The notes under the pieces were generated by a model. The model did not search any database and was not told the DNA's origin. It was given only the letters and a program-made list of their open reading frames with translations. The position numbers and the translations under genes were made by a program. Positions 1 to 64,000 of a stretch of 64,000 bases of DNA are shown here, one piece after another. Positions within the stretch are counted from its first letter, which is position 1. The number at the start of each line of letters is the position of its first letter. Source of the stretch: Eubacteriales bacterium (GTDB taxonomy: Bacteria > Bacillota > Clostridia > Oscillospirales > CAG-382). The DNA lies in NCBI GenBank assembly GCA_050953105.1, contig JBMNMA010000001.1, positions 401,983 through 465,982 on the forward strand, read 5' to 3'.

Positions 1-1038
1 CGCATTTTAACCTGCGTTGGTAAGAAGGAAACCGAAACCGACGAGCTTGCCTACGGCGACATAGGCTATACTGTTAAGCTGATTAACACCAACACCTCTG
101 CAACCCTTGCCTCCAACGGCTTTACCTATAAATTCCCCGAGATTAAATATCCCACCCCCTACCTCTGCATGGCGGTTGTTCCCAAAGCCAAGGGCGACGA
201 GGATAAGATTTCCACCGGTATCGCCAAACTTATGGAAGAAGACCGCACCATTAAATACGAAAACAACATGGAAACCAAGCAGATCTGCCTTTACGGCCTT
301 GGTGAAGCCCATCTTTCGGTTATTACTTCAAGGCTTAAAGCCCGCTTCGGCGCCTCGGTTGACCTTGAAACACCGAAAATTCCCTACAGGGAAACCATAA
401 AGAAGAAGGCATCGGTAGAAGGCAAGCATAAAAAGCAGACCGGCGGCCACGGCCAGTACGGTCATGTTAAGATTGAATTTTCACCCGGGGAAAAGGAAGA
501 GCTGGAGTTTACCGAATCGGTATTCGGCGGCGCTGTTCCCAAGAACTACTTCCCCGCAGTTGAAAAGGGACTTCAGGAATCACTGCAGAAGGGTGTCCTT
601 GCCGGCTACCCGGTTATAAGAATAAAAGCAAACCTTTTCGACGGTTCCTACCATCCCGTTGACTCTTCGGAAATGGCATTTAAGATTGCCGCATCCTTGG
701 CTTTCAAGGAAGGTATGAAGCAGTGCGCACCCGTTCTGCTTGAACCTATCGGCACCCTTAAGGTGCTTATCCCCACCTCCATGTCGGGCGACATTATGGG
801 CGACCTTAACAAGCGCCGCGGCAGGATTATGGGCATGAACGAGTCTGACAAGAAGGGCTACACGGTTATAGAAGCCGAAGTACCCATGGGCGAAATGCTT
901 ACCTATACCATACAGCTTAGGGCTATGACCCAGGGCAGAGGAAGCTACACCTTTGAATTTGCCCGTTATGAGGAAGCCCCCAGTGAAGTTGCCACAAAGG
1001 TAATAGAAGCTGCAAAGAAGGAAGCCGAAGAAGAATAA
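1..1038 (+). CDS. Elongation factor G family GTPase, C-terminal part (5' end lies outside the window)
   Basis: Frame 1 is open from nt 1. The translation (..KHKKQTGGHGQYGHVKIEF.., ..FDGSYHPVDSSEMAFKIAASLAFKEG.., ..LEPIGTLKVLIPTSMSGDIMGDLNKRRGRI..) matches EF-G domains III-V. It is followed by a lipoprotein gene rather than tuf, so it is probably an EF-G paralog outside the str operon. Confidence 0.85.
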   Translation, partial: RILTCVGKKETETDELAYGDIGYTVKLINTNTSATLASNGFTYKFPEIKYPTPYLCMAVVPKAKGDEDKISTGIAKLMEEDRTIKYENNMETKQICLYGLGEAHLSVITSRLKARFGASVDLETPKIPYRETIKKKASVEGKHKKQTGGHGQYGHVKIEFSPGEKEELEFTESVFGGAVPKNYFPAVEKGLQESLQKGVLAGYPVIRIKANLFDGSYHPVDSSEMAFKIAASLAFKEGMKQCAPVLLEPIGTLKVLIPTSMSGDIMGDLNKRRGRIMGMNESDKKGYTVIEAEVPMGEMLTYTIQLRAMTQGRGSYTFEFARYEEAPSEVATKVIEAAKKEAEEE

Positions 1039-1108
1039 TTGCCCCAAATCAGCCTATAGAATTTATAATATATAACCTGTTTACACCCAATCAAAGCGAG
1101 GTATTAAT

Positions 1109-2533
1109 ATGAAAGTTAGCTTACTAAGCAAGGTGATGCTCCTTACGCTATCCGTATTGCTTGTGTTCGGACTCATCGCCTGTGCTCCGCAGGGTTCGCT
1201 GGACGAAGGAATAATAAATTCGATCCATATCAGCGACGGATCGGACGAAATAAGCGATACCACTTCCGAAGACGAAGTGTCTGTCCCCGAAGGAACCGCC
1301 CATCCCCCGGTTATTACCGGTATATTCAACGTAACCCCCACCCAGGTGATTATTACAGGCACCTGTGACGAGGGCTGCAGCGTAACCATTACCGACGGGG
1401 AAAAGGACGTAACCGTTCAGTCAATTGAAGGCTATTTCGTTGCGGAATTTTACATTGCCTCCGACGTGGCCTTTACCATCCTGTCGGCTACCGCCCATTC
1501 AGAAGAACTCGAAACCAGCCCCATAACCTCTTTCCGTGCCGACTATAAATCCACCGCCATGAAGCGGATAGACGGTCTTGGAGTAACCATGGGGGTAAAT
1601 TCCCACTTTTACTATGACACCGAGCTTGAATATTATGTGGGAAGATCAACCCTCCTTACCCAGACACAAATAAAGAATTTCAAAAACTATGTAAATTCCC
1701 GCTACACCGCCTTTAAGAACAGAGCTGGCAACGCCGACGTCAAACTGGTTTATGTCCTTATCCCCAACCGCATAACCATATACCCCGAAGTTCTTGCGGA
1801 GGGAACCCAGAAGGAAACCTATAAAACCCGTTACGACCAGATTGCCGAGGCTCTTGCGGACACCAATGCGGTGGTTTTAGACATGGCCGACGCTTTTAAA
1901 GCGGCAAAGGAGAATGGGCAGAAGGTTTACTACAACACTGACAACCATCTCACCGAATACGGCGGATACCTCGTTTATAAAGCTATATGCGATCTTATGA
2001 CCGAAAAGTTCCCCGCTGCGGCGGCAAGAGACCTTGAATCCGAGTTTACTTCAAACACCTCGGTGCTCAAGGGCGGCAACACCGCAAGGCATCTTGGGGT
2101 TGACATTAATGTGGTTAAGGAAACTTCCACCCTTTACACCCCCAAATTCAGCCTTAATATCGGCAGAGAGGACTCCTCTGTTACCACTTCCAGCGGTTAT
2201 ATAAAGAACTTTGCCAAATATGCCTCCAACGACTCAATGTATCTGGCAACCGGTAAAGAATCTCTTTCAACCCGTCTGCTGTTTGCCACCAACCGCACCA
2301 ATCTTCCCTGTGCTTTGATATACAGAGACGATTTTGCAGTGTCATTCTCGGACATTCTTGCCGAAAGGTTTAACAAGGTGCTCCTTGCCCAGTCCGGCGA
2401 CTTTACCATTAACATGACCGACGCTCAGCGTTACACCGGTATAAACCAGCAGACCGGCGCCAACAACACCACCGTTGACTATATCTTCATTATCGTCAGC
2501 GAATCCAACTTAGGCAGCATAATCGGTTCATAA
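1109..2533 (+). CDS. Lipoprotein, AlgX/AlgJ-like SGNH (DHHW-family) domain protein; paralog of 62263..63585
   Basis: Lipobox LVFGLIAC. The central block VKLVYVLIPN...YYNTDNHLTEYGGYLVYKAICD aligns with the DxHW block of the paralog (YHRTDSHWTEYAAYFAYKALCD). A terminator follows. Confidence 0.7.
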   Translation: MKVSLLSKVMLLTLSVLLVFGLIACAPQGSLDEGIINSIHISDGSDEISDTTSEDEVSVPEGTAHPPVITGIFNVTPTQVIITGTCDEGCSVTITDGEKDVTVQSIEGYFVAEFYIASDVAFTILSATAHSEELETSPITSFRADYKSTAMKRIDGLGVTMGVNSHFYYDTELEYYVGRSTLLTQTQIKNFKNYVNSRYTAFKNRAGNADVKLVYVLIPNRITIYPEVLAEGTQKETYKTRYDQIAEALADTNAVVLDMADAFKAAKENGQKVYYNTDNHLTEYGGYLVYKAICDLMTEKFPAAAARDLESEFTSNTSVLKGGNTARHLGVDINVVKETSTLYTPKFSLNIGREDSSVTTSSGYIKNFAKYASNDSMYLATGKESLSTRLLFATNRTNLPCALIYRDDFAVSFSDILAERFNKVLLAQSGDFTINMTDAQRYTGINQQTGANNTTVDYIFIIVSESNLGSIIGS

Positions 2534-2547
2534 ATAACTTCGCCTTT

Positions 2548-2573
2548 AAAAACCCCGCTTTGCGGGGTTTTTT
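2548..2573 (+). terminator. Rho-independent terminator
   Basis: aaaaaccccgc-tt-tgcggggtttttt hairpin plus T-run directly after the stop at 2533. Confidence 0.85.
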
Positions 2574-2693
2574 GTGTGGTAATTTTCTATAACACTTTTA
2601 CTTAAGTTCCACCTTTATTTGCATTTTTATTTCCCGCTTTACATAATAAGCATGAATGGTTGACCGGCGAAAATGGCGATTTGTTTGGATTTT

Positions 2694-2700
2694 TGTCGAA
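2694..2700 (+). promoter_or_regulatory. Spo0A box (TGTCGAA) upstream of spo0A
   Basis: Exact match to the 7-bp 0A-box consensus TGNCGAA, about 60 bp upstream of the predicted spo0A -35 element. Confidence 0.45.
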
Positions 2701-2759
2701 ATAAATCTAATTTTATTTAATTTTGGCTACCATTTATTCCTTTTTATGGCATTTTTCTA

Positions 2760-2788
2760 TTGCATTTTATAAAAATATGTGGTAAAAT
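2760..2788 (+). promoter_or_regulatory. Sigma-A type promoter for spo0A
   Basis: TTGCAT, 17-nt spacer, TAAAAT, with a TGn extended -10 (tgTGgTAAAAT). It lies about 30 nt upstream of the spo0A ATG and its purine-rich RBS (agagggaaggataagga). Confidence 0.6.
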
Positions 2789-2819
2789 ATGGCTATACTA
2801 AAGAGGGAAGGATAAGGAT

Positions 2820-3599
2820 ATGGATAACAATCAAACAAAAGCGAAAGTGATTTTAGTCGATTCGTCAAGCGAGTTCCGCACCCAGTGTGCCGCCCAGCTT
2901 CGCAAACACGGCATTGAAATCGTAGCAGAAGCTGCCGAAAAAAATGAGGCCTTTGCCAAGATAGCACGATACAAGCCGCAGGTAGTCCTATCCGAGCTAT
3001 ACATAGGCAAGTTCGACGGCGTGCAGCTTATACGCAACTGCAAAAAGCAGCTTGGTGACGCTTTTCCGGCATTTATAATGCTTGCGTCTTTTAACAACCA
3101 GAATCTTTTTGAAGAATGTGTCGAAGCGGGGGCTGCTTACTGCATGATTAAGCCTCTTGATTTCACATTCCTTGCCGAAAGAGTGATAAGGTTGGCTGAA
3201 AAAGGCAGAAGAAGGGGAATGGCGAACGTGCCAGGCGACTTCGACCTTGAAAGTCAGGTTACCAAAATAATTCACCAGATAGGGGTTCCCGCCCACATAA
3301 AAGGATATCAATACCTCCGGACCGCTATAATAATGGCGATAAACGACACGGATATTATAAATTCGGTGACCAAAGTATTATACCCTACGGTGGCTAAACA
3401 GTATTCCACCACCTCCTCAAGGGTTGAGCGGGCTATACGCCATGCTATTGAGGTGGCCTGGGACAGAGGGGATTTAGACGTGTTAAACTCCTTTTTCGGC
3501 TATACTGTCCAAAACTCACGGGGAAAGCCCACCAACAGCGAATTTATTGCAATGATTGCCGACAATTTACGGTTAAAGAACAAAGCCCTTACCGTTTGA
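2820..3599 (+). CDS. spo0A: Sporulation master regulator Spo0A (atypical receiver domain)
   Basis: The C-terminal domain carries Spo0A-specific strings: [53 protein letters not shown]. An N-terminal CheY-like receiver is present but has Glu at the expected phospho-Asp position (see findings). Confidence 0.9.
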
Positions 3600-3640
3600 C
3601 ATACAGAAAAAACGACTTGACATAATATGAGAACGATATA

Positions 3641-3672
3641 AACGCTCCGGGAAATAATGCCGGAGCGTTTTG
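3641..3672 (+). terminator. Rho-independent terminator after spo0A
   Basis: aacgctccgg-gaaataatg-ccggagcgtttt. Confidence 0.8.
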
Positions 3673-3682
3673 TCAATTTTAA

Positions 3683-3711
3683 TTGACTTGACAAGCCCGG
3701 TGTGATATATT
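3683..3711 (+). promoter_or_regulatory. Sigma-A type promoter for the 3744 gene
   Basis: TTGACT, 17-nt spacer, TATATT, with an extended TG (gTGaTATATT). Confidence 0.55.
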
Positions 3712-3743
3712 TAATCAAAGACAAGTTTTATGGAGGAAAATAT

Positions 3744-5027
3744 ATGCATTCCAAGGAATTTTGCTTTTCGGTTATACCCGCTGTCAGGGTGTCATCGAAA
3801 GTCAAGCCCGAAATACGCCTTTATTCCGAAACGGCGGACGGAGTGAGAATTGGTGTTTACAAAGGTGAAAACCTTCTGAAAAAATACATTTTCGCCCTTG
3901 AAAAGGGAATTGTCAGAAGTGTGTTTATCGATCTTTCCTATGCTTCCGGCGACATTACCCTTGTGTTTGACTACCTTAAAGGCGAAAAAGTTGTTCACAC
4001 CGAAAATTACGCTTATCAGGTGGTGGACACCTCCCTGCCTTCCACAACCCTTATGGATGGCTGCTGGGTTTCTATTTACCACTGGAGCGAAGACGAGGGA
4101 AGATATTTTAACAAAGCCCTTAAAACAATGAACGACGAGGATTTTAAAGACCATATCCGGGCAATGGCTCCTGTGGGAATTAAAGGTGTTATTATTCAAA
4201 ACGTATTTGATTCCACAGCCTACGCCGGCAGCCACGACATGAAAAACACCGGCTACGACGGCAAGGCTTTTTATCCTTCCAAGCTCTACCCCGGCAGGGT
4301 TGAAATTACCGCCAAAGACCCGGTGGAGGCTATACTTTCGGCTGCCGACGAATGCGGCATGCATGTTCTGGTAGGCGTGGGACTTTACGCCTGGTTTGAC
4401 TTTTCTCCCGAATCCCTTAAATGGCACAAGGAAGTTGCCACAGAGCTTTATGAAATGTACGGCCATCATAAGTCCTTTTACGGCTGGTATATATCCGAGG
4501 AAATTTTCGGCGCATTGTATGCCGAATGGGACAGGGTGCCCTATGAAAAATACACGGATATAGCCGACTTTTTCAGGGAATTCAAGGCTTTTGTCAAAAA
4601 CCTCACCCCCACAAAGCCGGTTGCTCTTGCACCCAACAACATTAACTTTCAGTATTACGAAAGAGAATGGCAGACAATTCTTCCCAATATAGACATTCTC
4701 ATTCCCTTTGCATTTGCCAGAGACCTTGAGCATCTTAACGTTATCGACATTAAGCGGATCTGCGAGGAATGCGGCACCCATATGTGGGTGGATATGGAGG
4801 TTTTCCAAAACCCCTTCCCTAACGGACTTATTCCCAAAGGCATTGACGAGCTTATTAAGGAAATACGCATTTATGACGACGTGGAGCAGATTTACGGCTA
4901 CCAGTTTACCGGAATGCTCAATCCCCCCGAGTCCCCCTTTGATTTAGGTGGAGAACCTGCTAAAAATCTTTATAAGGGTTATAAAAAATATTACGACGAA
5001 TTTTTAAGCGAGCAAAACAAAAAGTAA
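3744..5027 (+). CDS. DUF4434-like (glycoside-hydrolase-like TIM barrel) protein, no signal peptide
   Basis: ORF 3702..5027. ATG 3744 is preceded by GGAGG at 3732. The family call rests on remembered motifs (..GIKGVIIQNVFDS.., ..YGWYISEE..) and is not verified. Confidence 0.5.
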   Translation: MHSKEFCFSVIPAVRVSSKVKPEIRLYSETADGVRIGVYKGENLLKKYIFALEKGIVRSVFIDLSYASGDITLVFDYLKGEKVVHTENYAYQVVDTSLPSTTLMDGCWVSIYHWSEDEGRYFNKALKTMNDEDFKDHIRAMAPVGIKGVIIQNVFDSTAYAGSHDMKNTGYDGKAFYPSKLYPGRVEITAKDPVEAILSAADECGMHVLVGVGLYAWFDFSPESLKWHKEVATELYEMYGHHKSFYGWYISEEIFGALYAEWDRVPYEKYTDIADFFREFKAFVKNLTPTKPVALAPNNINFQYYEREWQTILPNIDILIPFAFARDLEHLNVIDIKRICEECGTHMWVDMEVFQNPFPNGLIPKGIDELIKEIRIYDDVEQIYGYQFTGMLNPPESPFDLGGEPAKNLYKGYKKYYDEFLSEQNKK

Positions 5028-5032
5028 ACATC

Positions 5033-5068
5033 AAAAACCCCGGCGTAGTATCTGCCGGGGTTTATTTT
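5033..5068. terminator. Bidirectional terminator between the 3744 gene and dapA
   Basis: aaaaaccccggc-gtagtatc-tgccggggttt hairpin, flanked by an A-run and a T-run. Confidence 0.8.
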
Positions 5069-5083
5069 ACGGGAAAACTGTAT

Positions 5084-5998
5084 TTACAACGCCATTTTCT
5101 CTGCTTTGGCCTTGACAAGGCCCCGTTTGATAAGCTCTGACAACAGCTTTTCCTCATTCTTTTCATCCATGGTTGTAAGGGGAAGGCGGAAGGTTTTTTC
5201 GCATATCCCCATATAGTAAAGGGCGGTTTTAACCGGGATGGGGTTGGTTTCGCAAAACAGCAGACTTTCAAGGGGGGTAAGCTCCTTTTGCATTTCGGCC
5301 GCACGTTTTATATCCCCTGAAATAAAAGCCAGATACAGCTTTTTAAGCTTTTTGGGGACGATATTTGATGCCACCGAAATCAATCCGCTGCCGCCCAAAG
5401 ACAAAAAGGGTAATATAAGCTCGTCGGAACCAGAATAAAACCACAGTCTGTCTTTACACAGCGCAACCGACTTGGCAAAGGCGGTAAGGTCACCGTTAGC
5501 CTCCTTAACCCCGGTTATACGGGGGATTTCGGAAAGCTCAAGGTATTGCTCGGGGATTATGTTATACCCTGTCCTTGAGGGAACATTATAGACGATTATG
5601 GGTTTATCGGTACAGGCGGAAATTTCCTCATAGCATTCGACCAACCCCTTTTTGGTGGTTTTATTATAATAGGGGGTTACCACCATAAGGGCGTTTACGC
5701 CCACCTGACAGGCATATTCCGAAAGGCGGCAGACGGTTTTAATATCGTTTCCGCCCGTTCCGGCAATAACCGGCACCCTGCCTTTTGCCTGTCTGACGGC
5801 AAACTCTATAACCTGTTTTTTCTCCTCAAAAGACATAACCGGCGCCTCTCCGGTGGTGCCGCACACCACAAGGGCGTCAATACCGTTGGTAAGCTGGAAC
5901 TCTATAAGGCGGCCAAAAGAAACAAAATCTATCCCATCCCTTGAAAAAGGCGTAACAAGCGCTGTGGCAATTCCTTTGAACACAGGGGGGTTGTTCAT
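5084..5998 (-). CDS. dapA: 4-hydroxy-tetrahydrodipicolinate synthase
   Basis: GIATALVTPF..GIDALVVCGTTGE..VIAGTGGNDI..YNVPSRTG are typical DapA blocks. Confidence 0.9.
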   Translation of the reverse strand: MNNPPVFKGIATALVTPFSRDGIDFVSFGRLIEFQLTNGIDALVVCGTTGEAPVMSFEEKKQVIEFAVRQAKGRVPVIAGTGGNDIKTVCRLSEYACQVGVNALMVVTPYYNKTTKKGLVECYEEISACTDKPIIVYNVPSRTGYNIIPEQYLELSEIPRITGVKEANGDLTAFAKSVALCKDRLWFYSGSDELILPFLSLGGSGLISVASNIVPKKLKKLYLAFISGDIKRAAEMQKELTPLESLLFCETNPIPVKTALYYMGICEKTFRLPLTTMDEKNEEKLLSELIKRGLVKAKAEKMAL

Positions 5999-6095
5999 AA
6001 TATTTTTCCTTTCATATAAAATTGCTTGAATATTGACTTAATGTGTAATATAATTGGTATATTCATTTATACAGTTTATTCGGGAGATAACCTAC

Positions 6096-7139
6096 ATGCC
6101 AAATACACCTGATTTGATGCTTCGTTCCTCATACCACTATGACCTCCCCCCGGAGCTTATTGCCCAGACACCCATTGAAAAGCGGGATACGTCAAGGCTG
6201 CTTATTCTTGACAGAAGCACCGGTAAGATTGCTCATACGGTTTTTGGGGATATTATAAACTACCTTAATCCCGGCGACGCCCTTGTTATAAACGACACAA
6301 AGGTTATTCCCGCAAGGATTTACGGGACAAACCCCGGCCATTCTGGAAAAGTGGAAACCCTTCTTCTTGAGCGGGATAACGGTGACGTGTGGAAATGCCT
6401 TGTAAAACCCGGAAAAAAGGCTAAAATAGGCGACACCCTTGTCTATTCCGATAAAATGAAGGGGATTGTGGAGGAAATAGCAGACGAGGGGATAAGGAAA
6501 ATCCGCTTTGTGTATGAAGGCAATTTTCTTGAAATTCTTGAGGAAATCGGCTCCATGCCGTTACCCCCGTATATAAAGGAAAAACTAAACGATAAAAACA
6601 GATACCAGACGGTGTATGCAAAGCATGAAGGCTCGGCAGCGGCCCCCACCGCAGGACTTCACTTTACGCCGGAACTTTTGTCCGAAATAGAGAAAAAAGG
6701 GATAAAGGTTATCCGCACCTGCCTGCATGTGGGGCTGGGGACATTTAGGCCGGTAAAGGAGGATAATATCCTTGACCATAAAATGCATTATGAAAAAATC
6801 ACCCTTTCCCAGTCGGCGGCAGACCAGATAAACGCCGTAAAACAATCGGGGGGACGCATTATCGCCGTAGGCACCACCTCCTGCAGACTTCTTGAAAGCT
6901 GCGGCAATGACGAGGGAAGGGTTGTCCCCTTTGAGGGGGAAACGGGGATATTTATATATCCTTCCTATAAGTTCAAGGTTATTGACGGACTTATAACAAA
7001 TTTCCACCTTCCCGAATCCACCCTTATAATGCTTGTAGCCGCCTTTGCGGGATACGACAACACCATGACCGCCTATAAACAGGCGGTGGAGGAAAAATAC
7101 CGCTTTTTCTCCTTTGGCGATGCCATGTTCATTTGTTAA
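6096..7139 (+). CDS. queA: S-adenosylmethionine:tRNA ribosyltransferase-isomerase
   Basis: YHYDLPPELIAQTPIEKRDTSRLL..., AAPTAGLHFT, TNFHLPESTL. ATG 6096 follows GGGAG. Confidence 0.92.
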   Translation: MPNTPDLMLRSSYHYDLPPELIAQTPIEKRDTSRLLILDRSTGKIAHTVFGDIINYLNPGDALVINDTKVIPARIYGTNPGHSGKVETLLLERDNGDVWKCLVKPGKKAKIGDTLVYSDKMKGIVEEIADEGIRKIRFVYEGNFLEILEEIGSMPLPPYIKEKLNDKNRYQTVYAKHEGSAAAPTAGLHFTPELLSEIEKKGIKVIRTCLHVGLGTFRPVKEDNILDHKMHYEKITLSQSAADQINAVKQSGGRIIAVGTTSCRLLESCGNDEGRVVPFEGETGIFIYPSYKFKVIDGLITNFHLPESTLIMLVAAFAGYDNTMTAYKQAVEEKYRFFSFGDAMFIC

Positions 7140-7146
7140 AAATACA

Positions 7147-7178
7147 CCCTCCGGCAGCAGCCGGAGGGTATGTTTTTA
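7147..7178 (+). terminator. Rho-independent terminator after queA
   Basis: ccctccggc-agca-gccggaggg followed by tatgttttta. Confidence 0.75.
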
Positions 7179-7268
7179 TATTAAATAATAAATAATACCG
7201 TAATATGTTGAATTATTTATAATTCAATGATATAATAATCAGACAAAGCAGGCTAAAGTGGGAAGGAT

Positions 7269-8207
7269 ATGGAAAACAAGAAAAAGGCAGTAGTTTTGGG
7301 CGGACAGACCGCCTCCGGCAAGTCGGCCCTTTCCCTTAATCTGTGCGATATGTTTGACGGCGAAATAATATCCGCCGACTCGATGCAGGTTTACCGGGGA
7401 ATGGATATCGGCACCGCCAAGCCGGAAAAGGAGGATTTGTCAAGGGTAAGGCACCATCTTATCGATATACTTGACATACACCAGAAATTTTCCTCCGCCG
7501 ATTTTGTAAGTTTAGCCACCATGGCCCTTGAGGATATAACCTCAAGGAATAAAATCCCCTTTGTTACCGGGGGGACAGGCCTTTATGCCGAAATGCTGTT
7601 TAATTCCTTTTCCCTTGTGGAAAATACATCAGATGAAAGTATCAGACAAAGCCTTTGGGAAAGGGTAAAAACCGAGGGAAACGAAAAACTGTATGAGCTA
7701 TTAAATTCAATAGACCCCGAAACCGCCCAAAAAGTCCACCCCAACAACACCAAACGCCTTGTTAGATACCTTGAAATATTTTATGCCACGGGTTTGACAC
7801 CCACGGAAATAAACATTCAAAACAACTCGGGAGACAGAAGGTTTGAGCCATTGTATATCTGCCTTTATTCAGATGACAGGGAGTATATATACTCCCGCAT
7901 AAATGCCCGGGTTGACGAAATGTTTGAAAAAGGGCTGGTTGACGAGGTTTATTCCCTTTATCAAAAGGGCCTTGAACACACCCCCACCGCCTCTGCCGCC
8001 ATAGGTTATAAGGAGCTTTTTCCCTATTTTAAAGGTGAAATTACCCTTACACAGGCAAAAGAGAACATAAAGCAGAATTCCCGCAATTATGCCAAACGCC
8101 AGCAAACCTATTTTAAACGGATTAAGGGCGTTATCTTTGTTGATATAACAAGCGAAAATTACCCAAACAGGGTTTCTGATTTAATAAAGGAATTTGTTGA
8201 AAACTGA
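7269..8207 (+). CDS. miaA: tRNA dimethylallyltransferase
   Basis: P-loop GQTASGKS, SADSMQVYRGMDIGTAKP, and the HHLIDI motif. Confidence 0.92.
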   Translation: MENKKKAVVLGGQTASGKSALSLNLCDMFDGEIISADSMQVYRGMDIGTAKPEKEDLSRVRHHLIDILDIHQKFSSADFVSLATMALEDITSRNKIPFVTGGTGLYAEMLFNSFSLVENTSDESIRQSLWERVKTEGNEKLYELLNSIDPETAQKVHPNNTKRLVRYLEIFYATGLTPTEINIQNNSGDRRFEPLYICLYSDDREYIYSRINARVDEMFEKGLVDEVYSLYQKGLEHTPTASAAIGYKELFPYFKGEITLTQAKENIKQNSRNYAKRQQTYFKRIKGVIFVDITSENYPNRVSDLIKEFVEN

Positions 8208-8234
8208 AAGTTATTCGAAAGGTATGGTTGAAGC

Positions 8235-9488
8235 TTGAAAAACCTTACCAAAAACATTATCATAGCCATTGCCGCCTTGACCTTTATGGCTTATGCGGCG
8301 ATTCAGATTTCTCTTTCGGTAGGGGATATGGTGGAGGTGGAGTCTGCGGTTTATTCCTCCTCGGTTAAAACAATCCCCCTAAATGCCTATATATTCCGTG
8401 ACGAGCGTCCGGTGATGACAGCCGGGCAGGGTTCGGCCTGCTATTTTTACGCCGACGGCGAAAAGGTGTTTAAAAACGCCGAAATACTTAAAATCTACTC
8501 CCTTGAAAGCGATGCAAAAATTCAGGAGGAGATTAATGAATTAAATAAAAAAATTTCTCTTCTTGAAAAATCCAACATAACCAAAAACTATTCCACCACC
8601 GACCTTGAGGCCCTTGATTCCTCAATAGCCTCAAAGATACACGCCATTATATCTTTAGTGGGAACCGGATCTCTTGACATGGCGGCGTTGAACGAGGATG
8701 ACCTGCTTATCCTTATGAACCGCCGGTCAGCGGTTATATCCGGCGCCGGTGGCTATGATTACGTTATTGATGCATATAAAAGCAAAATTTCTGAGCTTAA
8801 TTCCCGCATGACGGGCCAGTCATCATCGGTATATACAGATATTACGGGTTATTTTTATTCCAACACCGACGGGTATGAAAATATTTTCACCATGGATTTA
8901 CTTAACCGGCTTACGCTGGAGGAGTATTATTCCCTTGAGTCTAAAATGCCGGACGAGGCCTTGTTTTCCCAGTCAAAGGGTAAAATAGTTACCTCGGTGA
9001 AATGGTATATTACCGTATCCCTTGACAAAAGGACAATATCAAAGCTAACCGATAAAAAACCCGCAAACTACAAATATGAAATAAGGTTTCCCTATTCCGA
9101 CAATCAAACCGTTAAGATGAAGCTGGAAAAAGTGGTTTCGCAAACCGACTACGATTATGCGGTTATGGTTTTTTCCTCCGACGTTCAAATAGAAGGCTTC
9201 AACTACACCCGCACCCAGCCGGTGGAGATTGTTTATGAATATTACACCGGGCTTAAGGTGCCCATGTCGGCCATAAGGGTGGTTGACGGGGTTACCGGTG
9301 TTTACATTCTTGACGGAAATGTGGTTAAATTCAAATCCGCCACGGTGTTAAACGAGGAAAACGGCTATTGTATCTGCGCTCTTCCCGACAGCAACGATGT
9401 AAATGTCATTTCCAAAACAAAAATTTCGCTGTATGACCCGGTTATTGTTGCGGGCAAGGGCTTATACGAGGGGAAGATTATAAAATGA
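8235..9488 (+). CDS. Membrane-anchored HlyD/membrane-fusion-like protein (single N-terminal TM, coiled coil, beta-rich C-terminus)
   Basis: TTG start. N-terminal TM IIIAIAALTFMAYAAI. Coiled-coil segment IQEEINELNKKISLLEK. Overlaps the yggS start by 4 nt. Family assignment is tentative. Confidence 0.45.
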   Translation: MKNLTKNIIIAIAALTFMAYAAIQISLSVGDMVEVESAVYSSSVKTIPLNAYIFRDERPVMTAGQGSACYFYADGEKVFKNAEILKIYSLESDAKIQEEINELNKKISLLEKSNITKNYSTTDLEALDSSIASKIHAIISLVGTGSLDMAALNEDDLLILMNRRSAVISGAGGYDYVIDAYKSKISELNSRMTGQSSSVYTDITGYFYSNTDGYENIFTMDLLNRLTLEEYYSLESKMPDEALFSQSKGKIVTSVKWYITVSLDKRTISKLTDKKPANYKYEIRFPYSDNQTVKMKLEKVVSQTDYDYAVMVFSSDVQIEGFNYTRTQPVEIVYEYYTGLKVPMSAIRVVDGVTGVYILDGNVVKFKSATVLNEENGYCICALPDSNDVNVISKTKISLYDPVIVAGKGLYEGKIIK

Positions 9489-10171
9489 CGGCAACTTTTG
9501 AAGAAATACAAAATAATATAAACGATATACAGTCATTTTTAAACGGCAGAGCCACTCTGCTTGCCGCCACCAAAACCATACCTGCCGAAATTATCAACGC
9601 AACCTACGACATGGGAATAAGGGTGATAGGCGAAAACCGGGTTCAGGAGCTTGTGGAAAAGTATCCCCTCCTTGACAAACGGTTTGAAATTCACTTTATA
9701 GGCAGACTGCAGCGGAATAAAGTAAAATATATAATAGACAAGGTTTCCCTTATCCATTCCCTTGATTCCATATCCCTTGCCAAGGAGATTGACAAACAGG
9801 CGGCAAAGGCGGGCAAAGTGCAAAACTGCCTTATTGAAATTAATTTAGGCAGCGAGGAAAACAAGGGAGGAATCACTCTTGACGAAACCGAAAGCTTTAT
9901 CGAGCAGTTGAAAATATTCCCAAATATAAGGATAAAAGGCCTTATGGGCGTAGTGCCGGCAACGGGGGATGAGGTAAAAAATATTTATTTTTTTACAAAA
10001 ATAACCCAGAAATTTATTGACATCAGGTCAAAAAATGTGGATAATAATATCATGGATAAAAGTGCAATGGAAATCCTTTCCCTAGGCATGACAGGCGATT
10101 ACAGGCAGGCCGTGGAATGCGGCTCCAATCTTGTCAGAATAGGCGAAGGCATTTTCGGAAAGCGGAACTGA
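9485..10171 (+). CDS. yggS: YggS/YlmE family pyridoxal-phosphate homeostasis protein
   Basis: LLAATKT (PLP Lys), IGENRVQEL, FIGRLQRNKVKYI, LSLGMTGDY..VRIGEGIFG. Confidence 0.9.
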   Translation: MTATFEEIQNNINDIQSFLNGRATLLAATKTIPAEIINATYDMGIRVIGENRVQELVEKYPLLDKRFEIHFIGRLQRNKVKYIIDKVSLIHSLDSISLAKEIDKQAAKAGKVQNCLIEINLGSEENKGGITLDETESFIEQLKIFPNIRIKGLMGVVPATGDEVKNIYFFTKITQKFIDIRSKNVDNNIMDKSAMEILSLGMTGDYRQAVECGSNLVRIGEGIFGKRN

Positions 10172-10262
10172 AAAATAAGCGTATTTTGGTCAAAAGGGCT
10201 TGGACAAAGCTTTTTTGACCATAACGGTAATAAATTAACAAAATATTTTGGAGGTATATATA

Positions 10263-10724
10263 ATGGGTATCATGAACCGTTTATCCGACCTTTTTAAGGG
10301 CGAAAACGAGTATGTTGACGAGTTCAAGGAAGGCTATGACGAAGAGGAAACCGAACAGGAAACCGTATCGGCTCCTACTGCCACGGCATCAAAAATGAGC
10401 GGCGGGCTTGCCTCATCCTCCTCCCTTGAAATGAAGGTCTGTAAACCCGAAAAATACGAAGACGTAACCAAAATCGCAACCCATCTTCTTGAACGCAGAA
10501 CGGTTGTATTAAACCTTGAAGATGCCAATAAGGAAACCATAATAAGAATAATCGACTTCCTTTTCGGCGTAACCTTTGCAATTAACGGCCAGCTTAAGCG
10601 GGTAGCATCCTCTACTTATGTCATTACTCCCCCCAATGTGGAGGTAACAGGCGAACAGAAAGAAGCGGAAGGAATGCCGGGATCAACCCAAGCCCCCAAG
10701 AATAAACCCAGAGAACTCTTTTAA
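10263..10724 (+). CDS. sepF: Cell division protein SepF
   Basis: ATG 10263 follows GGAGG. N-terminal amphipathic MGIMNRLSDLFKG. C-terminal SepF core VVLNLEDANKETIIRIIDFLFGVTFAINGQLKRV. Confidence 0.88.
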   Translation: MGIMNRLSDLFKGENEYVDEFKEGYDEEETEQETVSAPTATASKMSGGLASSSSLEMKVCKPEKYEDVTKIATHLLERRTVVLNLEDANKETIIRIIDFLFGVTFAINGQLKRVASSTYVITPPNVEVTGEQKEAEGMPGSTQAPKNKPRELF

Positions 10725-10740
10725 GAGCCGGTGATTTGAT

Positions 10741-11013
10741 TTGAACTTCATTTATCTTATAATGTCAACGGTTTTGCTGTATTTGTCTGCCCTCAGCCTT
10801 ATGATTGTAATTAGGGTGATATATCCCCTTTTTGCCGCAGAGGAAGGGCCGGCCTATTCCTTCATATATGCCACCACCGAACCGGTGATAATGCCGGTGA
10901 GATCGGTGCTTGACAGGTCGGAGGTTTTTTCGGCAATACCCGTAGATTTTTCAAGCATATTTGCATTTATAATACTTTTTATGGTAAGAGGGTTATTGAC
11001 TCTTCTTGTCTGA
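10741..11013 (+). CDS. YggT/YlmG family membrane protein
   Basis: A 90-aa protein with two TM segments, in the conserved sepF-ylmG-divIVA position. The start codon is uncertain (TTG 10741 or ATG 10762). Confidence 0.7.
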   Translation: MNFIYLIMSTVLLYLSALSLMIVIRVIYPLFAAEEGPAYSFIYATTEPVIMPVRSVLDRSEVFSAIPVDFSSIFAFIILFMVRGLLTLLV

Positions 11014-11046
11014 ATTTAATTTGCCTATTTTTTAGGAGGTTCATAT

Positions 11047-11802
11047 ATGCTCGCTCCACACGAACTTAAAAACAAAACCTTTAAAAAAACCATGCGCGGC
11101 TACAACCCCGCAGAGGTAGATGACTATATTGAATTTCTTATCGATACCTACACCAACCTTTACCGTGAAAACAGCGAGCTTGAAAGAAAGCTTAAGATAG
11201 TTGTGACCAATCTTGACGAGATTAAAGAAGAAGAAGAAGCTATCCGTTCAACCCTTCTTAAATCCCAAAAGCTTGGGGAAAAAATTATCAGAGACGCTAA
11301 CGAAAAGGCCGAGGTTATAATCAATTCCATAAAGGACCGCTGCGACGCCATTATTGCCGACTTCCGCAACCAGCTTGCCGAAGAAAAGAAGGAAATGTGG
11401 AAGCTGCGCACCAAAATCCTTGACTTCAAAAAGAACATATACGATTTATATCGAGACCATATTGAGGAACTCCAGTCCATATCTGTTAACGAGCTTGAGG
11501 ATATAGTCCTCCCCAACGAAGCCGAAATAGTAAATAAGATTTTCGTGGACGTAAAATCAGCAATTCAAAAGGAAATTGCCGAAAACCAAAAGAGGCAGGA
11601 GGATGAGGACTTAAACGCCATCCCCATAACCAAGCCTTCAAAAATTTCACAAGTTTCCGACGAAGAATATATAGAAATGCTTTCGAAAAAGCAGTCCGAA
11701 ACCGATACTCTGCCTGCGGAGGAAATTGCGGCAGAAGAAGAAACCGAAGACCAACCGGTTAACAGTAATACGGCAAAGGAAGAGGCTACATCAAAGGAAT
11801 AA
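11047..11802 (+). CDS. divIVA: DivIVA domain protein
   Basis: N-terminus LAPHELKNKTFKKTMRGYNPAEVDDYIEFL followed by coiled coil. AGGAGG RBS. Confidence 0.88.
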   Translation: MLAPHELKNKTFKKTMRGYNPAEVDDYIEFLIDTYTNLYRENSELERKLKIVVTNLDEIKEEEEAIRSTLLKSQKLGEKIIRDANEKAEVIINSIKDRCDAIIADFRNQLAEEKKEMWKLRTKILDFKKNIYDLYRDHIEELQSISVNELEDIVLPNEAEIVNKIFVDVKSAIQKEIAENQKRQEDEDLNAIPITKPSKISQVSDEEYIEMLSKKQSETDTLPAEEIAAEEETEDQPVNSNTAKEEATSKE

Positions 11803-11822
11803 TCGAAAGGTAATATCAAGTC

Positions 11823-14630
11823 ATGCGCGATTATAAAGACACTTTAAATTTGCCCTCAACCGGATTTCCGATGAGGGCTAATCTTACTAATAAGGAACCT
11901 GAAACAAATAAGAAATGGGAAGAACAAAACCTGTATAATCTTGTTCAGGAAAAAAACAAAGGTAACAAAACCTTTATACTTCACGACGGCCCTCCCTTTT
12001 CCAACGGCAACATTCACATGGGAACGGCCTTAAACAAGGTTTTAAAGGATTTTATAGTCAAATCCAAATCCATGTCGGGCTACCGTGCCCCCTATGTCCC
12101 CGGCTGGGACAACCACGGCATGCCCATTGAGTCGGCCATAATAAAGCAAAGCAAGCTGGACCGGAAGAAAATGTCCATTCCCGAATTCCGCAAGGCCTGC
12201 GAGGACTTTGCGGCCAATTTTGTGGACATTCAGCGCACCTCCTTTAAGCGGCTGGGAATATTAGGGGATTGGGACAACCCCTATCTCACCATGTCCCCTG
12301 CTTTTGAGGCAAAGGAAATTAAGGTTTTCGGTGAAATGTTCAGAAAGGGCTACATTTACAAGGGTCTAAAGCCCGTTTACTGGTGCCCCAAGGACGAAAC
12401 CGCTCTGGCCGAGGCCGAGATTGAATACAGCGATTCACCCTGCAATTCCATATACGTTAAGTTTTTGGTCAAGGACGACAAGGGAAAGCTTAACGGAATT
12501 TGCGATATATCCAAAACCTATTTTGTAATCTGGACCACCACCCCCTGGACACTCCCCGGAAATATGGCTATAGCCTTAAATCCCAGGGAAAATTATTCGG
12601 TGGTGGCGGCAAACGGCGAATATTATATAATAGCCACACCTTTGCTTGAATCCACCATGTCCGCCGCAGATATAAAGGATTACCAAACCGTAGGGGAATT
12701 TGAAGGCAGCTTCTTTGAATATATGACCGCCTTCCACCCCTTCCTTGACCGTGACTCCCTTATCTGCAACGCCGACTATGTAACTATGGACAGCGGCACC
12801 GGCTGCGTTCACACCGCTCCCGGCTTTGGCGCAGACGACTATTTCACCGGATTGAAATACAACATAAAATTTGTGGTGCCGGTGGATGACAGAGGATACC
12901 AGACCGGCGAAGCCGGCAAGTTCGCCGGAATGTTCTATGAAGATTCCAACAAGGCCATTATGGAGGACCTTAAGGAAACCGGCGCATTGTTTGCCGAAAG
13001 CAAGCTGGTTCACCAGTATCCCCATTGCTGGCGGTGCAAAAACCCCATAATCTTCAGAGCAACCCCCCAATGGTTCTGCTCGGTAGAGGCTTTCAGGGAC
13101 AAAGCCATTGCCGCCTGCGAACACGTTGACTGGATACCCAAATGGGGCGGAGAACGCATGGTTTCTATGATAAAGGAACGTGCCGACTGGTGCATATCCC
13201 GCCAGAGGCACTGGGGACTCCCCATTCCCGCTTTCTACTGCAAGGACTGCGGCGAAATTATATGCGACGAAAAGACGATAGATAAAGTTTCCGAAATTTT
13301 CGCAAAGGAAGGCTCCAACGCCTGGTTTGCCAAAACCGAAAGCGAGCTTTTACCCGAAGGCTATGTCTGCCCCAAGTGCGGCGGAAATCACTTTGTTAAA
13401 GAAACCGATACCCTTGACGGCTGGTTCGACTCGGGTTCCACCCACTATGCGGTGCTGGGTAACGACGAGAATTTATCCTGGCCTGCCGACTTATATCTTG
13501 AAGGGGCCGACCAGTATCGTGGCTGGTTCCAGTCCTCCCTGCTGACTGCCGTCGGCTCGCAGGACAACGGAGCTCCCTACAGACAGGTACTCACCCACGG
13601 CTGGACTGTGGACGGGGAAGGCAAGGCCATGCACAAGTCATTGGGCAACACCATTGCTCCCGAGGAGATTGTAGGCAAATACGGCGCCGATATGCTTAGA
13701 ATGTGGGTTGCCGCCTCGGACTACACCTCCGATGTCAGAGTTTCGGACGAAATATTCAAACAGCTTTCGGAATCCTACCGCAAAATAAGAAACACACTCC
13801 GCATACTCCTTGCCAACCTTGGCGACGGCAACGACTTTTTGCCCGACCGGGATTATGTTTCCGCCGATAACCTTAAAACCCTTGACAAATGGCTGCTTGC
13901 CAAGCTGAACAGGCTTGTTAAGCTGGTTAACGAATCCTATAACAGCTATGAATTCCATATAATATACCATGAAATCCACAACTTCTGCTCCATTGAACTT
14001 TCCAAGATTTATGTTGACATAACCAAGGACAGAATGTATTGCGAGAAGAAGGATTCGGTATCTCGCAGGGCTGCCCAGACGGTTATGTATGAAGCGGCAT
14101 CGGCTTTAATACGAATGCTGGCCCCCATACTTTCCTTCACCGCAGAAGAAGCGTGGAGCTATCTCCCCCACTCGGCAAACGACAACACCCAAAGCGTATT
14201 TTTAAACAACCTTCCCCAATACAGAAAAGACTTTGAGTTTGACGAAGCCGAGGAAAGCTACGACAAGCTGTTTGTCTACCGTGACACGGTGCTGAAAGCC
14301 CTTGAAGAAGCCAGAGTAGCCAAAACCATAGGCAAGCCACTTGACGCAGACGTGGTGCTTTCGGTGGCTGCGGGCGGCGACAGCGATGTACTGAAGGTCT
14401 TTGAGGACCATAAAGACGACCTTGCCGAAATATTTATCACCAGCAAGGCGGAAATTTCTACCGACACCCCCCAAGAGGGAACCTTCTACGACGACCTTGC
14501 CAAGCTGTATGTGGCCGTTACCCCTGCCAAAGGGGAAAAATGTGTCCGCTGCTGGAAGATAGGCGAAGGTTTTAAAACCGACGAGGATGGACAGCATCTC
14601 TGCCCGAGATGTAAGAACGCAGTATGTTAG
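11823..14630 (+). CDS. ileS: Isoleucine--tRNA ligase (type 1, with C-terminal Zn ribbon)
   Basis: HMGTALNK (HIGH-type motif), KMHKSLGN (KMSKS-type motif), C-terminal CVRCWK...CPRC. Confidence 0.97.
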   Translation: MRDYKDTLNLPSTGFPMRANLTNKEPETNKKWEEQNLYNLVQEKNKGNKTFILHDGPPFSNGNIHMGTALNKVLKDFIVKSKSMSGYRAPYVPGWDNHGMPIESAIIKQSKLDRKKMSIPEFRKACEDFAANFVDIQRTSFKRLGILGDWDNPYLTMSPAFEAKEIKVFGEMFRKGYIYKGLKPVYWCPKDETALAEAEIEYSDSPCNSIYVKFLVKDDKGKLNGICDISKTYFVIWTTTPWTLPGNMAIALNPRENYSVVAANGEYYIIATPLLESTMSAADIKDYQTVGEFEGSFFEYMTAFHPFLDRDSLICNADYVTMDSGTGCVHTAPGFGADDYFTGLKYNIKFVVPVDDRGYQTGEAGKFAGMFYEDSNKAIMEDLKETGALFAESKLVHQYPHCWRCKNPIIFRATPQWFCSVEAFRDKAIAACEHVDWIPKWGGERMVSMIKERADWCISRQRHWGLPIPAFYCKDCGEIICDEKTIDKVSEIFAKEGSNAWFAKTESELLPEGYVCPKCGGNHFVKETDTLDGWFDSGSTHYAVLGNDENLSWPADLYLEGADQYRGWFQSSLLTAVGSQDNGAPYRQVLTHGWTVDGEGKAMHKSLGNTIAPEEIVGKYGADMLRMWVAASDYTSDVRVSDEIFKQLSESYRKIRNTLRILLANLGDGNDFLPDRDYVSADNLKTLDKWLLAKLNRLVKLVNESYNSYEFHIIYHEIHNFCSIELSKIYVDITKDRMYCEKKDSVSRRAAQTVMYEAASALIRMLAPILSFTAEEAWSYLPHSANDNTQSVFLNNLPQYRKDFEFDEAEESYDKLFVYRDTVLKALEEARVAKTIGKPLDADVVLSVAAGGDSDVLKVFEDHKDDLAEIFITSKAEISTDTPQEGTFYDDLAKLYVAVTPAKGEKCVRCWKIGEGFKTDEDGQHLCPRCKNAVC

Positions 14631-15178
14631 CCTTTTTTGTGATATTTGGCGTTGTGGTGCTTGACCAGTTCACCAAGTTTTTGGTGCGGCTGTATATGGA
14701 AGTTGGCGACAGCTTTACCCTAATCCCCGGGGTTATGAATATAACCTATGTGGAAAACGACGGCGCCGCCTTTGGTATGCTCGACAACGCAAGATGGCTG
14801 TTTATGATAGTCTCGGCTGTTGCCATTGTGGCTATCGTAGTATTTCTGCGCAAGCACGGCAGCCGGCACACGCTGCTTACCCTTTCTTTGTCCTTTATTG
14901 CCGGCGGCGGTATCGGAAACATGATAGACCGCACCTTTGTAACCGATGTCAACGGAACACACGTTGTAACCGACTTTTTTGAAACCGCCTTTATGGATTT
15001 TGCAGTATTCAACGTGGCCGACTCGTTTATTACCGTAGGGGCTATACTCCTTGGAATTTATATAATATTTATCGAACCTAAAGTAGAAAAGAAGTTGAAA
15101 GCCGCCGCAGCTGCCGCTGCGGCGGACAATGACGAAAATACCGATTATCCCGAATACGATGATTTGAAAGACAATTAG
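14624..15178 (+). CDS. lspA: Lipoprotein signal peptidase II
   Basis: DQFTKF, NDGAAFG, GGGIGNMIDR, FNVADS motifs. Overlaps the ileS stop (ATGTTAG). It has an Ala8 plus acidic C-terminal tail. Confidence 0.92.
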   Translation: MLAFFVIFGVVVLDQFTKFLVRLYMEVGDSFTLIPGVMNITYVENDGAAFGMLDNARWLFMIVSAVAIVAIVVFLRKHGSRHTLLTLSLSFIAGGGIGNMIDRTFVTDVNGTHVVTDFFETAFMDFAVFNVADSFITVGAILLGIYIIFIEPKVEKKLKAAAAAAAADNDENTDYPEYDDLKDN

Positions 15179-15184
15179 GAAAAA

Positions 15185-16108
15185 ATGAAAACTACCACAC
15201 TTACAACCAACGAAAATACAGCCGGGGTTAGGCTGGACCTGTATATAAGCGAAAACCTTGAAATCAGCCGTTCTCTTACCCAGACGCTTATTATTGATGG
15301 CAAGGTAAGGGTTAACGGCTGTCCTTGTTCTAAAAACTACCGGATAAAGGGCAACGAAACCGTTGAAGTAACCATACCTGACCCTAAAAACCTTGATGCA
15401 TCACCCGAAGATATTCCGGTAAATATAATTTATGAGGACGAACACCTTCTTGTGGCCGACAAGCCCAAGGGAATGGTGGTTCATCCCGCCCATGGCAACG
15501 AAAAAGGAACCCTGGTAAACGCCCTGCTTTACCACTGCGAAGGCAGACTGTCGTCTATAAACGGCGTGGTCAGGCCGGGGATAGTCCACCGGATCGACAA
15601 GGACACTTCGGGCCTGTTAATTGTAGCCAAAACCGACGATGCCCATAACGGTCTGGCGGTTCAGATAGCAAACCATGTCTTTACCCGCAGATACGAGGCA
15701 ATATGCGACGGAGTCATTAAAGAGGATTCCGGAACAATAAATCTTCCCATCGGCCGCAGCGACACCGATCGTAAAAAGATGGCGGTTAACGCCAAACGCT
15801 CCAAGGAAGCAATAACCCATTTTAAGGTTATAAAGCGCTACAAGAGATATACCCATGTGGAGCTTACCCTTGAAACCGGCCGAACCCACCAGATTAGGGT
15901 TCATCTTGCCAACATGGGCCACCCGGTCACCGGGGACAATGTTTACGGCAAGGCCAAAAACCCCTTCGGTCTTGAGGGACAATGCCTGTTTGCAAGATAC
16001 ATTTCATTTATACATCCCATATCCAAAAGGACATTATCCTTTGAGGCATCCTACCCGGATTATTTTGTAGAAACCCTTGAAAAGCTTGAAAAAGCTTATT
16101 CGGAATAA
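15185..16108 (+). CDS. rluD: RluA-family 23S rRNA pseudouridine synthase (RluD-like) with N-terminal S4 domain
   Basis: HRIDKDTSGLLIVAKT catalytic block and GRTHQIRVH. Confidence 0.9.
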   Translation: MKTTTLTTNENTAGVRLDLYISENLEISRSLTQTLIIDGKVRVNGCPCSKNYRIKGNETVEVTIPDPKNLDASPEDIPVNIIYEDEHLLVADKPKGMVVHPAHGNEKGTLVNALLYHCEGRLSSINGVVRPGIVHRIDKDTSGLLIVAKTDDAHNGLAVQIANHVFTRRYEAICDGVIKEDSGTINLPIGRSDTDRKKMAVNAKRSKEAITHFKVIKRYKRYTHVELTLETGRTHQIRVHLANMGHPVTGDNVYGKAKNPFGLEGQCLFARYISFIHPISKRTLSFEASYPDYFVETLEKLEKAYSE

Positions 16109-16134
16109 CTGACCATCAGTTGGCGGAGGAAAAC

Positions 16135-16980
16135 ATGGACTCCACAAAAAAGAAATTTTTAACCTTAAAAGCTGCCGAAATGCGACGGCTTATAATCGAG
16201 GCGGTGTATCACGCCCAAAGCGGACACCCCGGCGGCTCCCTTTCCAGCGCAGACATACTGACCTATCTTTATTTTGATAAGATGAACGTGTCACCGTCAA
16301 ACCCCCGTGACCCCGAACGGGACAGGTTTGTCCTGTCCAAAGGCCACTGCTGCCCGGCTTTATATTCGGCGCTGGCTCTTTCGGGTTATTTCCCCGTGGA
16401 AGACCTTAAAACCTTCCGCCACCTGGGATCCCATCTTCAGGGCCACCCCGACATGAATAAAACCAACGGTGTTGAAATGTCCACCGGTTCATTAGGTCAG
16501 GGCTTTTCCGCCGCCTGCGGCATGGCAGCGGCCGGAAAGGTTTACGGCAAGAACTACCGGGTATATACCATCCTGGGGGACGGCGAATGCGAAGAAGGCC
16601 AGGTTTGGGAGGCTGCCATGTTTGCGGCCCACTACAAGCTTGACAATATAACCGCTTTTCTTGACTTTAACGGCTATCAGATTGACGGGGCCATTCAGGA
16701 CGTGTTGAACCCCACCCCCTTTGACGAAAAGTTTAAGGCCTTTGGCTGGCATGTGGAAGTAATAGACGGCCACGACTTTGACCAGATTGAAAATGCGGTC
16801 AAAACCGGTGAAAAGTCGGGAAAACCCCTTATGATTATTGCCAAGACGGTAAAGGGCAAAGGGGTTTCATATATGGAAAATAATTATACCTGGCACGGCA
16901 AAGCCCCAAAAGAGGCGGAATATCTTGTCGCCTGCAAGGAACTGGACGAAAAGCTGGAACAGTTAAGGAGGGGTGAATAA
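16135..16980 (+). CDS. Transketolase, N-terminal (TPP-binding) subunit
   Basis: SGHPGGSLS, LSKGH, ILGDGECEEGQVWEA. ATG 16135 follows GGAGG. Confidence 0.9.
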   Translation: MDSTKKKFLTLKAAEMRRLIIEAVYHAQSGHPGGSLSSADILTYLYFDKMNVSPSNPRDPERDRFVLSKGHCCPALYSALALSGYFPVEDLKTFRHLGSHLQGHPDMNKTNGVEMSTGSLGQGFSAACGMAAAGKVYGKNYRVYTILGDGECEEGQVWEAAMFAAHYKLDNITAFLDFNGYQIDGAIQDVLNPTPFDEKFKAFGWHVEVIDGHDFDQIENAVKTGEKSGKPLMIIAKTVKGKGVSYMENNYTWHGKAPKEAEYLVACKELDEKLEQLRRGE

Positions 16981-17918
16981 TGGCGGATATTGCAACAAGG
17001 GTATCCTACGGCAGAGCGCTGGTGGATTTAGGCGCAAAATACGACTTTATGGTCCTTGACGCCGACCTTTCGGGTTCCACCAATACGGGTAAGTTTGCCG
17101 AAAAATACCCCGAACGGTTTTTAAACTGCGGAATTGCCGAAGGCAATATGATGTCAATAGCAGCAGGTATCGCTGCCACCGGCATTCCCGTGTTTGCCTC
17201 CACCTTTGCCATGTTTGCAGCCGGAAGAGCCTTTGAGCAGGTCAGAAACTCCATAGGCTACCCTGCCCTTAATGTAAAGGTTTGTGCCTCCCATGCAGGT
17301 ATTACCGTAGGCGAGGACGGAGCATCCCACCAGTGCTTAGAAGATATCGCCCTTATGCGGGCAATCCCGGGAATGACTATAGTTTCCCCTGCCGACGATA
17401 CCGAAGCCTATGCGGCCATTGAGCCTATATTAAACCACTCTGGCCCCGTTTACTGCCGTTTGGGAAGACATCCGGTGCCGGTGGTGTTTGATCCGGCAAC
17501 TTATAAATTCGAACTCGGAAAAGCCCTCCCCATAAGAGAAGGGGGCGACTGCGTGGTTTTTGCCACCGGTGTTATGGTGTCAAAAGCCATTGAGGCTTAT
17601 GATATACTGAAAGCCGAGGGAATTAATATTTCGGTGGTTAATATACACACCATAAAGCCCATTGATGCCGAAACCATAATAAAATATGCAGCAAAAACCG
17701 GCAACGTGGTTACCGCAGAGGAGCATTCCACCATCGGCGGCTTAGGCTCGGCGGTATGCGAGGTGCTGGCTGAAAACCTGCCTACAAAGGTTGCCCGTGT
17801 GGGTATTCCCGACATATTCGGTCAAAGCGGCAAGGCGGGCGAACTGCTTAACTACTACGGCCTTAACGGCAACGGCATTGCCGCAAAGGTAAAACAACTG
17901 TTGGGGGTTTCAAAATGA
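16980..17918 (+). CDS. Transketolase, C-terminal (pyrimidine-binding) subunit
   Basis: CGIAEGNMMSIAAG, EDGASHQ. Overlaps the previous stop (TAATG). Confidence 0.9.
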   Translation: MADIATRVSYGRALVDLGAKYDFMVLDADLSGSTNTGKFAEKYPERFLNCGIAEGNMMSIAAGIAATGIPVFASTFAMFAAGRAFEQVRNSIGYPALNVKVCASHAGITVGEDGASHQCLEDIALMRAIPGMTIVSPADDTEAYAAIEPILNHSGPVYCRLGRHPVPVVFDPATYKFELGKALPIREGGDCVVFATGVMVSKAIEAYDILKAEGINISVVNIHTIKPIDAETIIKYAAKTGNVVTAEEHSTIGGLGSAVCEVLAENLPTKVARVGIPDIFGQSGKAGELLNYYGLNGNGIAAKVKQLLGVSK

Positions 17919-18634
17919 ATCCCGTAGAGCTTGATAAAAGGCTTAGGAATGCCTTTGGCACCAGTGAGGAATGGGATGCCGACGGTATTCAGATAGACCT
18001 GGGAAACGATATTAAAAAGGCGGTTGTTTCCCTTGATTTAACAAGCGATGTTATTGATTTTGCCATAAAAACCAAAGCGGATGTTGTTATAAACCATCAT
18101 CCGCTATTTTTCAATGGAGTAAAAAACCTTTCTGTATCCGACAGCGTTGGAAAGCGGGCACTTTCTTGTGTAAAAAATAACATTTCGGTGCTTGCCTATC
18201 ATACCTGCCTTGATATGACATCCGGCGGAGTTAACGACAGTTTATGCGACATACTGGGGATAAAAAATTTGGTGCCATTCCTTCCCTTCGGCCGGCTGGG
18301 GAGTATTGAAAATGAACTTGATTTGGATTCATTTGTCAAGCTCTGCGAAGAAAGGTTAAACACCAGGGTGCAAAATACCGTCAACTGCGGAAAGACGGTT
18401 AAAAATATTGCCGTAATATCCGGCAGCGGCAAGGATTACATTGATGATGTTTTAAAAACCGGTGCAGACACCTTTTTAACCGGCGAGGTTAACCACGCCG
18501 CCATGATTGACTGTAAGGAATATGGCCTAAACCTTGTGTGTGCCACCCATTTTGCCACCGAAAACGTGGTTTTGCCTTTTCTTAAAAAACAGCTTGGCCT
18601 TTATGTGCCGGAGGTTGAAATATATGGCCTTTGA
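17915..18634 (+). CDS. Nif3-like dinuclear metal centre protein (short form)
   Basis: VINHHPLFF, TGEVNHAA, CATHFATE metal-ligand motifs. Confidence 0.85.
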   Translation: MNPVELDKRLRNAFGTSEEWDADGIQIDLGNDIKKAVVSLDLTSDVIDFAIKTKADVVINHHPLFFNGVKNLSVSDSVGKRALSCVKNNISVLAYHTCLDMTSGGVNDSLCDILGIKNLVPFLPFGRLGSIENELDLDSFVKLCEERLNTRVQNTVNCGKTVKNIAVISGSGKDYIDDVLKTGADTFLTGEVNHAAMIDCKEYGLNLVCATHFATENVVLPFLKKQLGLYVPEVEIYGL

Positions 18635-20327
18635 CGGATTTTTTTGCCGCGGCATATCGGGCGAACTGAACAAGACAATTTCAAATTACAGAATAGACAG
18701 AATTAACTGCCAGAACGGGACAGCCGAGTTTTCACTGTACGGCGACGGGAGTAAGAAGTTTTTATTTATATCCCTCCTTGCTTCAGCCAACTTTGTGTCC
18801 GTGTCAAATATTCCTTTTCTGGCAAACGACGCTCCCTCCGCCTTCTGCCTGCTGCTTAGAAAGCATCTTATAAACGGGCGGATAAAGGAAGTTTCACATG
18901 TAGAAAACGAAAGAATTATAAAGTTTATAATAAATTCTCCCGACGAGCTTGGGCATCTTTCCGAAAAAGTCCTCTATGCCGAAATTATGGGTAAATATTC
19001 AAACCTTGTCCTTACCAAGGGGGGAAGAATATTAGGCAGCCTGTATTCGGCAGACCTGGTTTCCTACAAGCGGGCGCTTATACCGGGGTTGGAATATGAG
19101 CTTCCTCCTGCCCAGGACAAGCTGTCGGCTAAGGATGTGGGTTTTGAAAAGTTCAAATCCTTATGCCAAATGTCTGCCGACAAGGAGGCATACCGCTTTC
19201 TTATAGACAATTTCTTTTGTTTTTCCCCCACCACCGCCTGGGAGGTGGTTTATACCGCCGCCGGCAACGGGGATTTATTAGTAGGTGAGGTTGACTGCCG
19301 AAGGCTGTATGAGTCTGTTTTAAACCTTTATGCCCTTATTGATTCGGGTTCCTTTACACCTACGGCGGTTTACAAAGACGGCAAGGCCACCGAATTTTCC
19401 TTTACCGACATACACCGCTACGGCAACCTTGAAAAAAGGTATTATCCCACCCTATGCAACCTTGCTTCATCCTTTTTCGGGGACAAGACCACCAGGGATA
19501 TATTGAAAGAACGGACGGCGGATTTACAAAAGCTTATTCAAAACCGTATAAAGCGGATAGAAAAAAAAGAAGCCCTTCAGCACGAAGAGCTTGACGAATG
19601 TAAAAAGAAGGATAAATACCGGCTTTACGGGGAGCTTTTAACCGCAAACCTTTACCGGCTTAAGCAGGGGGAGGAAAAATGTGTCTGCCTTGACTGGTGC
19701 ACTGGCAAAGATGTGGAAATTCCCCTTGACAAGCGCCTTTCCCCTTCCAAAAACGCCGAGGGCTTTTTTAAAAAATACCGCAAGCTTTCCAATGCCGAAA
19801 AGGTTATAGTAGGTCAGCTTGCCGAAAGCCGGGCCGAAAGGGAATACCTTGAAACGGTGCTGGATAACGTCAACCGCTGCGAAAGCATGGAGGAAGCCGA
19901 AAATATTCGGGACGAGCTGGTGCTTGCCGGTTATTTAAAGAAAAAGGACAAAAAAACCCAGCGCAAAGAGGTAAAACCCTTTGAGTATAAAACCGCCGGC
20001 GGTTTTACCGTCCGGGTAGGGAAAAACAACCTGATGAACGACGCTCTTACCAAATCGGCAGGTAAAAACGACCTTTGGTTTCATGTAAAGGATTTTCCGG
20101 GCAGTCATGTAATATTATACACCGATGGCCGGGAACCGGGGGACGATGACTACACCCAGGCCGCCTGTGTTGCGGCATACCATTCGTCGGTGCGGGGGGG
20201 CAAAAATATTCAGGTGGACTACACAAGGGTTAAGAATATTAAAAAGCCCAACGGATCAAAACCGGGGTATGTTATTTACGATAAATACTACACCGCTGTG
20301 GCCGACGGCAGTAAACTCCCCTTCTAG
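18624..20327 (+). CDS. rqcH: Ribosome quality control protein RqcH (NFACT / FbpA family)
   Basis: MAFDGFF start. NFACT-N blocks (ERIIKF.., YAEIMGKYSNLVL). C-terminal DLWFHVKDFPGSHVIL. The ORF-track start 18534 lies inside the Nif3 gene and is rejected. Confidence 0.85.
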   Translation: MAFDGFFCRGISGELNKTISNYRIDRINCQNGTAEFSLYGDGSKKFLFISLLASANFVSVSNIPFLANDAPSAFCLLLRKHLINGRIKEVSHVENERIIKFIINSPDELGHLSEKVLYAEIMGKYSNLVLTKGGRILGSLYSADLVSYKRALIPGLEYELPPAQDKLSAKDVGFEKFKSLCQMSADKEAYRFLIDNFFCFSPTTAWEVVYTAAGNGDLLVGEVDCRRLYESVLNLYALIDSGSFTPTAVYKDGKATEFSFTDIHRYGNLEKRYYPTLCNLASSFFGDKTTRDILKERTADLQKLIQNRIKRIEKKEALQHEELDECKKKDKYRLYGELLTANLYRLKQGEEKCVCLDWCTGKDVEIPLDKRLSPSKNAEGFFKKYRKLSNAEKVIVGQLAESRAEREYLETVLDNVNRCESMEEAENIRDELVLAGYLKKKDKKTQRKEVKPFEYKTAGGFTVRVGKNNLMNDALTKSAGKNDLWFHVKDFPGSHVILYTDGREPGDDDYTQAACVAAYHSSVRGGKNIQVDYTRVKNIKKPNGSKPGYVIYDKYYTAVADGSKLPF

Positions 20328-21046
20328 CCATCCAATTCCATAACACCGGCAATCCCCTCCCTTATCACAAGATCGGCTATTTTATCCGCCGGGGTGGGGG
20401 TTTTGTTTATTAAAACCAGCTTTCTGCCGCAAAAGCAGTTTATAAATGAAGCGGCGGGGTAAACGGTAAGGGACGTTCCCCCAACAATTAGCACATCCGC
20501 TTTTGAAATGGCATCTATCGCCCCGTTTATACATTCGTTGTCCAGGCTTTCCTCATACAGCACCACGTCGGGCTTGACTATGCCGCCGCAGAGGGTGCAT
20601 CTGGGTATGCCTTGGGTGTTTATAATATGGTTGACGGTGTAGAAACTGCCGCAATCCATACAGAAATTGCGGTAAACCGAGCCGTGGAGTTCATATACCC
20701 TTTTGCTCCCGGCAGCCTGGTGAAGGCCGTCTATATTTTGGGTAATAACGGCCTTTAACTTACCTTCTTTCTCAAGTTTTGCAAGGGTTTGGTGGCAGGT
20801 GTTTGGCTTGGCGTCAAGATAAATCATCTTGTCCCGGTAAAATTTATAAAAAACATCCGTATGCTTTATAAAAAAGGTATGTGAAAGGATAACCTCCGGC
20901 GGGTAGTCGTATTTTTGGCTGTAAAGTCCGTCGGTGGAGCGGAAATCGGGTATTCCACTGGCGGTGGACACCCCTGCCCCGCCGAAAAAGACTATGTTTT
21001 CTGAGTCTTGGATTATTTCTTTAAGCTGTGTATTCAATATAACCAC
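20324..21046 (-). CDS. cobB: NAD-dependent protein deacylase (sirtuin, CobB-like)
   Basis: GGAGVSTASGIPDFRS, QNIDGLH, Zn site CMDCG...CTLCGG. Confidence 0.9.
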   Translation of the reverse strand: MVILNTQLKEIIQDSENIVFFGGAGVSTASGIPDFRSTDGLYSQKYDYPPEVILSHTFFIKHTDVFYKFYRDKMIYLDAKPNTCHQTLAKLEKEGKLKAVITQNIDGLHQAAGSKRVYELHGSVYRNFCMDCGSFYTVNHIINTQGIPRCTLCGGIVKPDVVLYEESLDNECINGAIDAISKADVLIVGGTSLTVYPAASFINCFCGRKLVLINKTPTPADKIADLVIREGIAGVMELDG

Positions 21047-21155
21047 CCTATAATATAAAAATTCGTTTTACCGCTGTTAAGTAAATAGCACCGGAAAATT
21101 CAATAAAATAAGTATAACACAATGGTTTTTTCAATTCAAGAAATATAAAAAGGAG

Positions 21156-23138
21156 GTGGCAAAAAAATTGGCAGTTCTGCTTTCCCCGGCGGGGGATATG
21201 GAAAGCCTTAAGGCGGCAATTTATGCCGGAGCGGATGAGGTGTATTTCGGCCTTTCAGACTTTAACGCGCGAAAGGGCGCAAAAAACTTTTCTGTAAATG
21301 AGGCAAAGGAGGCCATTTTACTTTGCCGCCTGTATGGAGTCAAGGTTAATATAACGTTAAACACCCTGCTTTATGCCGGGGAATACTCTGCCGCCGTGCG
21401 GCTTGTGGAGGAAATGGAAAAGGATTTGCCTCCGGATGCCTATATTATTCAGGATATAGGCCTGGCCTATGAATTAAAGCTCAATTTTCCCCATATATCC
21501 CTTCATGCCTCGACCCAGATGCAGGTACACGGCTCTTATGGCAACAATCTGCTAAAGCGTCTCGGCTTTACCCGTATTGTGCTGGCCCGAGAGATGGCAC
21601 GAGAGGATATAAAAATATTTGCGTCGTCGGGGATAGAAACAGAGGTGTTTGTCCACGGGGCGTTATGCGTTTGCCGGTCGGGGGGCTGCCTCATGTCGTC
21701 TATGATAGGCAAGCGGTCGGGTAACCGGGGTGAATGCGCCTATCCCTGCCGGATGAAATATAACGGCGGCTATCCCCTTTCTTTAAAGGACAACTGCCTT
21801 GCCGGTAAAATTCCGGATCTTATTGATATGGGGGTTGACGCCTTTAAGATTGAAGGGCGAATGAAGTCGCCCGAATACGTTTACGGCGTAACCAGGGTTT
21901 ACAGAACTCTTATTGACGAAAACCGTCCCGCCACCCCGGATGAAATGAAATACCTTTCCGAACTGTTTTCAAGAAGCGGCTTTACCGACGGTTATTACAC
22001 CAACCACCTGGGCAAAGGAATGTTCGGTGTCCGCACCGAGGCCGACAAGGAAAAAACAAGAAAAGCAGAAATTAACATAGCCGAACGAAAAATCCCCCTT
22101 TTCATTTCCGCTAAAGCGGAGGAGGGAAAGCCTGTTGGCCTTACTTTGTCGGCAGATGACATTAAGGTAACTGCAAAAGGCTTTGTCCCAGAAAAAGCAA
22201 TATCTAAAGGGACAACAAAAGAAGAAGTATTAAAGCAGCTTACCAAGCTGGGAAACACCGTCTTTTTTGCCGAAAGGGCGGAAATTAACCCCTTTGCCGA
22301 GGGATTTTACCCGGTTTCTGCGTTAAATTCCCTGCGCAGAGAAGCGGTGGGACTGCTTGAAAAAGAGATAATAGCCAAAAATACTCCCAAAAAGCTTGAT
22401 TTTACACCTATTGAAATTACTTTACCCGAAAAGTCGGATAACGGTCTGGTTTTACGCTTTGAAGGGGATATTATAAACCGGGATATTTTAAATAAAGCCA
22501 AGCGGATAGAAGTGCCGTTATGGAAGGAAAGCCTTTGGGAAGGGCTTTTGGAATACAAGGACAGACTTTCATTAATTTTGCCGGGATTTATATTTGACAG
22601 CAAAATCGACAATATAAAAAGGCTTATTAAAAAAGCTAAAGATGCCGGCATAACCCGGCTTACTCTGCCCAATTTAACCTTTATTTCCCTTTGTGACGGC
22701 TTTAAATTGCATGGAGATTTTCAAAACAACTGCCTTACCCAAAGGGCGGCAGGAGTGCTTTATGCCCTTGGTTTTGAAACGGTGTGCGCATCGCCGGAGG
22801 CTAAGACGGCAAGCTGGGAAAATGCCGAAAAAATTATTTACGGCAACATACCCCTTATGAACACCAGAAACTGTGTTATCAAAAACTGCTCGTCCTGCGT
22901 TAACGGGAAATCCTTTTACCTTACCGACCGGACAGGCGCGGCTTTTCCGGTGTTTTGCGGATATGAGCATTCCAATATAATTTACAACTCGGTTCCCCTT
23001 TGGCTGCTTGACAGACCGGTTGACTGTTCGCCGGTGATTATTTTCACCACCGAAAGCCAAAAGCGCCAGGCAGAGATAATTGATGCCTTTGAAAAGAAAA
23101 AGGCACCTGAGGGAAAATTTACACGAGGTTACGCCTGA
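21156..23138 (+). CDS. Peptidase U32 family protein (long form)
   Basis: EVFVHGALCVCRSGGCLMSS is the U32 signature. The start is either GTG 21156 or, more likely, TTG 21168, which lies 11 nt after AGGAGG. Confidence 0.85.
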   Translation: MAKKLAVLLSPAGDMESLKAAIYAGADEVYFGLSDFNARKGAKNFSVNEAKEAILLCRLYGVKVNITLNTLLYAGEYSAAVRLVEEMEKDLPPDAYIIQDIGLAYELKLNFPHISLHASTQMQVHGSYGNNLLKRLGFTRIVLAREMAREDIKIFASSGIETEVFVHGALCVCRSGGCLMSSMIGKRSGNRGECAYPCRMKYNGGYPLSLKDNCLAGKIPDLIDMGVDAFKIEGRMKSPEYVYGVTRVYRTLIDENRPATPDEMKYLSELFSRSGFTDGYYTNHLGKGMFGVRTEADKEKTRKAEINIAERKIPLFISAKAEEGKPVGLTLSADDIKVTAKGFVPEKAISKGTTKEEVLKQLTKLGNTVFFAERAEINPFAEGFYPVSALNSLRREAVGLLEKEIIAKNTPKKLDFTPIEITLPEKSDNGLVLRFEGDIINRDILNKAKRIEVPLWKESLWEGLLEYKDRLSLILPGFIFDSKIDNIKRLIKKAKDAGITRLTLPNLTFISLCDGFKLHGDFQNNCLTQRAAGVLYALGFETVCASPEAKTASWENAEKIIYGNIPLMNTRNCVIKNCSSCVNGKSFYLTDRTGAAFPVFCGYEHSNIIYNSVPLWLLDRPVDCSPVIIFTTESQKRQAEIIDAFEKKKAPEGKFTRGYA

Positions 23139-23155
23139 ATTTAGCCAAAACAAGT

Positions 23156-23181
23156 AAAAAGCCGGCATTAGCCGGCTTTTA
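23156..23181. terminator. Bidirectional terminator (U32 gene / minus-strand ABC operon)
   Basis: aaaaagccggc-atta-gccggctttt. Confidence 0.85.
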
Positions 23182-23922
23182 TTATTGGAATATTACGTTG
23201 TAATTTACCCCGATTTCAAGCATATAGTCTTCCAAATTGACATCCCTGCCGGGGATATAGGGCGGGGTTTCATAAAGATACAGCTTAAAAGCAATGGTCA
23301 TGCTTTTTACCGAACCGGCGTCGATTATATACGAAATTGAGGCGTTTTTAATATTCATAAGCTCATGATTAGGGTTGGCAATCATGGCCGTTTCGTATAT
23401 ATCCATGCCTATAAGGGGAAAAAGCAAATCCTTTGGGTTTTTAAGGTAGACCTTATATCCCTTTCCCTCGGCGGTGTCAAGGTTATCTATGCCTGTGATA
23501 TACCCTTTTTCGGGGACAAAGGGTTTTACAAATATCATTTTACCGAAAAACTCTTCTTCATCAACGCTTCCGGAATAGATAACTCCGTCAACGGTGGTGG
23601 TGGAAATACCGTTTTTATATTCCACCTTTACGCCGGAGGATGCCCCTAAAACCGTCTGAGTCATGGTGGCGCTGACATAGGGCGTATCCCCCGACAAGTC
23701 AACCTCATAATAGCCGTGGGCATACATAAGGGTTACGTCTTCTTCCGAAAAGGTCATTTCAAGTCTGAAGCTTTTTGCCTTGTAGGAATCCGACGATGTT
23801 ACCTTATCGCAGGCATCTTTTAATGATGAAATAATGCCCTCGTCGGCGCCGTGGTCATACCCCTTTGCGCAGGACACAAGCAAAACCAAGACTATTAGGA
23901 AGAGTAATGCCTGTCTTTTCAT
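23182..23922 (-). CDS. Lipoprotein of unknown function (LolA-like/DUF-type, last gene of the ABC-GldG operon)
   Basis: Lipobox LVLLVSCAKG. The start overlaps the upstream stop (ATGA). Confidence 0.7.
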   Translation of the reverse strand: MKRQALLFLIVLVLLVSCAKGYDHGADEGIISSLKDACDKVTSSDSYKAKSFRLEMTFSEEDVTLMYAHGYYEVDLSGDTPYVSATMTQTVLGASSGVKVEYKNGISTTTVDGVIYSGSVDEEEFFGKMIFVKPFVPEKGYITGIDNLDTAEGKGYKVYLKNPKDLLFPLIGMDIYETAMIANPNHELMNIKNASISYIIDAGSVKSMTIAFKLYLYETPPYIPGRDVNLEDYMLEIGVNYNVIFQ

Positions 23923-26576
23923 CTGGGCACGTCTTCGCCGTTGATAAGCTTGCGGAGGTTGGATATAACGGTGGAAATATCGGAATACAGCACATAGGAT
24001 TCGGAATATTCACCGTTAATCTGATACAGTACCTTAGAGGCCGACACTTTGTAGAACTTGATTTCGGTATCCTTAAGCTCGGAGTGCATGGTAAAGCGGA
24101 ACAGCAGCTTGTCTTCGGTTATTTCCCCTTCGGCAGGGACATAGCTTCCTGCCCGGGTGCATTCCAGCACCGAAACGTAAACATAGCGGAAGTTCTGGGT
24201 GTGCACATAACCGTCCTTGTAGGCCACCTTGTCCATTTTGCCGTCATCGTCGGTGTCAAGGAGCTTGAAGGTGTGAACCTCGCCGCCGAATTCCATTTCA
24301 ATGGTGTCAATCTTGTCGATATACATTGAAAATGCAGACCGGTCAACCAGGTCGGAAACCGTCCAGCTAAGGTAGGGAGCGGTATCGAATTTTATCTTAA
24401 CAATGGTGTTGGGAGAATAGCTTACCGTCTTGCCGTCGCTGCCGGTATAGCTGACGGTGGCAAAGGCGTAATACCATTTATCCTCATCTGTTTCCCCTTT
24501 CTGGAGGGGGGAAATATAAATATAGGATTTATACTCTTTGTATTTGTAGTAGATAACCTTTTGGGGGTCGTCAAGGAAATACTTCTTTAAAAGCTCCTGA
24601 GTTTCCTCCTCGCTGCGGTCATCATTATAAACGTTGTATTCCACAACCTCGTCACCCACAAGGGTGGTTATGCCGTACAGGGTGTTGGAGAAGGTGGAAG
24701 GGTCGGGAACTGTATAGAGGGTGCCGGGCAGGATGAACTTTTGGGGTGATAAAATCTTCCATATACCCGTAACCGACTCGTTGGGGATGGCGTCCTTGCC
24801 GTCGGCATAGGCGGTAAGCTCGTCCATAACCACATATCCGTCGTCCTGGGGGGATGGGGTTATGGTAACCCTAATTGCCCGGACAGGCTTGTCATAGGTG
24901 AAGGAAACGGCATACTGCTTGTAGCTGCCTTCGCCCTGACTGAAGGCGGTTATCTTGCCCACCTCAACATAGGTCGGGGTTTCTTCTTCCTCCGATTCCT
25001 CGCCCGATTCGTCGCTGTCGCTTTGCGGATTGGGAGCATAAACCTCAATTTTTACCGACAACGGCAGGTAGGCTCCCTTGGCGGTGTCCCGCACCAGGCC
25101 GAACTTAACCGAATACTCGTTTGTTTTAATGGCGTAGTTGGTCAGGTTCATCTGGATAACCATATCCTTGCCGTCGCTTGATTTTGCTCCCACAAAGGCG
25201 GTGTTTTTGGTCCAGTCGGAATAATCACCCTTAAGGCGGACCTTGTCGTTTAACACGCTGCCGATTGCCTGCTTTTCGTTACTGGTTTTCATGTTTGAAG
25301 ACAAAACCAGGTCCTTCTTTTGGGTTATATACAAGTCGGTTTGGCTGTCAATGTATCTTATAAATACCTCGTCAATGTTGTAGGTATCATTGGGGGAGGA
25401 TAACACATAGCCCAGGTTTGCCGTCAGTATCTTGGTAAGGGGGGCAAGGACGTTTTCCTTGTAGCTGGCGTCAAGAATATAGACGTGGTTCTTATTGTAA
25501 TACTTGGCATAAAAACGGTTGGTGGTGGGCAGCTCGTCACCGATTAATATCTTGTGGTATTTGCCGTCGGTGGTGTGAATTTCTATAATGGCGGAGGCCT
25601 CCTCCTCGGAACCCAGACCGTAGTCGGAAAGGTTGGAGGGGTTGGAAATTTTACCGAAGGACAGCATATAGGTGCAGTTAACTATAAAGGAGGCGAATTT
25701 CTCCTGGTCATACTGGCAGAATTCCGCACCTTCAAAGAAAAATTCGGTGGCGGCTCCGTTTTTGACGCTGTAAGCCGTGTAGGAACCGTACTGGTTGGTT
25801 ATTTTGATTTTATCCACATCAGCACGGGTAATGGCAGGATAAAGGAAGGGGCGGTTGTTGCTTAAAACGTCCCCGTCAAGGTCGTAGCCGGGGAGGGCCC
25901 ACTTTGAAAAGGAATCGGCGTTCCCCAAGTCGGTGCGTGAAGTTACCTCAAGGATGGCATAGCCGAAAATAATTTCGCCGTTGAAGGAAAAGCGGGTGCC
26001 GTCCTCAAGGGTGTTGAAAAATTCGGCTTCATCAAAGGTACGCTGGTTGTCCCCTGACCTTACGGTGCAGTAGGCTGTTCCTTCGCCGTAAATCACTTTA
26101 ACGCTCTCGAATTCATATTCAAAGGTGCGGGCAAAGGCAAGGACAAATTTACCGTATTTGTCGGCTTCAAGGTGAGCCTTGGTGTCCTTGAACACGATTT
26201 CTACGTTGTTGTTTATTTGTCCGATTATATTATAACAGTTTGCGGAAAGCTGATAAACATCAAAGTCGGGCTTGTTGCCGCTGTTTTTCAGCACCAGCTC
26301 ATAAACCCCGAAAAGGATTGCCGCCACAAGGAAAAGGGATGTAAGAACTATTATCCTTGCCTTTCTGCCGGTAGGCATTTTGGCTTTTTTCCGTCCGCCG
26401 ACTTGTTTAAAGGATTTATATATCTCCTCGTCTTCTTCCTCCGCCGGCTCCTCCTCTTTTAAGGCGTCGCCCGAGAAATACTGACGTTCGAAATAATCCC
26501 GTTCATCCTTTTCCACAGGGGGTTGGTTATTTTCGTTGTTTTCTTCAGGAATCTGATTGGTTTGCTTTTCATCCAT
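23919..26576 (-). CDS. Very large single-pass membrane protein, DUF4340-like (GldG-operon partner)
   Basis: Acidic cytoplasmic N-terminus, one TM (IIVLTSLFLVAAILFGVYELVL), and about 790 aa outside. It sits immediately downstream of the GldG-like gene, as in ABC/ABC-2/GldG/DUF4340 operons. The family call is from context and memory. Confidence 0.55.
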   Translation of the reverse strand: MDEKQTNQIPEENNENNQPPVEKDERDYFERQYFSGDALKEEEPAEEEDEEIYKSFKQVGGRKKAKMPTGRKARIIVLTSLFLVAAILFGVYELVLKNSGNKPDFDVYQLSANCYNIIGQINNNVEIVFKDTKAHLEADKYGKFVLAFARTFEYEFESVKVIYGEGTAYCTVRSGDNQRTFDEAEFFNTLEDGTRFSFNGEIIFGYAILEVTSRTDLGNADSFSKWALPGYDLDGDVLSNNRPFLYPAITRADVDKIKITNQYGSYTAYSVKNGAATEFFFEGAEFCQYDQEKFASFIVNCTYMLSFGKISNPSNLSDYGLGSEEEASAIIEIHTTDGKYHKILIGDELPTTNRFYAKYYNKNHVYILDASYKENVLAPLTKILTANLGYVLSSPNDTYNIDEVFIRYIDSQTDLYITQKKDLVLSSNMKTSNEKQAIGSVLNDKVRLKGDYSDWTKNTAFVGAKSSDGKDMVIQMNLTNYAIKTNEYSVKFGLVRDTAKGAYLPLSVKIEVYAPNPQSDSDESGEESEEEETPTYVEVGKITAFSQGEGSYKQYAVSFTYDKPVRAIRVTITPSPQDDGYVVMDELTAYADGKDAIPNESVTGIWKILSPQKFILPGTLYTVPDPSTFSNTLYGITTLVGDEVVEYNVYNDDRSEEETQELLKKYFLDDPQKVIYYKYKEYKSYIYISPLQKGETDEDKWYYAFATVSYTGSDGKTVSYSPNTIVKIKFDTAPYLSWTVSDLVDRSAFSMYIDKIDTIEMEFGGEVHTFKLLDTDDDGKMDKVAYKDGYVHTQNFRYVYVSVLECTRAGSYVPAEGEITEDKLLFRFTMHSELKDTEIKFYKVSASKVLYQINGEYSESYVLYSDISTVISNLRKLINGEDVPR

Positions 26577-26616
26577 TTTTTAAATCTCTTCCTTTACAGT
26601 AAACGGGAAATGTATA

Positions 26617-28185
26617 TTACAGGTGCCGTCTCTTGAGGAACACTGCGATACCTATAATTATAATTACCACCGGTATGGCACAGGTAACGAGAATCATAAG
26701 CTTTTTGGCGGTTCCGCTGCTAAGAGTCAGGACTGCCTTGTCGAATATCTTGTAATCGATGTCCAAAGATACCCGGTCGGTAGCCATGGCACGGGTGGCC
26801 GAAAACATTATCTGTCTGTTGCCGTAGGTAACGTCAAGATAGTTGTTGTTTGCAAAATCCACCGAGCCTACCAGCATTACATACTGATATTTATTGGAGT
26901 TGTAGTTAAAGTCATCGTTAGCGTAAGTGTGGTAGGTGGATATGGCAAGCAACGGACAGGATTCCGCAGGCTTGGTAATAAGCTCGCCGGTGTTTTCGTC
27001 ATTATAGGTTATTTTGGCAGTCGGGTTGGCAAACACCGAAACTTCCACATAAATGTCCCTGAGTCCAGTGGTGTCGGCCTTAATGGCAACGGCGTTGTTG
27101 AATACGCTGGAAACCCCTGCGGACGAAGCCATTTTATGAAGAACGTAAGCCGCAGACGAGTTGGTGCCGGAGGAATATTTGCCTATAACCGCCTGGAAGC
27201 CCGAACCTTTAAGGGAGTTTTCTTCGTCGGTTACCTTGTGGTTGGGAAGATAGTCAAGTCCCCATTCCTCCCATAAAAAGTCCCGCAAGTGAGGCAGGTC
27301 GGGGGTGGAGGCGTCAACAAACACCATTAAGGAATGATAGGTGGTCTTGTCGGAAAGAAAGTCGGAAATTTTTTCGATTTCCCCGTCGGTGCCGTAGGTA
27401 AAGTCGAATTTCGGCCCGCAAATAACAAGTATGTTTGCATCAGCCGGTATTTCCTCTTTACGAAGGTCTACTTCCACAACAGTAAGGGTGGAAAGAACGA
27501 ATATATCCTTTAGCTGTTTGGAATAGGTTTCACCGTGTCCCACAGACAGCGCCACCGACATATTCTCGGCAGCGGCGCACTGGATTATGGAGGCGGTAAA
27601 GCGGTTTTCACCCTGGAAGGCGTAAAGCCGGCCGGTTTCTTCGGCCGTTCTGTAAAAGGCCTCAAAGGTTAAAACCCGGTAGTATTTAAGGTTTGTGTTA
27701 TTTTGGATTATTATATTTGTGGAGGAGATTGAATCAACCTGAGTCTGCTCTTTAATTTTAACGGCCGACGCCGGGTCGGAAATTATGTCGATATACTTTA
27801 CCGTAATTTTTCCCTTGCCGTCGGTGCCGTCGTATATGCGTTCATATTCCTCTGCAAGGTCCCGGACAGCGGTGTAATAGGTTTTTACATCGGTTACCAA
27901 TGTGTTGTAATATTCAAACATATCTCTGTCGGCGCAGAAGGTTATGGTAATGTCAAAGGTGGAATATTTGTCCCCCAGGGCGGTGCGAAGGGCTTTGTCC
28001 ACTTCCGGCCCCACCGAATACATTTGATTTTCGGTTACGTCTATTTTAAGGTCGTATTTTGCATCAAGGAAGGAAACCACCAGATTGAGGGCAATAACCA
28101 GTGCTATAAACACCGCAATAAACACAACCGAGTAGGAGCCGTATTTGAACTTGTTGGATTTTAGAAGATTTTTAACTTTTCCCAT
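26617..28185 (-). CDS. GldG-like ABC-transporter accessory protein (N- and C-terminal TM anchors)
   Basis: TM at both ends (YSVVFIAVFIALVIALNLVV; LMILVTCAIPVVIIIIGIAVFL) with a large extracytoplasmic domain, in the gene order ATPase-permease-GldG. Confidence 0.6.
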   Translation of the reverse strand: MGKVKNLLKSNKFKYGSYSVVFIAVFIALVIALNLVVSFLDAKYDLKIDVTENQMYSVGPEVDKALRTALGDKYSTFDITITFCADRDMFEYYNTLVTDVKTYYTAVRDLAEEYERIYDGTDGKGKITVKYIDIISDPASAVKIKEQTQVDSISSTNIIIQNNTNLKYYRVLTFEAFYRTAEETGRLYAFQGENRFTASIIQCAAAENMSVALSVGHGETYSKQLKDIFVLSTLTVVEVDLRKEEIPADANILVICGPKFDFTYGTDGEIEKISDFLSDKTTYHSLMVFVDASTPDLPHLRDFLWEEWGLDYLPNHKVTDEENSLKGSGFQAVIGKYSSGTNSSAAYVLHKMASSAGVSSVFNNAVAIKADTTGLRDIYVEVSVFANPTAKITYNDENTGELITKPAESCPLLAISTYHTYANDDFNYNSNKYQYVMLVGSVDFANNNYLDVTYGNRQIMFSATRAMATDRVSLDIDYKIFDKAVLTLSSGTAKKLMILVTCAIPVVIIIIGIAVFLKRRHL

Positions 28186-28225
28186 TGTTTATCATACCTT
28201 TCTTACAATCAAACGATTGCTTTCC

Positions 28226-28948
28226 TTACGACCAGCGGCGTTTTTCATAAACGCGGACGGTGAGGAAAAGGAACACGCCGGCAAAGGATATGAAGTATAT
28301 GATTGCCGCAATATCAAAATATCCCCCTGTAAAGGTGATATACCGGGTAAGCACCGAAAACCATCTGAGTACAACTCTGAAAAAGGTTATTTCGATTCTG
28401 TTTACGACTATACCTATTAGCAGAAGGGCAACCTCAACTGCCATAGTCGAAACGGCGGCGATAAGCTGGTTTTCTGTTAACGAGGATAAAAACAGTCCGA
28501 GGGCGATAAAGGCGGCGCCGATAAGGAACAGCCCTAGAATGTTTGAAAAAAGAATTGCCTTATTGGGGGATCCGTATCTTGCAAGAAGCAAAAAGTTAAA
28601 GGAGTTAACCCCAAGGGTGGCGGCGAATATGGTAAGGGCGGCAAAATATTTTGCCATTACCACCCCTGTAAGGGAAACCGGGGAGGTTATAAGGAGCTGT
28701 TCGGTTTTTTGCTTTTTTTCCTCCGAAAGCAGCTTCATGGTCAAAAGGGGAATGAGTATTGAAAACACAAACAGCAGGTAGATGAAATATTCATACATCC
28801 CCGCATAAGTGTAGTCCCCCGTCTGGTTTTCCTGAAGTATGGTGTAGGAAAACAAAAGCCCCGAAACGGCAAGAAACATTCCGGCAAAGACATACCCTAA
28901 TGGGGTTATGAAGTAGGATTTAAGTTCCCGCTTATAAATGGCAAACAT
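28226..28948 (-). CDS. ABC-2 type transporter permease
   Basis: 240 aa, about 6 TM. N-terminus MFAIYKRELKSYFITPLGYVF is typical of the ABC-2/GldF-like family. Confidence 0.8.
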   Translation of the reverse strand: MFAIYKRELKSYFITPLGYVFAGMFLAVSGLLFSYTILQENQTGDYTYAGMYEYFIYLLFVFSILIPLLTMKLLSEEKKQKTEQLLITSPVSLTGVVMAKYFAALTIFAATLGVNSFNFLLLARYGSPNKAILFSNILGLFLIGAAFIALGLFLSSLTENQLIAAVSTMAVEVALLLIGIVVNRIEITFFRVVLRWFSVLTRYITFTGGYFDIAAIIYFISFAGVFLFLTVRVYEKRRWS

Positions 28949-28950
28949 GG

Positions 28951-29952
28951 TTATTCTACTCCTTTCCCGTCGGCATTTTCTTTGGGTGAATTTTGTCTGC
29001 GGCGTTTTTGGACTTTATCTTTCTTTTCGGGGTCCACAAGGCGGATAAATATGTCCTCAAGGTTTATTTCGTCCCCTTCAAGACCTATAAGGGGATAAGA
29101 TGCTTTTGCCAGAGCGTAGAACAGGGGCTTTCTTACGTCCACCCGGTCTTCGCTTTCAATAAGATAACTTACCGAATCGGTGTCCCGGCGGCCCAGTTTT
29201 TCGGCATATTTAACCCCGGGGGTTGACCGCAACAGCTGAAGCACGCTGTCCTCGGGGCCGACAATCTTGGCCACAAGGCGTCTTGTTCCCTCAACGGCGT
29301 TTATAAGGTTTTCGGTTTTTTCGTTGGCCACTATGCGGCCCTTGTTTATAACCACTATCCGGTCGCACACCGACTGGACTTCAGGCAGTATGTGGGTGGA
29401 CAAAATAACGGTATGGCTTTTACCCAGATGGCGGATAAGGTTTCTTATTTCTATAATTTGTTTGGGGTCAAGGCCGATGGTGGGTTCGTCAAATATAAGC
29501 ACCTCGGGGTTGCCGATAAGGGCCTGGGCGATGCCCACCCTCTGGCGGTAGCCTTTGGAAAGGTTTTTAATCATACGGTTATACACATCGACGATTTTAA
29601 CCACTTCGCACACTTCCCTTAAATGCTGCTTTCTGGGCAGGGTGCAGTTTTTAAGGTTGTAGCAGAAGTTAAGATATTCCTTAACCGTCATTTCGGGATA
29701 CAGAGGGGGCTGTTCGGGGAGGAAGCCGATTTTTCTTTTGGCTTCAAGGGGGTGTTCGAGAATGTCCACCCCGTCAATGGTTACCGAGCCGCCTGAGGCG
29801 GAAAGAAAACCGGTTATTATGTTAAGGGTGGTGGATTTTCCGGCGCCGTTAGGCCCCAAAAAACCCGTTATCTCCCCCTGCTCGATGTTAAAGGAAACGT
29901 CAACCACGGCTTTTTTGTCGCCGTAGTTTTTATAAAGATTTTTTACTCTCAA
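28951..29952 (-). CDS. ABC transporter ATP-binding protein (GldA/DrrA-like)
   Basis: Walker A GPNGAGKST, signature LSKGYRQR, Walker B LIFDEP. Confidence 0.92.
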   Translation of the reverse strand: MRVKNLYKNYGDKKAVVDVSFNIEQGEITGFLGPNGAGKSTTLNIITGFLSASGGSVTIDGVDILEHPLEAKRKIGFLPEQPPLYPEMTVKEYLNFCYNLKNCTLPRKQHLREVCEVVKIVDVYNRMIKNLSKGYRQRVGIAQALIGNPEVLIFDEPTIGLDPKQIIEIRNLIRHLGKSHTVILSTHILPEVQSVCDRIVVINKGRIVANEKTENLINAVEGTRRLVAKIVGPEDSVLQLLRSTPGVKYAEKLGRRDTDSVSYLIESEDRVDVRKPLFYALAKASYPLIGLEGDEINLEDIFIRLVDPEKKDKVQKRRRQNSPKENADGKGVE

Positions 29953-29956
29953 TCAT

Positions 29957-31741
29957 TTATTTTTCCTCTCCTTTTACCGTAATACCCAATTCGTCAAGCG
30001 CCTTCTGATTTACCTTAGTGGGGCATTCGGTCATGGGTTCGCTGGCGTTTTGCATTTTGGGGTAGGCCACAACCTCCCTTAACGACGACGCCGAAAGCAT
30101 TTGCATTACCAGCCGGTCAAGGCCAAGTCCCATTCCCCCGTGGGGAGGAGCGCCGTATTTGAAGGCGTCAAGGAGGAAGCCGAATTTGGCTTTAGCCTCC
30201 TCGTCGGAAAGGCCGAGGAGCTTGAATATTCTTGCCTGAAGTTCGGGGTTTGTAATTCTGATTGAGCCGCTGGAAAGCTCGATGCCGTTTAGCACCAGGT
30301 CGTAGGCTTTTGCTCTAACTTTTGCCCGGTCGGTTTCAAGATAGGGCAGACATTCGTCGAGGGGAGAGGTAAAGGGATGATGCATTGCCACCCATTCTCC
30401 CGATTCCTTGTCAAATTCAAAGAAGGGCATTTCCACAACCCAAAGGAACTTAAAGCCTTCCCTTTTTATGCCGATTTTGTTTGCCACCTGAACACGGATA
30501 AGGCCAAGGGTGTTTAACACCAGGTTTTCGTTTTTATCGGCAAGGATAAGCAATACGTCGCCGTCGGCGGCTTCTGCCTTTGCCTTTATTCCCTCAAGTT
30601 CGGCTTCGGTCATATGCTTGGTAAATGAGCCGGTCACTCCGCCGTCGGCATATTTGAGATAGCATAATCCCTTAAGACCGCAGCTCTTGGCGTATTCGGT
30701 GATTTTATCTATTTCTTTGCGGGTAAGCTTTTCGGTGGAATTTTTAACGTTTATACATCTGACCGTTCCCCCTTCGGCAACGGCAGACTCAAACACGGGG
30801 AAGGTGGAATTTTTAACCGCTTCGGTAATATCAATTAGCTCCATGCCGAATCTGATGTCGGGCTTGTCGCTGCCGAAGCGTTCCATAACCTCTTTATAGG
30901 TAAAACGCTCGATTGGTGTAGGGATGTCAATATCAAGGGTTTCCTTGAAAAGCCGCTTGATAAATCCTTCGGTAAGGGCAAGAATGTCCTCCATATCCAC
31001 AAAGGACATTTCAAAGTCTATCTGGGTAAATTCGGGCTGACGGTCGGCACGCAGGTCCTCGTCCCTGAAGCAGCGGGCGATTTGGACATACCTGTCAAAC
31101 CCGGCCACCATTGAAATCTGCTTGTAAAGCTGGGGCGACTGGGGGAGGGCGTAGAAGGAGCCTTTATGAACCCGTGAAGGCACAAGATAGTCCCTTGCCC
31201 CTTCGGGGGTGGACTTTATAAGCATTGGGGTTTCGATTTCCACAAAGCCGTTTTCGTGAAAATAATCCCTTGTGACTTTAGCCACCTTACTTCTGAAAAT
31301 AATATTGTTTTGAAGGGTAGGCCTGCGCAGGTCAAGGTAGCGGTATTTCATTCGCAAATCTTCGCCGGCGTTGGTGGTGTCGGTAACCTCAAAGGGGGGT
31401 GTTTCGCTTTGGGCAAGGATTTTAAGTTCGGTTACATCAATTTCCACGTTCCCGGTGGGAATGTTGGGGTTTTTGGATGCCCGTTCCCTTACAATACCCC
31501 TTGCGAAAAGCACAAATTCGCTCCTTACGGTTGACGCCTTTTCAAAAATTGCCCTGTCGGTTTTATCGTCAAAGGCAAGCTGGACAATGCCTGTCCTGTC
31601 CCGCAGGTCGATAAATATGAGCTGCCCTAAGTCCCGCTGTTTTCCGCACCAGCCGGCCACGGCAACTTCTTTTCCGATAAGATTTTCATTAATATTCCCG
31701 CAGTAATGGCTCCGGCGGGAGTTGCCTAATAACTCTGCCAT
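29957..31741 (-). CDS. aspS: Aspartate--tRNA ligase
   Basis: FIDLRDRTGIVQ, class II motifs (FRDEDLRADRQPEFTQID; GGMGLGLDR). Confidence 0.97.
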   Translation of the reverse strand: MAELLGNSRRSHYCGNINENLIGKEVAVAGWCGKQRDLGQLIFIDLRDRTGIVQLAFDDKTDRAIFEKASTVRSEFVLFARGIVRERASKNPNIPTGNVEIDVTELKILAQSETPPFEVTDTTNAGEDLRMKYRYLDLRRPTLQNNIIFRSKVAKVTRDYFHENGFVEIETPMLIKSTPEGARDYLVPSRVHKGSFYALPQSPQLYKQISMVAGFDRYVQIARCFRDEDLRADRQPEFTQIDFEMSFVDMEDILALTEGFIKRLFKETLDIDIPTPIERFTYKEVMERFGSDKPDIRFGMELIDITEAVKNSTFPVFESAVAEGGTVRCINVKNSTEKLTRKEIDKITEYAKSCGLKGLCYLKYADGGVTGSFTKHMTEAELEGIKAKAEAADGDVLLILADKNENLVLNTLGLIRVQVANKIGIKREGFKFLWVVEMPFFEFDKESGEWVAMHHPFTSPLDECLPYLETDRAKVRAKAYDLVLNGIELSSGSIRITNPELQARIFKLLGLSDEEAKAKFGFLLDAFKYGAPPHGGMGLGLDRLVMQMLSASSLREVVAYPKMQNASEPMTECPTKVNQKALDELGITVKGEEK

Positions 31742-31773
31742 ATATTTTCCTTTCGGCGAATATCCGCCTTTTT

Positions 31774-33033
31774 CTATTTGAGTATTTTAATAAATCCTTC
31801 GGACGATAAGGGAATTTGCGCTTCTTCCCCGCTTTGTAGGTTTTTAAGCTTTGCAAAACCTGCTTCAAGCTCGTTGTCGCCCATAACGCAGACATAGGTG
31901 TATCCGCCCTTGTCGGCATACTTCATCTGGGCCTTGGCCGAACGGCCGGTTAAATCGGTATCGCAGGCTATGCCCTCTTTACGCAGTTTTTCGCAAAGCT
32001 CAAGGGCGAAAGCGGCGGCTTTGCTCCCCAAAGGGGCAAGATACAGCACCGGTTTATCGGTAGCGGCATCTACGGCGCCGTCTGATTCCATGGCAAGAAT
32101 AAGTCTTGACAGTCCGGCGGCAAAGCCTATGGCAGGCAGTTCCGGGCCGCCCAGCTCGGCGATAAGTCCGTTGTATCTTCCGCCGGCGGCGATGGTGGAC
32201 TGGGCGCCTATGCCTGTGTGGACGAATTCAAACACAGTGCCGGTGTAATAGTCAAGCCCTCTTACGCATTTGGGGTCTTCTATATATCTTACACCCGAAT
32301 TCTTAATTAAACCTTTAAGGTTTTCGTAATGATTTTTACAGCCTTCGCACAAATAGTCGGTGGTTTTGGGGGCATTTTTAGCAAGCCTTGAGCATTCCTC
32401 CTCTTTGCAGTCGAGAATCCTTAAGGGATTGGTTTCAAGCCTGCCTTTGCAGGTGTCGCAAAGCTCATTATAATGCTCATTGAAATAGGCTTTTAACGCC
32501 GCCCTGTAAACAGGACGGCATTCGGGACAGCCTATGGAATTTAAATGCAGGGTGTAATTTTTTATTCCAAGCTCTGAAATTACCGAATTGGCAAGGAAAA
32601 TGGCCTCGGCGTCGGCATAAGGGGTGTTTGCCCCCATAATTTCGCAGCCGAACTGGAAAAATTCACGGCTTCTCCCCGCCTGGGGCTTTTCATACCTGAA
32701 AAAGTTGGAAAGATAATATAACTTAAGCGGCAGGGCGCCGGCATACAGTCCGTTTTCCACCACCGCTCTGCAGACACAGGCGGTGCCCTCGGGCCGTAAT
32801 GTCATTGACCGGCCCTCTTTGTCCTGGAAGGTATACATTTCCTTCTGGACAATGTCGGTGGTGTCCCCCACCCCTCTTACAAACAGTTCGGTGTATTCAA
32901 AGGTGGGAAAACGGATTTCGGAAAATCCGTACAGCTTACCCTGCCGGCGGCAGACAGACTCAACCCGTTGCCACAAAGGGGTTTCGGACGGGAGAATGTC
33001 CGATGTGCCACGGGGCTTTTTTATGTCAGGCAT
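31774..33033 (-). CDS. hisS: Histidine--tRNA ligase
   Basis: PRGTSDILP, RYEKPQAGRSREFFQFG, AAGGRY. Confidence 0.96.
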   Translation of the reverse strand: MPDIKKPRGTSDILPSETPLWQRVESVCRRQGKLYGFSEIRFPTFEYTELFVRGVGDTTDIVQKEMYTFQDKEGRSMTLRPEGTACVCRAVVENGLYAGALPLKLYYLSNFFRYEKPQAGRSREFFQFGCEIMGANTPYADAEAIFLANSVISELGIKNYTLHLNSIGCPECRPVYRAALKAYFNEHYNELCDTCKGRLETNPLRILDCKEEECSRLAKNAPKTTDYLCEGCKNHYENLKGLIKNSGVRYIEDPKCVRGLDYYTGTVFEFVHTGIGAQSTIAAGGRYNGLIAELGGPELPAIGFAAGLSRLILAMESDGAVDAATDKPVLYLAPLGSKAAAFALELCEKLRKEGIACDTDLTGRSAKAQMKYADKGGYTYVCVMGDNELEAGFAKLKNLQSGEEAQIPLSSEGFIKILK

Positions 33034-33443
33034 TATTTGCGTTTCTCCTTCTTGATGTTTTCACGCCAGTCAAGGTCGCCTCTTTCAAGGGCGAACAGCA
33101 GTGCCTCGGCGGTGGCGATATTGGTGGCTACGGGGACATTATACATATCGCAAAGGCGGATAAGGTTCATAATCCCCCCGGAATATTCTTCTTCGTTGTT
33201 GGGGTCGCCGAAATAAATAAGCAGGTCAACCTCATTATAGGCAATACGTGAGGCTATCTGGTCACTGCCTCCCCGGGCGCCGGTTAACAGCTTTTCGATT
33301 GTAAGGCCGGTTGCCTCGCTGATGTATTTGGCGGTTATGGCGGTGGCGCAGAGCTGGTGCCTTGAAAGAATGCCGCAGTAGGCGATGCAAAACTCGGTCA
33401 TTAAGGGCTTTTTGGCGTCGCTTGAAATAATTGCGATTTCCAT
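33033..33443 (-). CDS. Methylglyoxal synthase-like (MGS-fold) protein with degenerate active site
   Basis: Collinear with MgsA (IAIISSDAKKP.., ATAITAKYISEATGL.., GGSDQIASRI.., LLIYFGDP.., VPVATN), but the catalytic His and Asp positions are substituted (see findings). Confidence 0.7.
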   Translation of the reverse strand: MEIAIISSDAKKPLMTEFCIAYCGILSRHQLCATAITAKYISEATGLTIEKLLTGARGGSDQIASRIAYNEVDLLIYFGDPNNEEEYSGGIMNLIRLCDMYNVPVATNIATAEALLFALERGDLDWRENIKKEKRK

Positions 33444-33488
33444 ATTGTAACCGATCCTTTCGTTTAGCGGTATACGGTGGACATTTAT

Positions 33489-34286
33489 TCAGTCAATAAT
33501 TAACGGATAATGCTTTTTGCTTTTGGGCTTTTCCACGTTGTGGAACAGTGGAACGTTTTTGCCGGTTATGCGGCAGGCAATGTTGTATATTGCCGCTTCA
33601 TAGGGGGATGCAACCTTGTCGTCGGTGGAAAAGGCGGTAAGTCCGCTTTCCTGGTCAATAAGCACGTTTTTGTCAAAGGGGATAACCCCCAAAAGCCTTA
33701 TGGCGGAAAGGTTTATAAGCTCATAAACTGTGGGCAGCGCCTCTTCCCGGGCAAAATCCGGGCGGTAGCAGTTTACTATAAGCCTAAGATTGCGAAACCC
33801 CAATGACCTTAGCTTTATTCCCGTCTTTTCGGCGGCCCTTATAGACATGGACTGGTGGAGGGATACCACCAGCGCATCGTCTGCGGCGGAAGCGAAGGCA
33901 AGGTAATAGGGGGTTTCTTCCGCCGAGGAATCGATGATTATATAGTCAAACATGGTGCGAAGGGTTTTGAAAAGGTCTATAAATGTACTTGCGGGTAATA
34001 TTTTTTCGGGTTTCCACATAGGGGATGCAAGAAAATGCAGGTTCTTTGGCTTTTCGCAGGGGATGATAGCGTCGTTTATGCCGCATCTGCCGTTTATTAC
34101 GTCGTTAATATCGTAGATGACTTCGCTTTCAAGGCCCAATGCCATGTCAAGGCATCTCATTCCGAAATCCCCGTCCACTGCAAGCACCTTTTTTCCCATG
34201 CCCGCAAGGACGGCGGAAAGGTTGGCCGAAAGGGTGGTTTTGCCTACTCCTCCCTTAAAAGAGGTTACGAAGATGACACGCCCCAA
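33489..34286 (-). CDS. MinD/ParA-family P-loop ATPase (orphan; no minC or minE nearby)
   Basis: Deviant Walker A SFKGGVGKTT, AVDGDFGMRCLD, Walker B IIIDSSAE. The likely start is TTG 34286, which lies 6 nt after AAGGGGG. ORF-track ATG 34304 has no RBS and lies about 10 nt from the predicted TSS. Confidence 0.8.
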   Translation of the reverse strand: MGRVIFVTSFKGGVGKTTLSANLSAVLAGMGKKVLAVDGDFGMRCLDMALGLESEVIYDINDVINGRCGINDAIIPCEKPKNLHFLASPMWKPEKILPASTFIDLFKTLRTMFDYIIIDSSAEETPYYLAFASAADDALVVSLHQSMSIRAAEKTGIKLRSLGFRNLRLIVNCYRPDFAREEALPTVYELINLSAIRLLGVIPFDKNVLIDQESGLTAFSTDDKVASPYEAAIYNIACRITGKNVPLFHNVEKPKSKKHYPLIID

Positions 34287-34320
34287 GACAATCCCCCTTG
34301 CCATAATAAATATTCATAAT

Positions 34321-34349
34321 ATTTTAGCATTCCCAAGCCCGTTTGTCAA
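34321..34349 (-). promoter_or_regulatory. Strong sigma-A promoter for the MinD-like...lipoprotein gene string
   Basis: Minus strand reads TTGACA, 17-nt spacer, TAAAAT, with an extended -10 (aTGcTAAAAT). Confidence 0.7.
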
Positions 34350-34425
34350 TAAGATGAACTTAAGAAACGGTGTTTGCGAAAATTTGTTTACATTGACTTA
34401 AAATTATATTTTTTGCAAATTTCTG

Positions 34426-34454
34426 TTGACAACAACGGCGTGGGGTGATATAAT
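34426..34454 (+). promoter_or_regulatory. Sigma-A promoter of the pyrR-pyrP operon
   Basis: TTGACA, 17-nt spacer, TATAAT, with an extended TG (gTGaTATAAT). Confidence 0.8.
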
Positions 34455-34486
34455 ATGCCGAAAACAAGAGTGAACATACTTTAAAT

Positions 34487-34502
34487 CGGTGCAGAGACGC
34501 CG
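34487..34502 (+). promoter_or_regulatory. Putative PyrR-binding hairpin in the pyr leader
   Basis: CGGUG-CAGAGA-CGCCG hairpin. The CAGAGA purine loop resembles the PyrR binding-loop core (..CCAGAGAGG..). Confidence 0.5.
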
Positions 34503-34544
34503 GCAAGTAGTGAGAATAATCTTATAATATCCCATTATGCTTGT

Positions 34545-34572
34545 CTGCGTCCTTAAAAGGGCGCATTTTTTT
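34545..34572 (+). terminator. pyr leader attenuator terminator
   Basis: ctgcgtcc-ttaaaa-gggcgca followed by a T7 run, about 35 nt upstream of the pyrR ATG. Confidence 0.75.
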
Positions 34573-34606
34573 ATGCCAAACAAACTACCAGAAAGGCGGG
34601 ACGTTT

Positions 34607-35140
34607 ATGGAGATTAAATCAAAAATACTTACCGAAGAAGCCTTTGACCGGACGGTTATGCGTATATCCCACGAGATTCTTGAGCGAAACAGCAACGAAA
34701 CCGAGCTTTGCATTGTGGGAGTATTAAGACGGGGGGCATCGCTGGCATCCCAGATAGCCAATAACTTAAGAAAGCTTTCCGACATAACCATAAACTTAGG
34801 CACCCTTGACATTACCTTCTACCGGGACGATTTAACCAAGGATATCCTTAACCCGTCGCTAAACAAGACAGACGTTAATTTCAGCGTGGAAAACAAGGTT
34901 GTGATTATAGTCGATGACGTAATCTACACCGGACGGACCGCCCGGGCCGCCATGGATGCGGTTATAGCCTTAGGCAGACCGAGGAAAATTCAGCTTGCCG
35001 TCCTTGTGGACAGGGGCCACCGGGAGCTTCCCATACGGGGGGACTATGTGGGTAAAAACGTTCCCACCTCCAAAAAGGAAGTGGTGTCGGTTAGGGTTCC
35101 CGAATACGACGATTCAAAAGAGGTTGTAATTTTAGGTTAA
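34607..35140 (+). CDS. pyrR: Bifunctional pyr operon attenuation protein / uracil phosphoribosyltransferase PyrR
   Basis: The MEIKSKILTEEAFDRTVMRISHEILERN.. N-terminal block and the VIIVDDVIYTGRTARAAMDA PRPP motif. ORF-track start 34541 lies inside the terminator hairpin and is rejected. Confidence 0.92.
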   Translation: MEIKSKILTEEAFDRTVMRISHEILERNSNETELCIVGVLRRGASLASQIANNLRKLSDITINLGTLDITFYRDDLTKDILNPSLNKTDVNFSVENKVVIIVDDVIYTGRTARAAMDAVIALGRPRKIQLAVLVDRGHRELPIRGDYVGKNVPTSKKEVVSVRVPEYDDSKEVVILG

Positions 35141-35166
35141 AATAAACAATAAAAAGGAGAAAATTT

Positions 35167-36603
35167 ATGGACAAGCCCCAAAACAATTTAATCTATCAGA
35201 TTAACGACAAACCGCCCTTCCACCGGACCGTGCTGTTTGCCCTTCAGCAGCTGCTTGCCATTATTGCGGCAACAATAGTTGTTCCCGTAATTATAGGCAA
35301 CGGAATGTCCCAGGCCGCAGCCCTTATGGGTGCAGGTTTCGGCACCATCGTGTATCTGCTTTTTACCAAGAACCGTTCACCCGCGTTTTTAGGTTCTTCC
35401 TTTGCATTTATCGGCTCCATGGCCTCCGCCTTTGCCGGCGCCGCAACCAACGCCCTCGGCTATGCCGGTCTTTTAATAGGCGCTGTTATAGCAGGTCTTG
35501 TGTATGTAATAATCGCAATAGTGGTTAAGTTTGCAGGCGTTAACTGGATAAACAAGCTTATGCCTGCGGTTATTATAGGGCCCACCGTTGCAATTATCGG
35601 TCTTTCCCTTGCCGGCGTTGCGGTAAGCGACCTAATGGGCGGTGTTACACCGGTTGGCGGTTCCTACATAGTAAACGGTCAGTCGGCAATCTACATCGTA
35701 TGCGGGCTTGTCACCCTTTTCACTGTAATGATAGCCTCGGTTTATTCCAAAAAAATAGGCCGGCTTATCCCCTTTATCATAGGCATACTTGCCGGATACT
35801 TTACCGCCATAATATTCTACATAATAGGCAAAATCGGCGGCTGGGAATCCTTACAGATTATCGACTTCTCCCCCCTTACCAACCTTTTTGATGAAATAAA
35901 CATCAAATCCTTTATAACCTACGACTTATATAAAGATTTTACCATCTACAAAGCCTTCGGCTCCTTTAACGAAGTAAACGGCACCTATCTTTTAACCCTC
36001 TTCACCGCTTACGCCCCCGTGGCTTTTGTGGTGTTTGCCGAACACCTTGCCGACCACAAGAACCTTTCCTCCATTGTGGGCAAAGACCTGCTTGAGGATC
36101 CCGGCCTTTCCCGCACCCTTATGGGCGATGGTGTCGGCTCGGTTGTGGGCTCTTTAGTCGGCGGCTGCCCCAACACCACCTACGGCGAATCCATCGGCTG
36201 CGTGGCTATCACCAAAAACGCCTCCACCATAAGCATCTGGGGCGCAGCTATAGCCGCAATAGTATTTTCTCTCATAGCACCGGTTATGGCCTTCTTACAG
36301 ACAATACCCAAGTGCGTTATGGGCGGTGTGTGCTTTGCCCTCTACGGATTTATAGCCGTATCCGGTCTTAAAATGCTCCAGAAGGTTAACCTTAACAAAA
36401 ACCGCAATCTGTTTGTGGCATCGGTTATCCTTATCGCCGGTGTGGGCGGACTTCAAATCCAGTTCGGCGAAGTTACCGTTAGAACGGTTGCCTGCGCTCT
36501 TATCCTTGGCATTATAAGCAACGTTATCCTTGCCGTAGGCAAAAACAACGACGACGATCTTGCCAACGAATATACCCTTGTTGAAAATAAGGAAAACAAA
36601 TAA
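35167..36603 (+). CDS. pyrP: Uracil/xanthine permease (NCS2 family)
   Basis: Polytopic protein in the NCS2 family (e.g. AEHLADH, NTTYGESIG), directly after pyrR. Confidence 0.85.
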   Translation: MDKPQNNLIYQINDKPPFHRTVLFALQQLLAIIAATIVVPVIIGNGMSQAAALMGAGFGTIVYLLFTKNRSPAFLGSSFAFIGSMASAFAGAATNALGYAGLLIGAVIAGLVYVIIAIVVKFAGVNWINKLMPAVIIGPTVAIIGLSLAGVAVSDLMGGVTPVGGSYIVNGQSAIYIVCGLVTLFTVMIASVYSKKIGRLIPFIIGILAGYFTAIIFYIIGKIGGWESLQIIDFSPLTNLFDEINIKSFITYDLYKDFTIYKAFGSFNEVNGTYLLTLFTAYAPVAFVVFAEHLADHKNLSSIVGKDLLEDPGLSRTLMGDGVGSVVGSLVGGCPNTTYGESIGCVAITKNASTISIWGAAIAAIVFSLIAPVMAFLQTIPKCVMGGVCFALYGFIAVSGLKMLQKVNLNKNRNLFVASVILIAGVGGLQIQFGEVTVRTVACALILGIISNVILAVGKNNDDDLANEYTLVENKENK

Positions 36604-36620
36604 AATATCCTTTGTTGACA

Positions 36621-36651
36621 GGGGCGGGCGGTAAAGCCCGCCCTTTATTTT
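36621..36651 (+). terminator. Rho-independent terminator after pyrP
   Basis: gggcgggc-ggtaaa-gcccgccc followed by tttatttt. Confidence 0.8.
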
Positions 36652-36684
36652 AAGCCTACATATTAACCACAGTTAATTTTCCCA

Positions 36685-36713
36685 TTGACAAACGGACACA
36701 AAATGGGTAAAAT
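36685..36713 (+). promoter_or_regulatory. Sigma-A promoter for lipoprotein gene 36762
   Basis: TTGACA, 17-nt spacer, TAAAAT. Confidence 0.65.
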
Positions 36714-36761
36714 AAGCAGGTAACTCATAATTTAAAATGTGAATAAAAAAGGAGTAGCTTC

Positions 36762-37625
36762 ATGAAAATCAAAAAGCTGTTAATTTTGGTTCTCTGCTTT
36801 GTGTTGGTGGCATCGTTCCTTGTTTCCTGCAAGGACGAAGGCGAAGACAAAAGCACCCCCGACGCAACCAGCCACGCCAGCGAACTTAATATCGCCGGCA
36901 AAACCCCCGAAGTAGCTCTTAAGATGGCCCTTGAAATCTTAGAAATGAAGAAAAACTACACCCTGGACATGGTCGCAAACATTGAAATGACCTTTGGAGA
37001 TCAGAAGGTCGAAATGGAAATGGACATCGTAAGCAAGTACGACCTGTCCGACGAAAACAACATTAAGTTTTCCGTTGCAACCTCTCTTGACACCGGTTAT
37101 GGCGAAACTACCAGCGTAATCGCCTGCCTTGACGGCTATTACTATGCTATGGAAGTAAAAGCCCCCGTTACCAAAGAGCAAGCGGCTGAGGTTTATAAAG
37201 ATGAAGGCAATTTTGCCGAAATCCTCGATGCCGAGTTGTTTAACACCATTAACAAAACCAACAACGAAGACGGCTCTGTCGTTATAACAGTTTCCGGACT
37301 CAAAGCCGAGGGCGAAAACGAGAAACTTGACTCCCTGTATCAAATGCTCGGTCTGTATGGCCCGGGAACAGAAATCAAGGATTTCAACATTACCTTAAAA
37401 GTAAACAAAGACGGTATTATAACCGAACTGGTTATAGTTATTGACGTTCATATGGAAGAAGGCGAAGCCGGTAGTTTTGATGAAAAAGTTACCTTAACCG
37501 GCACCTTTAAGGATTTCGGCACCACCACAGTTACAGCTCCCGAAGGCGCTGACCAATATGACGAAGTTGAATTTTCCGACATATTCGGCGACTTCGACTT
37601 TGATGACTTAAGCTGGGAAGACTGA
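36762..37625 (+). CDS. Lipoprotein of unknown function (acidic; distant paralog of 37756 and 23182 products)
   Basis: Lipobox FLVSCKD, AGGAG RBS, own promoter and terminator. Confidence 0.75.
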   Translation: MKIKKLLILVLCFVLVASFLVSCKDEGEDKSTPDATSHASELNIAGKTPEVALKMALEILEMKKNYTLDMVANIEMTFGDQKVEMEMDIVSKYDLSDENNIKFSVATSLDTGYGETTSVIACLDGYYYAMEVKAPVTKEQAAEVYKDEGNFAEILDAELFNTINKTNNEDGSVVITVSGLKAEGENEKLDSLYQMLGLYGPGTEIKDFNITLKVNKDGIITELVIVIDVHMEEGEAGSFDEKVTLTGTFKDFGTTTVTAPEGADQYDEVEFSDIFGDFDFDDLSWED

Positions 37626-37644
37626 TTTAAAGTTTTAAGACTAC

Positions 37645-37677
37645 GGGGCGGACATTTGTCCGCCCCCTTTATTTTTA
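37645..37677 (+). terminator. Rho-independent terminator
   Basis: ggggcggac-attt-gtccgcccc followed by ctttattttt. Confidence 0.85.
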
Positions 37678-37692
37678 TGGTAAATATTTATG

Positions 37693-37721
37693 TTGACAAA
37701 GAAATATTATTAATGTATAAT
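37693..37721 (+). promoter_or_regulatory. Sigma-A promoter for lipoprotein gene 37756
   Basis: TTGACA, 17-nt spacer, TATAAT. Confidence 0.7.
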
Positions 37722-37755
37722 TGACTTAAATTAGTGCCGGGAAGGATAATGCGAA

Positions 37756-38907
37756 ATGAGAAAACTGATAATATTACTTCTTTCGTTGGCTGTTGTATCC
37801 TTTATCTTGGTTGCCTGCGGCAAGGGAGACAACGACACCAGCAGCGGTCAAAGCAGCGTTGTGTCTGAACAGTCAAGCAGCACTCCAAGCGATACGACAA
37901 GCACGGGGACTGACGAATCATCCCTGAATCAGGATAGCTCGGCCGATATAACCGACGAAAGCTCCGAAGTGTCTGACGACAGTTCGGAAGCAACTTCCGA
38001 AGAAACCACGACGGAAAGCTCGGCGGAAAGTTCCATAGAAAGCTCGGAGGAAAGCATTCCTTCCAGTGAACCCGAACCATCCAGTGAACCTGAACCCTCA
38101 AGCGAACCCGAACCTTCGAGCCAGCCTGAACCTTCAAGCCAGCCTGAAACTTCAAGCAAGCCTGAAGAATCCTCCCAACCGGAAGAATCCTCCGAATCCG
38201 AGGAAAGAAAATTGCAGGGCATGAACGCTTCCGAGCTGTTAACCTATGCCTACAACAAAAACGCTGCGCTTGACTCATTTACGGCTAAAACCACCAACGA
38301 AATGAAGTTTACATATGCGGGGCAGAACGGCACCTATAAATTTACCTCCACCGTAAAGGTGCAGGGTTTAACCGGCTCCACCCCCAAAACCATATGCGAC
38401 ATAACCAAGATACTTGACGACAGCTCCACCACCATAAACGAAGTATTCACCAACGGTTATTTATACAAAAAGCAGGAATCCAAAAAGCTTAAATACAAAA
38501 CCACTCTTACCCAGCTTAAAGCTTCTCTGGCCAATAGCATAGGCATAGTGGAAGGGTTAAATTCAAGCGTATTTACCTCCCTTAAGAAGTCCACCGCCAG
38601 CGACGGCTGGACGGTAACCGGAACCGGGCTTGTAAGCAGCAAGGCAAAAACCATACTTAACAACATAAGCGAATCGGTTGCTTTAGGCGTCACCGCCGAT
38701 GAAATGACCCTTGAAAGCTTTACCGTCAACACCAATATAAACAAGCAGGGTTATATCACCCTTCAGACCACATCCTGCACTTTCTCGGTTAAGTATGCCG
38801 GTGTTACCCTTAAGTTTACCATCACCAACCGCACCGAATACTCCGCTCTCAATACCACCACCGTCAGCATAAATATTAACCCCAACGAATACACCGAGGT
38901 TAAGTAA
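37756..38907 (+). CDS. Lipoprotein with long Ser/Glu/Pro-rich linker and C-terminal LolA-like/DUF domain
   Basis: Lipobox FILVACGKG, about 130 aa of low-complexity S/E/T/P, then a globular domain. Confidence 0.75.
   Translation: MRKLIILLLSLAVVSFILVACGKGDNDTSSGQSSVVSEQSSSTPSDTTSTGTDESSLNQDSSADITDESSEVSDDSSEATSEETTTESSAESSIESSEESIPSSEPEPSSEPEPSSEPEPSSQPEPSSQPETSSKPEESSQPEESSESEERKLQGMNASELLTYAYNKNAALDSFTAKTTNEMKFTYAGQNGTYKFTSTVKVQGLTGSTPKTICDITKILDDSSTTINEVFTNGYLYKKQESKKLKYKTTLTQLKASLANSIGIVEGLNSSVFTSLKKSTASDGWTVTGTGLVSSKAKTILNNISESVALGVTADEMTLESFTVNTNINKQGYITLQTTSCTFSVKYAGVTLKFTITNRTEYSALNTTTVSININPNEYTEVK
38062..38205 (+). repeat. Eight in-frame 18-bp tandem units encoding (S-S-E/Q/K-P-E-P/T/E)n
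   Basis: The units are tccagtgaacccgaacca, tccagtgaacctgaaccc, tcaagcgaacccgaacct, tcgagccagcctgaacct, tcaagccagcctgaaact, tcaagcaagcctgaagaa, tcctcccaaccggaagaa and tcctccgaatccgaggaa. Confidence 0.85.
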
Positions 38908-38918
38908 AAACAAACAAT

Positions 38919-38950
38919 AAAAAGCCTTCCCCAAGCGGGAAGGCTTTTTA
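38919..38950 (+). terminator. Rho-independent terminator
   Basis: aaaagccttccc-caagc-gggaaggctttt. Confidence 0.85.
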
Positions 38951-39030
38951 TGCTTTTGTATTCAAATATATATTGAATATTATTTATTTTTGTGTTATTA
39001 TTATTCCATAATTTTTTTGGAAGGTTTATT

Positions 39031-39798
39031 ATGAAAGCTTATAAAGTACTGGAATGGCTTATCTCCCTTTCCGATATTAAATCAAACCCCACGGTTGACA
39101 CAATAAAGGAAGGAAATCCGGATAAAGAGGTAAAGCGGGTTGCGGTATGCTTTATTGCCACGCCCGACGTTATAAAAGCTGCCTATGACTGGGGCGCCGA
39201 TATGCTAATAACCCACGAACCCACCTACCATGACCACTATGATTCCTTTGAGGGTAACCCGGTGCTTTTAGAAAAGAAAAGACTAATCGAATCAACCGGT
39301 ATGGTGGTGGCCCGCTATCACGACCATGCCCACACCATGAACCCAGATATTATCCATTACGGCTTTTTAAATACATTGGACCTTGATTTTGAAATTACCC
39401 AAAGGCGAATGATAAACCTTAAAAACCCCATTACCCCCTATAATCTGGCAAGGCTTATAGAGGAAAAAAACGGGGTAAAGCATGTGCGTATTGTGGGCAA
39501 AACAGACTTTGAAGCCAGCCGACTTGCGTTATTTTTAGGTGCCTGCGGTGATATAAGCCATATTCCCTTAAAGGATGGTCTGGCGGACATTTCAATCTGC
39601 GGCGAGGTGTGCGAATGGAAATGCTGCGAATATGTAAGGGATGCTTCCCAGCTTGGACGCAATATGGCCATGCTTATACTGGGACACGTTGGCAGCGAAA
39701 GGGACGGCATGAAGCTTGTGGCCGATAAAATAAACAATGAGCTTGGCATTGAGGCGAAATACCTCGAATGCGGGGAAGTTTACTCATATACCGACTGA
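39031..39798 (+). CDS. Nif3-like metal-binding protein (second, divergent paralog)
   Basis: MLITHEPTYHDH, ICGEVCEW, LGHVGSE motifs. ATG 39031 follows GGAAGG. Confidence 0.7.
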   Translation: MKAYKVLEWLISLSDIKSNPTVDTIKEGNPDKEVKRVAVCFIATPDVIKAAYDWGADMLITHEPTYHDHYDSFEGNPVLLEKKRLIESTGMVVARYHDHAHTMNPDIIHYGFLNTLDLDFEITQRRMINLKNPITPYNLARLIEEKNGVKHVRIVGKTDFEASRLALFLGACGDISHIPLKDGLADISICGEVCEWKCCEYVRDASQLGRNMAMLILGHVGSERDGMKLVADKINNELGIEAKYLECGEVYSYTD

Positions 39799-39817
39799 AA
39801 ATGAAAGGGAGTGAATT

Positions 39818-40870
39818 ATGATACACATTGCTATAATGGGAATGGGCGTGGTCGGAGGAGGACTGGCCGACGCCATATTGAAAAATAACGAAATAGTAAA
39901 AAATCTGCTGGGTGATGAGCTTAATATAAAATATATCCTTGACCGGCGGTCTTTTCCGGGACATCCCCTTGAAAACCGGGTTGTGGGCGACATTAATGTT
40001 ATATTAAATGACCCAGAGGTTTCGGTGGTGGCCGAAACCATGGGCGGTGATAATCCGGCCTATGATTTCACCCTTGCCTGCCTTAAGGCGGGAAAGTCGG
40101 TGGTTTCATCCAACAAGCTGGTTGTTGAAAAATACGGCAGAGAACTAGAGAAGGAAGCTATAAAAAACAATGTCAGCTACCTGTATGAGGCCTCCGCCGG
40201 TGGCGGAATCCCCCTTATCCACCCCCTTGTTCATTGTCTGTCGGCTAATAAAATAACAAAAATAGCAGGTATTTTAAACGGCACCACCAATTATATCTTA
40301 AACAGAATGGAAACCGACGGAATTTCCTTTGACGAAGCCCTTGCCGACGCAAAACGCTTAGGTTATGCCGAGGCCAATCCCGACGCAGATGTTTTGGGCT
40401 TTGATACCGCAAGAAAGATAGCCATTCTTGCCTCGGTATGCTTTGGAAGTTATTTCAGCCTTGAGGATTTGGCGGAAATTGAGGGTATAACCCATATCAC
40501 CAAAGAGCAGATAGAATACGCCGGCAGTTTGGGATATAAATTAAAGCTCCTTGGGGTTGCCGAGCAAAACGGAAACGACGAGGTTACGCTGTTTGTCAAG
40601 CCCTGTTTGGTATCCAGGGAAAAACTGCTTTACGGGGTAAACGGGGTGTTCAACTGTGTGCTGGCCACCGGAAATCTGGTGGGCGAAGTTGGTTTCTACG
40701 GCCACGGAGCCGGAGGACTTGCCACCGCATCGGCGGTGCTTTCGGACATTATTGAAGCGGTAAAAATTAAAACTCCGCCTTTGTCAAAGCCTAATCATAA
40801 AACCGTTGTCAAAAACCTTGATTTGTCCGACAGTATCGACATTCTGGGCGTCAAATATCCGATAATTTAA
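39818..40870 (+). CDS. hom: Homoserine dehydrogenase (no C-terminal ACT domain)
   Basis: IAIMGMGVVGGG Rossmann motif, YEASAGGGIPLI, ILNGTTNYIL, LGYAEANP. Confidence 0.9.
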   Translation: MIHIAIMGMGVVGGGLADAILKNNEIVKNLLGDELNIKYILDRRSFPGHPLENRVVGDINVILNDPEVSVVAETMGGDNPAYDFTLACLKAGKSVVSSNKLVVEKYGRELEKEAIKNNVSYLYEASAGGGIPLIHPLVHCLSANKITKIAGILNGTTNYILNRMETDGISFDEALADAKRLGYAEANPDADVLGFDTARKIAILASVCFGSYFSLEDLAEIEGITHITKEQIEYAGSLGYKLKLLGVAEQNGNDEVTLFVKPCLVSREKLLYGVNGVFNCVLATGNLVGEVGFYGHGAGGLATASAVLSDIIEAVKIKTPPLSKPNHKTVVKNLDLSDSIDILGVKYPII

Positions 40871-40883
40871 TACAAAACTCCAT

Positions 40884-40909
40884 AAGCCGGTTTTATACCG
40901 GCTTTTTTA
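40884..40909 (+). terminator. Rho-independent terminator after hom
   Basis: aagccggt-tttat-accggctt followed by ttttt. Confidence 0.8.
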
Positions 40910-40964
40910 TTTATAACCCGGCGGGTGAAGCCAGCATAAACTGAAAAATGTAAATAAAAGCGGG

Positions 40965-42260
40965 GTGTATGATATGATAATACATATAGTCAAGCCGGGA
41001 GAAACGCTATATTCCATTGCCCGTGAATACGGCGTTTCGGTAGAGGTGCTGGCTATTAACAATTCGGTGTCGGACCCGGAAAGGCTGGCGGTGGGGCAGT
41101 CGATTGCGGTGGTTATACCCACTGTTGTCCACACCGTTCAGCCGGGGGACACCCTTGTGTCCATAGCCAACGATTACGGCACCACATTAAACCAGCTATT
41201 TAAAAACAACCTTATTTTAAAAGGGCGGACGGATATTTTTGAGGGGCAGACAATTATTATCTACATTGACCGGGAACCGGTGGGGTCGTTTCAGCTTGGC
41301 GGTTACGCCTATCCCTTTATAACCGAGGAGCTTTTAAATTTGTCCCTTCCCTTTATGAACTACCTTATGCCCTTTACCTATGGCTTTACCCTGACAGGGG
41401 AACTTATACCCCTTGATGATGAGGCCATGATAAACCGGGCCCGTGTCTACGGCACCCGTCCGGTGCTTCACCTTTCCACCCTTGACGAAAACGACGTGTT
41501 TTCCACCGAAAACGCCACCTATTTGCTTGATAACCGTCAGCTTTGGGACGTGCTGCTCGGAAACCTTATTAATACCATGCAAAGCAAAGGTTATTTTGCC
41601 CTGGATGTGGATTTTGAATTTTTGGGTAAGGAAAACGCCCAGAAATATGTGGAATTCGTTACTTTTCTGCGGGAACGCTTAAATCCCTTAGGGTATGGCG
41701 TTATTGTCGCTCTTGCCCCCAAAACATCCGACGACCAGCCGGGACTGTTATACGAAGGCCACGACTTTAAAGGGCTTGGCGAGGCGGCCAACGCCGTGCT
41801 GATTATGACCTATGAATGGGGCTACACCTACGGTCCTCCGCTGGCGGTGTCCCCAATACCCAATATGCGCCAGGTGATCGAATATGCCATAACCCGAATT
41901 GATCCTGCCAAAATTTTTGAGGGGATTTCAAACTACGGTTATGATTTCACCCTGCCCTATGTAAAAGGGGAATCGGTGGCCACCTCCCTTTCCACCCGTG
42001 AGGCAATAGACCTTGCCATTGCCACCGGATCTGAGGTTATGTATGACGAAAACGCCATGGCCCCCTTTTTCTATTACTCAAAAGACGGGCAAAGCCATGT
42101 GGTGTGGTTTGAAGATGCCCGGTCGATAAAGGCAAAACTTGAACTGCTGCCGATCTACGGCTTAAAGGGGGCGCTGTATTGGAACCTTAACCGGGAAAAC
42201 AACCAAAACCTTACGGTTATAAATTCTCTCATAAACCGCTCCCCTGCGTCATTATTATAA
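40965..42260 (+). CDS. Two LysM domains plus a GH18 domain; spore cortex-lytic YaaH/SleL-like hydrolase
   Basis: Two LysM repeats (HIVKPGETLYSIAREYGVS..; HTVQPGDTLVSIANDYGTT..). GH18 catalytic block FALDVDFEF. The start is GTG 40965 or ATG 40974. Confidence 0.85.
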   Translation: MYDMIIHIVKPGETLYSIAREYGVSVEVLAINNSVSDPERLAVGQSIAVVIPTVVHTVQPGDTLVSIANDYGTTLNQLFKNNLILKGRTDIFEGQTIIIYIDREPVGSFQLGGYAYPFITEELLNLSLPFMNYLMPFTYGFTLTGELIPLDDEAMINRARVYGTRPVLHLSTLDENDVFSTENATYLLDNRQLWDVLLGNLINTMQSKGYFALDVDFEFLGKENAQKYVEFVTFLRERLNPLGYGVIVALAPKTSDDQPGLLYEGHDFKGLGEAANAVLIMTYEWGYTYGPPLAVSPIPNMRQVIEYAITRIDPAKIFEGISNYGYDFTLPYVKGESVATSLSTREAIDLAIATGSEVMYDENAMAPFFYYSKDGQSHVVWFEDARSIKAKLELLPIYGLKGALYWNLNRENNQNLTVINSLINRSPASLL

Positions 42261-42327
42261 AGATTGTTCCCCGTTTTTCCGTGACATGCCAAAACAACAA
42301 TAAAAAACAATAAAATTCACACCCCCC

Positions 42328-42361
42328 TTCGACATACGTTTTAGACACGCCGTATTATAAT
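42328..42361 (+). promoter_or_regulatory. Spo0A-dependent-type promoter of spoIIE (0A boxes plus a 21-bp spacer)
   Basis: TTCGACA (reverse 0A box, also a TCGACA -35-like hexamer) at 42328-42334. A second 0A-like TTAGACA at 42341-42347. TATAAT at 42356-42361. The -35-like to -10 spacer is 21 nt. Confidence 0.6.
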
Positions 42362-42392
42362 GCCCACACTAACGGGAAAAGGACGGTTGAAC

Positions 42393-44513
42393 ATGCAGGG
42401 CAGGGCGATTTTAACGGAAAATGTCAAAAAACGGCTTGGGGAACTGTTGTGGGGGGTATTTGCTTTATCCCTTTCTCTATCAGAGGCAAAGTGCGGGGTT
42501 TATCCCTTTGGGCTGGCTTTGCTTTGCGGCTATAACGGAACTCTTTTTCCGGTGTTTGCCGGAGTTTTTGCGGCGGGTTTTATTTTGGGGGAAAACGGAC
42601 TTCATTATTCCCTCCTGGCCATGGTGGCCTTCGGCATAAGATGGCTTGGGGCAAGGAAAGACAAGGGCAACTCCCTGTGGATAAAGCTGACGGCGGCTTT
42701 TATTGTAACGCTGGCGTTAGGGCTTAAGGAATTTACCTTACGAAACGTGCTTTTTGAATCGGCAGCCAGAGCCGGCAGCGTGTTTTCTATTTTACCTTTG
42801 TTTACCCTTTTGTTTTCCCTTGACCTCAAACAAAAAAGGATAACAAGGGAAATTTCCGCCTTAGGCTGGGTATATGCCATAGTCAAGGCAGCATCGGTAT
42901 GGGCGGTGGGCGTGTTTAAGCCCCAGCTTGCCGCGGGGGGATTAATAACGTTGTATTTTGCCCGGGAGTCGGCCTTTTTCGGCGGAATGTGCGGCTTTGC
43001 CGCCGGGATGGCAGCAGGCATAATTTATATGCCGGTGCTGGGGATTGCCGGTCTTGCCTATGGCATATTCTGCGACGAAATGAGGCGTTTTGCCTTGTTT
43101 TTTGCCTCCTCCCTTTCCATATCATCGGGGGTTTACCTTGCCTCATTGTCCGGGGCGTTCCCCGAATTTATATGGGCGCTGGCCGGGTTTTTCATTTTCG
43201 GCATTGTCCGGCCAAGGCTTAAGCCGGTATTAAAGGAGCAGACGGGTAAAAAGGACAAGGCTAGAACCTTAAAAAAGCTGTCGGCGGCTTTTTCCACATT
43301 GTCGGAGGTATTTTACGTTGAAAACCTGCCGCCGCAAAAGTCGGATATATCGGCGGCATTGAAAACCTCCCTGTTTTCTCTTTGCGATAAATGCCGTCAT
43401 TGCGGCGCAAGATGCTCCCTTGACAAATACGATATGGTAAACCACCTTACCGAAATTTCCTGTGGTAATGAGGACGGCCTTCCCGACCATTTTGCCCGGT
43501 TCTGTCCCAATTCCGATCTGCTTGTAGGCAGGGCGTTGTCTTTGGGAAAGGTGAAACGCTCTGAGGGGGAACGGGAGGCAAGGCTGCTTACCGAAGGCTA
43601 TAACTCCATTGCCCGGCTGCTGTGCACGGCGGGAGAAAAAGAAGAGGAGGAGGGAATAAATAACCGGGAGCTTTCAAAAAAAGCCGCAGAGGTGCTAAAA
43701 AAGCTATCAATTCCCTACACCTTTGTGTGTGTAAGGGGAATGAGGGCGTTGAATGTGTCGGTTTACGGCACCGATATGGCAAAGATAAACTGCTCCGGAG
43801 CGGAAATACGGGAAAACCTGTCCAAAGTTCTGGGTAAAAACCTTTCTTTGCCCGAATTTATAAACCGGGAAAACGGCTTTGAAATGATATTGCGCACAAT
43901 CCCCGCCGTCCGGCTTGAGTATGCCAAGGCGGAATCATCAAAGGCCGGGGAACCGGTGTCGGGTGACACCATTGTAACCTTTGAAAGCGACTCCTTGATG
44001 TTTTACTCCCTCCTTGCCGACGGCATGGGTTCGGGAAGGGACGCGGCCTATTCTTCCCGCCTTGCTGCGCTGTTTTTGGAAAAACTGATAACCGCCGGCG
44101 GGGACAAAAAGGAAGCGCTGTGCATGCTAAATAAGCTTTTGCTGGTTAAGAAAAACGAGGTTTACACCACCATAGACCTGCTTGAAATCGACCGGCTGTC
44201 GGGTGCCGCCTGTTTAATAAAAGCCGGCGCTGCCCCAACCTATTTATATCGGGACGGCAAATGCTACAAGCTGGAATCGTCCTCCCCTCCGGCAGGGGTG
44301 ATTGAGGATTTAAAGGTAACCCAGACAAGCCTTAACCTTAAAAAGGGGGACATGCTGGTTATGGTAACCGACGGGGTGGTTCCCAAGGACGGGAATTTAT
44401 ACCTGCCGAAAGACAAAAAAACCGCCTCTGCCTGTGCGGCGGCTATTCTTGAGGAACGAAAGGAATTTGCCTGCCGGGACGATATGTCGGTTTGCGTAAT
44501 ACGGGCGTTTTAA
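42393..44513 (+). CDS. spoIIE: Stage II sporulation protein E (membrane PP2C phosphatase)
   Basis: About 10 TM at the N-terminus. C-terminal PP2C block GDTIVTFESDSLMFYSLLADGMGSG..., ..DGV..DDMSV. ORF-track ATG 42360 overlaps the -10 box, so ATG 42393 is preferred. Confidence 0.88.
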   Translation: MQGRAILTENVKKRLGELLWGVFALSLSLSEAKCGVYPFGLALLCGYNGTLFPVFAGVFAAGFILGENGLHYSLLAMVAFGIRWLGARKDKGNSLWIKLTAAFIVTLALGLKEFTLRNVLFESAARAGSVFSILPLFTLLFSLDLKQKRITREISALGWVYAIVKAASVWAVGVFKPQLAAGGLITLYFARESAFFGGMCGFAAGMAAGIIYMPVLGIAGLAYGIFCDEMRRFALFFASSLSISSGVYLASLSGAFPEFIWALAGFFIFGIVRPRLKPVLKEQTGKKDKARTLKKLSAAFSTLSEVFYVENLPPQKSDISAALKTSLFSLCDKCRHCGARCSLDKYDMVNHLTEISCGNEDGLPDHFARFCPNSDLLVGRALSLGKVKRSEGEREARLLTEGYNSIARLLCTAGEKEEEEGINNRELSKKAAEVLKKLSIPYTFVCVRGMRALNVSVYGTDMAKINCSGAEIRENLSKVLGKNLSLPEFINRENGFEMILRTIPAVRLEYAKAESSKAGEPVSGDTIVTFESDSLMFYSLLADGMGSGRDAAYSSRLAALFLEKLITAGGDKKEALCMLNKLLLVKKNEVYTTIDLLEIDRLSGAACLIKAGAAPTYLYRDGKCYKLESSSPPAGVIEDLKVTQTSLNLKKGDMLVMVTDGVVPKDGNLYLPKDKKTASACAAAILEERKEFACRDDMSVCVIRAF

Positions 44514-44578
44514 TGTTGACTTTTTAATTAGAAGGTGGTAAACTGACCTAAAATCAACACATAAAAGGAAGTAATGAA

Positions 44579-45511
44579 ATGTTGAGGATAGGAACCGTTA
44601 ATATCGATACATCCCACGCTCCTTCATTTGCCGAAATATTTTTAAAAGGCGACAAGGCCCGTTACACCGCCATTTACAACGACGGTTTCCGCACCGATAC
44701 CGATGTGGAAAACTTTATAAAAAAGTTCGGCCTTGAAAAAAGATACTATGACCTTTCGGAAATGGCTAAAAATATCGATATTGCCTTTATCCAGTCCTGC
44801 GACTGGGACAGGCATATCGAGCTTGCCAAACCCTTTGTGGACGCCGGCGTTCCGGTGTTTATAGACAAACCCCTTGTGGGAAATCTGAAGGATATTAAAA
44901 CCATTGAAAAGTGGGCAGCCGAGGGGAAGGTTATTTTAGGCACCTCCGCCATGCGTTATACCTATGAACATGACAACTTTTTTTCCCAGGCAAAGACCGA
45001 GGATATAATTTCCATCACCGCCACCGTGGGGGTTGACGAATTCAACTACGCCATTCACGCCGTGGAGGAAATTATGGGCTTTATGGGGGACGTTAATCCG
45101 GTTTCAACCCGGTTTATCGGCACCAACGTGGCGGGCGAGAAAAAGGTTGAAGTTGATTCCTACCGGGTCATGTTTGAAAACGGGGTTTCTGCCTATTATC
45201 ATATATGTAAAAAGGGCTGGCAGCCTTCCACCGCCGTTGTCATGTGCAGAAAAACCACCTTTGTGTATAAAATCGATTCAAGCAAGGTTTACGAAGCAAT
45301 GCTTAACCGCCTTTACGATTACTTTGACGGCGACAAAACCCGCCTTGCCGGTGTTAAAAGCATGTGCGACTCTGTCCGCATTATGCTTGCGGGACGTAAA
45401 TCAAAGCTTACCGGCGGCAATGATGTCAGCCTTTGCGACCTTGCCGAAGAGGACGGCGGCTTTGACGGGCTTGAATTTTACCACCTTTATAAAACACAAA
45501 ACGGCTATTAA
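44579..45511 (+). CDS. Gfo/Idh/MocA-like oxidoreductase-fold protein (atypical N-terminal nucleotide motif)
   Basis: LRIGTVNIDTSHA instead of GxGxxG, and the FIDKPL (EKP-like) motif. Tentative call. Confidence 0.45.
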   Translation: MLRIGTVNIDTSHAPSFAEIFLKGDKARYTAIYNDGFRTDTDVENFIKKFGLEKRYYDLSEMAKNIDIAFIQSCDWDRHIELAKPFVDAGVPVFIDKPLVGNLKDIKTIEKWAAEGKVILGTSAMRYTYEHDNFFSQAKTEDIISITATVGVDEFNYAIHAVEEIMGFMGDVNPVSTRFIGTNVAGEKKVEVDSYRVMFENGVSAYYHICKKGWQPSTAVVMCRKTTFVYKIDSSKVYEAMLNRLYDYFDGDKTRLAGVKSMCDSVRIMLAGRKSKLTGGNDVSLCDLAEEDGGFDGLEFYHLYKTQNGY

Positions 45512-45521
45512 TATAAAACAA

Positions 45522-45555
45522 TCACCCCCGGTTTACGGGGGTGAATTTTTGTTTT
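45522..45555. terminator. Bidirectional terminator
   Basis: tcacccccg-gtttac-gggggtga followed by atttttgtttt. Confidence 0.8.
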
Positions 45556-45562
45556 AATGGTT

Positions 45563-46357
45563 TTACGGAGCAATCTGTCCGGATTGCGGTTCTTTTACTT
45601 TATTTAGCTTTTTAATCTCATGCTTTTTAATGATGTAAAACATTATGGAAACAGTAAAGCATATAGCGGCAAATAAAAGGTAGTTTTGATATAGCGCATC
45701 ACCGGCAAGGGGGAGTGCCCCGTAGTAAACCCCTCCTAATATTTTTAAGATCAGCATATCATTGGATACCATGCCGGTACTTTCAGCAATATATGAAGCA
45801 AACGTATAATAGCTTGCCAAAACTATGTTTATTACTATATACACATAAGCCAGATAAACAAACGACAAAACGGGGGTTAATATCTTTATCTTCCATAGCT
45901 TTTTACGTTTTATTACGGACTTTTCTGTCAAAACCACGTCGATTATAATTGAAATAACAAGGGACAACGGGACAAGAAGGCAAAAAACGGCCGGAACTGT
46001 ATCTCCGTCTTTGACCATTCTCTTTGCAAATCCGGCAATTTCGCTAATATTTAAGAAAATGCCGATTATAAGAATCAACACACCCAAAAGCTGAAAAACA
46101 AGGGCTAACACGCCGTAACGATTGGCTATTTTACTTACCGGCGGCGTTTGATCTAACTCTGACGGGGGAGAAACTTCGGTTTCGAGTTCAACCGGAATTT
46201 CGCCTGTCTGGCTTTCGTCAATTTCGATTACAATTGTGGCTTGGGATTGGTTTTCGGCTGTGTCGTCCGGTGAAGGCGGATTTTCAACACCCATGCCGCA
46301 GCAGGGGCAGAATTTAATTCCGTCTGGAATGCTTTCTCCGCAGTGGGGGCAGTTCAT
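45563..46357 (-). CDS. Zinc-ribbon domain membrane protein
   Basis: MNCPHCGESIPDGIKFCPCCG, an acidic/Pro linker, then 5-6 TM. ATG 46357 follows AAGGAGGG. ORF-track start 46381 has no RBS. Confidence 0.7.
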   Translation of the reverse strand: MNCPHCGESIPDGIKFCPCCGMGVENPPSPDDTAENQSQATIVIEIDESQTGEIPVELETEVSPPSELDQTPPVSKIANRYGVLALVFQLLGVLILIIGIFLNISEIAGFAKRMVKDGDTVPAVFCLLVPLSLVISIIIDVVLTEKSVIKRKKLWKIKILTPVLSFVYLAYVYIVINIVLASYYTFASYIAESTGMVSNDMLILKILGGVYYGALPLAGDALYQNYLLFAAICFTVSIMFYIIKKHEIKKLNKVKEPQSGQIAP

Positions 46358-46453
46358 ATATACCCTCCTTAAATTTGCCATAAATTGCTTGTGTTCATAT
46401 TACCATCGGGGAAGGGCTTTGTCAAGCAAAAGCCTAAAATACGCCAATATATG

Positions 46454-46482
46454 AAAAAAACCGCAGCTGACTGCGGCTTTTT
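46454..46482 (-). terminator. Rho-independent terminator after the antiporter gene
   Basis: Minus strand reads aaaaagccgcag-tcag-ctgcggttttttt. Confidence 0.8.
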
Positions 46483-46485
46483 GGT

Positions 46486-47652
46486 TTATTCGTTTATTTC
46501 CCCGGCTTTTTTAAGACCGATTTTGGTTATAGCCGGTCCGGTAAGCTCATAAACAAGGGTGGCACAGAGAATAACCGCCCTTATTGTCGGGCCGTAGGCA
46601 GGCAGAGTGTTGGAGGCTATAAGGGAAAGGCCTATGGCCACGCCTGCCTGGGGAATAAGGGTTAATCCCAGGTATTTCTTTACCGTCCGGGGGGCTTTCA
46701 TTAAAACTGCGCCTATGGTTGCGCCGGCAACCTTGCCTACAACCCTGACTATAAGGTAAATCACCCCGATAACACCGATTTTGGGTATTATGGATATGTC
46801 AAGGGCTGCCCCCGACACCACGAAAAACATTAGGAATATGGGGGGAGTAACAAAGTCGGTGATTTTGAATATCTCATCCCCGGAGGCACTGGTGTTTATA
46901 ACCGCCGCACCCATGCTCATGCACAAAAGCAGGTCGGAAAGTCCAGCAAAGGAAGCAATGGCATTGCCTAAAAACACAAAGCCGCAGATAATAATGAGGC
47001 GGTTGGACTGTTTTTTGAAAAATTTAAGGGGTATGTTAAACAAAAAGCCTAAAATCAAGCCAACGGCGATTGCCCCCACAATTTCAAGCACCGGCGTGAA
47101 AATGCTGGAAAGCACCGAGCTGTTTGCCAGGTTAACCGAAGCGTTGACTATTGCCATGGAAAAGCCAAAGGCCATAATTGCCACGGCATCGTCAAGGGCA
47201 ACCACGCTAAGCAGCGTTTCGGTTACCGGGCCTTTGGCGTTATACTGCTTGACCACCATTATTGTAGCCGCCGGCGCGGTGGCGGAGGCAATGGCACCGA
47301 GGAGGAGGGCTACGTTTTTGTCAAAGCCGAAGATTAAAAGCGCTGCCGTAACAAAAGCGAATGCGAGAAGTGCCTCAAACAATGCTATTACAATGGGGGT
47401 AAGTCCCGCTTTTTTAAGGTAGGACATTTTAAATTCCGCCCCTATGGAAAAGGCAATAAAGGCAAGGGCCATATCAGAAATTATCTCAAACTGGTTTACG
47501 GTTGATACCGAAAGCAGCTTTAATACATGAGGACCGATAATAAGGCCGGCGATAAGATAGCCGGTTACGTTTGGAAGCCTTATAAGTTTAACAAGGCGTC
47601 CGAAAGCAAGCCCTGAAAAAAGTATCAGGGCCAGATAAAAGAATGTTGACAC
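46486..47652 (-). CDS. Cation:proton antiporter (CPA2/Kef-type membrane domain only, no RCK/KTN domain)
   Basis: 388 aa, about 12 TM, with Na_H-exchanger-like N-terminus LPNVTGYLIAGLIIGPHVL. GTG start 3 nt after the PII-like stop. Confidence 0.85.
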   Translation of the reverse strand: MSTFFYLALILFSGLAFGRLVKLIRLPNVTGYLIAGLIIGPHVLKLLSVSTVNQFEIISDMALAFIAFSIGAEFKMSYLKKAGLTPIVIALFEALLAFAFVTAALLIFGFDKNVALLLGAIASATAPAATIMVVKQYNAKGPVTETLLSVVALDDAVAIMAFGFSMAIVNASVNLANSSVLSSIFTPVLEIVGAIAVGLILGFLFNIPLKFFKKQSNRLIIICGFVFLGNAIASFAGLSDLLLCMSMGAAVINTSASGDEIFKITDFVTPPIFLMFFVVSGAALDISIIPKIGVIGVIYLIVRVVGKVAGATIGAVLMKAPRTVKKYLGLTLIPQAGVAIGLSLIASNTLPAYGPTIRAVILCATLVYELTGPAITKIGLKKAGEINE

Positions 47653-47655
47653 AGT

Positions 47656-47994
47656 TTAAATCTCTATCCCTTCTGCTGAAAGTATGGGCATGGTGAAAAT
47701 CACCGCTGTATTGGGTTTTGAAAGATCGCCTATTATCCGTCTTACGATTTCCTTTGCCTTTTCGGCCTTTTCGTCGTCAAGCACCATAAATATGGTTTTG
47801 CTTTCCGTCCGGGGGCCTTCGGTTATAAACCTAAGGGAACCGATGATGGGATAGTATTCGATGTTTTTCGCCAGCTCCGAAACCATGCCGGTGGAATTGA
47901 TTATGGTGGCGCCGTGAATTCCGGCGTTTATAAATTCCTCCAGCATTTTGTCGAGCTTTTCTACTTGGTTAAGAACGATCATTAGTAATTTCAA
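47656..47994 (-). CDS. PII-like signal-transduction-fold protein (non-GlnB)
   Basis: The pattern LLMIVLNQVEKLDKMLEEFINAGIHGATIINSTGM...TIFMVLDDEKAEKAKEIVRRI fits a beta-alpha-beta-beta-alpha-beta fold with a long T-loop-like insert. The likely start is TTG 47994, 8 nt after GGGAG. The track start is 48009. Confidence 0.6.
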   Translation of the reverse strand: MKLLMIVLNQVEKLDKMLEEFINAGIHGATIINSTGMVSELAKNIEYYPIIGSLRFITEGPRTESKTIFMVLDDEKAEKAKEIVRRIIGDLSKPNTAVIFTMPILSAEGIEI

Positions 47995-48061
47995 TCTGTT
48001 CACTCCCAAATTTATTTATTTAAGCCCTTCGGATGTCAGGGCGGGTGTTTGCACAGACGAA

Positions 48062-48088
48062 ACAAAAAACGGGCGGGGTTTAGCCCGT
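48062..48088 (-). terminator. Weak rho-independent terminator after trmK
   Basis: Minus strand reads acgggc-taaacccc-gcccgt followed by tttttt. Confidence 0.5.
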
Positions 48089-48094
48089 ATCTAT

Positions 48095-48733
48095 TCAGTT
48101 TTTGATTATATTTATACATTCGTTGATTAAACCTTCGTCCGATATGTGTTTTGTGCCCGAAAAGCGTTTTTCGGCATAAGACTTTATTTTTTTCACATAC
48201 TGCTTATATTCTAGGGTGTCCGGCCTGATTTTTCCTAAAAACAGGTCGTTGTAGGTGTATTCGGTTACACCCTCCTTAGGGCAGGCAAGCATAACCACAT
48301 AGGGCTTGCCGCCTTCGATGGCATAGCTTTCTCTTTCAATAACAAAGCCGTTATCCCAAAGATATTTTCTTAAAAGCTCTGCCTTTGTCATGGGCTGCAG
48401 CACAAGACGGGTGAATTTTCCCCTGCCGTTTTCTATAATATCGGCAATATTGTTTCCCCCCATGCCGCAGATACAGGCGGTGTCGAAGGTTTTGTCAACG
48501 CTGTTAAATCCGTCGGAAAGGAAAAATTCCATTTTATCGTAGACATTATATCTTTTAGCCGTTTCTTTTGCCCTTTCAAGTGGGGCAGGGTTTATGTCTG
48601 TGGCGGCGGCATGCTGGCAGACACCTGTCTTTATAAGGTAAACGGGAAGATAAGCGTGGTCGCTGCCTATGTCTATCACCGTTCCGGATGTTACAAACGC
48701 TGCCGCCAAATTCAGTCTTTCGCCTAATTTCAT
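48095..48733 (-). CDS. trmK: tRNA (adenine22-N1)-methyltransferase
   Basis: VIDIGSDHAYLPVYL, ATDINPAPLERA, CICGMGG. Confidence 0.85.
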   Translation of the reverse strand: MKLGERLNLAAAFVTSGTVIDIGSDHAYLPVYLIKTGVCQHAAATDINPAPLERAKETAKRYNVYDKMEFFLSDGFNSVDKTFDTACICGMGGNNIADIIENGRGKFTRLVLQPMTKAELLRKYLWDNGFVIERESYAIEGGKPYVVMLACPKEGVTEYTYNDLFLGKIRPDTLEYKQYVKKIKSYAEKRFSGTKHISDEGLINECINIIKN

Positions 48734-51108
48734 ACGCCGAAAATAAGCCTTGCGTATTTAACCGCAGAAACGGCGTCCTTTCCGTAAAAGTCGGCGCCTA
48801 TTGAGTCGGCATAATCCTGGGTAAGCACCGCTCCCCCCACCATAACCTTGCAGAAGGGGGCCTTTTCCTTAATCAGCCTTACCGTTTCGGCCATATTTAC
48901 AACGGTAGTGGTCATAAGGGCCGAAAGTCCGGCAAGCTTTGCCCTGTGGGTTAACACCGCCTCAAGGACAACCTCCGGCGGCACGTTTTTGCCTAAATCA
49001 ATAACGTCAAAGCCGTAGTTTTCAAGGAGGGTTTTTACAATGTTTTTGCCTATGTCGTGTATATCACCCTTGACGGTGGCGATTATTATCTTATGCCCGG
49101 AACTTTGCTTTTCACCCTTATAGGATTTTTTTATTTCCTCAAAGGCAGCTTTGGCAGCCTCGGCGGCCATAAGAAGCTGGGGAAGGAACATTTTTCCCTT
49201 TTCAAATTCCTTGCCCACCTCGTCAAGGGCGGGGACAAGGTGTTCGCTTATTATAACCAGAGGTTCTGTGCTGTCAAGAAGCTTCTTTGTGGCCTTGGAT
49301 GCCGATTCGGCAAGGCCGGATATTATGGAATCATACAGGGTAAGTTCTGAATAAACCTTCTCTTTGGGAGGTTCGGCAATATACTTATCCACATATTCGG
49401 CATATTGTGCCTTATATCCCTCTAATGCCCTTGAAGAGTAATAGGCACTCATCATGCTTTCGGAAAGTGGGTTGACTATTCCCGCCGACAGGCCGGCCTC
49501 AAGGGCCATGCCGAAAAAGGCGGCGTTTATGTTGTCCCGCTTGGGAAGGCCGAAGGAAATATTGGATATGCCCAAAACGGTGTGTAAACCCAGCTTTTCT
49601 TTTATTTGTGTTATTGTCTTTATGGTTATTTCAGCGGCATTTTTGGTGGATGCCGCCGAGGTAACAATACCGTCGGCGATAAGATCCTTTTTATCGATAC
49701 CGTATTCTTTGGCCTTGGATATGATTTTTTCGATTATTTTAAGTCGTCCTTCGGGTTCTTCGGGTATTCCATTTTCGTCCATGGCAAGGCAGACTGCCGC
49801 CGCCCCGTATTTTTTCATTAACGGGAATATGGCGGCCATGGATTCTTCCGAGCCGTTGACCGAGTTTATAAGGGGTTTACCGTTGTATATCCTAAGCGCC
49901 TTTTCAAGAGCCTCATAATTTGAGGTGTCAAGCTGCAAGGGCAGTTCGGTTACCGCCTGCAGGGCCTCCACCGCCTTGGTAAGCATTGATACTTCGTCAA
50001 TTCCGGGCAGCCCCACATTTACGTCAAGGATATGGGCTCCCTTTTCCTGCTGGGCAAGTCCTTCCCGGAGTATATATTCAATATCCCCGTTTTTAAGGGC
50101 TTCCTTAAACAAGGGTTTTCCCGTGGGGTTTATCCGTTCGCCGATAATAAGCGGATCGCTACCGAAAAATGAGATACGGCTGCGTGAGGCAACGGCGGTG
50201 AAATTCTTTTTGCTAACCGGCTTAATTTCTTTGCCCTTAATCTCATTTGCAATTTCTTTTATATATTCATTGTTGGTGCCGCAGCAGCCGCCAACGGCGG
50301 AAACTCCCGCTTCCACCAGCTTTACGCAAGCCTTTGCAAAGGCAAACTTGTCCACGTTGTAAACGGCTTTGCCGCCCTTTGAAACGGGGATACCCGCATT
50401 GGGGTTGCAAAGAATGGGGACGGAGGAATATTTCACAAGTTCGGGAACGATGGCAACAAGCTGTTCGGGGCCTTCGCCGCAGTTTATACCTATGCCGTCG
50501 ATACCCATTCCCTCAAGCATAAAGCAGGCGTTGGCAGGTGAGCCGCCCGAAATAAGCTTTCCCTTGGAGTCCAATATCATTGTTAAAATAACGGGTAGAT
50601 TGGTGTTTTCCTTTGCCGCAAGAAGGGCCGCTTTCATTTCATAAGGGTCGGACATTGTTTCAAACAATATCAAATCCACCCCGGCTTTTTCGCCTGAAGT
50701 AACGATAGAGGCATAAGCGGATACGGCGTCTTCAAAGTCAAGCTGGCCGAGGGGTTTTAACAGTTTGCCCATAGAGCCCACCGACAAGGCTATAAAGGCT
50801 TTTTTGCCGGTTTTGGCATAATAATCCGAAACCGCCTGACGGGCAATGGATACGGCCTTTTCGACGGTTTGGGAAAGGGTGTATTTAGTGTCGCAAAGCT
50901 TAAAGGGGTTGGCGCCGAAGGTGTTGGTGGAGATAACGTCGGCCCCCGCCTCAAGGTATAGAGTATGAATCTTGTATATGCTGTCGGGGTGGGTAAAGTT
51001 CCACTCCTCGGGTATTTCCCCGGTTTTCAACCCCATGTCATGAAGGAAGGTTCCCATGGAGCCGTCGAATATAACCGGCTTTTTGCCGAAAATATCAAGA
51101 AATTTCAT
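48730..51108 (-). CDS. metH: Cobalamin-dependent methionine synthase, short form (Hcy-binding, pterin-binding and B12-binding domains; no AdoMet reactivation domain)
   Basis: The N-terminus has the Hcy S-methyltransferase fold (GGCCGT). The middle is a pterin-binding TIM domain. The C-terminus has the DIHDIGKNIV (DxHxxG) B12 motif. 792 aa. Confidence 0.9.
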   Translation of the reverse strand: MKFLDIFGKKPVIFDGSMGTFLHDMGLKTGEIPEEWNFTHPDSIYKIHTLYLEAGADVISTNTFGANPFKLCDTKYTLSQTVEKAVSIARQAVSDYYAKTGKKAFIALSVGSMGKLLKPLGQLDFEDAVSAYASIVTSGEKAGVDLILFETMSDPYEMKAALLAAKENTNLPVILTMILDSKGKLISGGSPANACFMLEGMGIDGIGINCGEGPEQLVAIVPELVKYSSVPILCNPNAGIPVSKGGKAVYNVDKFAFAKACVKLVEAGVSAVGGCCGTNNEYIKEIANEIKGKEIKPVSKKNFTAVASRSRISFFGSDPLIIGERINPTGKPLFKEALKNGDIEYILREGLAQQEKGAHILDVNVGLPGIDEVSMLTKAVEALQAVTELPLQLDTSNYEALEKALRIYNGKPLINSVNGSEESMAAIFPLMKKYGAAAVCLAMDENGIPEEPEGRLKIIEKIISKAKEYGIDKKDLIADGIVTSAASTKNAAEITIKTITQIKEKLGLHTVLGISNISFGLPKRDNINAAFFGMALEAGLSAGIVNPLSESMMSAYYSSRALEGYKAQYAEYVDKYIAEPPKEKVYSELTLYDSIISGLAESASKATKKLLDSTEPLVIISEHLVPALDEVGKEFEKGKMFLPQLLMAAEAAKAAFEEIKKSYKGEKQSSGHKIIIATVKGDIHDIGKNIVKTLLENYGFDVIDLGKNVPPEVVLEAVLTHRAKLAGLSALMTTTVVNMAETVRLIKEKAPFCKVMVGGAVLTQDYADSIGADFYGKDAVSAVKYARLIFGV

Positions 51109-51109
51109 T

Positions 51110-51964
51110 TTAAACCCCTTTTACCCCATCGATTATCGCCTTTGCGATATTGGGACGGTTCATGGTATAAATATGTATATTGCCGAATCCGTTGGATATA
51201 ATGTCGTTTATCTGATTAACGGCAAACTCTATCCCCGCTTTTTCCATGTCCGGCGTTGAGCCGTATTTTGAAATTATTGTGGCAAGGGATGAGGGCACCC
51301 GGCTTTTTGAAAGCTGAATCATTTTACCGATTCGGGATGCGTTGGTTACCGGCATAATGCCTGCAAGAATGGGAATGTTTATTCCCGCTTTGGCCGCTTT
51401 TTCACGGAATTCGTAATAAACAACGTTGTCGAAAAACATTTGCGTTGTTAAAAACTGAGCGCCGGCGTCAACCTTTATTTTAAGGTTTTCCATATCCTCG
51501 TCTAACGACGCCGATTCGGGATGTCCCTCTGGATAGCAGGCTCCGCCTATGCAAAATTCACCGTTTTTCTTTATGTCAAATATAAGCTGGCTGGCGTATT
51601 TGTAGTCGTTGGGGAGAACAAAGTCAGGCTCTGTCGGAATATCCCCCCGTAAAGCAAGGATGTTTTGAATGTTTTCGCTTTTTAGCTTTTCAATAACCTC
51701 ATACACCTTTTGTCTGGTGGAGGAAACGCAGGTAAGATGGGCAAGGGCGGGAATATTGTGGTTTTCAATCTCCTTTGCCACTTCTACGGTAAATTCGCTT
51801 GTCCCCCCGGTGGCGCCGTAGGTGCAGGAAACAAAAGCGGGTGAAAGGGTTGCAGTTTCGGCAACTATGCGTTTTGTGTCCTCAAGCTGGGAAAACTGCT
51901 TGGGGGGGAACAGCTCAAGGGAGATGGTGGTTTTTTCCCTTTTTAAAATATCAATTATTTTCAC
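51110..51964 (-). CDS. metF: Methylenetetrahydrofolate reductase
   Basis: SLELFPPK, SCTYGATGG, HLTC, ALRGD. Confidence 0.9.
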   Translation of the reverse strand: MKIIDILKREKTTISLELFPPKQFSQLEDTKRIVAETATLSPAFVSCTYGATGGTSEFTVEVAKEIENHNIPALAHLTCVSSTRQKVYEVIEKLKSENIQNILALRGDIPTEPDFVLPNDYKYASQLIFDIKKNGEFCIGGACYPEGHPESASLDEDMENLKIKVDAGAQFLTTQMFFDNVVYYEFREKAAKAGINIPILAGIMPVTNASRIGKMIQLSKSRVPSSLATIISKYGSTPDMEKAGIEFAVNQINDIISNGFGNIHIYTMNRPNIAKAIIDGVKGV

Positions 51965-52604
51965 CCGAGTTTACCTCCTTTTGTGCCGGCATGAAGCGGT
52001 TTTGCAAAATTTCTATTTGTGCCCTTCTGCCCGAATTTTCGTGTATTGATTGTATGACCTTTTCTAAATACTGCTCTTCTATAAAGCATTCGGCTGATAC
52101 TTGGTCGGTATATTGTGTATTATTAACCGAAACGCCCTCGGTTTTAAACAGATACGACAGCCTTTGAAAGTCGCTGTAGGTGGATGTTACCTTAAACACG
52201 GCATGGGGAACCCATAATACAACCCCTGCCTTGTCCACGGCGTTTTTAGCGGCGGCGGTATAGGCCCGGACAAGTCCCCCTGCCCCAAGCTGAATGCCCC
52301 CGAAATACCGGGTAACCACCACAACGGCGTTGGTAAGGCCCTCCTTGCGGAGCACCTCAAGGACAGGCAGGCCTGCGGTGCCGTGGGGCTCGCCGTCGTC
52401 GGAAAACCTTGACATATTGTTTTCCCTTAAAATATAGGCATAAACATTGTGGGTGGCGTCGGAATACCTTTTTCTAACCGAATTTATAAAGGAAATCGCC
52501 TCCTCCTCGGTTAAAACCGGCGAAGCGGTGGAGTAAAAAACCGACTTCCTTTCGGTAAATTCGGCAAAGGATGTTTCCCTAAGGCTTTTATACCCTTTGC
52601 TCAT
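51951..52604 (-). CDS. yigZ: YigZ / IMPACT family protein
   Basis: ERKSVFY.., ATHNVYAY, DDGEPHGTAGLPVLEVL. ATG 52604 (MSKGYKS) is preferred over the track start, which runs deep into ask. Confidence 0.85.
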   Translation of the reverse strand: MSKGYKSLRETSFAEFTERKSVFYSTASPVLTEEEAISFINSVRKRYSDATHNVYAYILRENNMSRFSDDGEPHGTAGLPVLEVLRKEGLTNAVVVVTRYFGGIQLGAGGLVRAYTAAAKNAVDKAGVVLWVPHAVFKVTSTYSDFQRLSYLFKTEGVSVNNTQYTDQVSAECFIEEQYLEKVIQSIHENSGRRAQIEILQNRFMPAQKEVNSGENN

Positions 52605-53928
52605 GATTGCAAAATTCGTAATAAACCGCCCGAATGGCCTCCTCAAAGTCTTTTTCATCCACGCCAACTATAATGTTAAGCTCGGAGGATCCCTGGTCGA
52701 TCATTTTAATGTTTATTCCCGCCTTGGCAATTGCCGAAAATACCCTCGAGGCGGTTCCGGGGGAGTTGACCATACCACGGCCCACAACGGCGATTAACGC
52801 CAGAGAAGGCTCAATAAATATGTTGTCGGGGTTTACCATACGGGAAAGCTTGTTAAGCAGGAAGCTTTCTTTTCCCTTGATATATGAGGAATCCACGATA
52901 ACCGACATGGTGTCGATACCGGAGGGAAGATGCTCGAAGCATATGTTCATATCGTAGAAGGCCTGAAGCACCTTCATGCCGAAGCCCACCTCAAGGTTCA
53001 TCATATCCTTTTCAAGATGAACCACCGAAAATCCCTTTTTTCCGGCTATACCCGTAATAACCTCCGGATTTACCACGTTTGTCTCCGATACTATAAGGGT
53101 GCCGGGGTGGGAAGGATCGTTGGTGTTTTTAATGTTTATGGGTATTCCCGCAATTTTAACCGGGAAAATGGCATCCTCGTGCAATACTGTGGCTCCCATG
53201 TAAGAAAGCTCACGCAGTTCTCTGTAGGTGATTACGCTTATGGGAAGGGGGTTATTCACAATCCTGGGGTCGCACATTAAGAAGCCGGAAACATCCGTCC
53301 AGTTTTCGTATATATCCGCCATTACCGCCCTTGCCACCACTGCGCCGGTAATGTCGCTGCCGCCCCGGGAGAAGGTTTTAATTTCCCCGCAGGGGAGAGA
53401 GCCGTAAAAGCCCGGGATGACGGCATATTTGGCGGAAAGCAGCCTTTCGGACATAAACAGATTGGTGCGGTCGGCGTTGAACAGTTTATCGGGACCGAAA
53501 AACACCACCTCGGCGGCGTCTATAAATTCAAACCCCAGATAGTGGGAAAGGATGATGCCGTTTAAATATTCCCCACGGGAGGCGGCATAGTCAACGGTGC
53601 ATCCTTTTTCAAGGTTTTTGTATATTATTTCAAATTCCCGGTCTAAGGTCATGTCAAGGCAAAGGCCGGTTATTATATCGTCGAATCTTTCCTTTATTTT
53701 TTTAAGTAAATCGGTGAAATCACTGCCGGAGGAGGCATTTTTCTGACATTCTATAAGCATGTCGGTAACCTTGGTGTCTCCGCTGTGGCGTTTGCCGGGG
53801 GCGGAGGGAACAACGTACCGGCGCGTGGGGTCGGAGAGTATGATATCGGCGACTTTTTTGAATTGTTCAGCGTCCGCAAGGGAGGAGCCGCCGAATTTTA
53901 CAACTTTGATGCAGTCGGACTTTTTCAT
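52588..53928 (-). CDS. Aspartate kinase
   Basis: VVKFGGSSLADAEQFKKV, SRGGSD, and C-terminal ACT-like repeats. Confidence 0.9.
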   Translation of the reverse strand: MKKSDCIKVVKFGGSSLADAEQFKKVADIILSDPTRRYVVPSAPGKRHSGDTKVTDMLIECQKNASSGSDFTDLLKKIKERFDDIITGLCLDMTLDREFEIIYKNLEKGCTVDYAASRGEYLNGIILSHYLGFEFIDAAEVVFFGPDKLFNADRTNLFMSERLLSAKYAVIPGFYGSLPCGEIKTFSRGGSDITGAVVARAVMADIYENWTDVSGFLMCDPRIVNNPLPISVITYRELRELSYMGATVLHEDAIFPVKIAGIPINIKNTNDPSHPGTLIVSETNVVNPEVITGIAGKKGFSVVHLEKDMMNLEVGFGMKVLQAFYDMNICFEHLPSGIDTMSVIVDSSYIKGKESFLLNKLSRMVNPDNIFIEPSLALIAVVGRGMVNSPGTASRVFSAIAKAGINIKMIDQGSSELNIIVGVDEKDFEEAIRAVYYEFCNHEQRV

Positions 53929-53973
53929 TGACTTATACTCCGGAAAAATTATTTACAAATATTAGCATGGTTC

Positions 53974-54002
53974 ATATTAACACACTGCGTATAAAAATTC
54001 AA
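53974..54002 (-). promoter_or_regulatory. Sigma-A promoter for the ask-yigZ-metF-metH-trmK string
   Basis: Minus strand reads TTGAAT, 17-nt spacer, TAATAT, with an extended TG (gTGtTAATAT). The predicted leader is only about 40 nt. Confidence 0.55.
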
Positions 54003-54053
54003 TAGTCATTTTTTACATACATTATAATATATGCCCGTTTTTATATTAAGGTA

Positions 54054-54082
54054 TTGACAAATAAGCGCTGAAAGGATATACT
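54054..54082 (+). promoter_or_regulatory. Sigma-A promoter for tRNA-Arg
   Basis: TTGACA, 17-nt spacer, TATACT, about 14 nt upstream of the mature tRNA 5' end. Confidence 0.7.
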
Positions 54083-54095
54083 TAAAAAACGGCAC

Positions 54096-54170
54096 GCCCC
54101 CATAGTTAAATGGATATAACAAGCCCCTCCTAAGGGTTAGTTATGGGTTCGATTCCCGTTGGGGGTGCCA
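54096..54170 (+). tRNA. tRNA-Arg (anticodon CCU), CCA encoded
   Basis: Hand-folded cloverleaf. Acceptor stem GCCCCCA/TGGGGGT (G1-U72 wobble). D-stem GTTA/TAAC with a GG-containing loop. Anticodon stem AGCCC/GGGTT with loop CTCCTAA. T-arm ATGGG-TTCGATT-CCCGT. Discriminator G plus CCA. Confidence 0.9.
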
Positions 54171-54171
54171 G

Positions 54172-54199
54172 AAAAATGCACCCTTTCGGGTGCATTTTT
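54172..54199 (+). terminator. Rho-independent terminator after tRNA-Arg
   Basis: aaaaatgcaccc-tttc-gggtgcattttt. Confidence 0.85.
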
Positions 54200-54262
54200 C
54201 AGTTATATTCGCCTGCGGCGAGTTATATTGCTACGCAGTTATATTGCCCCTTGCGGGGCAGT
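54192..54262 (+). repeat. Three AGTTATATT direct repeats interleaved with two short GC hairpins (the second is terminator-like)
   Basis: AGTTATATT at 54192, 54212 and 54228. Hairpins cgcc-tgc-ggcg (54201-54211) and gcccc-ttgc-ggggc (54237-54250), the latter followed by agtttttatttt. Confidence 0.7.
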
Positions 54263-54318
54263 TTTTATTTTGTATATTTCGACAACACATAAATTTATAT
54301 TTTGTATATTTTTTATAC

Positions 54319-54347
54319 AACACCCTATTGACAAACGCGTTAGCGTA
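54319..54347 (+). promoter_or_regulatory. Sigma-A type promoter of feoAB
   Basis: TTGACA, 17-nt spacer, TAACAT. An alternative TATAAT at 54347-54352 would give a 22-nt spacer. Confidence 0.55.
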
Positions 54348-54369
54348 TGCTAACATATAATTGTTAGCG
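54330..54369 (+). promoter_or_regulatory. Twin 16-bp palindromic operator candidates (GTTAGC-N4-GCTAAC, two copies)
   Basis: GTTAGCGTATGCTAAC (54330-54345, overlapping the -10) and GTTAGCGTAGGCTAAC (54354-54369, over the TSS/leader). Centre-to-centre distance is 24 bp. Confidence 0.65.
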
Positions 54370-54394
54370 TAGGCTAACAAAAGGAGTGGAAGGT

Positions 54395-54619
54395 ATGAAG
54401 ACTTTAAGAGACACTAAACCGGGTGAAACGGTTAAAGTAGCCAAAGTGACCGGAGCGGGAGCAATCCGCCGGCGTATTATGGACATGGGAATAACCAAAG
54501 GCGTTAACATTACCGTAAGGAAAACCGCACCTTTGGGAGATCCCGTTGAAATAACCGTACGGGGCTACCAACTGTCACTACGCAAAGCCGACGCCGAAAT
54601 GGTGGTTCTTGAAGGGTGA
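54395..54619 (+). CDS. feoA: Ferrous iron transport protein A
   Basis: MKTLRDTKPGETVKVAKV..GAIRRRIMDMGITKG..I is the SH3-like FeoA pattern. ATG 54395 is 8 nt after AGGAG. Confidence 0.9.
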   Translation: MKTLRDTKPGETVKVAKVTGAGAIRRRIMDMGITKGVNITVRKTAPLGDPVEITVRGYQLSLRKADAEMVVLEG

Positions 54620-54622
54620 TCT

Positions 54623-56725
54623 ATGGATAAAACAATAAAAATCGCCCTTGCCGGCAACCCCAACTCGGGGAAAACCACATTATTTAATGCCTTAACCGGC
54701 TCCAACCAGTTCGTGGGCAACTGGCCGGGGGTAACCGTTGAAAAAAAGGAAGGCAAGCTGAAGGGACGGGAAAACGTAATTATAACCGACCTTCCCGGCA
54801 TTTACTCCCTTTCCCCCTACTCCCTTGAGGAGGTTATTGCTCGGAATTATTTATTAAACGATTGCCCCGACGCTATTTTGAATATAATAGACGGCACCAG
54901 CCTTGAGCGTTCCCTTTATCTCACCACCCAGCTTACCGAGCTGGGCATTCCGGTGGTAATAGCCATTAACATGATGGACGTTATACGAAAAAACGGCTTT
55001 GAAATCGACGCCGCCGGACTTGAAAAGGAACTTGGGGTTAAAATTGTTGAAATTTCCGCTCTTAAGGAAACGGGGATAAACGAGGCAGCCGAGGCCGCTA
55101 TATCGGCAGCCTTTTCCAAACAGCCTGTTTACCCCAAACATAAATTTGCCGGCAGCGTGGAACATTCTTTAGCACATATCGAGGAAGCTGTTATTCATGA
55201 CATGCCCGCCGACAAACAGCGCTGGTATGCCATTAAAATATTTGAGCGGGACAAAAAAGTGATAGAGCTTTTGAATATTCCCGCCGAGACCCTTTCCCAT
55301 ATCGAGGACGATATTAAGGAATGCGAACGGGAAATGGACGACGACGCCGAGTCGATAATTATAAACCAGCGTTATGAATACATTGAATCGATAATCGGCA
55401 AATACTATATAAAATCAAAATCCGGACTTAATGTGTCCGAAAAAATAGATAAAATAATAACCAACCGTTTTCTCGCTTTACCCATTTTTGCGGTAATTAT
55501 CTTCGCCATTTATTACATTTCGGTTTCAACCGTAGGATCCTATCTTTCCGACTTCGTCAACGACACGCTGTTTGGCGAATGGATAAACCCCGCTATTTCA
55601 AACGCCTTGGAATCTGCCGGAACCGCCGGATGGCTGAACAGCCTTATCGTAGACGGCATAGTGGGCGGCGTGGGAGCAGTGCTGGGTTTTGTTCCCCAGA
55701 TGATGCTTCTGTTCATATTTCTTGCGTTTCTCGAGGCCTGCGGCTACATGTCCCGCATAGCCTTTATAATGGATAAGCTTTTCCGCAAGTTCGGCCTTTC
55801 GGGCAAATCCTTCATCCCTGTCCTTGTGGGTACGGGCTGTTCGGTTCCCGGCATTATGGCCAGCCGGACTATTGAAAGCGAAAGAGACCGTCGCATGACG
55901 GTTATGACCACCTCCTTTATGCCCTGCTCGGCAAAGCTGCCGGTTATAGCCCTTATTGCCGGAGCAATGTTCAATGGCGCATGGTGGGTGGCCCCCTCGG
56001 CATACTTTATAGGTATAGCATCTATTGCCCTATCGGGAATCATCCTTAAAAAGTCAAAGCCCTTTACAGGGGATTCGGCGGCCTTTGTGCTTGAGCTGCC
56101 TGCCTACCACATGCCCACGGTGATAAACATACTCCGTTCCATGTGGGAACGTGTCAGGTCCTTTATAAAGAAGGCCGGAACAATTATACTCCTTGCCTCT
56201 GTGGCCGTATGGTTTTTCTCCAACTTCGGCTTTGAAGACGGCTCCTTCGGCATGGTGTCAATGGAAAACTCCCTGCTTGCATCCATAGGCGGAATAATCG
56301 CCTTTATCTTCAAACCCCTCGGCTGGGGCGACTGGAAAGCCGCCGCCGCCACCATTAACGGTCTTATTGCCAAGGAAAATGTGGTTTCTACCTTTGCCGT
56401 GTTATATGGCGAAAGTGCGGAAACCGTTTTAAGCCAGGTCTATTCACCCCTTGCCGGCTATTCCCTGCTTTTATTCAACCTGCTGTGCGCCCCCTGCGTG
56501 GCAGCCATGGGAGCAATACGCCGGGAAATGAACAGCGGCAAATGGACCGCCTTTGCGATAATTTATCAATGCGCTCTGGCATATTGCGTATCTCTGTGTG
56601 TATATCAGTTTGGATTACTGTTTAGCGGAAAACCCGACATAATCGGGACAATAGCCGCAGTAGTGGTTTTAGCCTCGTTTATGTTCCTGCTTTTCCGCCC
56701 TAATAAAAGAAAGGGGAATATATAA
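54623..56725 (+). CDS. feoB: Ferrous iron transporter FeoB
   Basis: G-domain GNPNSGKTTLFNALTG, DLPGIYSL, and polytopic gate motifs. Confidence 0.95.
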   Translation: MDKTIKIALAGNPNSGKTTLFNALTGSNQFVGNWPGVTVEKKEGKLKGRENVIITDLPGIYSLSPYSLEEVIARNYLLNDCPDAILNIIDGTSLERSLYLTTQLTELGIPVVIAINMMDVIRKNGFEIDAAGLEKELGVKIVEISALKETGINEAAEAAISAAFSKQPVYPKHKFAGSVEHSLAHIEEAVIHDMPADKQRWYAIKIFERDKKVIELLNIPAETLSHIEDDIKECEREMDDDAESIIINQRYEYIESIIGKYYIKSKSGLNVSEKIDKIITNRFLALPIFAVIIFAIYYISVSTVGSYLSDFVNDTLFGEWINPAISNALESAGTAGWLNSLIVDGIVGGVGAVLGFVPQMMLLFIFLAFLEACGYMSRIAFIMDKLFRKFGLSGKSFIPVLVGTGCSVPGIMASRTIESERDRRMTVMTTSFMPCSAKLPVIALIAGAMFNGAWWVAPSAYFIGIASIALSGIILKKSKPFTGDSAAFVLELPAYHMPTVINILRSMWERVRSFIKKAGTIILLASVAVWFFSNFGFEDGSFGMVSMENSLLASIGGIIAFIFKPLGWGDWKAAAATINGLIAKENVVSTFAVLYGESAETVLSQVYSPLAGYSLLLFNLLCAPCVAAMGAIRREMNSGKWTAFAIIYQCALAYCVSLCVYQFGLLFSGKPDIIGTIAAVVVLASFMFLLFRPNKRKGNI

Positions 56726-56895
56726 TGCCCACCGTAATAGTTTCGATTGTTGTTATAGCCGTAATCGGGGTTGCTTTGTATTATACAATTAAAAACCGCA
56801 AAAAAGGCGCCTGCGCCTACTGCAGCTCCTGCTGCTCTACCTGCGGCGGCTGCTCCACCGAAGACGGCCAAAACAAAGCTGACGAAAGCAAATAA
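56725..56895 (+). CDS. FeoB-associated Cys-rich small membrane protein (56 aa; absent from the ORF track)
   Basis: ATG overlaps the feoB stop (TAATG). The translation is MPTVIVSIVVIAVIGVALYYTIKNRKKGACAYCSSCCSTCGGCSTEDGQNKADESK, that is one TM plus a CxxCxxCCxxCxxC tail. A terminator follows. Confidence 0.75.
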   Translation: MPTVIVSIVVIAVIGVALYYTIKNRKKGACAYCSSCCSTCGGCSTEDGQNKADESK

Positions 56896-56935
56896 CCATA
56901 TAATCCGTTAGTTCCTCCGGATAAGCTATCATTGC

Positions 56936-56974
56936 AAAAAAACAACCGGCCGTTTATGCGGCCGGTTGTTTTTG
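56936..56974. terminator. Bidirectional terminator (feo operon / oxidoreductase gene)
   Basis: aaaaaaacaaccggccg-tttatg-cggccggttgttttt, a long perfect stem. Confidence 0.9.
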
Positions 56975-56988
56975 TATATTCGTCTTTT

Positions 56989-58530
56989 TTATTTCTTTTC
57001 GTGGTAGGATTTTTCGGTGTTAACGTTCCAGATTTCGGCTTTTCCCTTTCCCTCCCGGACGGCGTCCACGGCAAACATGGCGGTTAACATGGAATGGTCC
57101 ATATTGTTATAGCGGTGCTGGCCGTTGCGGCCTATACAGTAAAGGTTTTCAAAGGTGTTAAGGTATTCCTTAACTTTGTCAAACTGTTCATAGGTGCCGA
57201 AATAGGAGGGGTAGGCCTTCTTTATCTTTACCCTTACCGAATCTATAATGTCCTCTTTGTCCACAATGCCTATATGAACAAGCTCGTTTTTGGCAAGTTC
57301 TATAAAGTCCTTGTCGGACATGTTCCACATTTCGTCCCCTTCGGTGCAGAAATACTCAAGGCCAATCCACACCGTGTTGTCGGGGTCAGCCACCATATAG
57401 GGGGACCAGTTGTTGAAAATCTGCAACCTGCCCAGCTTTACATCCCGTTCCTGAATGTAAATCCAGCAGTCGGGGACTATGTTCCCAAGAGTTTTCATTT
57501 TGGTCTGGTTTTTAATTTTCAGCTTATTGCACAGCAGACCGACGGTTATAAAGTCCCTGTAGGGGAGATTGTGGGCGATTTCCTTAACGTCCTGCGGCAC
57601 GGTTGCCATACCGTCAACCAAATCCTTAACCGGCATTGAGGAGAAGAAATAGTCGCCGTAGAAGGTTTTATCCCCGGCTTTAACCGCCTTAACGGTGTCG
57701 TTTTCGGTTATAATTTCGGTAACGGGGCAGTTCATTATAATTTCGCCCCCCAGTTTTTTAACCTCTTCCGCCAGTTCCTCCCAAAGCTGGCCGGGGCCTT
57801 TTTTGGGATACATAAACTGTTCGATAAGGGAGGTTTCAACCTTTGAGGAGTTTTTCCGCCTGAAGGGCTTTGAAATAATATTCCACACCGCCTTGAACAA
57901 CGATAACCCTTTAACCCGCTGGGCGCCCCATTCGGCGGATATGTTTTCGGGATTTACCCCCCACACCTTTTCGGTGTAGTCTTCAAAAAACATTTCGTAA
58001 AGGGGTTTTCCGAACCGGTTAATGTAAAAATTGCGCAGGTTGGTTTCTTTCTTTTTAAACACCGCCGACCACACATAGCCGAACCCCGCCTTTATGGTGC
58101 GGACAAAGCCCATGTTCTTAATGGTTTCGGCCGACAAGGTAATGGGGTAGGCAAAGAACTTTTTAAGGAAATAAATCCTTGACACCCTTGTGCGGACAAG
58201 CATAACCCTTTCTTCAGTCTCAGGATCGGGGCCGCCCTCGGCAAGGGGCTTTTCCCTTCCAAGCACTTTATCGTCGTAGGCAGGCTTGCCCTGGAGGGGC
58301 ATAAGGTTCTTCCAGAACTCATTTACCCGGTCGTCCTTGGAAAAGAAGCGATGTCCCCCTATATCCATACGGTTGCCTTTATATACCACCGTCTGGGAGA
58401 TGCCGCCTATAACGTCGGTGGCCTCCAGCACTATAACCTTAATGTCGGTGGTTTTAAGCAGCTCGTAGGCTGCGGTAAGACCTGCCGGTCCTGCTCCTAT
58501 AATTATTGCCGTTTTGTTTGTGTCCTTCAT
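56989..58530 (-). CDS. FAD/NAD(P)-binding oxidoreductase (amine-oxidase/UGM-like fold)
   Basis: N-terminal dinucleotide motif [20 protein letters not shown]...GG, and GGHRFF. 513 aa. Confidence 0.75.
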
Positions 58531-58539
58531 TTTAAACCT

Positions 58540-60582
58540 CTATTTGAATAATTTTGCGAAAAACTCATAAAGTCCGGGTGCCATCTTATATATGTTATCC
58601 GCCTCGTTGGCAAAGATAAGCGCCGATGCCACAAGGAAGGATATTATAAACATAACAACCGCCGTTTTGTAGGCAAGGTTTGCCAAAGGACTGCCCTCCT
58701 CGCCCCTTGTGGGCAGTTCAAGGAAAACCAACGCCCCCACCAGACTAAGCGGGAACATAATGTCCCCCATATACCTTATATGGCTGCCGGCAAGGCAGAA
58801 GTCGGCAAAGGCAACAAAGACGCCCATAATAATAGCGATAAGATATGTAAACCGTTTTACCCTATCTCCCTTTGACACCGAAATGCTGCCCAACCCACCC
58901 CAGGCTAACGGGAAGTTGATAACACCTGCTGTGCCGAAAATATAAACATAATTGCGGTAAACGCCTAAATTTACCGACGCAATGTCTAAAAAGGGGAAAT
59001 TCGGTGTAAAGGCAACCGGCTGGAGGAAGTAATGATACATTGCCGGGAAAAATTTATAAAGCTGAAGCTTGAAATACCCCATATCCGCAAAGGTAAGCTG
59101 ATAGGTGGCGCCGAAATCAAAGGGCGAAGAAAACCTTGCGGCGTTAAACCACATAATCGCCCCTGCCCCAAGTGCAACAGGGGTGGCAATAAAGGCAAAA
59201 TCAATTAGCTTTGAAGAAACTCTCCGTCCCCGCTTAAAGAAGAACTTAATGTAAAGGGGAACAAGCATAACAGCGTAAAGGAGTATATTAGGCCTTGAGG
59301 CCACCGTCAGCACGGCGGAAACGCCTGCAAGGGCAAGAAAAACCCTCCGGTGGACAGGACTTTGTGCCAGAGCCGCTTCAAAGGAAAAATACAAAAACAG
59401 CGCAAAGAAGGTTATGCCCGAAATTATGGCTATATAATACATAGCCGGGTGGACATTCAGCACATATATCAAAGACGAGGCGCAAAGGGAAGGTATGGCA
59501 AGGAGTAAAGTCAATAAATAGGGCTTTATTTTAAAATACTCCAGGGCTTTCAGTAAAGCTAAAACTATTGCAAAGGTGGCCGCAATGGTAAAAAACAGGC
59601 TTGCGGTGCCGTCCTTTGGCATATAGCCGGTTGTGTAATAGGTGGGAAGATAAAACAGCACCACCGGCGCCACGCCGAAATAGGAGTAAATTTTTCCTTT
59701 ATAGTAAGCTCTGTCCCATAAATAGGAGGTGCCGCCTAAAAGATCCCGTCTTAAAAAGTAGTCGTAGGGGTTTTCAAGGTTGGCGTAGGCTTCCTCGTCA
59801 AAGGGAATATCAAGGTTAAGCTGCCCTTTTATAAAGGCGTCGGCCTGCTGCTGGTAGCAGGTATAGCCATTAATGTCCCCGGTAAAGGGATATTCGTCAA
59901 AGCCCATGTCCTTGACGCAGCCGATAAACGCCGAAACAAGGCATAACGATGCCACAATCCATACAAAGGCCACATGGCCTTGTTTTTGCTTGTCATAAAC
60001 GATTTTATACCATTTCCGGTAGACAATCAGCCAGACAAGGCAGGTTAATATACAGCACAGCACAAACCTGAAAATATTAAAGGAAAACACTCCTGTGCTG
60101 TTTATTGTTATGCTTTTTATAGACAGATTGCTGGAATTGGAGTTAAATTCAATGGTTATCTCTTTCGCCTTGCCTAAAGAGTCAATGGGGATAATATTAA
60201 CCCCGTCTTCGTCAGGCCGGATGTTATGCTTGCCCGTCGTCCGGTTGACAGCCGAGGAGTTCTGGTCCTTTATATAGGTGGTTATGTCTAAATATGAATA
60301 TACCCCGTAGCATTCAATGCCGAGATTTACAACCTCCTCATCGTCAATTTGGATTATAATGCTGCCAGAATTTTTTATGTATAGCTCGTTCCCCTGAAGG
60401 GCAATATTTGAGGAGGTGTCAACTTCGGTCAAATCAATGGTATAGGTGTTATATCCTCCCGCCTTTACGGCAATAAACGCCCGGTTGGAAATGCAAATTT
60501 CCAACACAAACAGTAAAGCAAAGGCAAGGATAAAAAAGATGGTACTTTTTTTGTCAAAAAATTTCTTTTTGGTGTTTTCCAT
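58540..60582 (-). CDS. Large polytopic membrane protein with a roughly 150-aa extracytoplasmic N-terminal domain; possible GT-C-type glycosyltransferase
   Basis: 680 aa, at least 12 predicted TM. The loop after the TM2 region is rich in D/E/Y (FDEEAYANLENPYDY..WDRAYYKGKIYSYFG). Function is inferred from context only. Confidence 0.4.
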   Translation of the reverse strand: MENTKKKFFDKKSTIFFILAFALLFVLEICISNRAFIAVKAGGYNTYTIDLTEVDTSSNIALQGNELYIKNSGSIIIQIDDEEVVNLGIECYGVYSYLDITTYIKDQNSSAVNRTTGKHNIRPDEDGVNIIPIDSLGKAKEITIEFNSNSSNLSIKSITINSTGVFSFNIFRFVLCCILTCLVWLIVYRKWYKIVYDKQKQGHVAFVWIVASLCLVSAFIGCVKDMGFDEYPFTGDINGYTCYQQQADAFIKGQLNLDIPFDEEAYANLENPYDYFLRRDLLGGTSYLWDRAYYKGKIYSYFGVAPVVLFYLPTYYTTGYMPKDGTASLFFTIAATFAIVLALLKALEYFKIKPYLLTLLLAIPSLCASSLIYVLNVHPAMYYIAIISGITFFALFLYFSFEAALAQSPVHRRVFLALAGVSAVLTVASRPNILLYAVMLVPLYIKFFFKRGRRVSSKLIDFAFIATPVALGAGAIMWFNAARFSSPFDFGATYQLTFADMGYFKLQLYKFFPAMYHYFLQPVAFTPNFPFLDIASVNLGVYRNYVYIFGTAGVINFPLAWGGLGSISVSKGDRVKRFTYLIAIIMGVFVAFADFCLAGSHIRYMGDIMFPLSLVGALVFLELPTRGEEGSPLANLAYKTAVVMFIISFLVASALIFANEADNIYKMAPGLYEFFAKLFK

Positions 60583-60609
60583 TTAATTTGCTGTCCTTTT
60601 ATGCAAACC

Positions 60610-62133
60610 TCAGTTTGCGGCATAGTTGGATATAAAGTATAGCAGCGACGACACAACGCAAAAGGCCACCGATGCCGCCACCATACCCTTCTTTATATAC
60701 GCAACAGCCCTGCTTTTAGTTTCACGGGAAATAAACATTCCCAAAAAAGCCGCCCCGATAACCACCGTGGGAACAATATAACGGAAATCCATGGTGCAGT
60801 CGTGGGCATGGGTAAAGCAAAAATTAACATAGGTTATCATTATGGTTAAATAAAAAACGTAAAGGGTAGCCTTTATTGCCTTAGGAACACCCTCATACTT
60901 TTTGAAAAGGGCGTAAATCATGGCAAAAAGGACTAAGGCCACGATGAGTATGTTTAATACAAACAATGCGTATGCCAGTATTTCGGTTATCCAAAGGCCT
61001 TCCCCCATATGCCATTCCCCGAAAACCGAGGTTTTAAGTATTGCTCCGGGAATGTTGTATTCGTGAAAGGCGTTGCCGAATTTTTCTCCCCGGGCAAAGT
61101 AGATTCCTTCCGATATCGAGGGGAAAATATCGAAAAACCTTTGAAAAACTGTTCTGAATCCCACATACTGGTCGTGGTTTTTGCCAAGCTGCATTACATA
61201 GCCGAAGGGAGCGTCGAATTTTTCATGCAGACGCACCGACCACCACAGTCCAGCAGGAATACAGATTGTTCCGAAAACCGCAAACTGACCGATAAGCTTT
61301 AATTTTCTATCGGAAAGCGCTAACATTATTAAAAACACCATTGCCGTAGCCGGAGCAGCATAGGCCGCCGACAGCTTGGACATCATGCCAAAGCCTATTC
61401 CGTAAGCTATCATGACTATATTAAACAGCGTGGGCTTTTTCCACCACCTTATAAGGAAGAGGAGGGCGAAAAGGGTTAAGGTTACCGCAAGACAGTCGTT
61501 GTTGTAGCTTGCGGACAAAATAATAAAGGTGGGGTGGAAAGCCACAAGGGCATAGCTTATAGTAGCGGCGGTTTTGTTAAAGTTTAGCTCTTTAAATATC
61601 TTATAGGCGATAAGACCGGCTGAGGCCGAATAAAACAACGTTAAGGTGGTAACATAATGGATTGCGGTGTCAAAGGCCACACCGAGAGTGGTTAAGGCTT
61701 TAAGCCATAAAGCCTCAAATATATAATGAAGGGGCGGGTGGTAATACTGGCCGGAAAGAGAGTCGGGAAAGGCTTTATTGGTAAAAAGCCGGGTTATATA
61801 GCCCGAATGGGAATAGCTTTCCGGGCGGAAAGCGCCGACGTCGTGCTGCCTGTCCCAAAGTCCGGTGTATATTACATAGGCAAGTTTTATCAAAAAGGAA
61901 AAGGCGGTTATTAAGAACACAATCCGTCCTTCGGTAAGACCGCCTTTAAACTTCCAAAAAATTCCGAGGGCAATTAAAAAAACAAAAAATACAAAAAAAG
62001 ACGCAATAAAAAAGGGGGTATAACCGTCAGCCTTATAGTCAAAAACCAAAGCCGACAGCAAACAAGCACCGAACAGCAGCAAAAACGGGTGTTTTGCGAT
62101 ACGATTGTAAACACATTTGAAAGTAGATTCCAT
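60610..62133 (-). CDS. ArnT/PMT-like (GT39/GT83, GT-C fold) polyprenyl-phosphate-sugar dependent glycosyltransferase
   Basis: Polytopic. The first periplasmic loop is YTGLWDRQHDVGAF...HSGYI and is followed by YYHPPLHY, both typical of the PMT_2/ArnT family. Confidence 0.65.
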   Translation of the reverse strand: MESTFKCVYNRIAKHPFLLLFGACLLSALVFDYKADGYTPFFIASFFVFFVFLIALGIFWKFKGGLTEGRIVFLITAFSFLIKLAYVIYTGLWDRQHDVGAFRPESYSHSGYITRLFTNKAFPDSLSGQYYHPPLHYIFEALWLKALTTLGVAFDTAIHYVTTLTLFYSASAGLIAYKIFKELNFNKTAATISYALVAFHPTFIILSASYNNDCLAVTLTLFALLFLIRWWKKPTLFNIVMIAYGIGFGMMSKLSAAYAAPATAMVFLIMLALSDRKLKLIGQFAVFGTICIPAGLWWSVRLHEKFDAPFGYVMQLGKNHDQYVGFRTVFQRFFDIFPSISEGIYFARGEKFGNAFHEYNIPGAILKTSVFGEWHMGEGLWITEILAYALFVLNILIVALVLFAMIYALFKKYEGVPKAIKATLYVFYLTIMITYVNFCFTHAHDCTMDFRYIVPTVVIGAAFLGMFISRETKSRAVAYIKKGMVAASVAFCVVSSLLYFISNYAAN

Positions 62134-62262
62134 AATGTTCCCCCTTACGGGAGTATTGTAGCATAAGAAACCACCACTGTCAACAACAGGGGTGATTTTA
62201 CAATAAGCGGTTGAAATGAAAGGATATTTATGCTATAATTTTTTATATTTTTCGAAAGGTTT

Positions 62263-63585
62263 ATGTGTATGAGGAAAATTTCGTTTGTTCTTGTAGTCCT
62301 AATGGCCTTTTCACTTTTTGCCTGCGCCGGCAGTAACGGCGACAATTCCTTACCCGATGAATCCCTGACACCGTCGGATGTCCAATCCAGCGAAACATCC
62401 TATGACGAGGGCAAAATCGCCGACCTTATTGCTAAATATTCCCATCTTGGATCAGCCACCGAGAAATGTGTTGTTCTTGAAAGCAAAACGGTTGCCGACG
62501 GCAGAGCGATAATTTCCGGCTACTGCGAAGAAGGCAGCGATATATATCTTGCCGAAGGCGGAAACGTAACCCAGGTGATAAAAAGCCACAAGGGAACATA
62601 CATAATCGAAATTAATTTCGCAAAGGGCGAAAAGCGCAAAGAGCTTGAAATTTACGCAAAAACCGAGGGCAAAGGAGTATCTGAGCCGGTTTCGGCCACT
62701 CTTAGGTATTCTGCGTCGGCAGAGGGCGAATTTCAGCATTATGTACGGGTGGGAAAGGAAGGCTGGCTGTTTTTCACCAACACCGAACCCCAGTATACAA
62801 ACAACGAGCATCTTGCCGAAAACCGTAAAAACCGCATAACAAGCCGTATACGCGACCGGGTGTCCACTTTGGCCGAAATCGGCACGAAAATTATATATGT
62901 CTTTATCCCAAACCCCAATGAGGTTTATTCCGAATATATGCCTGATGAAGTTGAAAAAGGCAGCGTTATTTTGCGTGAAGAAGTGGCAAAGGCCCTTTCC
63001 GACGCCGGCGCAACAGTTATTGACATGGGTGAAACATTAAAAGGCCTAAAAGGCGGGGAATTTGAAGTTTATCACCGCACCGATTCCCACTGGACCGAAT
63101 ACGCCGCCTACTTTGCCTATAAAGCATTATGCGACAAGTTTGTTTCCGACGGATTTACGGGAGCAGCGCCAAGGGATATTTCTGAATTTAACTTTACAAA
63201 CGAATTCCGGGCCGCCGGTGACCTTTATTTCGACCTGGGCCTTGACGAATACGAATTTAAGGTTTATTCCACCTTTTCTGATATTTCCTTTGACGCTCCG
63301 GTTAACCTGCCCAAATATGCAGCAAATGACCGCAGCCGGATAAACGACGACTGTATGAAGGAAATGACGTTTCATAATGCGAATGGCAGCAACAAACCGT
63401 CATTTATTATGATGCGGGACAGCTATTCCATAATGCTTTTTGACTGGCTTGCCGAAAGAGCAAGTGATTCCTACTTCAAAAAGCTGTGGGATTTTGATTT
63501 TGATATAAACGAAATAACCACCCTTGGTGTGGATTATATCATTTACTTCGTTACCGACCTTAATCTGAACAACGTGTTAAAATAG
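62263..63585 (+). CDS. Lipoprotein, AlgX/AlgJ-like SGNH (DHHW-family) putative glycan O-acyltransferase/esterase
   Basis: Lipobox SLFACAGS. YHRTDSHWTEYAAYFAY (D-x-H-W) and MMRDSYS (Ser block). Paralog of 1109..2533. Confidence 0.7.
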   Translation: MCMRKISFVLVVLMAFSLFACAGSNGDNSLPDESLTPSDVQSSETSYDEGKIADLIAKYSHLGSATEKCVVLESKTVADGRAIISGYCEEGSDIYLAEGGNVTQVIKSHKGTYIIEINFAKGEKRKELEIYAKTEGKGVSEPVSATLRYSASAEGEFQHYVRVGKEGWLFFTNTEPQYTNNEHLAENRKNRITSRIRDRVSTLAEIGTKIIYVFIPNPNEVYSEYMPDEVEKGSVILREEVAKALSDAGATVIDMGETLKGLKGGEFEVYHRTDSHWTEYAAYFAYKALCDKFVSDGFTGAAPRDISEFNFTNEFRAAGDLYFDLGLDEYEFKVYSTFSDISFDAPVNLPKYAANDRSRINDDCMKEMTFHNANGSNKPSFIMMRDSYSIMLFDWLAERASDSYFKKLWDFDFDINEITTLGVDYIIYFVTDLNLNNVLK

Positions 63586-63615
63586 CAATAATTGTCATTT
63601 GTCTTCAAACATAAG

Positions 63616-63642
63616 AAAAAGCCCGCAAATGCGGGCTTTTTT
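63616..63642. terminator. Bidirectional terminator
   Basis: aaaaagcccgc-aaat-gcgggctttttt. Confidence 0.9.
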
Positions 63643-63651
63643 CAATTTCTT

Positions 63652-64000
63652 TTATATGCAGGCTGCGTGGATAATGGCTGCAAAGTCGGGGGCTTTTAAC
63701 GACGCTCCGCCTATAAGGCCGCCGTCAACGTTAACCTTTGACAACAGTTCTTCGGCGTTCTTTGCGTTCATGCTGCCGCCGTACTGAATGGTGGTTGCAT
63801 TTGCAACATTGCTGTCGTAAAGGCTTGCCAGCACGTCTCTTATAAGGCCGCAAACCTCGTCTGCCTGGTCGGAGGTGGCGGTTTTGCCGGTGCCTATTGC
63901 CCATACCGGCTCATAAGCAATGATTATATTCTTCATCTGTTCGGCGGTTATGCCAAGCAGGTCAATTTTAACCTGTCTTGCTACCACTTCTGCGGTAACG
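63652..64000 (-). CDS. tpiA: Triose-phosphate isomerase, C-terminal part (5' end outside the window)
   Basis: IIAYEPVWAIGTGKTAT, IQYGGSM, VDGGLIGGASL. The frame stays open to the window edge. Confidence 0.93.
   Translation of the reverse strand, partial: VTAEVVARQVKIDLLGITAEQMKNIIIAYEPVWAIGTGKTATSDQADEVCGLIRDVLASLYDSNVANATTIQYGGSMNAKNAEELLSKVNVDGGLIGGASLKAPDFAAIIHAACI

Follow-up and report, generated by a model that had tools for sequence, protein, structure and literature searches.

A gene from an uncultivated Clostridia lineage of gut or digester encodes a full-length Spo0A with substitutions at three of the five phosphorylation-site residues: Glu59 for the acceptor Asp, Ser15 for a Mg-binding Asp and Ala89 for the conserved Thr/Ser. 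The gene lies in a 64-kb stretch of DNA (the window; Table 1). Receiver fold and DNA-binding domain have both stayed intact under strong constraint. With a receiver fold and a non-Asp residue at the acceptor position, the protein is an aspartate-less receiver (ALR) by definition; it fits the sequence definition of Spo0A and departs from it at the phospho-acceptor. The change to Glu is real, conserved and apparently selected, which suggests that spore formation in this lineage is probably not triggered by the usual phosphorylation signal.

The identity of the protein is clear from profile and structure comparisons. It scores 256.6 bits against the NCBIfam equivalog profile TIGR02875 (spore_0_A; cutoff 200), with residues 7-256 aligned onto model positions 2-261 of 262. 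In a phmmer search, the C-terminal 115 residues matched the solved Spo0A DNA-binding domains 1LQ1 and 1FC3 with E = 4e-48; the 15-residue recognition helix is intact and identical to the helix of these structures, and the whole Spo0A_C domain is nearly invariant across the query's clade. Together with the Pfam match in Table 1, these results bear out the original prediction, made from the sequence by eye, that the C-terminal half is Spo0A. An AlphaFold2 model gave the (beta-alpha)5 topology of a receiver, with pLDDT block means of ~73-95. The DNA-binding domain was modelled with low confidence because the alignment there is nearly invariant, and we therefore drew no inter-domain inference from the model.

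Table 1. Features of the spo0A locus and of the candidate target spoIIE, in window coordinates.
Feature	Position	Strand	Details and basis
Perfect 0A box	2694..2700	+	TGTCGAA, 120-126 bp upstream of the spo0A start codon
Candidate sigma-A-type promoter of spo0A	2760..2788	+	TTGCAT, 17-nt spacer, TG-n-TAAAAT; sequence reading
spo0A coding sequence, aspartate-less variant	2820..3599	+	259 aa + stop; ORF list, TIGR02875, Pfam
Receiver (REC) domain	2847..3185	+	Residues 10-122; PF00072 Response_reg, 50.9 bits (cutoff 30.2)
Acidic-pocket pair D14, S15	2859..2864	+	D14 (GAT, 2859-2861) kept, S15 (TCG, 2862-2864); alignments
Glu59 codon, acceptor position (B. subtilis D56)	2994..2996	+	GAG; alignments, AlphaFold2 model
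A89-S90	3084..3089	+	A89 (GCG, 3084-3086) at the Thr/Ser switch position, followed by Ser; alignments
K111-P112	3150..3155	+	K111 (AAG, 3150-3152); conserved active-site Lys-Pro retained; alignments
Spo0A_C DNA-binding domain	3258..3569	+	Residues 147-250; PF08769, 156.5 bits
Likely spo0A terminator	3641..3673	+	Perfect 10-bp hairpin (3641-3650 with 3660-3669), then TTGT; sequence reading
0A box before spoIIE, candidate target promoter	42328..42334	-	TTCGACA on the + strand
spoIIE homologue, candidate sporulation-specific Spo0A target	42360..44513	+	717 aa as listed; PF07228, 89 bits

We placed the active site with five independent alignments: a phmmer alignment to the solved Spo0A receiver 5WQ0, CheY and other receivers, a BLASTP alignment to B. 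subtilis Spo0A, and three MAFFT sets of 120, about 105 and 311 relatives. All five put E59 in the column of the acceptor Asp, S15 in that of the second pocket Asp, A89 opposite the Thr/Ser and K111 opposite the Lys. Asp14 corresponds to B. subtilis D10, and Ser15 replaces D11, the second Mg-binding Asp. The AlphaFold2 model is consistent with this placement: E59 is the last residue of beta3 (55-59), D14 and S15 lie just past beta1 (8-13), A89 closes beta4 (84-89) and K111 stands just past beta5 (105-110), so that in the model all of these residues are in canonical active-site geometry. A misalignment that hides another Asp as the true acceptor is ruled out by the concordance of the five alignments with the predicted secondary structure. 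Asp66 and Asp114 were considered as acceptors and rejected, as both belong to motifs that canonical Spo0A has too. The reading of this site in the original prediction therefore stands in each of its parts: Glu at the acceptor position, with no conserved Asp in that column in either profile or pairwise alignments; an acidic pair of which D14 is kept and the second Asp is Ser; and a Thr block that reads MLASF with the active-site Lys retained.

The GAG codon itself is secure. The exact 259-aa protein occurs on four contigs that were assembled independently from four samples, and is also deposited at NCBI as MGI6715922.1 ('MAG: Eubacteriales bacterium'). Glu is found in 25/25 members of three related 90% clusters, and GAG is likewise the codon in three contigs of a 93%-identical relative and in one contig of a 77%-identical relative. 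These exact-protein look-ups and codon checks refute an assembly error, which had been raised as a caveat to the original prediction, and leave the probability of a sequencing or assembly artefact practically negligible.

To place the substitution among its relatives, we compared the query with its 120 closest homologues (72-95% identity), all of which come from metagenome-assembled genomes (MAGs) labelled Clostridia, Eubacteriales or Ruminococcaceae. The first acidic residue is kept in 120/120 of these homologues and the second pocket position is never Asp (S 94, G 10, C 7, A 5, T 2, N 2, P 1). The incomplete acidic pocket is a trait of the clade as a whole and not special to the query gene. 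Of the query and the same 120 sequences taken together, 97 have Asp as the acceptor residue, 23 have Glu and one has Gly. Neighbour-joining places the Glu-type proteins around the query in two runs with four Asp-type sequences between them, and the other Asp-type proteins follow, mostly with the signature D-S-D-A-K. Glu-type proteins reach down to about 71% identity to the query, and Glu is fixed across about 23 clusters (90% identity). Glu-type and Asp-type receivers differ consistently at three positions only: 59 (E/D), 74 (C/A) and 110 (I/L). We infer an order of events in which the common ancestor of all ~120 clusters first gave up the second pocket Asp, and a subclade later exchanged the acceptor for Glu.

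Wider sampling covered 50%-identity representatives and the best 80 GTDB species-representative loci listed; the latter belong to Oscillospiraceae, Acutalibacteraceae and Ruminococcus-type gut and rumen MAGs and share <=67% identity with the query. Among 311 sequences we counted about 23 well-aligned Asp-less Spo0A lineages, 14 of which carry Glu at the acceptor position. Single-nucleotide changes would be expected to yield a Glu share of ~25% (P = 3e-4), and this excess points to selection for an acidic side chain at the acceptor position.

Selection on the rest of the receiver was estimated against the 93%-identical relative. With dN of 0.069 and dS of at least 1.77, omega for the receiver is at most about 0.04, a value that is an upper bound only because synonymous sites are saturated even at this distance; dN for the DNA-binding domain is 0.019. 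The receiver is thus under strong purifying selection and is not decaying, and its core positions are invariant across the clade. At a DNA-binding-domain divergence of 0.05-0.10, receiver divergence is 0.39 in the Glu group vs 0.22 among Asp-type proteins, and this faster pace relative to the DNA-binding domain could reflect partial relaxation rather than a new function. The loop past the acceptor (60-66) is far more variable in Glu-type proteins (1.26 vs 0.42 bits), alpha4 is conserved alike in both (0.43 bits in Glu-type, 0.45 bits in Asp-type) and beta5 varies little in either (0.26 bits in Glu-type, 0.15 bits in Asp-type). Relaxation of the phosphotransfer face as a whole is borderline (Mann-Whitney P = 0.052).

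The regulatory sequences around spo0A and spoIIE offer some indication that the protein still binds DNA. By eye, 0A-like boxes stand upstream of spo0A in most aligned relatives, Glu-type and Asp-type. The -35 ATTG and the extended -10 core of the candidate spo0A promoter are invariant in 5/5 aligned upstream regions (three Glu-type, two Asp-type); a consensus promoter scan did not list this promoter, and a terminator scan did not list the hairpin downstream of the gene. The box before spoIIE sits at the -35 position, exactly 17 nt upstream of a TATTAT -10-like hexamer. The spoIIE homologue is a full-length but divergent ORF: against TIGR02865, residues 33-677 align with 159.8 bits, below the equivalog cutoff of 490.8, and the sporulation programme may therefore not be intact. 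A LysM-GH18 gene, which we take to be of the spore-cortex-lytic type, adjoins spoIIE. The original prediction had read the boxes at spo0A and spoIIE as a sign that the DNA-binding function is still used. Their placement is suggestive of this, with a chance of about 5e-4 (a post-hoc figure) that two of seven boxes fall before these two genes; the window-wide count of perfect 0A boxes lends the idea nothing, with 7 found vs 5 expected and no significant enrichment. No match to HisKA, HATPase_c, Spo0F or Spo0B was found among the ~45 window ORFs scanned. Kinases that feed Spo0A are normally orphan genes sited elsewhere.

We lean, by a modest degree, towards a Spo0A that works independently of phosphorylation and is controlled through autoregulation of its own level or by a non-phosphoryl input to the receiver. 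Neither a kinase nor a phosphorelay would be able to phosphorylate such a protein at the canonical site, and Glu59, kept by selection, would act with Lys111 to bias the receiver towards an active, dimerisation-competent state. The amount of Spo0A made would be the main determinant of activity, possibly with positive feedback through the conserved sigma-A-type promoter and the 0A box of spo0A itself. A non-phosphoryl input acting on the still-conserved receiver domain could provide alternative or additional control, and the output would be action on 0A-box promoters such as that of spoIIE. The suggestion of the original prediction that a kinase or phosphorelay may not gate sporulation here in the usual manner is a reasonable one.

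Two of the arguments that had been brought forward for this proposal need qualification. Loss of the Mg-binding Asp had been taken to speak against normal phosphotransfer; the sister proteins share the loss yet strictly keep the acceptor Asp, and the loss is therefore by itself no sign of lost phosphotransfer. As 97 sequences keep the acceptor Asp next to a pocket that lacks the second Asp, a degraded pocket may still support phosphorylation. The second argument is the description of Asp-to-Glu as a partial phosphomimetic. Glu is the commonest acceptor substitution in ALRs (26%; PMC4395418) and can give phosphorylation-independent activity, but in B. subtilis Spo0A the exchange alone was reported to be insufficient for constitutive activity (Green 1991, cited in PMC4395418); partial mimicry is therefore an assumption for the present protein. 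The Glu forms might also simply be inactive. In C. difficile Spo0A, the substitutions D10A, D11A, D56A, S86A and K108A each significantly lower sporulation, and D56A reduces it >1000-fold and abolishes phosphorylation (10.1101/2022.02.07.479450).

The proposal presumes that this gene is the spo0A of its genome. It could instead be one of two paralogues, with a canonical copy elsewhere and the Glu copy modulating it through heterodimers or by competition for 0A boxes. Paralogues are on record, two in 10/118 Spo0A-encoding genomes (~9%), all Clostridiales, and three in one (10.1101/2022.02.25.481979). The query copy also does not stand beside spoIVB: its neighbours are EF-G-like, ALGX-domain and DUF4434 genes, dapA, queA and miaA, the first two upstream. 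We nevertheless consider a second, canonical copy quite unlikely, given that the query scores above the Spo0A equivalog cutoff, that its DNA-binding domain is only ~8% different from those of Asp-type relatives, and that it is 76% identical to an Asp-type relative (P0019) whose gene comes directly after spoIVB, near spoIIP and gpr. This last similarity argues that the query is the orthologous spo0A. Absence of spoIVB from its side weighs little, because adjacency is the minority state even among Asp-type genes of the group (13 yes, 52 no) and synteny is thus only partly useful for orthology. Two other Asp-less spo0A genes (L061 and L080) adjoin spoIVB too, and one of them, whose signature is N-D-N-S-A, comes from a named strain, 'Ruminococcaceae bacterium HV4-5-B5C'. 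We found no second spo0A within the window or within 8-10 kb in any related locus, and no genome with two spo0A loci among the best 80 species representatives listed. The most likely identity of the query gene is the orthologous spo0A of its uncultivated Clostridia lineage. This lineage carries the NCBI label 'Eubacteriales bacterium', and its relatives are Oscillospirales-type MAGs.

Even as the orthologue, the gene could be a relic, or a regulator put to new use, in a lineage that has given up sporulation. It would act as a vegetative repressor or weak DNA binder with no further need of control by phosphorylation, and its acceptor would have drifted to the most conservative replacement. Several observations would suit such a fate: 32/42 non-spore-forming Clostridia in one survey encode Spo0A (10.1101/2022.02.25.481979), a C. 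difficile D56A mutant keeps low residual activity (10.1101/2022.02.07.479450), Asp-less Spo0A arose repeatedly in mostly gut and rumen MAG groups, the Glu-group receiver evolves faster relative to its DNA-binding domain, and SpoIIE is divergent. We regard this reading as unlikely in view of the low omega of the receiver and of a Glu that is fixed, rather than variable, in its clusters; the spoIIE ORF is full-length, with an 0A box at the -35 position and the LysM-GH18 gene alongside, and spoIVB, spoIIP, gpr and gerA are kept in D-type relatives. Far more doubtful is persisting kinase control through phosphorylation of Asp14, Asp66 or Asp114, or through unusual chemistry at Glu59. These three Asp residues, Lys111 and Pro112 are invariant or nearly so, and the Asp-type sisters evidently manage without the second pocket Asp. 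Against this, Asp66 ('DG') and Asp114 ('KP-x-D') sit in motifs that are conserved in canonical Spo0A without being acceptors there, and the Mg-binding Asp and the Thr/Ser are both gone. As to Glu59 itself, we know of no receiver domain that is phosphorylated on Glu.

A phosphorylation-independent Spo0A, as we favour it, would combine traits of several known systems. With canonical Spo0A of B. subtilis and C. difficile the query shares the PF00072 and PF08769 architecture, the score above the TIGR02875 cutoff, the closely matching DNA-binding domain with its identical recognition helix, and 0A boxes in its own promoter and at spoIIE; it differs in Glu59, Ser15 and Ala89 and in not being adjacent to spoIVB. 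Laboratory alleles of the sad67 type also uncouple Spo0A activity from the phosphorelay. They are engineered or selected deletions inside the receiver, whereas the query receiver is complete and naturally conserved. In Streptomyces, the response regulators WhiI and BldM control development of the sporulation type, and the phosphorylation pocket of the working WhiI is degenerate; as members of the NarL/FixJ family that govern actinobacterial exospores, they resemble the query by analogy only. The Glu-type ALR ChxR of Chlamydia trachomatis keeps the receiver fold, has Glu in place of the acceptor and is constitutively active without phosphorylation (PMC4395418). Its output domain is of the OmpR/PhoB type and its biology is unrelated.

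Aspartate-less Spo0A proteins had been counted before, without comment. The 2015 survey lists 7 aspartate-less members among 391 'Response_reg~Spo0A_C' sequences of Pfam 26.0 (S6 Table, PMC4395418); these share the query's architecture without the acceptor Asp and come from Firmicutes, and the entry is a bare count that carries no sequences, clade, residues or function. Literature searches for Asp-less, atypical or phosphorylation-independent Spo0A and for D56E returned no description beyond this one row of the S6 Table (PMC4395418).

Our data also allow a wider proposal, namely that the whole of this widespread uncultivated Clostridia clade has uncoupled Spo0A from His-Asp phosphotransfer, as have at least a dozen other lineages on their own, and that all of them run sporulation by dosage and autoregulation or by a new input. 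Spo0A would then be a natural 'phosphomimetic' regulator of the Glu type. The cysteines C23, C100 and C108, which are invariant in the clade, would be candidates for receiving such an input. We offer this extension tentatively and would sooner doubt it than accept it.

Endospore formation is regarded as starting universally with the phosphorylation of Spo0A. If the wider proposal is true, these lineages would provide the first natural departure from the rule that phosphorylation controls every Spo0A. The finding, which we draw from sequence comparison, would surprise sporulation specialists. A conserved, selected Spo0A with Glu at the acceptor site would demonstrate that the master switch can be rewired to work kinase-free, and because such proteins recur in many uncultivated Clostridia from gut, rumen and digester, this would be more than a one-off. 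It also cautions that the presence of spo0A in a MAG does not on its own imply kinase-controlled sporulation. The lineage may serve as a natural test case for roles of receiver domains besides accepting phosphate, and its Asp-type and Glu-type sister proteins form a ready natural set for swap experiments.

The Spo0A receiver domain of this clade also has conserved cysteines. Across the whole clade, in the relatives with Glu at the acceptor (Glu-type) and in those with Asp (Asp-type), Cys is invariant or near-invariant at receiver positions 23, 100, 101 and 108, whereas B. subtilis Spo0A is without these residues. The cysteines could provide a redox or metal input, or could be merely structural.

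The immediate surroundings of spo0A are listed in the table below. The hairpin 3' of the stop codon, with its TTGT tail, looks like a candidate intrinsic terminator; it is absent from the output of a consensus terminator scan. Since the DUF4434 gene was not found at the spo0A locus of a 93%-identical relative, comparison of the two loci indicates a recent insertion or deletion adjoining spo0A. Elsewhere in the window, transketolase is encoded as two halves, and the stop of the N-terminal-half ORF overlaps the start of the C-terminal-half ORF.

Features of the window and of a related spo0A locus
Feature	Positions	Sequence	Remarks
ALGX/SGNH-domain protein	1109-2533	window	474 aa, hydrophobic N-terminus; flanks spo0A
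C23	2886-2888	window	alpha1 of Spo0A receiver
C100 and V101	3117-3122	window	alpha4 of Spo0A receiver; at 101, Val in the query, Cys in the clade
C108	3141-3143	window	beta5 of Spo0A receiver
Perfect 10-bp hairpin, then TTGT	3641-3673	window	3' of spo0A stop codon
DUF4434 protein gene	3702-5027	window	flanks spo0A on the other side
Transketolase, N- and C-terminal halves	16120-17918	window	two adjoining ORFs
Protein with two LysM and one GH18 domain	40965-42260	window	directly upstream of spoIIE
L080 spo0A	8001-8765	locus L080 (from FXYJ02000002.1)	Ruminococcaceae bacterium HV4-5-B5C

Upstream of spoIIE, the 0A box TTCGACA occupies the -35 position, 17 nt upstream of a -10-like TATTATAAT (window 42320-42362), and the listed spoIIE start (ATG, 42360) falls within this -10-like element. 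Because the TIGR02865 alignment begins only at residue 33, the true start codon is probably downstream of 42360. The predicted product (42360-44513) scores 159.8 bits against the TIGR02865 cutoff of 490.8 in an alignment covering nearly the full model, a score that marks this SpoIIE as strongly divergent. The LysM-GH18 architecture encoded next to it typically belongs to spore-cortex-fragment lytic enzymes of the YaaH/SleL type.

Further Spo0A variants occur among the relatives. Within the Asp-type sister group, P0050, a 90% cluster with 78% identity to the query, has Gly at the acceptor (active-site signature D-C-G-A-K: acidic pair, acceptor, Thr/Ser position, Lys). In the representative-library search, four proteins of 394-454 aa (P0122, P0123, P0124 and P0130) matched the query in 3-4 separate stretches and contain repeated Spo0A_C-like segments; each could be either a tandem-domain protein or the product of a fused gene call. 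The related locus L080 lies on a record without 'MAG' in its title. Its Spo0A has the signature N-D-N-S-A, with substitutions of the acceptor, of the Lys and of the first member of the acidic pair, and despite this the gene is located directly 3' of spoIVB. If in culture, HV4-5-B5C could offer an Asp-less Spo0A that is open to experiment.

Follow-up and report, generated by a model that had tools for sequence, protein, structure and literature searches.

A UDP-galactopyranose mutase-like flavoenzyme and two GT-C glycosyltransferases encoded in one Clostridia operon probably act in a split cell-surface furanosylation pathway

Furanose sugars are antigenic and absent from mammals. In bacteria, the galactofuranosylation known so far takes place in the cytoplasm, with UDP-Galf as the donor. 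Extracytoplasmic glycosylation by three-component systems (GtrA/GtrB/Gtr*, CsbB/GtcA/YfhO and GacI/GacL) has been reviewed (PMC8035078), and three-component systems for pentofuranoses were reported by Kelly et al. 2024 (PMC11127046). Mycobacterial DPA arabinosylation (Rv3789-DprE1-DprE2-AftA/Emb) is a further close case, and its GT-C enzyme EmbC carries a lectin-like jelly-roll domain (PMC3044687). Here we describe a locus in a gut-type Clostridia genome that combines a relative of UDP-galactopyranose mutase (UGM) with two GT-C transferases.

The window, the whole 64,000-nucleotide stretch analysed, is C1:401983-465982, and gene positions count from its start. Four ORFs were found with the positions, sizes and intergenic gaps (9 and 27 nt) read in the first-pass annotation. 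Three of them form a minus-strand operon. Its first gene encodes a 507-aa PMT_2-type (ArnT/PMT-like) GT-C protein (60610..62133, renamed as GTC507), followed by a 680-aa membrane glycosyltransferase of predicted GT-C fold (58540..60582, renamed as M680) and, last, a 513-aa flavoenzyme (56989..58530). A 440-aa AlgX/AlgJ-like SGNH lipoprotein gene (62263..63585) diverges from them on the plus strand. Promoter-like sites lie back to back between the divergent genes. The predicted operon promoter is TTGACA-17-TACAAT with an extended TG (62155..62183, minus strand), and that of the AlgX-like gene is TTGAAA-17-TATAAT (62211..62239, plus strand); both scored 11/12 against a sigma-70-like consensus. 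Bracketing terminators had also been proposed, and hairpins were present on both sides. The hairpin at ~56947..56976, caaaaaaacaaccggccg-ttta-tgcggccggttgtttttg, separates the operon end from feoB and a small Cys-rich ORF; it is bidirectional, was read directly from the sequence and was missed by a simple hairpin scan. The other (63615..63642), also bidirectional, has a 12-bp stem with T-runs on both strands and lies between the AlgX-like gene and tpiA. The accessory look ascribed to the region did not hold for base composition, which is not foreign (cluster GC 0.41–0.49 vs 0.467 for the contig).

The flavoenzyme matched NCBIfam NF005546 (PRK07208.1-2), a family without a functional name and with at least 8000 matches, at 812.5 bits over residues 4–513 (cut-off 418). 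Its PDB matches by phmmer and profile search were exclusively UGMs (3.6e-16 to 4e-22). The best 33 Foldseek matches of its AF2 model (pLDDT 86) were also all UGMs, with TM scores of 0.72–0.82; for T. cruzi UGM (TcUGM, 4dsg), the values were TM 0.75/0.82 and E 9e-29. The model thus predicts the three-domain architecture of UGMs, including an FAD Rossmann domain. The protein scored below the UGM threshold of TIGR00031 (38.5 bits, cut-off 303.75), and Pfam GLF (PF03275) had no match in it or anywhere in the whole genome. No FAD_binding_4 or ALO domain was matched in it by Pfam.

Active-site residues were mapped by profile alignment to A. fumigatus UGM, and invariance was judged across 24 homologues. 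GxGxxG lies at residues 12–17. The GGHRFF motif noticed at first reading is present, and its His-loop residues G59/H60 and F63 correspond to G62/H63 and F66 of the fungal enzyme. The ligands of the UDP diphosphate, R182, R327, Y419 and Y453, are kept as R205, R368, Y440 and Y474, and R447 maps to R468. The aromatic residues Y104, F158, Y162, W167, W315 and Y317 map to Y128, F181, Y185, W190, W356 and Y358. Except for F63 and F181, all of these residues were invariant in the 24 homologues. The equivalents of Q107 and N163 are Thr. A conserved insert of ~28 residues (79–112) follows the His-loop and has no counterpart in UGMs.

Both polytopic proteins had been taken for GT-C-like, which the profile and structure comparisons bore out. 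GTC507 matched Pfam PMT_2 at 40.4 bits (gathering score 26.1), and the match was repeated in the genome search. R95, D98 and H109 are invariant in its first loop. The AF2 model of M680 (pLDDT 92) shows TM1, a β-sandwich at ~45–165 and then a helical bundle, as expected from the extracytoplasmic, β-rich N-terminal domain originally proposed. Foldseek matched M680 with a probability of 1.0 to AglB, ArnT, EmbA/B, PglB, STT3, ALG3/12, Pmt4 and AftB, and its external β-sandwich to CBM6/32 modules. TM scores to solved GT-C enzymes were just 0.32–0.37 because of the extra domain. By hhalign, M680 aligned with the GTC507 (PMT_2-type) family at 93% probability (E 3.4e-7). PDB sequence searches with M680 and GTC507 gave nothing useful, and no Pfam or NCBIfam model covers the M680 family, which is spread over hundreds of Clostridia species from the rumen and gut (527 confirmed stretches). 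A conserved motif, ENPYDY..R..WD.AYY.GK.Y.YFG, occupies residues 270–303 of the GT-C core, in the loop between helices 201–220 and 304–318; within it, D290 is invariant and D274 almost invariant.

The pairing of flavoenzyme and GT-C genes proved real and conserved, recurring at other Clostridia loci. In a sample of 300 genomes spread evenly over the class, the flavoenzyme was present in 18 (6%), from 17 genera. All 15 loci fetched with flanks had a GtrA, GtrB-like GT2 or GT-C gene beside or near it. The partners were GtrA (7), the GTC507 family (4), other PMT_2 proteins (3), GtrII (1) and the M680 family (1–2). GtrA, flavoenzyme and GT-C genes formed triads at L083-85, L089-91 and L092, and at L083 and L089 the GT-C, third in the triad, was 35–39% identical to GTC507 over its full length. 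From the side of M680, 17 of the 80 loci with a homologue had the flavoenzyme gene next to it, co-oriented and in either order; any other neighbour recurred at most 10 times. The flavoenzyme occurred in 7/10 GTC507-family genomes and 4/9 M680-family genomes, compared with 6% overall. About half of the M680-family genomes lacked it, and therefore the M680 transferase does not depend on the flavoenzyme everywhere. Replacement of an absent flavoenzyme by canonical Glf was considered and rejected, as the two were not mutually exclusive: Glf was also present in 6 of the 18 flavoenzyme genomes. This co-occurrence favours a different substrate over simple redundancy with UDP-Galp mutase. Glf was found in the three GTC507-family genomes that lack the flavoenzyme, but it is characteristic of their entire genus.

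The lipoprotein had been counted as a fourth cluster member. It has the lipobox LFAC, and the expected SGNH-like motifs were present as DSHW and RDSY. It matched Pfam ALGX (PF16822) at 73.6 bits and 2.8e-20 (cut-off 26.5 bits) and AlgJ 4o8v at 5.6e-5. The genome encodes four scattered AlgX-like paralogs, the other three elsewhere on contig C1; one paralog has a degenerate triad, and none of the four adjoins an AlgI-type MBOAT gene. Conservation of all four genes together was not seen: among ~110 loci, an AlgX-like gene accompanied the module only at L001, the nearest relative, and, as a weak case, at L056. The lipoprotein probably does not belong to the conserved module and is simply its neighbour.

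The first-pass annotation had called the cluster an orphan, with no GT2, GtrA or MBOAT in the window. This was correct for the window, as all genome-wide matches lay outside it, but not for the genome. GtrA is encoded at C9:420127-420606 and is 41–46% identical to the GtrAs that adjoin the flavoenzyme in other genomes. A GtrB-type GT2 that ends in two TM helices lies at C9:509760-510776, a GT2-GtrA fusion at C9:90687, and three MBOATs at C4:321615, C7:66120 and C1:67413. The genome further encodes two GT-Cs of the YfhO type, plus another GT-C that has a GT2-GtrA fusion of its own. With these present, the unlinked GtrA and GtrB could not be assigned to the operon by elimination. For the sugar, galE was present, and no Ugd above the cut-off and no UbiA-type (phosphoribose) synthase were found in the genome. 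A PRPP-derived pentofuranose route in this genome was ruled out on the lack of the latter two. The presence of galE, together with the lack of Ugd, a UbiA-type synthase and a canonical Glf, makes Galf the leading candidate.

A UGM-relative flavoenzyme and two GT-Cs in one operon point to an undescribed addition of furanose from outside the membrane. Literature searches for PRK07208, Und-P-Galf, GtrA with an FAD oxidoreductase, and GT-C galactofuranosyltransferases found no description of such a system. We consider it probable that the operon supplies the sugar-isomerising and extracytoplasmic-transfer steps of a split surface furanosylation pathway with several components. Judging from its fold and residues, the cytoplasmic flavoenzyme would turn a nucleotide-activated pyranose into the furanose by ring contraction, most likely using UDP-Gal (or UDP-GalNAc) made by GalE. 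A polyprenyl-phosphate GT2 encoded elsewhere, with the GtrB-type GT2 and the GT2-GtrA fusion as candidates, would load the furanose on undecaprenyl phosphate. The unlinked GtrA may then flip the lipid-linked sugar, and the two enzymes of GT-C fold would put furanosyl residues on an acceptor outside the membrane. The M680 jelly-roll domain may bind the acceptor glycan in the manner of Emb/AftD. The presence of two transferases suggests two linkages, or priming and extension.

The step at which the ring is contracted could be different. The PRK07208-type flavoenzyme would then be the committed enzyme of an undescribed polyprenyl-phosphate-furanose donor route: it would isomerise polyprenyl-phosphate-galactopyranose, or move the sugar through a flavin-sugar adduct from UDP to polyprenyl phosphate and replace the GT2. 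GtrA and GT-C genes are much more regular neighbours of its gene than GT2 genes are (a GtrB-like gene was within 8 kb in only 6/15 loci, and none was found in L083-92), the shared occurrence with Glf implies a non-redundant substrate, and the invariant, family-specific insert adjoins the His-loop. However, neither the Arg and Tyr ligands of the UDP diphosphate (two of each) nor the uridine-stacking aromatics vary among the homologues, the protein has no predicted membrane segment, and no such reaction is known, our literature search having found no paper on one. We regard such lipid-level chemistry as unlikely. Of the two chemistries suggested at first reading, UGM-like ring contraction agreed with the sequence, fold and active-site residues, whereas DprE1-like oxidation did not. 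In the latter, the flavoenzyme would oxidise a lipid-linked sugar to a keto intermediate, from which a reductase would make an epimer for transfer by the GT-Cs. The order GtrA-FAD enzyme-GT-C(-SDR) in L089-91 mirrors the M. tuberculosis locus Rv3789-dprE1-dprE2-aftA. FAD oxidoreductases and epimerases have also been noted in Bacillus pentofuranose systems (commentary, PMC11194591). Yet the fold is of the UGM/amine-oxidase type, with UGMs as structural neighbours, and not the VAO/PCMH type of DprE1, no SDR gene was found in the operon or in most other flavoenzyme loci, and the genome has no UbiA-type synthase. The set that characterises the DPA pathway, a VAO/PCMH-type FAD oxidase, an SDR reductase and a UbiA-type synthase, was thus not found here, and oxidation of this kind is very improbable.

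The three genes might also be neighbours without a common pathway, the flavoenzyme serving cytoplasmic glycans and the GT-Cs using ordinary lipid-linked pyranose donors. The M680-family genomes without the flavoenzyme fit this, as do some flavoenzyme genes without a flanking glycosylation partner, for example L086, where none lies in the immediate flank. The short gaps, the single predicted promoter and terminator, the adjacency in both gene orders across many genera and the strong enrichment at the genome level all speak against it, and we give such independence very little credence. The split furanosylation pathway with ring contraction by a UGM-like enzyme remains our preferred reading.

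If it is true, a lipid-linked furanose donor for GT-Cs outside the membrane would open a new branch in the synthesis of cell-surface glycans. Should the lipid-donor route hold, many bacteria would carry out extracytoplasmic hexofuranosylation analogous to mycobacterial DPA-dependent arabinosylation. Characterisation of one flavoenzyme family member would give thousands of genes an annotation and might account for glycans on the surface of Ruminococcus, Oscillospiraceae and Lachnospiraceae.

Compared with eukaryote-type UGMs (A. fumigatus 3ute/3uka/3ukh; T. cruzi 4dsg), the flavoenzyme shares the predicted three-domain fold, GxGxxG, the GGH His-loop and the equivalents of R182, R327, Y419, Y453, R447, W315 and Y317. 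A low-confidence stretch of its AF2 model (207–235) coincides with the mobile flaps of UGMs. Its identity to them is merely ~20%, and its gene partners are GtrA and GT-C rather than cytoplasmic galactofuranosyltransferases. The lipoprotein resembles AlgX/AlgJ alginate O-acetyltransferases and DHHW proteins in the D-x-H-W and (R)DS(Y) serine motifs; it differs in its extra N-terminal Ig-like domain and in the lack of an adjoining MBOAT.

Like three-component systems, the pathway has GT-C transferases here, and the genome also has GtrA and a GtrB-type GT2; in other Clostridia, GtrA/GtrB-type genes share an operon with the flavoenzyme. It differs in that the loading and flipping genes are unlinked here, no GT2 or GtrA gene accompanying the GT-C genes in the window, that one operon holds two different GT-Cs, and that the fourth and most constant member is a mutase-like flavoenzyme. 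With the pentofuranose systems and DPA arabinosylation, the proposed likeness is the use of a polyprenyl-phosphate furanose by GT-Cs outside the membrane. In those systems, the furanose comes from PRPP via a UbiA-type synthase, which this genome lacks, and the FAD enzyme of the DPA system, DprE1, has a fold unlike that of the flavoenzyme. Here, the enzyme is of the ring-contracting mutase type, and the sugar would be a hexofuranose. Several GT-Cs in series are a common feature, and M680, which Foldseek matched to EmbA/B, likewise has a jelly-roll domain.

The first-pass annotation had described a four-gene cluster at 56989-63585, and all four ORFs were recovered there. Three lie on the minus strand and encode a 513-aa flavoprotein (the flavoenzyme; 56989-58530), a 680-aa membrane protein (58540-60582) and a 507-aa membrane protein (60610-62133). 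The coordinates gave the same 9- and 27-nt gaps between these operon genes as reported before. A divergent plus-strand gene encodes a 440-aa AlgX-like lipoprotein (62263-63585). The 129-bp divergent region contained two sigma-70-like promoters, one per strand, each scoring 11/12. The proposed bidirectional terminators were seen as GC-rich hairpins flanked on each side by T-runs (~56947-56976 and 63615-63642). The cluster was flanked by housekeeping genes (tpiA next to the AlgX-like gene; feoB and a small Cys-rich ORF next to the flavoenzyme gene), and nothing unusual was detected in its base composition. The Cys-rich ORF (56726-56895, plus strand, 56 codons) overlapped the feoB stop and encoded one TM helix and a Cys cluster; it is of the FeoB-associated Cys-rich peptide type.

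The flavoenzyme scored 812 bits against NCBIfam PRK07208.1-2 (cut-off 418), a family titled merely "hypothetical protein". At least 8000 homologues were found, many ~70% identical, and their sole annotation was "NAD(P)/FAD-dependent oxidoreductase". The only strong solved relatives were eukaryote-type UDP-galactopyranose mutases (UGMs; single-sequence search 3.6e-16, 24-sequence profile 4e-22). The Foldseek search suggested by the first-pass annotation, run with an AlphaFold model (pLDDT 86), also found UGMs. The first 33 matches were all UGMs, among them T. cruzi 4dsg (TM 0.75/0.82, E 9e-29), and protoporphyrinogen oxidases trailed them by about six orders of magnitude.

A profile alignment indicated that catalytic and UDP-binding residues of UGMs were retained. 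These were the His-loop G59/H60, R205, R368, Y440, R468, Y474 and W356/Y358, the last six being equivalent to R182, R327, Y419, R447, Y453 and W315/Y317 of A. fumigatus UGM. Aromatic residues Y128, F181, Y185 and W190 also matched, and nearly all UGM-equivalent residues were invariant across the flavoenzyme family. A difference is that Q107 and N163 of UGM are replaced by Thr. Another is an invariant insert of ~28 residues (79-112) after the His-loop. The flavoenzyme fell below the curated UGM model TIGR00031 (38.5 vs 303.75) and did not match Pfam GLF.

Both membrane proteins had been read as GT-C-like, and this reading held. The 507-aa protein cleared Pfam PMT_2. The 680-aa protein had no Pfam or NCBIfam family model and no sequence relative in the PDB. 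Its structural model (pLDDT 92) began with an N-in TM helix, followed by an external beta-sandwich (~45-165) and then a helical core. In Foldseek searches, the beta-sandwich resembled CBM6/32 modules, and the core resembled AglB, ArnT, EmbA/B, PglB, STT3, Pmt4 and AftB (probability 1.0). Profile-profile comparison linked this core to the 507-aa family (93% probability, E 3.4e-7). Therefore, both proteins are GT-C transferases. The first external loop of the 680-aa protein carried a conserved motif, ENPYDY..R..WD.AYY.GK.Y.YFG, with an invariant D290. Like Emb and AftD proteins, it joins a GT-C core to a lectin-like domain, a combination described for EmbC (PMC3044687).

Relatives of the 680-aa protein were encoded in at least 527 stretches of the species-representative genomes scanned, mostly from Ruminococcus, Oscillospiraceae, Lachnospiraceae and unnamed Eubacteriales. 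Among the best 80, a flavoenzyme gene was immediately beside the 680-aa homologue on the same strand in 17 (upstream in 10, downstream in 7), by far the commonest recurring neighbour. GtrA came second (7/80), and the remainder were housekeeping genes. The 507-aa family adjoined the 680-aa homologue solely in three of these loci (L001, L002 and L078).

The AlgX-like gene, the fourth member of the cluster as first described, did not belong to this conserved neighbourhood. Such a neighbour was seen solely in L001 and, weakly, in L056; the gene was kept beside the operon in the nearest relative only. We therefore treated it as a neighbour of the module, not a component. Its product has a lipobox, an ALGX domain and DSHW/RDSY motifs. 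It is one of four paralogs scattered on the same contig (C1), each standalone; the others are at window 1109-2533 (plus strand), C1:348682-349770 and C1:134006-135076. In all four, the lipobox is followed by an Ig-like domain, marked by a conserved G(T/Y)CEEG motif, and then by the ALGX domain. The 1109-2533 paralog has a degenerate triad (DNHL/RDDF replacing DSHW/RDSY), and the C1:348682 paralog has a long SEEPS/KEPS repeat linker.

Seen from the flavoenzyme, the pairing with GT-Cs recurred as well, in line with the neighbourhood conservation that the first-pass annotation had wanted checked. Metagenomic contigs carried GtrA-flavoenzyme-GT-C triads (L083-85, L089-91 and L092), with an additional SDR in L089-91. 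Over their full length, the GT-Cs of L083 and L089 shared 35-39% identity with the 507-aa protein. In an even sample of the class, 18 of 300 genomes (17 genera) contained the flavoenzyme. All 15 loci with flanks had an adjoining GtrA and/or GT-C, and/or a GtrB-like GT2 within 8 kb. GtrA was found in 7 and the GT2 in 6; the GT-Cs were of the 507-aa family (4), other PMT_2 (3), GtrII (1) and the 680-aa family (1-2). The flavoenzyme was present in 7/10 genomes with the 507-aa family and 4/9 with the 680-aa family, vs 6% overall; these are descriptive counts, as related genomes are not independent. Canonical Glf (PF03275) was present in 45/300 genomes. Mutual exclusion of Glf and the flavoenzyme was ruled out, since 6 of the 18 flavoenzyme genomes had both.

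In one class member (L114, 4067-9615), the flavoenzyme gene was followed by genes for a GtrB-like GT2, an MBOAT and a 495-aa single-TM protein, an arrangement that would link a mutase-like enzyme to an O-acylation pair. Among 14 control genomes, Caulobacter vibrioides was the sole carrier of PRK07208.1-2 above the cut-off; it offers a genetically tractable host for studying the family.

GT2, GtrA and MBOAT partners had been noted as missing from the window. They are indeed unlinked to the operon, and the source genome (2.2 Mb, 99% complete) encodes them elsewhere. The suggested genome-wide search found csbB/gtrB/gtrA-type genes on contig C9. A standalone GtrA (C9:420127-420606) was 41-46% identical to flavoenzyme-linked GtrAs and translationally coupled to a GDSL/GxDLY esterase gene. 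There (C9:419010-420606; L081 330-1926), GtrA overlapped the 3' end of the 374-aa SGNH esterase gene by 8 nt, suggesting a coupled esterase/flippase pair; lepA followed. At C9:509760-510776 lay a GtrB/CsbB-type GT2 whose C-terminal part has two TM helices. A 356-aa GT2 fused to a GtrA domain and, directly after it, a large GT-C-like membrane protein (700-aa open frame, weak PMT_2 match) form a second, self-contained glycosylation module (C9:90687-93233; L082). The unlinked GtrA and GT2 are candidate partners that cannot be assigned to the operon with certainty. Two YfhO-type GT-Cs, three MBOATs and galE were also present. Canonical Glf and a UbiA-type synthase were not found in this genome, and no UDP-glucose dehydrogenase scored above the cut-off. 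Elsewhere (C1:497287-502943), two proteins lay near a fragmented GT2, one of them radical-SAM/SPASM-like and the other 228 aa in size with a long Cys-Glu-Thr repeat (CETCETCET...). They adjoin tail-fibre-like proteins, so the region is possibly prophage or RiPP-like.

From the folds, conserved residues and gene linkage observed, we infer each catalytic step; the operon is probably part of a split four-function pathway. The UGM-like mutase would generate a nucleotide-activated furanose, a GT2 would put it on undecaprenyl phosphate, GtrA would flip the lipid-linked sugar, and both GT-Cs would move it to an external acceptor. Known pentofuranose routes (PRPP/UbiA; UDP-GlcA to UDP-Xyl/Ara) were ruled out for the source genome because their enzymes were not found, and thus UDP-Gal or UDP-GalNAc is the most plausible flavoenzyme substrate. 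The chief reservation is that one third of flavoenzyme genomes also have canonical Glf, which suggests that the substrate is not simply UDP-Galp.

The same co-occurrence would also fit a lipid-level or transfer-type role of the flavoenzyme, which we consider unlikely. The first-pass annotation had offered UGM-like and DprE1-like chemistry. The fold and conserved residues favored the former; DprE1-like oxidation is highly improbable, as the fold disagrees, the operon has no SDR and the source genome has no UbiA-type synthase. That the operon genes are adjacent by coincidence is the least probable explanation, given that the arrangement recurs across loci. The split pathway with a UGM-like mutase is thus the reading we prefer.

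Three-component extracytoplasmic glycosylation systems have been reviewed (PMC8035078), and pentofuranose versions have been described (PMC11127046). A commentary (PMC11194591) notes that additional FAD oxidoreductases occur in Bacillus systems; "FAD" and "mutase" do not occur in the text of PMC11127046. Our literature search, in a library with limited coverage of subscription journals, found no published work on PRK07208, a lipid-linked galactofuranose donor or GT-C galactofuranosyltransferases. The locus is a real, tightly organised example of a widespread, uncharacterised module, which is a variation on the three-component theme. Unlike three-component systems, the source operon carries two different GT-Cs, and the loading and flipping genes are unlinked in the source genome. 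The locus is also distinctive in its 680-aa protein, which belongs to a GT-C family outside the Pfam and NCBIfam models.
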